A DNA stretch of 49,053 nt, from the NCBI GenBank assembly GCA_030167865.1, contig JALAGF010003320.1:1-49053 (forward strand), in the 5' to 3' direction. Below the pieces are notes generated by a model, which saw nothing but the letters and a program-made list of their open reading frames with translations, was not told where the DNA came from and made no database searches. A program made the position numbers and the translations under genes. Below are positions 1-49,053 of the stretch, in pieces (positions within the stretch are counted from its first letter, which is position 1; each line of letters starts with the position of its first letter). The DNA is from Craspedostauros australis. Taxonomy: Eukaryota.

Positions 1-22
1 CAATCGCTGTGCATGACAACAG

Positions 23-1239
23 CACGTCTCCGGAACGATCGGAGCGTCCGACAACAACGTGGGAGTCATCGGCGTGGCACCCGAAGCCAAGATCTTCACC
101 GTCCGTGTCTTCAACGATCAAGGGATCTTCAGCTCCGACTTGATGAAGGCGGCAGCGCAGTGTGTCGACGGAGGCGCCGATATCATCAGCATGAGTTTGG
201 GAGGAGGAGGCTCCAGCAGTAGAGAGCGCGCCTTCTTCGAGCAGCTGTACAGCCAGGGCATCCTGTCCGTGGCAGCCTCTGGCAACTCCGGAGGAACGAC
301 CAACGCCGTCAACTACCCAGCAGCGTACGATATCGTCGTGAGCGTGGCAGCGGTGGATTCTTCCAAGAACTTGGCTAGCTTCTCCACTCGCAACAACCGT
401 GTGGATCTCGCTGCGCCAGGAGTCGACGTGCGCAGCACCTGGAACAACGGACGTTACGCCACGATCAGTGGAACGAGCATGGTAAGTGTGAAGACACGCA
501 GATGCTGTTTACTGTGGTTGGACCATGCAGAGCCAGTCGCCAATCATACATACTGTATTTCATTATGTGATCGAATACCAATGACTGTCATTGCCAACAA
601 TCATCTAACCATGCCTGCTACTACAATCCCACACTTGCTCTTCTCCACACCATTCATATTCACTCTCGATCGCAACAGGCATGCCCACATGTGAGCGGAG
701 TGGCAGCACTGCTCAGAAGCTACGACAAGAATCTGACCACCGCAGAACTCTTCACCGCCCTCACATCCACAGCCGAAGATCGTGGACCCAGTGGCAAGGA
801 CAGCAGCTTCGGTCATGGTATCGTCGATGCGTTGGCCGCCATCGAATCTCTGGGCGACAGCAGCGGCGGCGATAACAGCGATGAAAACGGTGGCGGCGGT
901 GACAACAGCGGTAACGACGGTGCCGACGATCTCCCATGCCTCGAAATTCGCGTCGACATCCGCTTGGACCTATTCCCAGGAGACATCAGCCACTCCTTGC
1001 GCAATCTGGCAACCGGAGAGGAAGTGTGGAAGGAGGATAGCTACCGCCCCTTCGAACGCGATACCCAGACCGTGTGCGTCGATCGCCTATCGTGCTGGCG
1101 TTACGAGATCGTGGACAGCTACGGCGATGGATTGCTCGGCTACGGCGGTATCGCCTTGAGCGAGGATGGTGAGGTGCTGTACCGCGGCGGTAACTTCGGC
1201 ACTGGCGGGTACCGCGATTTCGGACTGGGCTGTGAGTAA
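23..1239 (+). CDS. Subtilisin-like serine protease (peptidase S8), 5'-partial; exons 23-481 and 679-1239; acidic Gly linker and a C-terminal Cys/DxYGDG module
   Basis: The frame reads HVSGTIGASDNNVGVIGVAP after a CAG acceptor at 20-22, then ISMSLGG, AASGNSG and DLAAPG. The catalytic Ser motif GTSM|ACPHVSG is rebuilt across a GTAAGT...CAG intron at 482-678. Confidence 0.93.
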
Positions 1240-1683
1240 ATGCGATACGATGTGATGGAATGGAAGGCAGACAGATGCTGGCGGAAGCTGTCATGGGTCT
1301 GCTCTGCACACACACATACTCGTAGTATGCCAATGCGACGATACTGAATAGAGTAGAGTAGAGTAGAGTACGTATCTTAATTAGGACCATACAATACATG
1401 CAATTGGATGTTATCCTCCACTTTCTTCTTCTTGATTAGAGTAGAGCGCTGCGTATGCCATTGCCTGTCGCTGCCACCTTCTACGGTGTGCTGAAACTTT
1501 CGCACGATCAATCCACATCTGTTCGGAGGCACATGCTGATGAGCCGAGCGGTGTCGAACATCGTGACCCGCTGCCGCGCAAGCAAGGAACTCTTACCTCT
1601 CTTCCATCTTTGACACAAACAATGTATTATATGTGGGTAATGGTCGCTACTGTAAACTGAATCGTAGTTGTTGTTGAAGGCGT

Positions 1684-2742
1684 TTACAGAATGAAGGAGG
1701 TGGCGATCATGGCAGCCACGAATGCGCCAACAATAGTGGAACGCAGGAAGGCGGCCTCGGAATCGTCGCCATCCTTCTTCTCGCCCTCCGTACTGGCATC
1801 AGTGTCTCCTCCAGTGCCGCCATCGTCACTGTTGCCTCCAGTGTTGCCATCGTCACTAGTACTACCGGTGTTACCAGCATCGCTGTCATCCGTGATCTTC
1901 CCATCCTGCACGTCAAGGTAGATACCTTCAACGCAACCGAAGTAGTCGATGTTCTGCGCCAACGCCGTGGCAGCATCCTGACTCGGCAGGACACCAGGAG
2001 TCTTCTCGATGCATCGCTTTGTGAGGACATCCGCATCGACGGTGGACGCGTGACTGGCATCCAAACGACGACTACGACGCCGCGCCGTGCACACAAAATC
2101 GCATGGCTGCGGCGTCGATTCGACCACGTTGTTGACGATGCACTCGCCCAACGCTTCGACCTCATCGAGACATTGCGGACAGCATCCGACGTTGGTGCAG
2201 AAGGGATCCATGATGGAGGTCTGGATGCTGGGACACTCGTCGAACGTCGTGGCCTTGTCGATGAGGTCCGTCCAGTTGTTGCGTTGCACGTCGGCGCACG
2301 AGGCTTCGCACGTTTCGGCGTTGTCGACGGCGCACTGCGCCAAGGCCGTCATGGTCTCGTTGACACATGGGTGGATGGAGTCGATGAGCTCCTCATAGCG
2401 CTGCTTGACGCAGCTGATCATGGGATCGAAGCAGTCCGTCACGAGATCCGTGAGGTCCTGGAAGAAGTTGCTGTTCGTCGTGATGGACTGGAAGCCGTCG
2501 GTCAAGCATGTAGTCAGGGAGGACACCGTCGTGTTGGTGCCTTCGCCGAAGCAGACGGAGTAGTCGGTCGTGGTGTCCGAGATGCAGGTGGCCACATCGA
2601 TGAGGCTGCTCATGTCCTGGCAGGATGGAGATTGGAAGGCTTCCAGCTTGTCGCCATCCTCGGCAGCGACGAAGGAGCCTTCCGTTGCCAGCAGCACGGT
2701 CAGCGCCAGCAGCAAAGACTTCATGGTCAATGGCTTCATCAT
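1684..2742 (-). CDS. Secreted Cys-rich protein with an acidic Gly/Asp/Thr tail and a C-terminal hydrophobic (GPI/TM) anchor
   Basis: Signal peptide MKSLLLALTVLLATEGSFVAA (ATG at 2742 or 2724), many spaced Cys including CCPQC, an RRSRRL site, repeated DDGxTGG units and a hydrophobic C-terminus. Strong coding bias. Confidence 0.8.
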   Translation of the reverse strand: MMKPLTMKSLLLALTVLLATEGSFVAAEDGDKLEAFQSPSCQDMSSLIDVATCISDTTTDYSVCFGEGTNTTVSSLTTCLTDGFQSITTNSNFFQDLTDLVTDCFDPMISCVKQRYEELIDSIHPCVNETMTALAQCAVDNAETCEASCADVQRNNWTDLIDKATTFDECPSIQTSIMDPFCTNVGCCPQCLDEVEALGECIVNNVVESTPQPCDFVCTARRRSRRLDASHASTVDADVLTKRCIEKTPGVLPSQDAATALAQNIDYFGCVEGIYLDVQDGKITDDSDAGNTGSTSDDGNTGGNSDDGGTGGDTDASTEGEKKDGDDSEAAFLRSTIVGAFVAAMIATSFIL

Positions 2743-3332
2743 GTTGTGCATTAGTGTGTGACTGTGTGACTGTGTGAGTGAGTGAGATGGGTCTTTGTGT
2801 TGATGAGGTAGATGGTCGTACTCTGCACAAGGATGCTGCTGATCGCTTTGGTCTGCGGGGAACCGAAATTTATGAAGCTTCCGTCTCCATGACTGCGCTG
2901 TCATGGTGCGTCACGGTCACAACTCCGCGCACGTTACTCGTATTGTGTTGTTACGGTGGTTGATAACCAGTGTCAGTGTTGCGGGCGGTTTGGAGCCCAT
3001 TCTGCATGCTTCCTGCCCAAGCGCGAAGCAAAGAAGCAAATCGTCATGAACAAAATGGAAGAGGAGGAGATGTTCGAGTCGGTTGAGTCATGTACGACCA
3101 ACATTGCACGATTCAATTGCTGCCAATCAGGCGCGCAAGCTCATCTTGTTGCTGTTGATGTTGTTGATGTGATGACCATCATGTTCTCACACTCCTCGCA
3201 ACACACCATGACATGCGGCTCAACAAGAGCAGACGATACAATTATGCTGACGAGCGCCTCCGTCATTGATCACCATCGCCATAATCAATGGAGTAGCATT
3301 GTATTACATAATATCTCGTACCAGTCGTACCA

Positions 3333-3839
3333 ATGGAGCAGCAGAACGAAGAACCGCGTGCGCCAGACACACAATTAAGCGCATCCGACGACGTCGGCTG
3401 CGCCGATGACACGAGATTCCGAGTTGACGACGGCCCGAAGGGCAGAGGATTGTTCGCAACATGCGACATCCCGCCAAGATCGTTGATCCACACGGCGCCA
3501 TGCCTGTTGGTCGGCAAGGAGGAATACGCCAACCACGGCCGGCACACGATCCTGGAGCACTATCTGTTCAATGCCTCGGGCGGTGACAAGCTGCTGGCGC
3601 TTGGATACGGCAGCCTCTTCAACCACTCGCGGCATCCCAACGTGGATTATCGCGTCGACGGCACCGCGTTGACGATACGGTACATGTCGGGGCACAAACA
3701 GATCCAGGCCGGCGATGAGCTGTGCATATCGTACGGGGGCAACCTTTGGTTCGACGATGCGTCGGAAGGTCATGCGGCAGACGGCCGTTCCTCTTCTTCG
3801 TCAGATGATGCGGATTTCCTTTCGAGGGTGGAGCTTTGA
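3333..3839 (+). CDS. Small stand-alone SET-domain lysine methyltransferase
   Basis: SET motifs KGRGLFA, LFNHSRHPN and ELCISYG in a 168-aa intronless ORF. Confidence 0.92.
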   Translation: MEQQNEEPRAPDTQLSASDDVGCADDTRFRVDDGPKGRGLFATCDIPPRSLIHTAPCLLVGKEEYANHGRHTILEHYLFNASGGDKLLALGYGSLFNHSRHPNVDYRVDGTALTIRYMSGHKQIQAGDELCISYGGNLWFDDASEGHAADGRSSSSSDDADFLSRVEL

Positions 3840-5007
3840 ATGAGAGGAGCAATGTGTATTCAGAGTGGAGCGCAGTACCCTTCGAGCAATGGAATGCAAC
3901 CCAAGGCAATTTCAAACAGTGATTGATGCGCCAAGAAAGTGATGCCAAACTGAATCTGAAAGTTGCGGTAATCATTTTATTATTCAGAGTAAATTGTATT
4001 GTCGGTGTCTGTTTACTTTGTCTGTCAGTTTGTTGAGAACGTTCATGAAGTGGCTGTATCTGTGTTCTCTTCAGCTGTTGTCGTCTGCTTATAGCTTGAC
4101 GTTTCTGTTGTGTTGTTTCTGAAACCGTATGTTTGCTCACACGTAGGCCTACAACCTCCAACACCGAAATGAAGCTCTTCGCGCAGTATTGGTTTTGTGT
4201 GATTGAAAATCGTCATGGAACACGACTTTGGCGTTTTTTCGTAGGCGCATGTCATGATCCAGAAGTGATTTCATCGCAGCCTTCGCTATGTGGCGAATTC
4301 TTGTTTATGGCAGCTCTGATGCTTCGTGATACCGACGGCATGTCATTGCAGACAATGAACACGAATCCATGGGAAGAGACCATCATGGCTCTGTCAAACG
4401 GCGTGAGTTGCGACTGAAAAAAGTGCATCAAAACGATGGGCATCGAATGGCGAAAGTGGCATCGAATGACTGACCGGTAATGAGCATGTTATGCCGGGAT
4501 TCAATATAGTTCGTAGCTCGTCATATGTGTTGCGTGTCTCAAGACTCATGGATGTCACCATCGTGCAAGGTCCATCGGATTTGCGTTCTCTTGGTAGTCA
4601 CGATGTGGGAACGTAAAGAGTTTGAGCAGTGGAGACGGTTCGTGATGAATCTGCGTTTCTGATCTCCTTTTCTCCAAGCCTCCACCTCTTCGCACGATCT
4701 GTGTTCGTCTTCATCTCTTGACAGATCGCGCATCGTGTTCATGGAACTCACTTTCGCATGAAGGAATCGACAGGTAAAGAGAGCAAAACAGAGCACAAGT
4801 GAAGACGTTCGCATCACTTGGTAGCTCGGACGCTTCGCGTCAGCGTTCGTTGTATCACATCACTTCCACAGAACACCCATAAAAATCAAAACGAGCAAGT
4901 TGAGACGCAAGGAAGCATCCATAAAACCAAACACTCCACTATCAGCATACAGCCACACAACCACACAACCACACAACCACACTATACTCCACTCTACTCT
5001 TCACAAC

Positions 5008-6225
5008 ATGTCGAAGACCCTCGGTTCCTTGCTCGCCCTTGGCGTTGCCACATCCGTGTCGGCTGTCGCCAGCTCCGGCAACATGCATCCCATTTGCATG
5101 CAGTCTCAGTGCACAGGTCAGTTCGATCTGGACAACTGCATCATCGACGATGAGAAACTCATGGACAAGGGCGCTGCTGTCAGATTCAAGAACATGGCGA
5201 TGAAGCCCGCGGGAGAGTTCTACGCCGGTGCTGGAGATCTGGGCGATGCCCAGTGCCGCGATGGTCAGAAGTACATCACGTACGACTTCAACGGTGAAGC
5301 GATGCCATTCTCTATCCAGTTCACGCCCAGCGACGAGAAGATGGTGGCCTACATGACGACCTCCACCCACACGAAGACGTGGGAGAAGCAGATCGACGAC
5401 CTCCGCGCCGATCCTGGCTGCCAAACAGATGGCAACACACTTTCCGGAAAGGCGGTGCCACCAAGCCAATGGAACGGCATCACCTTCACCATCGCCAACA
5501 GAGATAGGAACAATCAAAACAACTCTGGAGACATCTGGATCACCGACGTCGAGGTCAACGGCGTCAAGCTCGGCAACTTTTGCGGAGCGGCAAGCAGCGG
5601 CTTCAACTTCCAGAACTACCTCCCCGACTACGACATGTCTGCCATCCCGACCACGATCACTGGCAACCTCGTCCTTTGCAGCCCCAAGGCCACCTACAAC
5701 AAGAACGAGTATGACAAGTTCGAGGTGCTCTTCCTGCAGTCGGACACAACACGTGCCGCGGAAGGATGCTCCACGCCCACACCCACCAACACCTGCCCAG
5801 ACGAGCAGGTCAAGCTTGCCAGCGTCGACGGCGAACGCACCAAGTCCCTGGCTGGCCTGAACGACCTGCCCGTGAAGGTCCTCGAGGCGGATGGCAAGAC
5901 CGTCAAGTTCGAAGTCTGCAATACACTGGCCGGGGGCGCCGTGTGGACTTCCTTCGATCAGCGCTTCCGCTATCAATGCATGGAACACCTCCAGAGCGAG
6001 CCGAACACCAACTGCCAAACCTACACGGCATCCTGCAGAATGGATGAACACTCCATCGTCGATGTCTACGTCGCCAACAACGGCCTTGACCTCGCCCCTG
6101 CGTCCGACGTCCCGCGCTGCTGCGAGTCCGAGTCCTCGCCAAAGGTGACTCAGTTGACGTTCTTGGTTCAGTGCTTCTGTCCGTCCGATGATACTGCCCG
6201 CAACCTCCTTCGTGGGGCTGTCTAG
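5008..6225 (+). CDS. Secreted protein: N-terminal beta-rich domain plus a diatom-type Cys-rich C-terminal domain
   Basis: ATG 5008 starts the signal peptide MSKTLGSLLALGVATSVSA. C-terminal module TCP...LPVKVLEADGKTVKFEV...YTASC...VDVYV...VPRCC...CFCP, ending RNLLRGAV. Confidence 0.82.
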   Translation: MSKTLGSLLALGVATSVSAVASSGNMHPICMQSQCTGQFDLDNCIIDDEKLMDKGAAVRFKNMAMKPAGEFYAGAGDLGDAQCRDGQKYITYDFNGEAMPFSIQFTPSDEKMVAYMTTSTHTKTWEKQIDDLRADPGCQTDGNTLSGKAVPPSQWNGITFTIANRDRNNQNNSGDIWITDVEVNGVKLGNFCGAASSGFNFQNYLPDYDMSAIPTTITGNLVLCSPKATYNKNEYDKFEVLFLQSDTTRAAEGCSTPTPTNTCPDEQVKLASVDGERTKSLAGLNDLPVKVLEADGKTVKFEVCNTLAGGAVWTSFDQRFRYQCMEHLQSEPNTNCQTYTASCRMDEHSIVDVYVANNGLDLAPASDVPRCCESESSPKVTQLTFLVQCFCPSDDTARNLLRGAV

Positions 6226-7438
6226 ATAATGTACGATTAGGCATTCTTTACGAATTTCTTGAGTGCACAATTTGCGACATCGTGTTGTCTTTTGTTACTA
6301 CTATATTTCCTACTCGCATAGTACATCGACGACTCTCAGTCCAAGCCCTATCTCTAGAGATGAATGGAGAAGTCTATTAACCTGACGAAGGATGGACATG
6401 GTATTTGGCGAGAACAAGAGGAGGCACGGTAAATCAACTTTGATCGATAAAACACCGACGTGGGTTGTCGATGCGGTTTTCGCTCGTGGCTTCAAATAAC
6501 AGCAATGTAGCGAATTCCATTCAAGTGCCGTTAATTGTTGTCGACAACTTGAGGAAAGTTGCTGTACTCTGTTGTCCAAGTTCTGTCCTGCCCCTGGTAC
6601 AAAAAGTCACATCACGAAGAAACAGGAATGGGGCGAAGTCGCTTTGCTTCATGCGAGTCGCACACAACAACACGAAACAGCACAAGGACAGGACATCATG
6701 GTGGTGATGACGCAAACATGTGGACTGCACCCATGGCTCGCACTTGCAAGGCTCTCTGGTTGCTGAGGTCCTCGTCCTGGAAGGAGTGCTTTTCAAGCGC
6801 ATCTCCTGTCATGGATGTTGTCATGATGACCTGGGGAGTCGCGTCTCTGCGAGTCTAGCAGGTCATACGACCTCTTCTGAGTCATCATCCTGGGCGAAGA
6901 TGGTGGCGGCGCGTCTTCCTTCGTTCGCTGTCTCTTTGGCTTGTTGTTGGTTGTGGCATGGGAGAGGTTGGGGTGAAAGAAGCAACAACAACAACAACAA
7001 CAACAAAGGATTCGACCGAGAAACATACATCCTCCTGCTATCCACATTCGCGGCTACACACATCCCTTGCGGTCGATGTTGCCAAAGCATCGCACCCCAT
7101 CAACGAGCAACTCGGACGACCGCCCTTCCGGCACACCCTTCGAACCCCCGTCCTTCTGTTATTCCATTCGCTCATCAACGCTGTTCACCCATGCAGTTCG
7201 CATGGATGTGTATGCAGTTGGATAAACAACCAGTGACCCAACACAAGCATCAGAATAGTCGTAGCACTCACAATAAGCACCAGCACAACCATCGCTGCCA
7301 GCCCCCAGCCTGCGCACATCGCCTGCTCTGATCACCTTTCAACGGCTCCATCTTTCCCATCCTCGCCGCTATTGCCACCATCAACGCTATCAATAGCGAC
7401 AGCGACAGCATCACCAACTATATACTCGCATTGGTACG

Positions 7439-8983
7439 ATGGCGACCCTTCCACTGTGGCAGTACGCCACCGTCACGGTCACGAGCACCTTGATGGCCCT
7501 GCTGTCGCTGGTGACCAGCACGATCATGGTCACTCTTGTGAAACGAGACCTGAGCAAGGTGCATCACAGGATCTTGCTATGCATGTCGGGGTGCAACATC
7601 ATCTTCAACCTTCTCAAGCTAGGGCAACCATTCCTGCTGCCAGAGGACCGGGTCGAGGGACGGCCGCTCGCCATGGGGGATGATACGACGTGTTCGGCGT
7701 CAGGTTTCATCTACACCACCTCGGCGACGTCGACGATATTCTACACCGCCTTCATCTCCATCAACTTCTTCCTGCAGCTCAAGTACCAATGGACGGAGGA
7801 GATGATCGTGCGAAGGGTCGAGCGGTTCTACCATGCCCTCACATTCACTTACGTCGTGGGCGTGTCCGCATTCGCATGGGTGTCCGAGTCGTACAACCCA
7901 CTGGCGTTGGTCGGCGTCTGTTACATCGCGGAGTACCCGGACGGATGCATCAACAAGGATGACGTGGAATGCGAACGAGGCGGAGCTGTTTCGGCCGCCA
8001 TCGGCAGGATCGGTTCCATGTCGGCGCTCATCATCTCCATCATCGGCTTCGTGTGCACGTACATGCTGCACCGCACCGTCAAGGAGACCCTTTCGCGAGG
8101 CATGCGGCGTTCCATGGCAACGTCTGCCATGGCCAAGAAGCAGCAAGATCGCATCCGCACAGTCACGCGGCAGTGCGTGTTGTATTGTCTGTAAGTTGAG
8201 CGCGGCGGCGTCTTGGAATGTGGAATGTATTGAATGGAATTGAATGGAGGTGCTCGTCATGCTTCGATTCTTGAGATGCACTTGCGATGCACATCCCGCC
8301 TCTCCCAATAATATCTCTCAGCTCGCCATTCTCACTCACACTCATGCTATTTCAAATCAAACATCATCGCCACATGCGACATTGCATTGGATTACTGCTA
8401 CCACTACTGTCACCACCATCGCAGAGTCTACGCGAACTCGGCCTTTTGGAATATACTCACTCAGGTCCTCATCAGCGTGTTCAGCATCGAGCAATACCTG
8501 GGCCACCCAGCCGTCTTTATATACCTCATGCTGATCACCATCTGCCTGTCCTTGAACGGAACGCTGAACCTCATCATCTTCATTTCGCCACGATATCAGG
8601 AATGGCGGCGCGCGTTGCCAGATGAGTCGCCGATCTACGTCCTGCGATGCAGCCTCTCCGAGCAGGAGGTGCCAAAGCGGGAGTCTCGGCTGCACGATTA
8701 TTCTGGTTCCACAGGATGCAAGAGGCCACCGCACGGCATCACGCCTGCGCGCAACATGTCCAGCGTTGCGACCAACAGCACGAAGCAGGCAGACAGCGAC
8801 GAACAGCGATTCTCGCTGAATGAAAACTCGCAACGGCAGCAACGCAGTTCTGTCGGGATGATGAGCAGCGATGGGGATAGATTCGTCGTGGACGAGGGTG
8901 ACGCCAACATCCTCGATAACACGGCTTCCAACCAAAGCTCGCAGCAGGGCAGCGATCACAATAGCAACGATGTCGACGTGTAG
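7439..8983 (+). CDS. 7-TM GPCR-like protein (diatom cAMP-receptor/Git3-like family); exons 7439-8190 and 8425-8983
   Basis: Hydrophobic helices with HHRILLCMS, G-D-x-x-T-C-x-A-S-G-F, YNP...CYIAEYPxGC...CERG and LNGTLNLIIFISPRY. A GTAAGT...GCAG intron (8191-8424) joins LYCL|VYAN in frame. Confidence 0.88.
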
Positions 8984-9372
8984 AGAGGGAGAGAGGAGGG
9001 CACAAGACGTATAGTCTAGTGTGGAATAGTTTAGAGGGTTGGTTTTGTTTAAAGAAAGACCGGGAGCAACCACTTCGGCATGACCTGCTCCCTCCGGAGA
9101 CCAGGGAGAGAGAGAGAGGCAGAGAGTAGTGTAGAGTAAATAGTCCATGAGTATTCTATGAGTAAAGAGCGATCATTGATCACTGGACGGCACAGTGCGT
9201 GCATTAGGACGAATGCGGGATGGTGTGGGGGATCATCGCAGTGTGTCGCTGGCAATTCAGACGCGAACAACAACGAAGGACACTCTACCTCCTGCGAAAC
9301 GACACGATCGCGTGCAACACAACCCAACAAGTCGAAACACGCCACTTCACAACATAAAAGCAAGACACCACC

Positions 9373-9678
9373 ATGGCGACGACGACAGCGCCCATCCACA
9401 TCCTGCGCGGCATCCTGCGCCATCTCAAGTCGCCGTCCCCCATGTCGCGCACCACGGCGACGCGGCGTTACGTGCTGGAGCAGTTCCGACAGAACCGCAC
9501 AGAATCGCCCCTGCTGGCCCAAGAGTACCTGAGCCTGCAACAGGATCTGGCGGAGCGACAGCGACTGTACGAGCTGGATGCTGGCGCGGAGGAGAAGCTG
9601 TCTCCGAAGGAATTGACGCGGTTGGCGGCGGCGCGAGCGGGATTGCAGCCACCCAAGTTGGATCCGGATTTGAAGTGA
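9373..9678 (+). CDS. FMC1: FMC1-like LYR-family mitochondrial ATP synthase assembly factor
   Basis: 101 aa with LYR-like ILRGILRHL, YVLEQFR and the C-terminal AAARAGLQPP motif that I recall from FMC1 proteins. Confidence 0.68.
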   Translation: MATTTAPIHILRGILRHLKSPSPMSRTTATRRYVLEQFRQNRTESPLLAQEYLSLQQDLAERQRLYELDAGAEEKLSPKELTRLAAARAGLQPPKLDPDLK

Positions 9679-9947
9679 ACGCCGTGCTTGCTGAGTGGCG
9701 GATTCATCAGTTGTGTTGCTCTATAACTCGACAGCAGCTGCAAGTCGTCAATTCCTCACGTAATTCAGTGGGTGACTGGTACAAACTCGTATTATATAAT
9801 ATTATACACAATAGCAGGAACTAGGGAACTAATAAAAGGATCTCATTTATAGAGCAGTAGTAGTGGTAGTAATAGTAGTAGTGGTATGTCTGGATGAACT
9901 CTATGCTTCTCTTTCTTTCTCTCCTGTTTTGTTACCATGCCGTTCGC

Positions 9948-12008
9948 CTACAGTTCACCTGTGTACGGATTGCCATGCGCCCAGTTGCTGGCGTTGCCGC
10001 TCTGGTGCAGGTACTTGACCGTGGAGGCCATGTTCTGCCACACCCATGGGTAGTAGGCGTACTTGACGTCGTGCTTCTTGCAGATCTCACGCACCTTGGG
10101 CGCGATGAATGGGTACCATGCCGAACTCATGCGTGGGAAGAGATGGTGCTCGACCTGGAAGTTGAGGCCGCCCGTCAGGCAGCCGGAGACGAAACCGCCG
10201 TACGTGCTGGAGGTCTCGACCTGGGCCTTGAACCAGCAGACCGGCTCGCCGTTCGTGCGGGCCTGGTAGGTTGGGTCGCGGTTGGAGTCCTCGAAGTTGT
10301 GGGACAGGGCGAAGAGGATGGCGAGGGTGAGGGAGGAGGCGGCGCCCATGACCATGACGTGTCCGAGAATGTTCCACGTGTATCCGCCCTGGTTGATGGC
10401 CGGAGCGATGCAGTTGGTGAAGATGTAGAGGAGTCGCAGGAAGATGGCGTACTTGCGGCTCTTCTTGACGTAGTCAGACTCCATCTTGAGACCGACGTTC
10501 TCCGCTCCGCGCTGTCTGAGATCGAAGATCTCTGGGTTGAAGACGGAGCTGAGCCAGTATGCGCCAAGGGGGAGGACATAGTAGAATGCCTGGAAGCGGT
10601 GCATGAAGGTACGCTTGCTGTGGCCTGGCTCATAGTCATTGAAGAGGATGAATGGTTCGGCACCGAAGGCATCTGGGTCCTTCTCGTGGTGGTTGGTGAA
10701 TGAATGATGCTGTTGGTTTGGAATGCAGTGATGTTTGTCATGTATCGGGAATGTGTCCGTATGCATGCATGCATGTGTGAACGACAATGTGTGAGATTGA
10801 TTGTTGCTTCAGTTGGCTTCATGTTGTGATGTCTTCTGCATCGAGCATGCATAGAGCCAGCATGTTATACCACCTTGCGCCCATCGACGTCTCCAAACAG
10901 ACAATATGCACACCATTCATGCAAAGTATCCAACTCACCGTCCAATGCTGCTCCATCCACAGCCACTTGCTGCCTCCGATAAAGTCGGCACCCAATCCCA
11001 GGACGTTGTTGACCCACGGCTTCTTGGAAGCGGCACCGTGATTGGCATCGTGCTGCACGTTGAGACCGATGAAGGCCTGGCTGATGCCGTAGACGATGGC
11101 AAGTGCGTAGGTGGTGGGCGTGGTGACCCAGAGATACTGCAGGAAGGCGAACAATCCAATGAAGAAGAAGCAGCGGCTGAACCATCCCAGGGTGCCGAAT
11201 TCCTGCCCGCGTCGCACAATTTTGAAGACTTCTCTTTTGATCTCGCGCTCGAATTCGGTGTCGAACTTGTATCTGCGGGTTTGTTTGTTGGCGTCGCGGA
11301 TTTGAAAGAAGAGGAGCGGAATGGGAATGAAACGTAGTGGGACGAAAAGGATGGATGAGTTGTCGCTGGTGCGATTGGAATCATTTGTTGGCGTTGGAAG
11401 ACCATGAAGGCAATCGGACTGGTATCGCCCATGTGTACATCTCCCCATCAGAATTGACCAAGGCCCACACTATCAAATCTCAATCACAGCATGGACCACC
11501 TCGAAATGATGGGTACAAATGCTTGACGGACGGAATGACCGAGCGCAATCTTGTCTGCACAACCATCAGCATCCAAAAGGACTCCACTTCGCTCCTCTCT
11601 GCTCTTCTCTTTCTCTTCCTTGTTTCATGCATGCATGTGTGGAGTGGAGCACCCTTGAATGAAAGGCAACAGCCAAAGTAGCAGCCAACCAATTGAATGA
11701 GGAACTCACTCCGTCGTGTAATCGATGAGCTTGCCCACGCGCTGCATCTTCTCCAGATGCTTGGAGGTGTGGTACGGATGCACCATCTTGTACTGCACGG
11801 TGACATCATTGCCTCCGAACAAATGCACGGATTCACCGCCTGGATGGTCGAAGTCGGTGAGGTCGTAGATGATGCCATCGATGGCAACCTCATGACTCTT
11901 CAGTGCTTCCACGGTCGCGAGACGCTCGCTTTGAGTGGACTGCGTGGCATTCTCACTGACGACGCCGGCCGCCTTGCGCTGCCTCAGTTTGTCTGCGTCC
12001 GGGGCCAT
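9948..12008 (-). CDS. Front-end delta-5 fatty acid desaturase (cytochrome b5 fusion); exons 12008-11710, 11272-10939 and 10709-9948
   Basis: HPGG cytochrome b5 motif and His boxes HDANH, QHWT|HH and QVEHHLFP. Two GTGAGT...CAG introns (11273-11709, 10710-10938) keep the frame. The start MAPDADKLRQR matches my recollection of the P. tricornutum delta-5 desaturase. Confidence 0.95.
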
Positions 12009-12694
12009 GGTGTCGTTCGTTCTTTTGTTTCGTTCTTCGACGAGAGAGTATCGGTACTCGGCTGCTCAATGACAGTGTGACGACAGGATGCACAACAATT
12101 GCAACCTTTCCTGAAAGTTTTGTGATGCTGAAGATGAATTCCAGAAAGCCACCACTTCGCTCAAACACCAAACCGATGAGGATCAGACACCGTCTTTTCC
12201 GCTTTGGTTTGTTCCGCATCACACACCACTGCAGAGGGAGTATCGGCATGCACCCTCGCGCGACGTGGCCGAGCAGAATCGCCTCATCGTTCGCAATGCT
12301 GCAGTCGTAGGAATCGACTTCAACGAATGCGGGTGGTCTTTCTTCGCATTCGTCCTTGTGATGACGACACGTTGGCTGTTTTGTCGAATCATCAAGTCGA
12401 AGTCGTCATCAAATGATACCATTTCAGTCTTGTGGGATTCAGCTGAGCGAACGATGAAAACGCTCATTCGTCTCTTCATCTACGATCCCTCTACTTGCAC
12501 AGCAGATCTGTTTCGAAACGCGATCTTGTGAAAAATCCAAACACAAAACAACAACACGGAACTTGGGTTTCTCTCGTTTTCTGCATCGGAACGAACCGTC
12601 ATCACCGTCATCATCATCATCATCATCATCGTCATTGGACGAGTACTCGTGTGGTATCCCCAACACCCTGGACACCTCCACTCAGCCTCCGACA

Positions 12695-13276
12695 ATGCAA
12701 ACGATCCGCGTCAAGACGATAACCCGCAACATCGCACGACCGCTGTGGCTGCGGTTCTTCGCTTCACCGCCAACCATCAAAGGACCATCCCAACAACTCA
12801 AATCATGGGAATCCGGCGCCCGAGCCGTCAAGAACACGCAAGTCGAGAACCAATACCTCGAACACATCCGCGAGGTGCACGATCCATCGTCGCATCTCAA
12901 GACCATCGAGGATGAATTGAAGGGTACGATCGGCCAGGCGTTGGGCAAGCAAGGGCAGAAGGTTCTGGGTGGGTTGCAGCGCATGGAGGCGCAGCGGCAG
13001 GTCTATTTGGAAACGGGCGATGCGGCGGCGGCGCAGCAGTACAACGAAGAACGCGAGCGGACCTTGAAGTATCGGTGGGAGCTCATCGTGCATCGGCAGG
13101 CCGTGGGCTTTACGGTCGGCAATCATAGTTACGTTCTGGAGAAGTTTCCGATTCCGGAGAAGTTGGCGGTCGGGGATGAGGATGTTGCGGAGCAGGAGCA
13201 GGAACAGCCCAAAGAGAAGAAGAAGAAGTTCGGGGATCAGCTGGATTGGTGGCAACGTGTGGGCCGATGGCGATGA
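12695..13276 (+). CDS. Conserved helical hypothetical protein, probably mitochondrial, DUF6665-like
   Basis: ATG 12695 with an Arg-rich, acid-free N-terminus (MQTIRVKTITRNIARPLWLRFFAS). Core IEDELKGTIGQALGKQG...WELIVHRQAVGF...FPIP. Confidence 0.75.
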   Translation: MQTIRVKTITRNIARPLWLRFFASPPTIKGPSQQLKSWESGARAVKNTQVENQYLEHIREVHDPSSHLKTIEDELKGTIGQALGKQGQKVLGGLQRMEAQRQVYLETGDAAAAQQYNEERERTLKYRWELIVHRQAVGFTVGNHSYVLEKFPIPEKLAVGDEDVAEQEQEQPKEKKKKFGDQLDWWQRVGRWR

Positions 13277-14823
13277 GGTGGTTGCTGAAGTCGGCAGTTT
13301 TGTGTCGTTGTGTCATTGGTGTGCGGCACGACTTTTGTGGCCGACACTGCAATGTCACATAGTACTCTGAAGGCATGGCCGAACTTCGGATCGCTGCACA
13401 GCATTTCATCATCTCGCGCTGATCATGATACAGCACACCAAGTTGATCATGCAATACCAAACACTATTCCTCGTGAGATTTAGGCGGAGAATTCCATGCA
13501 ATCACTCGGCCAATGAGTTTCTTCTCCATGGCAAGCATTTACGACAGGTCGCTGCCTCTCTCCTGCACAGTCGGAGAATGCATCGTCTCGCATGGTCTCA
13601 TCATTGCACCATCATCGCGCCACGAAGGAGAGACGCATTTTGGCGCCAATTTTGCACCAAGTATCCACGATTCAAGGACACACAGGCCACGCCGTGCACG
13701 CCAAATGGAGAAGGGCTCTCTTTTTTGTTTGTTGTGATCAATCAAAGCAATCCAGCGACAACGAAGGAGTTCGGTAAGCATGGTATAATTGCAATCGTAC
13801 GCAATAGAGTATGGGAGGATAGATGCATCCTGCGTGATGGCGATTCCCTGCGTGCAGTATCCAAAGCTTCGTTGAGCGAAGAGACATCGTGCTGTTCAAC
13901 TGCGACCAAGAAATTGGTGCTCTGCGACCGATCCTCCTTCTTGTTTCCATCTATCGTCGTGCAGTTCAAGATCAATCGAGAACGCCATCACACCTTGTGG
14001 ACAGACAAAGGTGGAATCATCAAGGCTCTCCATCATTGCGTAGGCAGGTTCTCTGCTTCCAGCATCGATTGTGTTGGAAAATGGCATTTGCCGATTCTTC
14101 CTTTGCGCTCAATCATCGTTTCCGTTTACGGTTCACCCACCATGCCCGTACCAACGCCATTGTCCAATGACTGTCTATTCACACCTATCATACTTGTACC
14201 ATACAAACCTGCCGTCTTTGCTGCATCCAGCAACACCCCATCGTCACTCGTACGGAGCTCGCGACTTTCGTTGCCCCAATCATCGGCTGGACAAAAAAGT
14301 GAGGAGAACTTTGGCAGCTGCGCGAAGATGACGAAAAAACCCGAACACCGGAGGCGAGTTCAAGGTTCGGGTTCTGTTTCTCTTGTTTTCGTCTGCGTAC
14401 TTTTGGGACGATCGCATGACCATCAACGAGAAGGCCGCCCGCAACAGCGATCAGTGTTCTTGTTGTGCCTCCGCCATCTCCGCTACGCGAGTTATCTGCG
14501 CCACAGCGACCATCATACCGATACCAATACCAATACGATAGCCAGCGCTGCTCCAAGACAACGACGGGAGGAATGGAGACAGAGTGGACAACAAGGTCAT
14601 CGCACGATGAAATGATGAACCTTGCCCAATCCCTCCGTCCCTGTCTCTCCCGCTCTCTGCATCCAACAGCACCCCATCATCAGCTCATAAAATCTCCCCC
14701 ACTGACATCAAAGAAAACAATCTTCACAAGCCCGACAGAGCTCATACGCGCTCAACGACACAGCACGACACAGTACCATTACATCACATATTGTAGAACA
14801 CAACAGCAAAGAAATTCAGTACC

Positions 14824-16774
14824 ATGATGGTTACGATGCGGTACATCACGCTTGCTACCCTTGCATTGCTATGCTCAGCTGAAGATGGCAATAGCAATAG
14901 CAACATCGACAGCAACGACGGAGAAGCGACGCCGCAGGGATCTTCGCTGTCGACCTACGGCGTCGATGTCTCCTTCCCCATCCACCAGCCAGTGTCCACC
15001 AACTACGACTACTTGCCACACAACGTCGATCCCAGCATCCCGACTCCGACAAAGTACCAAAACCAGCCCATCCAGCCGCTGGGCGACCGGCACAACATGT
15101 ACGTCAACCATCTTAATGGATGTCGTGAGCATTACCTCAACGACAACGCCGGCAACGGTTTCACTTGCGATCAATTCGAGATGGATCGATTGCTCATGAA
15201 TCGACGGCAGCCACAATCCATGGTCAATCTGACCGAAATCGGGTTTCACAAGGTCCGGGCACCAGATCATCTCACGGAGCTCATCACCAACTTTTGGGAG
15301 GCCAACAAGCACTCGCAACAGAAAGAGAACTGGGGTCATGGCAACGTGTATGCCAACACTTGGGATAATCCTACGGTACGTTCGCAAGTTGTACGAGTAT
15401 GCTCTGCTGCACTATGTATGCATGCATATCTCCGGTGGTTGCGCTTTGTACTGTACATGAATGCATACATGTATGTGTGCATGCTCAAGCAATCCAGCAT
15501 TGACTACAACCACTTGCGGGCAGTGAATACGCCCAACTCAAGCACCTCGTACTCACACTTCCATAATCCACCCTCTTTCGATCGCAGACCCTCGTTAACG
15601 TCGATGACCGTCGACTGCGCGGCGCCGGCATGTCGCTGAAGGAACACATCTGGGCCGCCGCAAGTGCCACACTGGAAGAATGGACAGAGACGGAGCTGCA
15701 ACCGTGCAGCATGTACGGAATCCGAGTAAGTTGCATTCGTCCAATGTGCCACCTGCAAATGAATGTTTGCGCGCTGCCGAAGATGCGTGCAGTGCGACAA
15801 CACATTTGAATACCATTGCCCAGCCCAACCAATCCAAACCTCACGCGCCAACGCTGTTGCTTCTTCGATTATCTTCCTTCGTTTCTCTGTTTCGCCCCGG
15901 GCTTGACCAACGACAGGTCTACCACGAAGGTAACATCATGCTGCCCCACGTCGACCGTCTGCCTTTGGTGGCATCGGCCATCATAGGTGTGGCAGAGGAT
16001 CTCGACGAGGACTATCCGTTCGAAATGTATGACCATCAAGGCTGGGCGCACAACGTGACTGTCAAGCCAGGCGACATGCTGCTGTTCGAAAGCCACTCTG
16101 TCATCCACGGGCATCCTTTCCCATTGAAGGGGCGCTACGCAGCCTACATCTTCCTCCACTTCGAACCCACTGGCAACACCTTCAACAAGGACGAAAGCGG
16201 ACACTTCCACCTCTTGCGTGGATCTGAAGGTGGCAAGAAGGATTCCAAACCATCTTCAAAGAGCAGCGGCGAAAAAAACGCGGCGGACTTCAAGAACATG
16301 TTCAACAAGTATCATGAAGCCACAAAGAAGGGTCACGCCGGTCCATCTGCGGCAACATCCGCGGGGCTGCCCCCGTACATCCAACGACAGAGTCCGGAGG
16401 AACAGCACTGGAGGCAACGCCACCCCACAGGTTGGAAGCCACCCACCGAGATCCTGCCACCAGATGCCCACATCGCAGCGAAGCAGGGTCATCTCGTGGA
16501 ACTCGAGCAGGCGCTGAGAGACCGCGAAGGATCTCCCGATCTCCTGACGGCACGCGACCAGAATGGTTGGCAGGTGCTGCATTACTCGGTCGTCGGTGGC
16601 AACCCAGATGCCGTCAAACTTCTCGTTACGAACGGCGCCGAGATCAACTCACGCACGCACGGAGGATACGGCGAGACACCCCTGCGCATTGCCGAGCGCA
16701 TGTTCCAGGCCACGCATCCCATCGTCGAGTATCTGAGAAAATCCGGAGGCCTCTCCATCGCTGCCGAGTTGTAG
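14824..16774 (+). CDS. ER-lumen 2OG-Fe(II) oxygenase (prolyl-hydroxylase-like) with C-terminal ankyrin repeats; exons 14824-15375, 15588-15725 and 15917-16774
   Basis: Signal peptide, YGIR|VY, HVD (HxD), distal IHGHP, ankyrin repeats (DQNGWQVLH, GETPLRIA) and C-terminal AAEL. Introns 15376-15587 (GTACGT...GCAG) and 15726-15916 (GTAAGT...ACAG) keep the frame. Confidence 0.9.
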
Positions 16775-17607
16775 GGGAAACGCGATCCGCGTTGAACGAC
16801 TGTACAAGTGCATGTACCCATACCATACATAGAAAATAAATTCATTTGCGAGTACTCTACTCCCAGCCTGCTCCACCCGACTCTCTACTCTACTCTGGTC
16901 GAAGTACGATCCACGAGCGTCACACAATCCTTCTGCGAGCTTGGTTGAACTCCCAGTCACGTTTTGTGACCTGTTCGTGACTTGATTCTTCTTCCGAATT
17001 CTCGTCTGGCAGGCGTCCGAGATTCAATCACACAAATCTGAAACGTGTCGAAATTGCGCGCAATCTTCCACGTCGACAATTGGTGACTTGGAGACACTCA
17101 CATTTTCTGCTCGTTTCCTTTCATCGTTGATGTTGTTGTTTCGGGTTTTGCTTGTGCGACACCGTTGATTGTTGAGCTCCGAGCACCAAGGAGGTTGAGG
17201 ATGCTGGAGAAGCTATTGGTCCTGTCCGCCATCATTGTTGAGAGTGTCAGTGGCCGATCCCATTTCCAAGTTCCACAGTAAATGCAAAGAGATACGAGTA
17301 CAAAGAAAGAAACGTCGACATCATCATCCATTCTTCAATGACGATAACCAACGTGTTCATCAAATTGCAACGTATCAACATCCGAGCCACACATACACTC
17401 AAGCATCAAACCACACACTGATAATAGCGACACCGACAGCGATCACCGATCATTAACAGTGTCATTTTCCTCACCGTAATCATCATCATCATCATTGGCA
17501 TCGTCATCGATATCCTCGTCAATCATATCATAAAACCAAGACAGACATCCATCGCACACGTGTACACTCACCACAAGCAAATAGAGTGCATTCATCGAAG
17601 AAAAATC

Positions 17608-18729
17608 ATGCCATCCACCATCTGCCACCAACTTCGACCGGCGCATGTGCTTTCGAAGCTTCTGCCACTACTTCTGCTATTGGTCGTATCTCATGCGATG
17701 CAACCACAAACGGATGATGTTGGCATCATCGATGATTCCATCACATGCTTTCACGATGTCACGACGGAAACATCCACGGAAGACATGGATGATCCACCAG
17801 AAGAGGCAGTGTGTGAAATAATGGATGCCAGTGTGTACACAGTCGAGGACTACGACTCCTTCTACAAACTCTCCGTCGATGTTTCCGTCATCGATCCCCG
17901 CAAACTGCACGTCGATCTGAGCTTCGACGACTCCAGCTACGGCAGACTCTCCATCATGGGGCATCGAAAGCAGGATCAAACTACTGCCAAGTCATCGAAG
18001 TCGTCATCCTCGCCTGCGCCTGCTCCAGCACCACAGCCATCGCAGTCATCGTCGTCGTCATCATCGTCACCATCATCATCACCGTCATCATCAGTAGGAC
18101 AGCAACAGTCAAACCATGATGCCAACTGCATCTACAGAGTATGGCAAATAGAAACGGATAAATCGCAGGACAATTACGTTGACATCCTGGATGTGACAAT
18201 GGGAATGTCCGCTGGCATCCTCAGCATCACGGCACCAAAGCCACGCAACATGACTGTATCGCACAGCCCCACATCCATAAGCGACGACGACGATGTCCCG
18301 CGGCCCCAAATTGTAGAGCCCGCCACACAGCTGCCGCAGCAGCAACAGCAGCAGCACGACTCCATGGACGAACGACGAGAAGGTAAGAAATACTACCTTC
18401 GTCCCATTGTCACGTATTGGAATGTCACCGCACAAACGGAAGCAGCATCCGTGTCATCGATGCACGACGACAGTAGCATCGGCAAATCGGTTGCATGGAA
18501 CAGCACGCTTCACAGTGATGCAGATAGCATCGTCGACGACACGAACAAAGGCAAGGACAATGCATCAACATCAACGCCGTTCCACTCAAAGCTGCTGGTG
18601 TCTGAAATTCTTTACTTTATTTCCAAAGCAAGATCTGTAACAACAGCAACCGATGATTACGTGCATCGGCTTCCGCAAGATTTGTATGGGCACTACGTGA
18701 ACGAAGAGGAGGCTCTCGTGATGATATGA
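17608..18729 (+). CDS. Signal-peptide protein with a divergent alpha-crystallin/HSP20-like domain
   Basis: Hydrophobic LLPLLLLLVVSHA signal, followed by ACD-like strands YKLSVDV...LHVDL...RLSIMGHRK and GILSITAPK. Ser-rich insert and low-complexity tail. Confidence 0.62.
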   Translation: MPSTICHQLRPAHVLSKLLPLLLLLVVSHAMQPQTDDVGIIDDSITCFHDVTTETSTEDMDDPPEEAVCEIMDASVYTVEDYDSFYKLSVDVSVIDPRKLHVDLSFDDSSYGRLSIMGHRKQDQTTAKSSKSSSSPAPAPAPQPSQSSSSSSSSPSSSPSSSVGQQQSNHDANCIYRVWQIETDKSQDNYVDILDVTMGMSAGILSITAPKPRNMTVSHSPTSISDDDDVPRPQIVEPATQLPQQQQQQHDSMDERREGKKYYLRPIVTYWNVTAQTEAASVSSMHDDSSIGKSVAWNSTLHSDADSIVDDTNKGKDNASTSTPFHSKLLVSEILYFISKARSVTTATDDYVHRLPQDLYGHYVNEEEALVMI

Positions 18730-18764
18730 ACGCCATGATAAGCACGCGCAGGAGCCGCACCGTA

Positions 18765-21740
18765 CTACGTCGCCGACGCAGAGGCGGACTCGGAGCCGCC
18801 ATCGTCATCATCATGGGTTGAGCTCCATTCCGCGGTCGCTCGGGACGGTGAATTCGAATCATCGGAAGCGTCATCGGCCTCTTCGTGCCTCGGCTTCCGG
18901 GTGCCGTTGCTTTCGTAGACCTCGCTGAATTCAGAAAGAAATGGGGGAAGAGGCGGCAATGCAAATCAACACAATGTAAAATAGATGCAAATCGAATCGA
19001 TATAAGTACAGTTCGGGCAATCGATTGGACTCAGTTCAATTCAATTCAATGCAATCCGGTTCGATTCAGTCCAGTCTTATCCAGTTCATTCAGTCACATA
19101 CACACACACATGAGTAAACGCGTATCCAGACATATAGTACCTGCGCAGATACAAAGTCCCGCTGCAACAACCACTCGCGTCCACGTACCACCGTGCCGAA
19201 TTTCCAAGCCGCCCCACACACGTTGTGTTGCGCTGGCCGCTGTACCTCAAGCACCGCAAGCACGTTGATTCGAATTGCACGACTCCCTCCCGCGTCATCA
19301 AAATATCATAGAGATGAAGCGGCTGGATCTTGACTGCGAGCGTTGGAGCGTGGTACTTGTTCACAATCTCTGCCTCGAGCGCCTTGACATGACGTGCGAT
19401 CTCCGATGGTTCCTCCCTGATGTAATGCGACACTATTTCAATCAGCAATCCTGTGACGGGGCATCCGGGTCGCATGGCGTGGTTGCGGGCGTCGCTCGAT
19501 TTGTGAAGGACGTAGATTTTGTCGTTGTCTTTTGGGGTGGCTGCGACGTCCGGAACAATCCTGTCGCCGCCACTATCATCATCGTCGTCATTTCTTGTTT
19601 CCGGATGCTCTTCTTCGAATAAGAGACGCATGAATTCGGACGTGGGAGTGCTGTCGCGAATATCGGACATGATGACGCGCTCTTGAAAGTCCAGGTAGGA
19701 TTGCAAGGTAGGCCCATTCTTTGTGATGCGATCAAAGTCGCGGTCATTCCATGGCACCGTAGTCTGGTGGTTTGCTTGGAGAGCATCGACCGTGGTTGCG
19801 GAAGGTTGATCGGAGTTGGAGGAATCCTGAGAGTTCTGATGCAGAGCGAACTCTTGCGATAGCAGCCGCTGTTGTTGCTGCTGCTCTCGTCTCCTCCTCT
19901 GCCGTTTTTCTCGGTCCGATCGACTTTCGTAGATGTTGCCGTACCCTACCATCTTGCACGCAACGACGACCACGCCTCCGAGGTGCGACTTGGACCACAT
20001 TGTGTCCTGCCGAGCAGCATCCAACGCTTTGGGAAGTTCCTTCGGAATGTCATCCGCATGGACAATGACGCCATCGAGGAGATCCGTTTTGTAAATATTG
20101 ATGTCCATCAGGCTGAGTGTGTAGCACAGCACGTGGACGCTGAACCCGCAAAGAGTAATCAAACGCGATGTGATGATGGGCATCAGCTCCATCGTGTACA
20201 GATGCGGCTGCGTCGCAACTCGAGCATTACTTTCCCTCTTCCTTTTCTTGTTCGTGCTTGGCTTCGTTGCGGTCTTGCGTCGTTTGCGCGGTTTGGATGT
20301 GGTCCCTGGTTGGGTGTTCTCGCTCTCGTCATCGCCATCTCCACCATTGTTGGTAGTAGCAGCAGCAGCTTTCGCACCCGCATCATCTTCTGCACTGTTC
20401 CTACTCTCAGCCGTACGACTCTCACTGCGCGCACTCGTATTGCCATCTTCCTCCTTCGTCTCCATTCGAAACCCGCACGCAACCTGCAACCCAAGCGCCG
20501 CTCGGTTGATAGACTTGACGTTGAGCGTCTTGGTGGTGGATCGAAAGAAGGCCTTGACATGATGCAGCTTCTTGCGTTGCTCTTCTGGCAGCATGGGAAA
20601 GGCGTTCGACAATGGCAGCGCTCCATTCTCAATCCAATGCACGAGCAGAAAATCGGTGAGACCGATGGGAGCCGCGGCCACCAGCAGCATGGCAGCTATC
20701 ATCGTCATGCTGGGTTGCGTCAGCAATGCCGCCTCCATCTTGCCAACGGGCGCACCCCTCACGAAGTGCCTCCGCAGCATGCGCAGGATGTCGGCCCGTC
20801 TCGATGCATTGCGGCCACGTTTGGGGTGGATCGCAACGCCACCCGCTGTTGCTTTGCGCTTGCGGCCGCGCTTGGCTGTTGCGTTGGATGCGATCATATC
20901 TCCATCATTAGCATCACCATTCGTGTGATCCGCCTCTTCATCTTCCTCTGCAGCAGCATCGTCGTCGCCATCGCTGCCAGCATGCTCATCGACACCCACG
21001 GACACTTCCGAAATCGGCGGCAACCGTTCCTGGGCGGACGCAGCCGCACTTCCATTCTTGGCGCTGTCCTTGACGCTGTCCTTGACCTCCTGCTTCAACT
21101 GTGTCTGCGCCTTGTAACTGAGATTGGCCAAGATCCGGGTGATGACCACGGGCGGCAGAAAGGCATCGCGCAACGAAAAGCGCATGGGCGGATGCAGCTT
21201 GCCGTACGTTTCGGCCGCATCGGCGTACGATCGCAGATAGCACGTCAGCATATCCTGCACCGTGGCCTGCACCGACGCGTCACATCCCAGCAGCTCGCAC
21301 ACGGCGACGCAGCACTGCCTTAGCACGATCTGGAAACCCAACAAGCACGCCTGCAGGCTCGGCAACGCGACGCTGCGATCGAAGTTCTGCAGCGGCTGCT
21401 TGGCCTTGCCCGACTTGCCGGCCCCTTGCTGCCGCACGCCGATCCATCGTCCGCTGCGTCCGCGCGCGGCCAGCTCCATGGTATCCTCGTAGTCTAACTC
21501 CTGCTGCGTCACGGTCTGCGATTGCGTGAAGCAGGCAGCGCAGCACAGATTGCCGTGCTCGTCGACGTACGAGATCGCGGCGTTGCAGTTGTGGCAGCGG
21601 AAGCGCTGCTGCTGCGGGTCGTCCGTCAGGCTCGTGCTCGTCTGCTGCGATGCGAAGCTCAGGCCGCCGCCGTTGCTGCTGCTGCTGCCGAAGGCGTCGT
21701 TGCCAACATCGTCATCGTCATTGTCGAAGTAGAACGACAT
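18765..21740 (-). CDS. Rrn7/TAF1B-like RNA polymerase I initiation factor; exons 21740-19141 and 18924-18765
   Basis: N-terminal zinc ribbon CHNC-x12-CCAACFTQSQ, helical LLGFQIVLRQC segment, LLVHWIENGALP and basic NLS-like patches. A GTACTA...TCAG intron (18925-19140) joins the long ORF in frame to the 18765-18959 ORF. Confidence 0.7.
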
Positions 21741-22388
21741 CCTTCCGAAGTGGGGTTTGCATGCACGTAAGTTGTGCGAGTATTGTGCGTATGTTCACGC
21801 GCAGAACGAATGAGCCTCCGTTTGTGGTGGTTGATGTGTGGTTCGTTGGAAATGGGAGGTGCGGGCATATACTTATTTACTCTATTTATAGTACATCGCA
21901 AGCGCAACAACCAGAGTAATGATACCCGCAGCAACATAGCCAATTGTAACCAATTGTAACCAATTGTCGCCAAAAACCTTGGTTGTGGCTGGCTCTTCGA
22001 GGCACAAGTGTTGTCGCTTGCTGGCTGGATGCAGTCTCCATTCTCTGCAAGCAGTACGAAGAAAGCCATTTCGAGGTCAGTTGGGGCCTTGGTGGCAAAG
22101 TGCATCAAAATTGTTGTCACCGCGTTCGGAGTTTGGGCTTATGTCCTGTTTAGTCAGTCATGTGTATGTCAGTGACGATTTCGTGTCAAGGAAAAGAAGC
22201 ATCTCGCGCTATTCACATTGCACAGTCTTGATAAAACAAAGGCGAAGAAGCGCCCAGGCAAGCAATGTTCTTCTTCTTGGCATCTCCAAGATACATAGAC
22301 AGTGACATCAGAGGCAGCGCAACAATGTCAATGAAAGCGTGGATCCATATGACACAAAGGACTAAATAGCTCCGCCAAGTGGCCCATG

Positions 22389-22454
22389 TGCGGCTTGCGT
22401 CAAAAGACCTTCCATTGTTGCGGCTTGCGTCAAAAGACCTTCCATTGTTGCGGC
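22389..22454 (+). repeat. Perfect 30-bp tandem duplication (TGCGGCTTGCGTCAAAAGACCTTCCATTGT x2.2)
   Basis: Copies read directly at 22389-22418 and 22419-22448, plus a partial third. Confidence 0.95.
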
Positions 22455-22906
22455 AGCACAAACACAATGTTCTTCGAACAGCTGCGAATGCGAAGGGCCA
22501 TATCTCTTGCAGTCATTGTGAAGGAAACGGACTAGTTTGGAATTCGCACGCCACTTTCGTGAACATTGATCTTGACCTCTGTGGCCCATTATGACTCTTG
22601 GTTCTCAAAATCGGTGTCATCCATGTCGCTCACACGAAGATCAGTCGTCCCTCGAAATTTGTGAGAAAGCGCTGTCTTTCAACATCACACATCACTCGCG
22701 CGACACTGGACAATAACATCGCCGCCAACACCACCATTTTTCCAATAGCATGGAAAGGTGACCATAAACATTGAGCTCTTGCCGCATCATCCAGCCTTGC
22801 CCCATGGAGAGACTGATGCTTTCTTCGACTCCACTCCACAGCACCCGCGAGCACATACTACCACACCTCCGAAACGCAACCAACCCCCACATCACCAACC
22901 ACGCAA

Positions 22907-25900
22907 ATGAACGCTAACAAGACCATGGCCAACTCTGCCGCAAGCTACATCTCGCAGCCCTCATCAACGGAACGAACGGCCGTCACCTTCACATCGGGGA
23001 ATGACTTCTACGATGATGGATACAACGAGAGAGAGCTAAACGCAGATATCCATGCTGAGCTCGACTTTCGCAACGTAGAGTTCTTCGGTCGTTCCCATGA
23101 ACTTCAGCAGCTGAAGGACGCATTCGACGGCATCGTGCGACGATCGCCAAGGCGCGACAAGGGACGGCGAAGGCAAAAGCAAGCGCGCCAGAGTCAGGAG
23201 CATCACAGGAATAGTCAGGAATCATCTGACAGTGATGGGCGCAAAGCCGATCCTAGCGATGGCGTTGTTCCCTTACCTTCCGAGCAAGTTCCGACCATCC
23301 AAACCCAGAGTCCAAATGGCATTGCGAGGTTGCCTGCCGTCTTCCTGTGGGGACTCAGCGGAACGGGAAAGTCGAGACTCGTCGAGCAGTTTGCGGCTTC
23401 TCTTGGTGTTGGTGCCAATCATGGCAACAGCAACAACGTTAGAAAGGATGACGCTGGCACCGGCAATCAACAACCCTCCGAGCAGACGACATCGCGTGCG
23501 CAGGAAAAGCAGCGTGCATACATCATTCGAGGCAAGAACGATGAAAGCACAGGCTCCAAAGATCCCTTCTCTGCCATCATCCAGGCTCTCGATGACTTCT
23601 GCCAGCAGGTCATCAATGGACCCAATGCGGAACGCGAACGCATGGCCAAGATCGTGATGGAGAGTCTGGGTGAAGAGGTGCAGATGATGGCGATGATGGT
23701 GCCATCTATCGTGTCCTTGGTCAACTCTGATCTATCCGCGTCACAGGCGGAGGGCGGCATCACCGGCTCCATCAAACCCACATCCGTGACACCCTCCACA
23801 CACTCGCGAAGTACGGATACTCGAAGAGACAACTTGGACCAAATGGTGGCCTCCAGTGATCGGGCCTGGAACAAGCTGCAGTACATCTTCGGGTCGTTTA
23901 TCAAGGCAATCGCAACAAGGATGCGACCAGTCATCATGTTCCTCGACGACATGCAATGGAGCTCTCAAGTCGCCTTGGATCTCCTCTCCACTCTTCTTCA
24001 AGATAAGACGTTGGGCAACTTTCTGTTGGTCGGTACCATTCGTCAAGAAATCAACCCGCACACCGACCAACCACTGGAGTTGGATTCCATGTCACCACTG
24101 GCCAACATGCTTGATAGGTTGCATGAAACCCAACATCTCTCGGAAGATCAACAGCCTCCCGAATATCCCGGGACCTGGCCCAGACCACAGACACCGAACG
24201 GCCCTCGACTGTGGACGGACATCCACCTCAGCAACATGACCCAACAAGATGTCGGGCTGTGGTTGTCGCAGCTGCTCGATAGAGAGGCGGACGAGCTGCA
24301 GCCATTGGCTGCGAAGATCCACAGCAAGACTGACGGAAACATATTCTTCATGCTCCAGCTCCTCGAAGAGCTTGAGCGATGCAATGCCATCGTGTACAGC
24401 CGCATATCCTTCCAGTGGGAGTGGCACCTCCCTGATGATGAGTCTCTGGGCAGCAACGACCTCAGTTCATCGCACCCTGCGGATCTGCAGCACCACCGAA
24501 GTACCTTCGCTGTCACGACCAATGTGATGCAGCTGATGGTGAGGAAACTCAACAACCAACCTGCGGAGCTTCGCACTGTGTTGATCATCGCATCCTACAT
24601 CCGCTTCAGCTTTGACTTCGATCTGTTGCAGTTCGTACTGACCGAAGAGAGCAAGCATCAACCCTCAACAGATGGGTTCGTGTTTGCTGCAGCGACGGCG
24701 ACGGAAATAGGCCCGACCAATGAACCGCAAGGAGAATCGCCACGATTACTGCTCCAGCACCTGGAGCATGCAGTGCTGGATGGTCTCCTCTCCAACACGG
24801 TGGGGAGCAAGACATTCCGCTTCGCACATGACCGCATTCAACAAGCTGCACTGAGCATGGTCCCATTCGGTGAAACGAGGAGCAAGCTCAAGCAAAGGAT
24901 CGGGATGCACATCTGGAGGCTGTACTGCCAACAGAACCAACTGCCACTCACGATAACGTCGGCCTCCTCATTTACATGCAGCAATGGCAACAGCCACAGC
25001 GACAGCAACAGCAGTAGAGACAGCGACAGCCGGTCACTACCAACCATCGATACCAGCCTGCTCTTCGTCGCCGCCGACCATCTCAATTGCATTCCGACCA
25101 AGGATCATGCATTCTCGCTGCGGCTCAACCTCGAAGTCGGACAGCAGGCGTTGAAGATGGCAGCGATGGCACCAGCGGCCATGTACCTACAGCTGGCCCA
25201 TAATGCATTCCGCAAGCTTCTCAATCCATGGGAGGATCAATACGATCTCTCGCTTCGCCTGCACCAGCTGCGGTCAGATGTAGAGCTGACGCTTGGGCAT
25301 TACCAGCTGGGCTACGAACTTGGTCACATGGCGCTGGAGAAGGCCAATACAACCGAGCAGAAGCTCCCGGTATACTCCTGCATGGTATCAGCGTACGCGA
25401 AAGAGGACAAGCAGGATCTGTGCGTGCAGCTGAGCAGAAGGACCATCCGTCTGCTTGCTGAATACCCGAGGCGAGCATACGCGCTGCATGCGGCCCGAGA
25501 TCTGTGGTGGCTGACATCGTACTTGAAGCGCCACAACAATGAGCAGATCCTGTCTCTTCCAGCTTTGCACGATACAAACAGGATGCTGGCGAACAAATTC
25601 ATGTTCCATCTGATTATTCGATCATTCATGGGAGCAAACCTTGTGGAATGGATGATGGCATCGATGAAGGTCGTCCGGATGTCCATTCGTCATGGTATCT
25701 GTGCTGAGGCTGCGTTGGGTTTCGTGAGTGCCGGCATGGTGCAAACTGCTCTCGGCAATCAGGCCGTCGCCACGCGCCTCGCCAACTTGGCGAGTACGAT
25801 CATCCATCGGGATTCTGACCCTTACATTCAGGCGTGGGTTGACATGATCAGCGGTGTTTTTATATACGGCTGGAATGAGCCTGCGGGGGTCATCATCGAG

Positions 25901-27052
25901 AAGTTCCATCGAGGCTTTTCTGCCTGCATGCAGCGGGGAGACTTCGAAACTGGTTTCTTCTGTTGGCAGTGCGGCAACATGGCCGCTGAATGGGAAGGAC
26001 ATCCCATGCCAGAGATGTATCGATCGTATCAATTGATGCTTGACCAGATGGCACTGTTCAAAGTGTCATCCAACATCGAGTGGTTCAAGGAGCACGCGAA
26101 GTTGCCGGCCACTCTGATTGGAAAAGAGGAGATGAATTGGGATGATATCGCTCACTTTGGCGAAGGCATCGTGAAGACGAAGGAGACTGCCTTCGTCCTC
26201 AAGGTTGGCTATTGGACACGACAGCTACTGACGACCTACTTCCAAAGGTTCGATGTTGCCAAGATTCTGTTCGAGCGCCTTGAGAAGTCTTGTTCAGACG
26301 ACCCAGCATACAACATTCAGAGCTCTCGGTTGCTGTACATTGCTCTCATGGCTGCTTCTCTCTACCGTCAAACCAAGCGCCCCAAATACAAGCGACAGCT
26401 CAAACAGGTCTACAAGAGCAGCAGGTCGGCTTGCGCCACGAAGGGTGATCGCCACGCGAGCAGGCATCTCATCATCCGCGCCGAATACATTGCAGCGACA
26501 TCAAAGCACGGCGATGACAACAAGAAAAAGAGCAAGAGCACACAGAAGAGCATCGGTGCCATCAAGGGAGCGTTCTACGATGCCATCTTCGCTTCGGACG
26601 CGGTTGGGCGCATCCACGAAGCAGGACTTGCATGCGAGCGGTTCGCTGACTACCTGATCATGATGAAGATGGAATCCGATGCCATCATCAAGCACGTCTC
26701 CCAAGCGTGTTCATACTATCATCGTTGGGGAGCCATCGCCAAGGTGGACGATCTTCGCAAACGTTATTCGCAGTACATCGATGACGAGCAGATCTGTCAG
26801 CTGATCAGGAATCACGAACAACAGCCAGGGCGCGCGGTGCTTCCGACACACCTCCAGGCAGGTAGCAATCGCATCCGGCTGAACTTTGGTGGAAGTGGGC
26901 AGAGCGTAATGGTGGGAAGCGTGGCGACGAAGACAACGTCGCCACAAACGTTTTCGATGCCGAGTAGTGGCGGTGGCAGTAGTGACGAGAACAGTCAGGT
27001 TGACGAAATGTTCGAAGATGATAACATCTCGATCTTGACGGACCATGAGTGA
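22907..27052 (+). CDS. Large STAND-class/AAA_16 P-loop ATPase with a helical C-terminal region, homologous to the core of bacterial Ser/Thr kinase-AAA-GAF-histidine kinase proteins
   Basis: FFGRSHE, Walker A GLSGTGKS, Walker B IMFLDDMQW, T-D-GNIFF, FRFAHDRIQQAA and YHRWGAIAKV in an intronless 1381-aa ORF. Confidence 0.9.
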   Translation: MNANKTMANSAASYISQPSSTERTAVTFTSGNDFYDDGYNERELNADIHAELDFRNVEFFGRSHELQQLKDAFDGIVRRSPRRDKGRRRQKQARQSQEHHRNSQESSDSDGRKADPSDGVVPLPSEQVPTIQTQSPNGIARLPAVFLWGLSGTGKSRLVEQFAASLGVGANHGNSNNVRKDDAGTGNQQPSEQTTSRAQEKQRAYIIRGKNDESTGSKDPFSAIIQALDDFCQQVINGPNAERERMAKIVMESLGEEVQMMAMMVPSIVSLVNSDLSASQAEGGITGSIKPTSVTPSTHSRSTDTRRDNLDQMVASSDRAWNKLQYIFGSFIKAIATRMRPVIMFLDDMQWSSQVALDLLSTLLQDKTLGNFLLVGTIRQEINPHTDQPLELDSMSPLANMLDRLHETQHLSEDQQPPEYPGTWPRPQTPNGPRLWTDIHLSNMTQQDVGLWLSQLLDREADELQPLAAKIHSKTDGNIFFMLQLLEELERCNAIVYSRISFQWEWHLPDDESLGSNDLSSSHPADLQHHRSTFAVTTNVMQLMVRKLNNQPAELRTVLIIASYIRFSFDFDLLQFVLTEESKHQPSTDGFVFAAATATEIGPTNEPQGESPRLLLQHLEHAVLDGLLSNTVGSKTFRFAHDRIQQAALSMVPFGETRSKLKQRIGMHIWRLYCQQNQLPLTITSASSFTCSNGNSHSDSNSSRDSDSRSLPTIDTSLLFVAADHLNCIPTKDHAFSLRLNLEVGQQALKMAAMAPAAMYLQLAHNAFRKLLNPWEDQYDLSLRLHQLRSDVELTLGHYQLGYELGHMALEKANTTEQKLPVYSCMVSAYAKEDKQDLCVQLSRRTIRLLAEYPRRAYALHAARDLWWLTSYLKRHNNEQILSLPALHDTNRMLANKFMFHLIIRSFMGANLVEWMMASMKVVRMSIRHGICAEAALGFVSAGMVQTALGNQAVATRLANLASTIIHRDSDPYIQAWVDMISGVFIYGWNEPAGVIIEKFHRGFSACMQRGDFETGFFCWQCGNMAAEWEGHPMPEMYRSYQLMLDQMALFKVSSNIEWFKEHAKLPATLIGKEEMNWDDIAHFGEGIVKTKETAFVLKVGYWTRQLLTTYFQRFDVAKILFERLEKSCSDDPAYNIQSSRLLYIALMAASLYRQTKRPKYKRQLKQVYKSSRSACATKGDRHASRHLIIRAEYIAATSKHGDDNKKKSKSTQKSIGAIKGAFYDAIFASDAVGRIHEAGLACERFADYLIMMKMESDAIIKHVSQACSYYHRWGAIAKVDDLRKRYSQYIDDEQICQLIRNHEQQPGRAVLPTHLQAGSNRIRLNFGGSGQSVMVGSVATKTTSPQTFSMPSSGGGSSDENSQVDEMFEDDNISILTDHE

Positions 27053-29140
27053 TCATGAATGATCAGATAGGAGCGATTGCAACGGCAAGCCATCGCAATT
27101 GATGCACGTGGCGGACATCTGACTGAAGGAACGGTGTAGCGTGGCGTTGCCTGGCAGATTCTTCGTTCCCTTTGGATGTGTAGGGCACCGTCGTCGATAG
27201 ATTGATCTCGAAGGTATTTGGGACTAGCCTCGTCCGCAAAGACGGATACTCTACTCGATTTCCAGTTTAGAGCCATTGACTCACTCGACTCCTACCATCC
27301 CCAAACTGAGTCGTGCGCGTTTTTATCAATCGCGACTGCGCGCAATCCAATGTCTTTTTGATCGCTGATGGGAAAAAGCCCCACCACCGTGATAGAGACC
27401 ATGGCCTTGAAACATGTTGTGGAACATTCCATGAGTCTGAGCATCCAACTGAGACTGTTTGTGCCCCATGGCGCAGAACAAAAATATCAAACATGTCCAC
27501 ACAACAACCATCTGTCGAGATGTACATGCGTGTGTATGTCAAGATGTACATGTATATGTGCATCGTTCACCCGTTATTCTCTCATACGCACTTGGACGGT
27601 ACAACTACATTCGTGTCAATAGTATTCTGTGATTCGTCAGAATTACAGCGGAAATGGAACACACGAAAATGAGCACAATTTCTGGAGGAAATTTGCAATC
27701 GACAATTTCTGAGAGAATTAGAAATATCGTCCGTCCATCCATCAATGGAGACATATGGTACCAAGCGAATCTCGAGGTACTTCCCAACTAAACCTCAGAT
27801 GACAATATCATCTGACAGACCACTGCATCATCAATGGAACGTGACATCTGGAGAGCAGAAGGACGCCTAATGATGTCAACAGGATGTCATTGTGTCACCA
27901 TGTTGACATCTGTCTCCAAGTCAGAGCAGGAGGCAAAGATCCGATGACTGAAGGACATCGAGATCATGGATACGAGAGGTGAAGTTCAAATGGTAAGTAC
28001 TCATGGAGTAGGAACCAGTAGTGAATGAACGGAGTGTCGAATGCGGAGCACGCATTGAACATGGAGCATTGTGTAGCACAAACACACGATATTGAGAGAG
28101 AGAGAGTAGCGAGAGAGCATCTCGCACTCCGACTCATAGTTGGAGACTGAATCTACAATACAGATTGAAGCACCAAGAGCATTAGGCAAGAGAATGGACA
28201 TTGAGAGGATCGGAGCGCCAACGTAATGAAATAGCAAACGAACGACTATCAACCAATACCATCTTCCACGATCGTAGGCTTCCAATCATGGAACTTGCCA
28301 ACATGCTTCATGGAGTGGATATATGGGAGGTACATGTAGCCAATGTGGAGCACAGTTTGCGGAAATTCCAGGATGATGATGATCATGGGTGCTGAAAGGA
28401 GGGTGGCATGGTGGCATCCAGAGTTTTGTGTCATCCACCACCTGACGGGCAGCAAGCCAAAACGATGTTGAAAATAAATTCCATATGAATTTAGCTTCGA
28501 TATTCAGAATCACTGATAGACAGGTGTCCGAATCACTATTTATTCTTAATTGTAAACGATGTGTTGTTGAGATATGACATGGTAAGCAGTTTTATGGATG
28601 GTTTTGGTCATGCTCTATTTTAGTCTACTTTAACACAACTCGTCACCCACAAAACTCCACAACCAGCATTATCGCTTACTGACTTGATGCATTTTCCGTT
28701 CTCTGCACGTAGTGACTCCATCATCACACTCCTCGCCATCGTTGGAGGCAAGAGATCGACCACAAATGGATGACTGTTTCGAAGAACATTGGAGACAAGA
28801 GGAGATTGAGAGCATAGTAGAGTCCATCATGACGAGAGAAACCAAGATGCCGCATTCCTATCACAGCCATCATATGATCTAGCTTTATATCCATAGAGTT
28901 CTCATTTTTGTTTGGGTTCTTGTTGTTGACACTGTTCCAACGGAACAAGATCTCTGACGTTCTTGGAGATCGTCACAGTGTCTGAACAATCCATCCACCA
29001 AGATCTCACAAATCTGCTGCTGTCGATTGCGATCCACGTACATGCAATACTCCCTTTTATTGCCATTGCCATTGCCACTGCCACCAACATCAACATCGTC
29101 ATCCTCCGATACAAAACGCACGCACGCTACAAGCACCATC

Positions 29141-29716
29141 ATGTCGCACGTCAGCCGACTCACCGTCCCGAGCTACAAGGACGAGCTGGTGCCATTCAGG
29201 TTGCTGTTTGGCCTCGATGGCGATCAAATCTTTCCGTTCCTTCAGATCTTCTTGGTCGGATGGCTGGCTCTCATGCTGCTGCCGCGCTTCAAGTACACGA
29301 AGCACATCGTGCTGACCGTCGTCGTATCCTTGGCGGCCGTCTACACATTGATGACCATCTCTCTGCTCGTGCTGCCACCAGATGGATACAAAGATGAGAC
29401 CGATTTCGGTTCCTTGGGTGGCATCGTCACGACGTTCCAAGATCCCAACTCCGTCCTGATCGGATGGATCCATTTCTTGGCATTCGATCTCATGGTCGCG
29501 TGGTTGATCACCGTGGATTCCATCGTGAATTGCGGCACTTCCCATCTGTTCCACTACATCGTGATGGTGCCCATCCTGGTGTGCACGCTGTTCCTGGGAC
29601 CGTTGGGTTTCACGGTGTACGCCATCGTGCGCATGGTGTTCTTGAACTCGAGCATCGACTTTGGCGATTCCAATGGATACCGGCCAATCGCGAATGGACG
29701 ACAATCATCCTCATGA
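29141..29716 (+). CDS. ABA4/DUF4281-family membrane protein
   Basis: Family motifs GW(I)HFLAFDL and LFLGPLG, FGSLGGI, and about four TM helices. Confidence 0.88.
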   Translation: MSHVSRLTVPSYKDELVPFRLLFGLDGDQIFPFLQIFLVGWLALMLLPRFKYTKHIVLTVVVSLAAVYTLMTISLLVLPPDGYKDETDFGSLGGIVTTFQDPNSVLIGWIHFLAFDLMVAWLITVDSIVNCGTSHLFHYIVMVPILVCTLFLGPLGFTVYAIVRMVFLNSSIDFGDSNGYRPIANGRQSSS

Positions 29717-29897
29717 CAATCAACGAAGAAGGATCTCTGATGGGTGGCTCGTCGGTCGGGAAGGCGGGACATGCTGAAGGTCTACCGTGGACCGCAGGAT
29801 CGCCAGTACGCACATGAGTGGTGATATCGCAATGCCATGATGCACACAACCGTAATGCATTATACGTCTTATACGTCACAGAAAATCACATTAATAT

Positions 29898-31136
29898 TTA
29901 CATAATTGTGCAGGTGCTCTTGCCGTACTGCTTCTTCAATTTCTTCATGTCCACCCAAGGTCCCATGTACTTCGTCATCGGGTTCCATTGATGCGATTCG
30001 GAACGCAGGATCTGCTCGATGCTCTTGCAGAAGCTGTCGAAGTCCACCTGCGGGTCCTCGACGCCGTCGAACTTGGCGCTGCCAAACAGGAGGAACATGA
30101 AATCCCTCAGCTCATCCTTCGTGAAGGGCCGTTCATCGAGCAGGTCGAACAGCCGATGGTGGAAGCCCATCTCGCGCATGCGATGCAGCGGCAGGGCGTA
30201 ATTGAGCCACTTGTTGTGCTCGTACACCTCCTCGGCCTCACCGCAAAAGTCATCGAGAACCTCCAGACTCAGCTCGAGCTGCGCATCGAGATCGTTGTAG
30301 TACTCCACGACGCTGTCCTCGTCGGTGCATAACCGCACGACGATCCACACCGGCAGACCCTCCAACGACCGCAGGGCATCCTGGAATTCTCGCCGGGCCG
30401 ACGCGCTGGAATACCCGCGATCGTCCGACGGCAGACCGTCCGTCGCGAGCACGATGGCCACCTTGCCGCCGCTCTCCTGCAGCTGCGGCAACAGCGCTTG
30501 CACGTTCTGTCGGATTTCGTGCACGTGCAGCGACAGCGGCGTGACGCCGGATGGTTGCGCATTGCGCATCGTCTGCCGCGCAATGCGCAGATCCTCGTCG
30601 AGCATATCGGGACCACGTTCGCCGATGCTGAACTGCTGCTCCCCGGCCGCGCGGCCAGGATCGTTGAGCAGGCGGAAGATGGTGGGGACCTGGATCAACC
30701 GTGCCATCTCGGCGTGGTAGTCCACGGTTTCTTGAATCTCGGTCCAGCGCGTGCAGGAGACCAGGCGGATGTCACGTTTGTTCTTTTTGGGCGAGATCAT
30801 GCGCTTGCCGTCGCCCTTGCACATGCTGCCGGAGTTGTCCACGACCCAAATGCGCAGAGGGATCATGGCGGAGTTCTGCTGCAAGGCTTCGATGAGGCCG
30901 TTCGTGAAGCCTTGGCTTCGCAAGGATTGGGCGTCGCTTTCGGAGAGGGTGTGGATGGTCTGTTCCTTCCCGGACTTCATGACGATGCGGCTGCTGCGGC
31001 CTTTCACTAGCGTGGCGCGTTGCTCCTGCTGTGGAGCAGAGGTCGAGCTGCCGTTGCTTGAGTAGGTGGGGGCGTTGGGCGGTGGCATCACATCGATGGA
31101 GGTGGCGTACGCCATTGGGATATTGGAGGATGTCAT
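29898..31136 (-). CDS. von Willebrand factor A domain protein (diatom family) with a C-terminal CaaX motif
   Basis: MIDAS elements WVVDNSGSM, GVTPL and VLATDGLP. Ends KKLKKQYGKSTCTIM*. Confidence 0.9.
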   Translation of the reverse strand: MTSSNIPMAYATSIDVMPPPNAPTYSSNGSSTSAPQQEQRATLVKGRSSRIVMKSGKEQTIHTLSESDAQSLRSQGFTNGLIEALQQNSAMIPLRIWVVDNSGSMCKGDGKRMISPKKNKRDIRLVSCTRWTEIQETVDYHAEMARLIQVPTIFRLLNDPGRAAGEQQFSIGERGPDMLDEDLRIARQTMRNAQPSGVTPLSLHVHEIRQNVQALLPQLQESGGKVAIVLATDGLPSDDRGYSSASARREFQDALRSLEGLPVWIVVRLCTDEDSVVEYYNDLDAQLELSLEVLDDFCGEAEEVYEHNKWLNYALPLHRMREMGFHHRLFDLLDERPFTKDELRDFMFLLFGSAKFDGVEDPQVDFDSFCKSIEQILRSESHQWNPMTKYMGPWVDMKKLKKQYGKSTCTIM

Positions 31137-32081
31137 TCTCTTGGTGCTCCCTATAAGTATGTGGTATTATATGTGGTATCTGCGTATGTGTGAGGATGGA
31201 TCAGGTGCAGATGTTGAGATCAGTTGAATTGCTTTGCTCTTGGGTTCTGGATGGGATGTGCTCAGTGACTTGATTCTGTTTTTATGTGATGAATGAGAGT
31301 TGACGAATGTGTGATGGCAAAGGTACTCGCGCAGCGGAAGCAAACGATCATCGATTGTGTTCGTTTTGGGCCTGTTTCACCGTTGTGTCGTTTGATGTCA
31401 TCGTTTGATCTTGTTTCCTTGTTCTGTGAGCGTTGCGCCGTGTTGAGCAAGCTCGCGCTTTGTGTAAGTCGTGGACAGTCCTGCTGTTTCGTGTGACCTG
31501 CTGTCCGGCTGGCGATGTCCGTGTTCGTTCCACAAGCAACCCTTCTGATAGCAATGCAGAACACCAACGCGCGCTCGCGAGGAGGTGCGCGTCTGGGTTT
31601 ACTCGTGTTTGTTCGTCCAACCAAAAAATGACAAGTGACGAAACAAAGAAATGATCGGCTTGGTCGAATCGCGTCTTTGTTCGAATGAATCAAACACGAA
31701 CAAAATGGAACTCAAATTCATCACAATTCTCCGCGAGGTCTCCTGAACATGACACAAATTTTCGCGCAATTCTCAAGTATTCGAAATGAGTTTCTCTGGG
31801 AACGTCTAATGGCTACTGGAGACTGCTCTTCAGTGATTGATAGTACGAGTTCATGGTGTGCGTCTGCTCCTCTGGTTGTCATCATCAAAGGTATTTTATA
31901 ATAGATCATTGTCTAGGTGTGACGGACATCAGTTACTGAGGCAAAATTGAAGAGGGGCGTGTGCCATACGATATGCTGGAGTTTTCCAAGGCGACCACCC
32001 AACCTGGTCATCCTCGCGCCGAATGCACTCAGATCGGCACCAGCGTGATGCCGCGTGCACCGACACGGCAACAGCACATGA

Positions 32082-33662
32082 TTATCGATGCTGATCCATT
32101 TGCTTCATCGTCGCGTTCATGAAGAACATATCGATCATCCGATGATTGAGATCTGTGTCATAGTGCAACGCGTCGTGTGAGCGATGATGGTGACTACTGA
32201 GATAGGACGCGTTCCAGATGTTCAGCACAGGAACACCGAGCTCATCCATCAATGACATTTGCTGCTCGTGCAAGTACCGAGCCGTTGATATGCTGCCGTA
32301 CTTGAGACGATTCATCGCTCCTGGTCTGTTCTTGACGGCTTGCGCAGCATGCAAGTGAATGGGCTGCGGCGATTTCCACAGCACCGTGACGCGCGGATGG
32401 GTCTCGCGGAACCATGAGATGATCTCGCGGTACATGCCGAGGCTGGATGTGAAGTTGTTGTCCTGTGGTGGGAATTCATCGGCAAGGATATCCCACGCTG
32501 CGCTGCCAAGAATCACAGCCACTCGTTTGCTCTCATCTTGCTCCACAACTTCCAGATCCTGTCCATACAACTTCTTCACGACCGGGATTGCGAGTTCCCT
32601 CCATTGGTCATGTCGAAAGTATCCGCCAAAGTTGCCGATCCCATTCACACCTCTGTAGCTGAACTCGGGCTTGCGCCCCTGATGCATGCCGCAGAAGTTC
32701 TTCATGGTGGAATCGCCGCAGCAGACCACCTTATCGTAGGATGACAAATCCACGGCGGTTCCCGTGCGGTTTTGGTCCCCGCTGATCTCGGGCGGGTATC
32801 GGAAGGGATTGATTTCTGGCGGTGTCGTCAGATTGGCGATTGTGTAGGTTTCGAACGCATTTCCGCATGCCTTCCACGTGGCCTTGAACGGTGCTGTCTG
32901 ACGTCCAATGTTGCAGGTGTAGCCATAGTGTAGCTGCAGCGATCCGTGTCCATGCAACGATCCAGTTGGAGGCTCGTACGGCGGTTCTTCGAATGTCAAT
33001 GCGTACGTGCCATCATTGTTGTCCTGCACGTGCGCAACGGCAGTTGGTGTGGAAAAGGTCGACGGCGGTTGAGTCTCCATCTGTTTGGCATCAAAGTATA
33101 CAGGGTAGAATTCATCACCTCCAGTGGTCTTTGGCTGACCATGCTCATCCAGTGACTGGAGGACGTATTGGACCCTCTGTCGTACTCGTATTGTAGATGG
33201 TGGATTGTCCGCACTTCGATCGTTGTCAGGATGCAACTGAGACTTCCCATCCACTTGATGGGTCCCATATTCGATAGTTTGGATGTCGAGCCGAAACTGC
33301 GCCGTCGGCGTGCATTGTGTTTGAGAGAAGTAGGTTTCGTAATCGTTCGGACTTTGCATAGTCTGCCGGAGGCGCTGGATAAGGCCAAGGTCTGGTTCTG
33401 GTGGAAATATGATGGATTCGGTGGACACGATCCTCTCCCGTATCTGCTGTGTTTGCGTTTGCGTCAGACGCCATCCAACATCCCAATCATAGGCTGAAGG
33501 TAGGCTCGATCTCAATTGGCTGAAACACAAGCCAACGATCGCGACGGTGCGCATGGAAGCAGTGAGTCGGCCATTGCGGCTGGCCTTGTTCGACGCCGAT
33601 GCTGACGCTGTCGTGGAGCGCGGACGCCATTTGGAGCTCATTGTCTTCCCTCCGTTCGGCAT
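32082..33662 (-). CDS. Type II membrane NXPE/PC-esterase-like (SGNH) protein, putative glycan O-acetyltransferase or esterase
   Basis: N-terminal TM segment, filamin/NXPE-like motifs DEHGQPKTTGGDEF and VQDNNDGTY, catalytic GDST and DALH (DxxH). Confidence 0.8.
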   Translation of the reverse strand: MPNGGKTMSSKWRPRSTTASASASNKASRNGRLTASMRTVAIVGLCFSQLRSSLPSAYDWDVGWRLTQTQTQQIRERIVSTESIIFPPEPDLGLIQRLRQTMQSPNDYETYFSQTQCTPTAQFRLDIQTIEYGTHQVDGKSQLHPDNDRSADNPPSTIRVRQRVQYVLQSLDEHGQPKTTGGDEFYPVYFDAKQMETQPPSTFSTPTAVAHVQDNNDGTYALTFEEPPYEPPTGSLHGHGSLQLHYGYTCNIGRQTAPFKATWKACGNAFETYTIANLTTPPEINPFRYPPEISGDQNRTGTAVDLSSYDKVVCCGDSTMKNFCGMHQGRKPEFSYRGVNGIGNFGGYFRHDQWRELAIPVVKKLYGQDLEVVEQDESKRVAVILGSAAWDILADEFPPQDNNFTSSLGMYREIISWFRETHPRVTVLWKSPQPIHLHAAQAVKNRPGAMNRLKYGSISTARYLHEQQMSLMDELGVPVLNIWNASYLSSHHHRSHDALHYDTDLNHRMIDMFFMNATMKQMDQHR

Positions 33663-34142
33663 CGTGAATGATTGCCTGAAGATCAATATCGATTGGGTGT
33701 CTGGTTCTTATGCGATGCGGACCTGCGAAGCAACTGCAGGTCCTGCAGAGCGAGAGAGTCGCACAGGAAAGCTTGGAATGTTGTGGTCATTGTCGATGCT
33801 TGTTTCTCGTGATGTTGCGGTAGTTGATGTTCTTTTTCCGGTTTTGTGCGTCGCATCCCGATCTTCCGTTGAGTTGTCGTTATTTGTGTGCAACCATCAA
33901 ATCGGTCCAATCGGGAAATTGACGTTATAATACGGTTAACGTAGACTGTCCTTCTGTCCAGAGTATTGCTCCGTTCGTTTTTGGTGAATTTCTGGAACGA
34001 CGCGCGATGTGCGATGAGAGGAAGGCATCGTCGTGTTCTGGCCACGCATCACACCCACAGAAGAACAAGAGCGGCTCGGGAGTCAATTGAGTTGAGCACT
34101 CTACTGCTTTCTCTCTCCCCTGAGACAGAGAGAGAGAGAGAG

Positions 34143-34624
34143 GGATAGTAGATCAGGAACCCATTGCAAATCCCCTTCCTTGGAGAGCATCGTGGTCTGA
34201 AGAAGGCCATCTCAAAGAAAAGCCGAAACTGCGGCGGTGTTGATGAACTCGTAGAGTACCCCAGAGCAGCACCCACTCAATGATGCACTGTCTTGCTGTG
34301 CGTGGATCAATGCAATATCTGTGTCGAGTAGAGGAGAAGCACTGGGTAGGTTTCCTCACCGAAGTATTATCATGGATAAGGCTGTGCGCGATCAGAACCC
34401 AACAACTCTTCTGATGGTTTCTTTCTATCCTTGTCCGCGTAGTCTAAACCGATAAGAGTATCCAATGGATCGTCCGAATTGAATCTTGTGTTCTGTGCGT
34501 TTGGTGGCAGTTCGCGCCATTTCATACACCAATCGTCAGTGTTGGGCCAACGCCATCCTTTGCCAACAGGCAGCTGCGTATGAGATGGGGACAGAGCAAG
34601 CGCTTCAAGCTCATCGTCGAGCAC
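34143..34624 (-). pseudogene. Possible decayed coding fragment of unknown family
   Basis: An 84-aa protein-like ORF continues past in-frame TGA/TAA stops into further protein-like sequence (YFGEETYPVLLLY; in another frame VLYEFINTAAV...EGDLQWVPDLL). Family not recognised. Confidence 0.3.
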
Positions 34625-36228
34625 GTGCGCTCCACTTCACTTCACTCCACTCCGCTCTCCTCTTGTCCTTGTTCTCCTCGCTTTTGTTGTTCTGGTGGCT
34701 GCGCAAGTCAGATTTCTACCATTCTGCCGTGGTACCAATAGGGGGACGGGCGAACCTTTGAGACTTGGCGAGCCAAGTCGTTGCATTGTCGCTACTGTCG
34801 CCACTGCCACCATGGTGAAGCTTCGATGATGGTGGTTGCTCTACATTGAGAAATCGATAGGGTTGTTCAGCAAAGTAGACGAGCAGGGATCATTATGTAT
34901 TGTATGGTCGTGGAGTACAGAACATGGAAGCGCTGCATCACGTTCCTTCCATCCACGTCAAACATCAGCGGTGGAGGTGGAAGCCAGAGAAGACTTGTAG
35001 TGTGTTCTTGTTTGCAATGAATACTCCTCGTTTGCCTTGTGGTATCGTACAAACAGTTGAAGTCGATTTCAACTTTTCATCTAGGGTGAGTGCACGCAAC
35101 ATCACCTTCCTGTCTGCTTTGTATTACCATGCATTACTCTTACCCTACGCTGCTTCGTGCGTGAAGCTTCCATTTCTCATGACACTTCGCATCATGACAC
35201 CAGAGCTTCCTTTGGCAGTGGGAGGACATTCACAATGGTACAAGTACTGTATGCGGTAGCATGTCAGCCAGCAATGCATAGTACTATACGCATGTCTGCA
35301 CGAGTATCCTTGTCGTCACCTCCTCAGGTGATGATACCCCCAAGAAGCGAACTGTTCTTGCAGACATGTCACCCTTTCAAGTGATGACCCAAAAACTACG
35401 CGAAGCCCATTGCACGAAGAAGCGGAAATGGATGGAGGCGTCACCTTTTCAAGTGATTAAGGAGGCTGCCACGCACTACTACACGAGCTATGTGGAGGCA
35501 TGGCCGGATTTGGTGAACGGAAAGGCCAAGAAATCAGACCTTTGCGAAGAAGACTACTTCTCGTGTCGGGAAATGCGAGCCATGATACAACTCCTGATGC
35601 GAAAGTGCACGTGGTAATCTGCAAGAGGCGGAAGACACATTGATATCACCCATCTCTGCAGTAGCTCGTATCGTCTCGTAGCATGCTACGAGTAGTCGTA
35701 TGCGTGCCAACCAATCCGATTGCTTCTCCAGCGGAGTATTCGCACCTTCAGGAAGTAACGCATGAACGAGGAATTCCTACAGGAACGTCACGCATAGTCG
35801 TATGGTATGGTACGACTACGCACGTCGACGTACACGCTCGTACGCCAAGACTCCGCGCATCTGGTATGGCGGCTGCATTCGTTAAAAATGTCGAGGATGT
35901 GTCTCCCTCCGATGCAGTATGGCAGCTACTGGCAGCTACGAAGATGCATACATGTATGCTCGTAGGTTGTCAACCTACATACTCATGCATGCCCATGCAC
36001 GCCTCATTGTTCAATGGCACAAGCTATGGCGCAATTGACGCGGTGCCAACGCAACCTTCGCCTCGTGTGATCTCTCGTTGGCATAGCTCGCACCAATGCA
36101 CGAATTCACCTCTCCGTTTGCAAATGACCAACGCAACGCCACATTGATCTCAACTTGCGAAGACACTCCTCTCACAAATCCAATCTCCGGCAAAGAATAA
36201 TCAAGCTCGCACTTCCGCTAACGTGACA

Positions 36229-37941
36229 ATGATGAAGTTGACTCAAGCCGCCCTCTGTGTGCTGTCCATGACAGCACTCGCATCTGTCGATGCCCAACAA
36301 TCCCACCAACAACAGCACGGCATTCCCAGCTTCACCCAAGCTGCTGCCGACAAGGCCGCCACCGATGACGAGGAGTCCCTGCGCGGACGCAATCGCAAGC
36401 TGCAGGGAGGACCACCGCCGATCTCCCCACAGATCGGGAGCCTGGGGGCCTTGATCCCCATCCTCGACAAGGAGATCGCCACTCATGAAACGCCAATCGC
36501 TGTTCGACTCACCTCCTTCTACTCTGCACTGTTCTGGAACTGCATCGCCGCATTCTCCACCGACCACAAGGACATGCTCACCAGCGAGCGCCCCGTGATC
36601 ATCGTGCCCGATACCGCTGCCCACACCGATGACAACCGCTTCAAGTGTGCCGCGCAAACCACCATCTCCTACAGCTCCCTCACGGCCCCTGGCCCCGTCG
36701 AGGAGCTGGCTGCGTCGCTCGCCGCGACCGGCATGGTTCTCGAGAAGTCCCTTCCAGCTGAAGTTGCAGCGTGCGCCACTAACGATGTCGGCTGCCTCAA
36801 GGAGATCGCCGCTGACAGCAACTACGATGCCGCCATGATGGGACACGTCCTGTCCAGGCTCGCATACGACTTCTCCCTCTCCGACGGATGGAATGAGCTC
36901 GGCATGGATGACGGCTGCGTCGTCAACTGCCGCCGGTTCCGAGATACCACAGGCTATGCCCCCGTCACCCGTTCGATGAGCACCGCCGACCCCGCTTCTA
37001 GCAAGTCCTCCAAGAGCAGCAAGAGCACCCCGGGAGATCCCAACCAAGAGCGCTGGCAGCCACTCACGGAAGACAACGGCAAGGGATTCTTCGTCATGCA
37101 GGAGCACGTCACGCCGCACATCGGGCAGAAGGCCAAGTTCCGTTTCCTCCCCGAATCTGACCGCACCGAGCGCAACGCCCCCGAGCCAACCTACTCCCTC
37201 AACCGCTACGTTGAAGCCTTCGAAGTCATCGAGCGCATGGCCGCGCTGGATGATCGCAGCAAGATCGAGGTCGAAGTCTTCGATAACAAGCAGCTGATCG
37301 GCGGCACCGTCCTGAACAACTTCATCGGCAAGTTGCTATCCTCGCCAGACTTCGTCGACACCGAACTTGGCATCGACGGATTGGTGATCTCGTACGAGCG
37401 ATTCGTTCATTTCGCGACCGGATTCGTCGTGGCTGAGTTCGACGCCGTCGTCATCGCATGGAAGGAGAAGGTCAAATTCGACCTCATCCGCCCCACCACC
37501 CTCATCAAGCGGGCAGACTTCCCACAGGAGATGATCACCACCTGGTACGCCGGAGTGGGCAACGGTCCTCTCATGCCCTTCCGCAACGACGACTTCGAGG
37601 CCTACATCCGTGTCATGCCTCACTCCGAATACGTCTCCGGTTCGGCCTGCATCTTCCAATCCATCGGCGAGTTCGTCGATGGGTACATGGAGAAACTTGG
37701 CCTGGCCGACCCAACCTTCCCTGTCGTCTTCGCCCCGATCGACACCAGCGTCGTCGAGCCAGGTCTTGTACCATCCCAGCCAGTCCAATTGAGCTACGCC
37801 ACAATGAGCGAGATGGTGCTGGCTGGTAGCCTCTCCAGATTCAACGGCGGCATGCACTTCCGCGAGTCCGTTCCAGCGGCCTTGGAATTGTGCAGCGGCA
37901 TTGGCTATGCGGACCTCGAGGGTATGTTCAACTTGATCTAA
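36229..37941 (+). CDS. Secreted vanadium-dependent haloperoxidase-like / PAP2-superfamily protein (bacterial DUF6851 type)
   Basis: Signal peptide and pro-region ending SLRGRNRKL. Motifs WKEKVKFDLIRP, MPHSEYVSGS and SRFNGGMHF, plus FRDTTGYAP and WQPLTE. Intronless. Confidence 0.85.
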   Translation: MMKLTQAALCVLSMTALASVDAQQSHQQQHGIPSFTQAAADKAATDDEESLRGRNRKLQGGPPPISPQIGSLGALIPILDKEIATHETPIAVRLTSFYSALFWNCIAAFSTDHKDMLTSERPVIIVPDTAAHTDDNRFKCAAQTTISYSSLTAPGPVEELAASLAATGMVLEKSLPAEVAACATNDVGCLKEIAADSNYDAAMMGHVLSRLAYDFSLSDGWNELGMDDGCVVNCRRFRDTTGYAPVTRSMSTADPASSKSSKSSKSTPGDPNQERWQPLTEDNGKGFFVMQEHVTPHIGQKAKFRFLPESDRTERNAPEPTYSLNRYVEAFEVIERMAALDDRSKIEVEVFDNKQLIGGTVLNNFIGKLLSSPDFVDTELGIDGLVISYERFVHFATGFVVAEFDAVVIAWKEKVKFDLIRPTTLIKRADFPQEMITTWYAGVGNGPLMPFRNDDFEAYIRVMPHSEYVSGSACIFQSIGEFVDGYMEKLGLADPTFPVVFAPIDTSVVEPGLVPSQPVQLSYATMSEMVLAGSLSRFNGGMHFRESVPAALELCSGIGYADLEGMFNLI

Positions 37942-38386
37942 GTGGACATGTTTGTGCTATCGTAAGCTACAATCAAGTGAACGACCGACCGATCAACCAA
38001 CGATGAGAGCAAAGAATGGCCTGTCAGTGGTGGCCTAGGTGGTTGGAGCGATCACACTCTTGTGCGGCCGTGGCTCTTTCCCTTCTGTCGCTAGAAAGTC
38101 AAACAAGACATGTGGCGTACAAGCGCGCTGTTAGTGAATAATATATGCATGGAGCTATGCAATAAATAAGAAAGAACAAACAAGGAGTTCATAGATACTG
38201 TTGCTACTCCTGGTAGTATTACACTTGCAACAGGTCATGATATGGTTGAACAACAACAGCAACAACGTCATCGCTACCAGGAATAGTTCAGCAGACAGTC
38301 TATCTCTCTCCCTCATTCCTTCGGTGTCTCGTCACCAATGTCGCTGCAAGTGGGTTCGCCATTGCATAGGCATATACGTACGAGAT

Positions 38387-39601
38387 TCACGTCTTGGGAA
38401 CGATGCTATCCCCGATCCAGAATCGAAGCACGTTGGGATGGTTGTGAAAATCCTTCGTGCCTGCACCAATCCCGATCTTGCGAATCGTAAAGTCTGGCGG
38501 ACGTCCCGCGATCTTGATCTTGCCATCCGGTGCACACGTCGCGACCAAGGTCTTCAACAACGCCGCACCTGTCGGCGTCACCAATTCGCCGGTCACACCG
38601 GGCGGTCCGCTGCATGTGGGCATGTCGGTCAGCAATCGCAACGTGGCAGGTGCTGGTACAGGCAGCAATCCATGATCCGTCCATACCGTGCCTTCTCCGA
38701 TCGGCAAGCGGCTGCAGGTGACTGTGGTGACGTTCCACAGCCACAATGCCAGCAAGGTGCCGACGGTGTCGACGATGGAATCCACGGCGCCAACCTCATG
38801 GAAGTGGACGGCATCCTCGGATGCCGCGCCGTGCGTCTTGGCCTCGGCTTGCGCCAGGACGGTGAAGGATGCGATCGCCTTCTCCTTGACCCATGTCGGA
38901 ATGTATTCCTCCGGAGCATCCTCCAACATCTTGCGAATCTGTGGCAAGTTTCGCAATGGACCTTTGGCGTTGCTGTGGTCGTGAGAATGGGAATGGCCAT
39001 GATCGTGCGAATGGGAGTGATCATGGTCATGTGCGTGATCGACTTTCTTTGCGCGGTCGTGGGAGTCGGTGTGGTCATGTGAATGCGAGTGGTCATGTGA
39101 ATGCGAATTATCAAGTTCCTTCTCTTTGTGCCTGTGGTCATGCGAATGAGAGTGGCCATGGCCATGGCCCTTCTCTTCTTTGTGATCATGTGAATGGTCA
39201 TGCTCCTTCACTTTGTGATCATGTTCCTTCACTTCGTGAGAATGTGAATGATCATGTTTCAATTTCTCCGTGTCGGTTTTGTGTACATGATCATGTGAGT
39301 GTTCATGCTCCGTCTCAGCCTTGTCCGCGCCTGGCACAGGCGCCGGTGCATGATGATACTGGCTATGCACTTGCACGTGCGTTGCCGCGATGCGTCCCAT
39401 GCCACGCCAAACACGCGATGTTTCAATGGAGAATTCATCCCCCAGCATGCCATGATGCAACCGATGGGCAATGTCACGCAGCAGGGCATCGGGGTCATCG
39501 GCGGCATCGAGACATGATGCCATCAACATGTCGCCGGCGGCGCCCGAGAAGCAATCCCAGTGGGCGTGGGAGGTGGATGCGGGGCGTTGCCATTGCGCCA
39601 T
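38387..39601 (-). CDS. larC: LarC-family nickel insertase (NPN cofactor biosynthesis), N-terminal domain with a long His-rich insert
   Basis: HWDCFSGAAGDML, VHFHEVGAVDSIVD, HGLLPVPAPAT, ELVTPTGAALL and GIGAGTKDF..PNVLR. His-rich tract at 38972-39310. Confidence 0.93.
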   Translation of the reverse strand: MAQWQRPASTSHAHWDCFSGAAGDMLMASCLDAADDPDALLRDIAHRLHHGMLGDEFSIETSRVWRGMGRIAATHVQVHSQYHHAPAPVPGADKAETEHEHSHDHVHKTDTEKLKHDHSHSHEVKEHDHKVKEHDHSHDHKEEKGHGHGHSHSHDHRHKEKELDNSHSHDHSHSHDHTDSHDRAKKVDHAHDHDHSHSHDHGHSHSHDHSNAKGPLRNLPQIRKMLEDAPEEYIPTWVKEKAIASFTVLAQAEAKTHGAASEDAVHFHEVGAVDSIVDTVGTLLALWLWNVTTVTCSRLPIGEGTVWTDHGLLPVPAPATLRLLTDMPTCSGPPGVTGELVTPTGAALLKTLVATCAPDGKIKIAGRPPDFTIRKIGIGAGTKDFHNHPNVLRFWIGDSIVPKT

Positions 39602-39731
39602 CGTGGGTTTTGTGTTTGCGCCGATCCACGTTTTTTTGTGGCAAAGAAGAAAGATTCGTGTGGACAAGATTTGCCATCACACGCTACGGTCACAAAACTA
39701 GGTAAAATGTAACATTGGCTCCCCATTTTAC

Positions 39732-41006
39732 CTACTTGTCCTTGCGATTTCTCTTCGTGGGAGATTCGAGGTTCCCTTCCGATTCATCGTGGGCGCGCTT
39801 CTTCTCCTCGTCATCCTGCTCCTCGTCCATTCGCGTCGGCGAGGATCGTGGCGACGACCGCGGCGATCCCTTCTTCTCCGATGATCGCGGGCTCTTGCCT
39901 CTCGCCGTCAGGGTGGCGCAATGGCGACTGGCGATCTCGTCTTCCTCCATGAAGCGCTTGCGATCCTGCTCCTCCATGTCCATGAACTTGCTGCGATCGT
40001 CTTCGGATGCGTCCTCCCATGCCTTCATGAGGCGGGAGTTGAGGTTGGTGTTGACAAGGCACGGGTCCAGGCGGTCGTTGGGTCCAGCGCGCACGGACCG
40101 CCGCACTTCCTCCTCGGCCTTCTTGAGGAATTCATCCTTCCTGTTGCTGACGAAGAAATGGAAATCCGTGCGAATGGGTTTCACATCCTCCGGGTTGAGC
40201 TCCATCATGGCGTTGGCGCGCAGCCGTTCCACCTCCATGGAATCGGCCACGAGCTTGTTCGTAGGCGGCGTGATGCCCTGCATGCCGCCATTCACAGTGC
40301 TGGGCGATGATCGTGGCGATGCGGATTGTGCCCTGGGAGGGCTGGGATTCACGCTGGCGCTGCCCGAAGAGTCGCGTCTGCTCATCGCCTCGTTGGGTCG
40401 ATAAGGTGAGTTTGCGTTGCGAAGGTGCATGTGTCCCGGAGGTGGTTGGGATTGTGGATTCTGGGCGGATGGCGAGCCATGCGGGTAGGAGTGATCGTAT
40501 CCGTATCCATACGGAGGTAGCGGCGCCCCATGACCACCAAATCCGTACGCGGGAGGATAGGACGGTGGCGGCGGTCCCCCGTATCCGTTGCTGGTTGGGC
40601 TGGAATTATTGGATGCTCCAGGATTGGAAGGTCCCGCACTTCCGTTTCCATTGCCTCGGCTGGGTCCCGTGGGCGATCCGCCTGGTGGTGGTGCATGCGG
40701 CGCGTATGGATGATGTGGCGATGATGATGTCTGGAGAGGAATGGCACCACCGAATGCTCCGGGTTGACCATGAGCATGTGGAGGTGGGTGACCGTAACCC
40801 GGTGGAAAGTGCGGATGCCCGTGCGGATGCCCGGGAACGTATGCTGCTCCTGCCGGTGGTGGCGGTCCGCCTGGATAGCCTCCAGGACGTCGACCGGCGA
40901 AGGGTCCGCCCCATTGCGGTGCATGGGGCTCACCGGTCGGCGATCCACCTGCTCCCTGCTGTGGTGGCATTGTATTGTCTGGTGCGCTGCTCACTTCAAC
41001 AGCCAT
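39732..41006 (-). CDS. HMG-box protein with a Pro/Gly/His-rich low-complexity N-terminus
   Basis: HMG-box pattern KPIRTDFHFFV...RLMKAWEDASEDDRSKFMDMEEQDRKRFMEE, with SPR repeats. Confidence 0.82.
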   Translation of the reverse strand: MAVEVSSAPDNTMPPQQGAGGSPTGEPHAPQWGGPFAGRRPGGYPGGPPPPAGAAYVPGHPHGHPHFPPGYGHPPPHAHGQPGAFGGAIPLQTSSSPHHPYAPHAPPPGGSPTGPSRGNGNGSAGPSNPGASNNSSPTSNGYGGPPPPSYPPAYGFGGHGAPLPPYGYGYDHSYPHGSPSAQNPQSQPPPGHMHLRNANSPYRPNEAMSRRDSSGSASVNPSPPRAQSASPRSSPSTVNGGMQGITPPTNKLVADSMEVERLRANAMMELNPEDVKPIRTDFHFFVSNRKDEFLKKAEEEVRRSVRAGPNDRLDPCLVNTNLNSRLMKAWEDASEDDRSKFMDMEEQDRKRFMEEDEIASRHCATLTARGKSPRSSEKKGSPRSSPRSSPTRMDEEQDDEEKKRAHDESEGNLESPTKRNRKDK

Positions 41007-41208
41007 TGAAAGTTGATGCGGTTATTGTTGGTTGTTGGTTGCTGCTGCTCGTCAATTCGATTCACTTCACGAGATGCTTGGCGTTCTTTCACTTGCGCTC
41101 TTCGGTAATGAAAGGGATCCGCAGTTGATGTCGGGGATGGTATAGAACAATGAGCACTTCGCAGATGGTAGCAATAATCCAATGATTGATCTGTTCCTTT
41201 CACCGTAT

Positions 41209-41239
<31 letters not shown>

Positions 41240-42113
41240 AACGGTTTTGTGCAGTATGGTGTATTGACCTTGTGTGAATAGCAACCACAATGATCTCGCC
41301 GCAGAATTCAAGATGCCGCTTTCGTTGCTTTGTACACACCGTGATCTCTCTCTTTCTTTCTTATTCGTTCGCTCCTTTCGCTAATGATATGGAGTATTGA
41401 ATCGCCCAACAGAGTGCAATGGAGAGTAACTTGCTTTCGTTTGACCAACTGACTGAGTGATTGATTGACTGGCTGACTGTGTGCACGATGCATCCAAGAA
41501 TGCAGATAGGAAGCGTGAAGCCAATCGTCGCAGAACCAGCCGTGGAGCAACACGCCAATCCGAAGAATTAGCGAAGAGTGTGGGAAAAGCAACGAGAAGA
41601 GTGTTGGATGTGAGATCGTGTATTGTCGCCGTCGCTGTCGCTGCCGTGGCAGTTACATTCCATCACACGATGATCTCACTGAAGAAAACACACACAAGCT
41701 GACACGCGTTGCGGGGAGTCGCCATTCTCGATCCACGATGGTTTCAATCCGAGCGAAGACACCATAGAAATCCACGACCTCCCGTTCGGATGCAACGGAG
41801 ACCTTTGTCGTGTGGCCAAACATGTTGCAGTCCGTGCATTGCCGTTCGCCTTTTCTCTGTTCTCGTTGGCGCAACACGTTGCTGTGATTGCATTTGCGCT
41901 CACCTGCAAAGACCTTCGTTTGATGCTCCTTCTTGCAAGTTGGCTGTTGTATTTGTATGGCTTTGTATGGCTTTGTATGGCTTGGTTCGGATTGATCTTC
42001 GGTTGCTGTCTCTAACTCAATCGCTTCCTGTCATTCCAATCCTTTGATGTCACAGATGGGATGCCCTCTTGCCTTGTTCTTTCTTTCCTTCGTCGCAGGA
42101 AGATCTTCTTGCA

Positions 42114-42145
<32 letters not shown>

Positions 42146-43047
42146 TTGACTCCAAGAAGGCATGGACACGGCAAGGCACAACGAAGGGAACGCTTCCAAG
42201 AAAGCAAATGATGACACCAAGAAGGTGAAGCGCAACGAGGCAACACCACACAGATTCAAAAAGCAATTCATCGCCCAGCGCCTCCGTTGTGAATCGGTTG
42301 CGCTGTTCAACGTAAAAACAGTGGTTGCGGTTCAAATCAATTGATGTCCCTCGACCAATAATGAAATTTTAATATCACCTTCAAGTGTTAATAAAATAGA
42401 TAATTCCGTTGAACATCATACTTAGCACAAGTTGTGAACAATGCGACATGATTTTGGCCAATGAACATCAAAAATGGCATTCATTTGGTCACACGGCGCA
42501 CCCATTCATTCGTGTTGGTCGGCGCACTTCGCGAGACACGAGAGAAGCTAACAAAGTACCTTGGCCATTTGAATGACGTGGATTAGTCGGGATCCTTTCG
42601 AGACGTCCATGCGATGACCAAGTTGCGTTGTGTTGACCTCGCAAAAACCCAAACTGTCGTGCTGTTCCAAACACAGCACAGAGATGAACCCAAACACAGC
42701 ACACATGTGGAGATGATGGAGACCGGACTGGCTGTGTGTCACGTCGAACCTTCTCTTCTCCGCGTTGTTGGCTGCCGCAAACGACGGAACAGATTCGGAG
42801 ACCTTCCATGAATCTTCCGAATGTCCAGAGATCGAGTCGGTGATTCAGGGTGGGCAAAGACAAGAGCGTTCGCATCATTGCCCGAGACCACAAAGTCGGT
42901 CTGAACCAAACGACGCCGAACTGGACAAGAGAACAGAGAGCCGGTCTTCATTCCGATCCTCCATCATCGTGGCCGCCATCACCGCAACGGCGACTATCGT
43001 GATAACGACAACCAGCACCCGACCAACTGATTGCAAACGCTCACAAG

Positions 43048-44414
43048 ATGCTGAGAATATCCGGCAGAGCCTTGAATGGCGGCAATGTGGGACGCCTCCT
43101 ATCGAACGAATCCACGAGATTCGGCACTGCGATAAGCAGGCTTGGTGGACGTCCGACCAGTGCTGTTGGAGATAGAATGATGGCAATGACAATGTTGACG
43201 ACGACGGGGACGACGAGGAGAGGCGTCAGCCACCTTGTGGTTTCCAACAATGCCGTACTACCACCATTGGCCGTCATGATGCCTGCACGTTTCAAGTCCA
43301 CTCTGCCACCACCGTCGTCATCATCGGCATCATTGTCGTCATCGGCAACCCCCGACAAATCGAACAAGAAGGATGACGGCACCACCGCCGCAGCCCCGCC
43401 CACCCTCATGCAACGCATGCGCGCATTCCCGCAAGGCGTCAAAGAACTGTACCGAGATTGCATGCTGTACCGACACATTCAGGATGCTGCCGACACGCCC
43501 ATCAATGCCTGGACGCAGACGGGCGTACCACGCCGTGCCTTCCAACAGCAACGTCAATTGCGTGCCGACGTTTCCGCAATGCTGCCCCTCATCTTGCTGT
43601 ACATCCCGCCCATCGTGGGCTTCATACCGCCGCTGCTCGCGGCATTCTGTCCACGGCAAGTGCTGACACGTCACTTCCACAACGACTTCGAGATTCGAGC
43701 CTACGCCGAGCAGGAATCTCGACAGCGCATGGCATCGTACGAAGGATTGGCGCAGTGCATCCCAATGTCATCGCCACACGATGCGGTGCGATTGTATCGC
43801 ACAGTATTTGCAGCATCGGCAGACCACGATCGTGTGCGGTCGGTCCAAGCGCTGTCGCGGGATCATTTGGTACGTACGACTACGAGTAGATGATGCTGGT
43901 ATACGCGTGCATGTACGCACCCAGTCACGCGATGGTGAAGCGATGAACGCGTAACTGTGTTTCAACTGTATACTGTCTTCATCGCCTCCGACATTGCCTG
44001 CTCACATCTTCATGATGCGTACATTGCATTCCCCGCCTTGCATTCCCACAACAGATCCATTTATCGTTGTCCATCGGCATTCACCAACACCTGCCACATT
44101 GGATGAGCACGACGCTGAATCAATCTTCGCCTTCGTGGTATCTGCGACAGCACATTGCGCGTGTGGGGCAGATGGTGACGCAAGATGACGCGATTTTGCT
44201 CCAAGAAGGATACGATAACCTGACGGACATCGAAGTCATGGACGCCTGCCTCATGCGTGGGTTGCCAATCGACGCGTCCATGCGTGAGTCGCTGCGGGAT
44301 CATTTGGAGACGATTGCCGCCGTGCGACAGGAAGCGGAGCTCGACGAAGCATTCCGGTTGTTCACGTTGCATCTGGCGCCTTTGCGGGCGGCATGGCAAC
44401 GTCGGACAAGCTGA
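43048..44414 (+). CDS. LETM1-domain (LETMD1-like) mitochondrial protein; exons 43048-43869 and 44055-44414
   Basis: Basic presequence, GVKELYRD, PLILLYIPPIVGF...PRQVLTRHF and DDAILLQEG...EVMDACLMRGL. A GTACGT...ACAG intron (43870-44054) keeps the frame. The start codon is uncertain. Confidence 0.85.
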
Positions 44415-44744
44415 AGCGTTCAGTGAAGCAGCAGGTATTAGTACGGTGGAGCTAGTCCACGTGTTTTATGTCTGCATGCCAAACTTGACAATGACGGTCG
44501 CATGCTCGGGCGTGCACACGAGTATAATAGTTAGAGTAGATTCAGATTAGTTCTTCAGTATAGAAATTGCACATGGTCGAGACACAATCGCGGGCAACAA
44601 GGAACAAAATCGCGGTTCCACAATACCTACACAAGAGTGAGAGAAGGGACACAAGCAAACTCTGCCCTGCTTTTCTCGTAATTCATGCGCATGCATCTAT
44701 GTTTGTATTTGTGTGACTATAGCAAACGACTATACTCTACGACA

Positions 44745-46976
44745 TTACGCCTTGGGTTCCAACACGGTGGCAAGAATACCGTGATCGCTGGGGAACTCCA
44801 GCGTGGGGAACGCCATGTCCTCAGTGTACTTCTTGCTGCCCGTGTTGTCCTTCCAGGTGTGCACCACCTTGAAGTCCTGCTTGGGGAACAGGATGAAGTC
44901 CTTGGGGTTGACATCGCCCTTCTCTCTCTTCTCGGTGCTCTTGCAGGCCTTGTTGAGCTGCGGCTGCAGGTACGTGCGCGCGTTGTACGTGGTGTAATTC
45001 TTGGCGTCCGGGACATCGCCCCAGCACGACGTCAGACCCTGCGTGACGTAGCTCTTTCCGAAATCCATCACGCCCTGCTGCTTGTCAGGGATGGCCTTCT
45101 CGTACGTGTTGGCATCCAGTCCAAAGATGAGGGAGTGCGACTTGAGGTGGTTGTCGTCCGATGACAACGCGTCGACGATGGCCTTCGTGACAGGCTTGGT
45201 GGCAAGACCGTTGGTGTCGCCGTGGAACGACGCGACGACGAATGGGACGCCATCGATGCTCTTGGTCGTCACGGCGAGGATATCGCCCGGCGAAACGGGG
45301 ACCTTGACGCCAGGTGGGAATGACTTGCGGACCAAGTCGGTGATTTCGCTCTCTGCGCCGTTGGGGAAGACCGACTTCTTGAGGCAGACGACGGAGTTCT
45401 GATCACGCACCGGGTCCATGTCCTTCGGTGCGACGATGTGGAAGTCCTGCCCCATCTTGCTGGCTCTGGCCTGATCGATGAAGCTGGACGACACCTCCTG
45501 CAGGGTGATGATGTCCGAATCCATGTACACATTGTTGAGGATGTCCAAGGTGTGCGGGACCTTCTTCTTGTTGAGGTTCTCCACCATGGTCTTCTTGAGA
45601 CCCTGCCAGCTCTCTGGCGACGAGGCGACGGTGTTCATCATGTGGACCAAGATGGCGTCGAAGATGGCGCCGCACATGGTCTGCAGCGGCAACGAATCCG
45701 CGGACTCCTCCTCGGTGATGAGCGGGTACTTCTCCTTCTTGATCTTCTTGAGCATCTTGTACGGCTCCTTCGACTCCACCTGACCGTCAGGTCCCTTGAT
45801 TTGCAACGGGGTGTCAAACAGGAAGGTTTGCCACGCGGACCACCAGCCGGCAAGTTCGGAGAGGTCGCCGTCGTACATGTTGATGACGGTGGGACGGAAG
45901 ACCTGTCCTTCGGCGCTTTCCACGTTGATGGTGTTGGTGTAACGATCCGGCATGGATGCCAATCGCTTGCTGCCCAGCATCTTGTCCTTCATGAAGCCGC
46001 TGATGATCTTGCGGTCCTTGAAGTCCTCCTCCCAGTACTTCTTGACCGACTTCCAGCCTGCCGTGCCCGTAAGCCGCGCATCCAGCTCGTCGAACATGGA
46101 CTGCTGGAAGACCTGCGAGACAGGCACATCATGCTGGCCAGGGTTGTCGATGAATTTTTCCACCTCGATCATGAGCTTCTCATACTCCGGATCTTCCTTG
46201 TACGTGATCCAGTACTCGAACGGGTTGTTGTTGATGGCAGCGATGTTCCATGTTGCCACCGTCAAACGGCGCTTTGCTGCGGCCATGGTACTCATTGAAT
46301 CGGTTTTTATGGTTGCGAATGTTGTCGTTCCGAGAAAGGTGTTGGCTCCGCCTGTCAATGTATGGTACATCATGTGCAGTTCAGGATCATTGGTCATCGC
46401 AATTCGCATCACATAGCACACCACATTGCACACCACATTGCGCGATGATGGTTCATGGATGCAACGTGGAGGAGGATGACAGGATTGGTGCGAAAGACAA
46501 GAAGAAAAGAAAGCAAAGCAACATCAAGGTCAGAGCACAGGACATCATGATGGGCTTGAATCAATGTCAAGGCAGTTGGCACACCCGCAACCTCTTGGAG
46601 CCATGATGTGGCTTCGTCACATCTCGTCGCATTGGAAGGATGAAATCCACCACGGTCGGCGGCCCTCGCATTCTCGTGGTGGTCGTCATCATCGTCATCG
46701 TCGTCGTCACCACCATTCGATGGGTCATCGTAGTGTCCTTGAGTGGCGTTCCTTCGCAACGTCACTGAGACGGCTGCTGCTTCGTTTGGCACCTTACGTA
46801 CCCCGTTGATAGAGAAAGGCTGTGTAGACGGCTGTGATGAGCAGAAGGATGGCTGTCTTGTTGCGGTATGAGGACAGGGGCGTCCGTGGCAGGAGATTGG
46901 GATTTGCAGCAGCTCCAACGAATGCGCTTGTTGCACGTCCACGGTACGCTGAGAGTGTGCGGCGACCAAATGCCAT
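44745..46976 (-). CDS. Endonuclease/exonuclease/phosphatase (EEP) family protein; exons 46976-46802 and 46351-44745
   Basis: EEP motifs TVATWNI, LQEV, SFHG, GLDAN, DFI and FPSDH. A phase-1 GTACGT...ACAG intron (46352-46801) adds a presequence/TM exon. Confidence 0.88.
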
Positions 46977-47690
46977 GATCTTTCGTCGCTGTTGCTGTTG
47001 CTGTGACGATGTGGATGTGGCGGTACTGCGTGCGTAGGTTCGCTTCAGCGCGTTGCAATCACTCAGAAACGGTTCGTCGTTTGCGAATGGTTGTTGTTGC
47101 GCGGGATTGGTGGATCGTGGATGCGAGTTTCGGCCGCGAATTTCGTGGTTTCCTTTCTTGTGACTGTTGCGCTTTGTGGACAAGCAAATCGACTTTGGTT
47201 GCAAGGTTTGACGATGTCAATACCCTTTCAATGCAAGCGTTTCCTAAAATCCGATGATGCAGATGTCCGCGTTGTATTGTAGTCGACCCCCTTTGGCAAC
47301 TGTCTTGTTTCGCCTTGCGTCTCTGTTGTTGGGTCGACGCGTTCTTTCTTGCTGTCTGCCTTGTGGCAATGATGGCGCGAGAGTTTTGATGTTGTGACCG
47401 TTGGGTCGATTCGATGTTGTCGCGACGTGTGTGTTTGTGTGTGCGCCATCTCCGGGTCTCTTTTCTCACCAAAATGACTCCCACCAAAAATCTGCCACAA
47501 TGTTTCTGGCGAAAGTTGATCTTGTTCTCTTTTTGGACAACCACAGCGACGATGGTGATGATGGTGGCGGCGTGACGGATGGCCTGCACGATGGGGTCGC
47601 GCTGTGATGCGCCATCGTCGTTATTGCTCTTGAGCCGGCACAGATTCGTGCACCATTTGCAATCCAGACAGACAATCCCTCAAAACTTAC

Positions 47691-47892
47691 CTGCCCAAAG
47701 CAACACGCCGCCGATGAGGAAACCCGCCATGAGTGTCACGGCGAACTGCTTCAGTCCGAATGCCGATTGCAGCTGTGGCGAAGGAATGGTGGATGGCACG
47801 TTGGAGCTGAAGCCTGAGGACATGCCTCCAGCGGCGTGCTGGCTTTCGGGATCTTCTGCTCCGCCTTTCGGGGGTGTAACGCGCCGACGCAT
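47691..47892 (-). CDS. Coding exon with a TM helix; probable alternative first exon of the EEP gene
   Basis: ATG 47892 gives MRRRVTPPKGG...FAVTLMAGFLIGGVLLWA, ending at a consensus G|GTAAGT donor (47690) in phase 1, the phase required by the acceptor at 46352. Confidence 0.6.
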
Positions 47893-48313
47893 CGAGAGGC
47901 TTCCGTGGTTGGCGAAGCAACGAAAGAGCATTCAAGTCGGGAGACTGCAATGTGCTGTGATCTGCTCTGCTCGTGTGTGGATTGGGACAACGCAGTCGTT
48001 GAGTGCCTGGCTTGTATTCTAGAGCGAGTTTGGCACAAGTAGATCGTTGGAGTAGTCGTTGGAGCAGGAGTGTGTTGCTTCCAACCACATCGACGACAAT
48101 GGAGGAATGGTTTTGTTGATGTGTGATGTGCGATGACTGCTGTCGTTGTTGCGTCGTTCCAAGTGCGTCCCGTCACAATTTCAACGTAGCAGGAAATTGA
48201 TGTCCCATCGAAAACCAACAGAAATATATATTTCCACATAACTCCAATGGGTTGCAAAAACAAATGAAAGGAACAAAATATGTGATTTACGTTGAAAACA
48301 AGAGAAGCCTCCT

Positions 48314-49053
48314 GGGGCTTCCGGTAAACTGCCGGACATGGTGGTTCGGGTGCATTTTAACGGACTTACGAACACTGTTAGTCGTGAATGAGATTTTATT
48401 AGTCTTGATTGCCATGTCCTTCAGACATTGTCGTCGCCACTCGCGACTCGTATCTGTGCGATGTCAAAAGATGCCCTAAAATAGGGCACCTTTTCAAAAC
48501 GTGCCCTAAATAGGGCACCTTTTCTCCCTCACCCACATGTCGCTGTTCGCAGCCGATTGGACGACAGAAAGAGCAAGAGCAAATCCCGCGCAACAACGCG
48601 ACGACAGAGGATTATCAAAGGCATGTCACGCCAAGTTGACGATAAGTATTAGTGTTCTGATTCGTCATTCAGTGACGTCCACATCGTTCCCCGTTGATGG
48701 CTTTGTGGAATGTGCCCATCGTGGCTGGGCTATTGTGAAACAAAACGTGCCCTAAAATAGGGCACCTTTTCAAAACGTGCCTTAAATAGGGCACCTTTTC
48801 AAAACGTGCCTTAAATAGGGCACCTTTTCAAAACGTGCCCTAAATAGGGCATCTTTTCAAAAGGTGCCTTATTTTAGGGCATTTTTTTTTCGCTGTAGGC
48901 TAGAGACAATTCAATCACGGATTGCATAAACCATAAACGCCAAGTACGACATTCCAATCATGACTAAGAATTTCGCATTCACGACTAATATCGTCCGTTA
49001 ACCAAATAGTGATGCTGTTCGTTAGTCCGATAGTCCGTTTTACCGGAAGCCCC
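48314..49053. mobile_element. MITE-like non-autonomous element with about 100-bp imperfect inverted arms
   Basis: GGGGCTTCCGGTAAA (48314-48328) is the exact reverse complement of 49039-49053. Further inverted blocks: 48361-48374 with 49016-49029, and about 48378-48418 with about 48948-48988. Confidence 0.75.
48466..48886. repeat. Seven palindromic 29-30 bp units (CAAAACGTGCCCTAAA(A)TAGGGCACCTTTT) in two blocks
   Basis: Two units at 48466-48524, four direct units at 48741-48857 and one inverted unit at about 48858-48886. Each unit contains the stem GTGCCCTA/TAGGGCAC, with occasional mismatches. Confidence 0.95.

Follow-up and report, generated by a model that had tools for sequence, protein, structure and literature searches.

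A gene of Craspedostauros australis (contig JALAGF010003320.1) encodes a protein that resembles the nickel insertase LarC but ends where its second domain, LarC2, would begin. This raises the question of whether such a half-length LarC is one part of an enzyme whose other part is encoded elsewhere, or whether it has a different origin or role. In the available part of the 2026 cryo-EM study of LarC (Sci Adv, PMC13510736), LarC2 binds CTP, a step described as essential for LarC function, and makes a CMP-activated intermediate, while an acidic pocket of the first domain, LarC1, is the proposed site of Ni insertion, with E104 as the nucleophile. We analysed the gene together with the whole 49,053-nucleotide stretch of DNA on which it lies, referred to below as the window. 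The features are:

38387..39601, minus strand: complete single-exon coding sequence of a LarC1-only protein (ORF list, translation, Pfam and NCBIfam matches).
39323..39601, minus strand: N-terminal part of the LarC1 fold, residues 1-93, with the DCFSGAAGDM motif (alignment; HMMER match to residues 22-49 of the PDB 12bi chain; AlphaFold2).
38972..39310, minus strand: His-rich insert, residues 98-210, with HSHDH-type repeats, predicted disordered (residue count; AlphaFold2; tandem duplications).
38390..38968, minus strand: C-terminal half of LarC1, residues 212-404, with the acidic pocket and the conserved His cluster (TIGR00299.2; HMMER match to 12bi; conservation).
38387..38389, minus strand: TGA stop, inside the interdomain linker of fused LarC (translation; end point common to 119 of the 120 closest homologues).
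37942..38386: 445-bp spacer before the convergent neighbour gene, without LarC2 coding potential (three-frame translation, tblastn, LarC2 HMM).
36223-37941, plus strand: convergent neighbour, a vanadium-chloroperoxidase-like ORF (ORF scan).

The reading frame extends from an ATG at 39601 to the TGA at 38387-38389, comprising 404 codons and the stop without interruption, and the start of the protein, MAQWQRPASTSHAHWDCFSG, lines up with the N-termini of its homologues in the alignment. The Pfam profile of the LarC family (PF01969, Ni_insertion) matched the 404-aa protein with 219.8 bits (E 8.1e-65; cutoff 22.1). The best stretch paired residues 173-396 with profile positions 43-234 of 375, where LarC1 takes up positions 1-235; the last 140 profile positions, which correspond to LarC2, are absent from the protein. 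The NCBIfam model for LarC1 (TIGR00299.2, nickel_LarC1) matched residues 217-395 with 179.2 bits against a cutoff of 90; the nickel_LarC2 model (NF052512.1) had no match in the same scan, and the Pfam and NCBIfam scans of this protein reported no families other than LarC. With both scores above the curated cutoffs, the identification of the ORF as the N-terminal part of LarC, originally made from motifs, is borne out.

An AlphaFold2 model, built on a 20-sequence alignment, displayed a confident core of mixed helices and strands, with pLDDT values mostly of 85-98 (77-97 for residues 1-80). A Foldseek comparison of this model with a PDB copy ending in April 2026, which is older than the LarC cryo-EM entries, returned no match at E <= 0.001; due to the date of the copy, the solved LarC1 was absent from the comparison. 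A sequencing run of uncertain kind (X1) contained a 159-nt contig identical to positions 38410-38568 and a 396-nt contig on the upstream gene, and is uninformative on the 3' end and on expression.

The protein closes with FWIGDSIVPKT, so that the stop lies 11 codons past the PNVLR motif, one more than the 10 counted originally. We looked for LarC2 beyond this point by three routes. Translation of the 445 bp past the stop, read in three frames, contained no LarC2-like sequence; a tblastn search of the whole window with the fused LarC of the diatom Attheya sp. (P0096) gave matches through the LarC1 part alone; and scanning all six translated frames of the window with a LarC2 HMM found nothing, the best domain reaching 1.9 bits. 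The original prediction that no LarC2-like sequence follows in any frame therefore stands, and the spliced downstream LarC2 exon that it had named as counting against it was detected within the window by neither tblastn nor the six-frame HMM. The three-frame reading and the six-frame HMM likewise revealed no LarC2 frame overlapping the gene or just downstream of it, as a frameshift arrangement of the Lactiplantibacillus plantarum type would have. Among the 34 large window ORFs scanned, none besides the LarC1 gene encodes a Lar protein, and LarA, LarB, LarE and LarC2 were not found within the 49 kb. The window is eukaryotic nuclear DNA. It also carries ORFs for ankyrin repeats, an AAA_16 protein of 1411 codons, and ABA4-like and LETM1-like proteins; a subtilase and a fatty-acid desaturase are present too, each disrupted into two ORFs.

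The same end point recurs in the relatives of the gene. A search with residues 212-404 against 5.8 billion proteins scored 8000 candidates, 7999 of them significant. The best 120 of these 7999 share 56-77% identity with the C-terminal half, and every one among the 120 that carries an organism name comes from a diatom (Nitzschia inconspicua, Cylindrotheca fusiformis, C. closterium, Pseudo-nitzschia australis, P. multiseries, Epithemia clementina, Attheya sp. and a Bacillariaceae MAG). By pattern match, 118 of these 120 end 5-31 residues past the PNxxR motif; P0066, whose motif variant escaped the pattern, was seen by eye to end likewise, which brings the total to 119. The only one that runs on, by 253 more residues, is the Attheya protein P0096. 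Pfam matches obtained for 20 of the 120 agree with this, 19 stopping at profile positions 201-236 of 375 and P0096 covering positions 2-374.

Several of the LarC1-only homologues are transcriptome ORFs marked as complete, such as P0053 from MMETSP, and in a eukaryote-type metagenome contig (L001) the frame closes with a stop at the same place, with LarC2 absent from the 559 bp beyond it. The end point shared by 119 of 120 homologues, the complete transcriptome ORFs and this contig together make a missed exon very unlikely, and the comparison indicates that the LarC1-only build is real and not a gene-model error. The original prediction had also considered that this architecture might occur throughout the stramenopiles. 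It is indeed common among diatoms in the databases, yet the LarC of Pythium oligandrum is fused, so the LarC1-only build is not stramenopile-wide. The database labels of diatom proteins already read 'LarC family nickel insertion protein'.

HMMER identified a sole match among solved structures, the LarC of Moorella thermoacetica (PDB 12bi-12bl; E 2.4e-32). We mapped functional residues by hand, carrying the residue list in the available part of PMC13510736 over the HMMER alignment with 12bi, in which chain indices run 18 ahead of the numbers in the paper, an offset verified against the H116-x-H118-E119...D124...D128 pattern. The equivalents of R71, E104, H108, H118, E119, D124, D128, H160, P166, E187, H226 and R231 are identical in all 121 sequences of the clade. 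The equivalent of H116 is kept in 116 of 121 and that of D15 in 92 of the 94 sequences covering that position; 118 of 121 have Asn at the position aligned with H72. In the window protein, D24, R217, E253, H257, H266, H268, E269, D274, D278, H310, E339 and H388 provide the LarC1 His cluster (H108, H116, H118, H160, H226), the acidic pocket (D15, E104, E119, D124, D128, E187) and R71. Setting aside the positions of H70 and H72, the protein has the LarC1 residues given as essential in the available part of that study. Since the acidic pocket is strictly kept, it can be argued that the protein still binds the pyridinium substrate and inserts Ni, and the same conservation counts against a role restricted to storage; overall, it appears to fit an active Ni-inserting domain better than a simple Ni store. 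The alignment also showed two unusual substitutions in the window copy, HAHW for HAHF and LRFW for LRLL.

Between the two parts of the LarC1 fold lies the His-rich insert. Of the 55 His in the whole protein, exactly 40 fall within the 113 residues from 98 to 210 (35% His), matching the approximate count given in the original prediction; the same residues include 17 Asp, 16 Ser and 12 Lys. The AlphaFold2 pLDDT is below 50 for residues 94-211, which are therefore predicted to form a disordered loop, and the DNA of the tract contains two-copy tandem duplications of 18-24 nt at 38979-39025, 39071-39106 and 39198-39245. The APAPVP motif and GPLRNLP flank an insert in all 117 homologues covering the region; its median length is 83 aa, and its median His content is 20 (range 11-58 His). 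Delimited in this way, the insert of the window protein has 123 residues and 40 His, and is among the seven highest. Its location is that of H70 and H72 in M. thermoacetica LarC, the known histidine-rich nickel region, and the expanded tract, which ends a few residues upstream, could supply the ligands corresponding to H70 and H72. The fused diatom-type LarCs P0096, L002 and P0179 also have a His-rich insert. The insert must then be older than the split of LarC, and is not tied to a lost enzyme function.

Long, flexible His-rich stretches are familiar from the tails of UreE, HypB and SlyD, where they are thought to hold several Ni ions near the site of delivery. The window tract differs from these tails in being an internal loop of an enzyme domain, and the Pfam and NCBIfam scans revealed no homology to them.

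To find out where LarC2 resides in the relatives, we searched among shorter proteins with the LarC2 part of the Attheya protein P0096 and obtained 57 matches. Pfam analysis of 17 of these showed eight to be pure LarC2 (profile positions of about 238-374) and nine to begin inside LarC1. Two stand-alone proteins exceed the NCBIfam cutoff for nickel_LarC2: P0155, of 196 aa, from the annotated genome of Pseudo-nitzschia multistriata, and P0147, of 192 aa, encoded on a contig of 64 kb. The core motifs are invariant in the diatom-type stand-alone LarC2 proteins. Some short entries that look LarC2-only are fragments of fused genes, one of them (P0122) being 94% identical to the fused P0096.

In 20 of the proteins, at least 60 residues precede LarC2, and 14 of these 20 regions match an HMM of the C-terminal half of LarC1. 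Four of the 14 derive from intact fused genes and are truncated at the N-terminus. Another nine are degenerate (P0125 from Fragilaria crotonensis, P0128, P0133, P0123, P0126, P0167, P0158, P0135 and P0161): the whole upstream half of LarC1 is gone, H160 is lost in all five that cover it, and H226 is kept in one of the nine. Judged by these losses, what precedes the live LarC2 in these nine proteins is a dead remnant of LarC1. LarC1-only and LarC2-only genes co-occur at the level of the genus (Pseudo-nitzschia), not demonstrably within one species, and the putative LarC2 partner of the window gene is one that we infer from other diatoms. A predicted complex of the window LarC1 with a remnant-bearing LarC2 of another diatom had a score of 0.01, the mark being 0.32, and is not evidence either way.

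We then surveyed the architecture of the family more widely. Among 1.84 billion cluster representatives, 6921 relatives were found, the best 150 of which were classed with local HMMs for both domains into 37 LarC1-only proteins with their end seen, 93 fused proteins, seven cut inside LarC1 and 13 others; ranks 1-10 are all LarC1-only. The fused forms at ranks 1-69 (n=36) have a median linker of 57.5 residues and a median of 19 His in their richest 113-residue stretch, compared with 13 residues and 8 His for the fused forms of bacterial type at ranks 70-150 (n=57). In a set of 80 metagenome loci, 72 have both domains in one ORF. Two bacterial-type loci depart from this, L075 with overlapping adjacent LarC1 and LarC2 frames, and L018 with a LarC1 and no LarC2 within 10 kb downstream. 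A search for longer homologues also returned LarB-LarC fusions that look bacterial by sequence (P0190, P0192, P0196); a bacterial LarB part, used as a query, returned only bacterial LarB clusters and is uninformative on eukaryotes.

In a quick IQ-TREE phylogeny of 144 LarC1 halves, the window gene belongs to a 45-row clade (SH-aLRT 93) comprising 34 LarC1-only and nine fused rows, the latter all falling in a 14-row subclade that includes Attheya. The rows basal to the 45-row clade are fused, and so is the clade containing Pythium oligandrum. The LarC2 tree has a diatom-type clade of 66 rows (support 90) with the same fused rows at its base; it also contains a 19-row clade (SH-aLRT 99) in which every LarC2 either stands alone or bears a remnant, and to which the Pseudo-nitzschia protein belongs. 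As both trees come from short searches on about 150-185 columns and have many unresolved forks, a single fission event is compatible with them, not proven.

The Attheya protein offers the closest view of an unsplit form. It belongs to the same clade as the window protein, shares 70% identity with it in the C-terminal half of LarC1 and has the same His-rich insert; as in contig L002 and in P. oligandrum P0184, a long low-complexity linker connects its LarC1 to a LarC2 within one polypeptide. The M. thermoacetica enzyme, according to the available part of PMC13510736, is one 42-kDa chain with a 13-residue linker between LarC1 and LarC2 and 8 His in LarC1, whereas the window protein stops within the linker, lacks LarC2, and contains 55 His, of which 40 belong to an inserted loop predicted to be disordered. 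In L. plantarum, the same source describes a His-rich LarC1 (21 His) and larC1 and larC2 likewise as separate frames, but these are adjacent and joined into one protein by a programmed ribosomal frameshift; no LarC2-like sequence lies next to the window gene in any frame, nor anywhere in the 49 kb.

These comparisons lead us to propose that the window gene is probably the Ni-binding and Ni-inserting half of a LarC cyclometallase that was split into two unlinked genes in the diatom lineage. The most likely history, judging from the architectures, is that a fused eukaryotic LarC was duplicated and that the two copies then decayed reciprocally. The ancestor would have been a fused LarC already possessing a long floppy linker and an enlarged His loop, and would have been duplicated in the diatom lineage including Bacillariales-type taxa. 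One duplicate would have shed LarC2 and given rise to the window gene, and the other would have lost LarC1 function and, in places, the remnant too. In the present-day system, LarC2 would form the CMP-activated dithiocarboxylate intermediate, which the free LarC1 would take into its acidic pocket for insertion of Ni(II), and the 40-His loop would capture and hold Ni for this pocket.

A working split would be surprising in view of the bacterial enzyme, where deleting, shortening, stiffening or replacing the interdomain linker strongly lowered activity (available part of PMC13510736); for that reason, untethered LarC1 and LarC2 may work poorly together. The dead LarC1 remnant might serve as a docking piece, which is speculation. 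The full scheme, in which the diatom clade makes NPN with a two-gene LarC, a free LarC1 bearing a 40-His Ni antenna and acting in trans with a LarC2 hexamer docked through the dead remnant, is put forward as a tentative and rather doubtful extension of the proposed split.

The cofactor is likely to be used by a GntE-type LarA homologue. This expectation follows from the statement, in the available part of PMC11770544, that all eukaryotic LarA homologues fall in the GntE branch; NPN genes are reported there to occur in unicellular eukaryotes, and the Phytophthora nicotianae enzyme to be active with NPN. In the available part of a transcriptome study of Nitzschia laevis (PMC8401676), a DUF111 gene is listed as a hub of a module that responds to glucose, which weakly hints at a connection with sugar-acid metabolism.

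Other explanations can be weighed against the proposed split. The original prediction left two of them side by side, a split LarC and a LarC1 repurposed as a Ni store or chaperone. The first gains support from the separate LarC2 genes of relatives and from the catalytic residues kept in 121 of 121 sequences; the second is neither supported nor contradicted as it was put. A LarC1 withdrawn from NPN synthesis and serving, for example, urease or Ni-SOD would account for the 40 His in 113 residues of a tract predicted to be disordered, which resembles the His-rich tails of nickel chaperones, and for the failure to find LarC2 nearby in the 49-kb window. We nevertheless consider this unlikely, given that E104, E119, D124, D128, E187 and R71, invariant throughout the clade, have no obvious role in plain Ni storage, that the His insert is shared with the fused diatom LarCs, and that a matching LarC2-only lineage persists. 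That LarC1 alone is a working insertase, with another enzyme activating the substrate or with no CMP activation at all, seems more improbable still. Both the Ni site and the proposed insertion pocket do lie in LarC1 (available part of PMC13510736), and LarC1-only ORFs exist outside diatoms, in L018 and in 13 representatives among ranks 71-150. Several of these short non-diatom entries may be fragments, however, and such an enzyme would have to dispense with the CTP binding that the available part of the same paper describes as essential. Diatom-type stand-alone LarC2 genes have also been retained, with their core motifs invariant.

Two further readings deny the gene its half-enzyme status altogether, and both are very improbable. 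Eukaryotic genes can have distant exons, and a missed exon, misassembly or trans-splicing could in principle make a fused LarC look like LarC1 alone. Such an artefact would, however, have to recur with the same stop in 119 of 120 homologues from many assemblies and in complete transcriptome ORFs; L001 has the in-frame stop and lacks LarC2 in the next 559 bp, and in the window there is no LarC2 signal and the convergent neighbour is only 445 bp away. A decaying relic without function would be consistent with the lost LarC2 and with HAHW and LRFW in place of HAHF and LRLL, but not readily with an intact ORF, a C-terminal half that is 56-77% identical to its relatives and keeps all functional residues, and a core that AlphaFold2 models with confidence.

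Parts of this picture are already known, namely the LarC family itself, its His-rich region, split larC1 and larC2 frames in bacteria, and separate NCBI models for LarC1 and LarC2. Three features appear to be new: the separation of LarC into unlinked genes within a group of eukaryotes, the dead remnant of LarC1 that precedes LarC2 in the partner gene, and a His loop of this size. We found no description of a diatom LarC or of its split in the literature searched, whose scope left subscription journals outside. Terms for eukaryotes and diatoms are absent from the one supplementary file of PMC11770544 that was available, and Lar terms are absent from a study of oomycete gene fusions (PMC2705460).

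The dead LarC1 remnant within a LarC2 gene would be a clear case of gene fission through duplication and reciprocal decay. For the LarC family, the natural occurrence of unlinked halves would provide a ready-made test of the tether model, as the available part of the cryo-EM study (PMC13510736) concludes that tethering LarC1 to LarC2 matters for catalysis, and separable LarC1 and LarC2 proteins would allow the hand-over of the intermediate to be studied. The only eukaryotic Lar protein characterised so far is an oomycete LarA homologue, and the present findings would extend the nickel-pincer machinery to diatoms, a major group of primary producers in the sea. As a candidate Ni reservoir, the very large His loop is relevant to the use of Ni by phytoplankton. 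If the full scheme is true, NPN enzymes would represent a third, unrecognised Ni demand in marine diatoms, beside urease and Ni-SOD.

The LarC1-only gene of the window, which encodes the nickel-inserting domain of LarC, lies on the minus strand together with the gene of a Pro/Gly-rich protein directly upstream of it. Other reading frames noted in the window include the following:

17-691 and 571-1236, plus strand: subtilase, split over two neighbouring reading frames
9951-10808 and 10822-11469, minus strand: fatty-acid desaturase, likewise split over two neighbouring frames
22817-27049, plus strand: 1411-codon open reading frame, with an AAA_16 ATPase as the only domain recognised
39732-41006, minus strand: 424-aa Pro/Gly-rich protein, separated from LarC1 by a gap of ~130 bp

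The frame splits of the desaturase and the subtilase are probably due to introns. A Pfam search of the 424-aa protein (39732-41006) returned zero matches.

Among the homologous proteins retrieved from databases, several displayed other domain arrangements. P0186-P0189 (775-790 aa) contain a single LarC1, behind which the NCBIfam model of LarC2, the CTP-binding domain, matches five times in tandem, with P0186 scoring 552 bits across 5 stretches; LarC with repeated LarC2 domains is an unusual build. Single-chain fusions with LarB, another enzyme of nickel-pincer nucleotide synthesis, were found in both orders (LarB then LarC in P0190 and P0196, LarC then LarB in P0192), and their hosts are apparently bacteria. 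Finally, the annotated protein P0184 of the oomycete Pythium oligandrum (1493 aa) joins a complete fused LarC to ion-channel domains; the fusion may be genuine, or the gene model may be a merged one.

Separate LarC1 frames also occur in bacterial-type metagenome loci. At L018:10001-10687, LarC1 is present and LarC2 was not found across 10 kb downstream. At L075:9800-11013, the LarC1 and LarC2 frames are adjacent and overlapping, a layout resembling the frameshift arrangement of L. plantarum.

Within the classed representatives (the best 150 of 6921), the interdomain linker has a median of 57.5 residues and a maximum of 210 in the fused LarCs closest to the diatom clade, and a median of 13 residues in bacterial-type LarC. 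One published study (PMC13510736) found the function of bacterial LarC to be sensitive to changes in its 13-residue linker.

Outside the window, in nine diatom proteins (P0123, P0125, P0126, P0128, P0133, P0135, P0158, P0161 and P0167), LarC2 comes after a LarC1 remnant, derived from the C-terminal half of that domain. Judging from its sequence, this remnant is catalytically dead, and the LarC2 proteins bearing it appear to be the counterpart of the LarC1-only gene.
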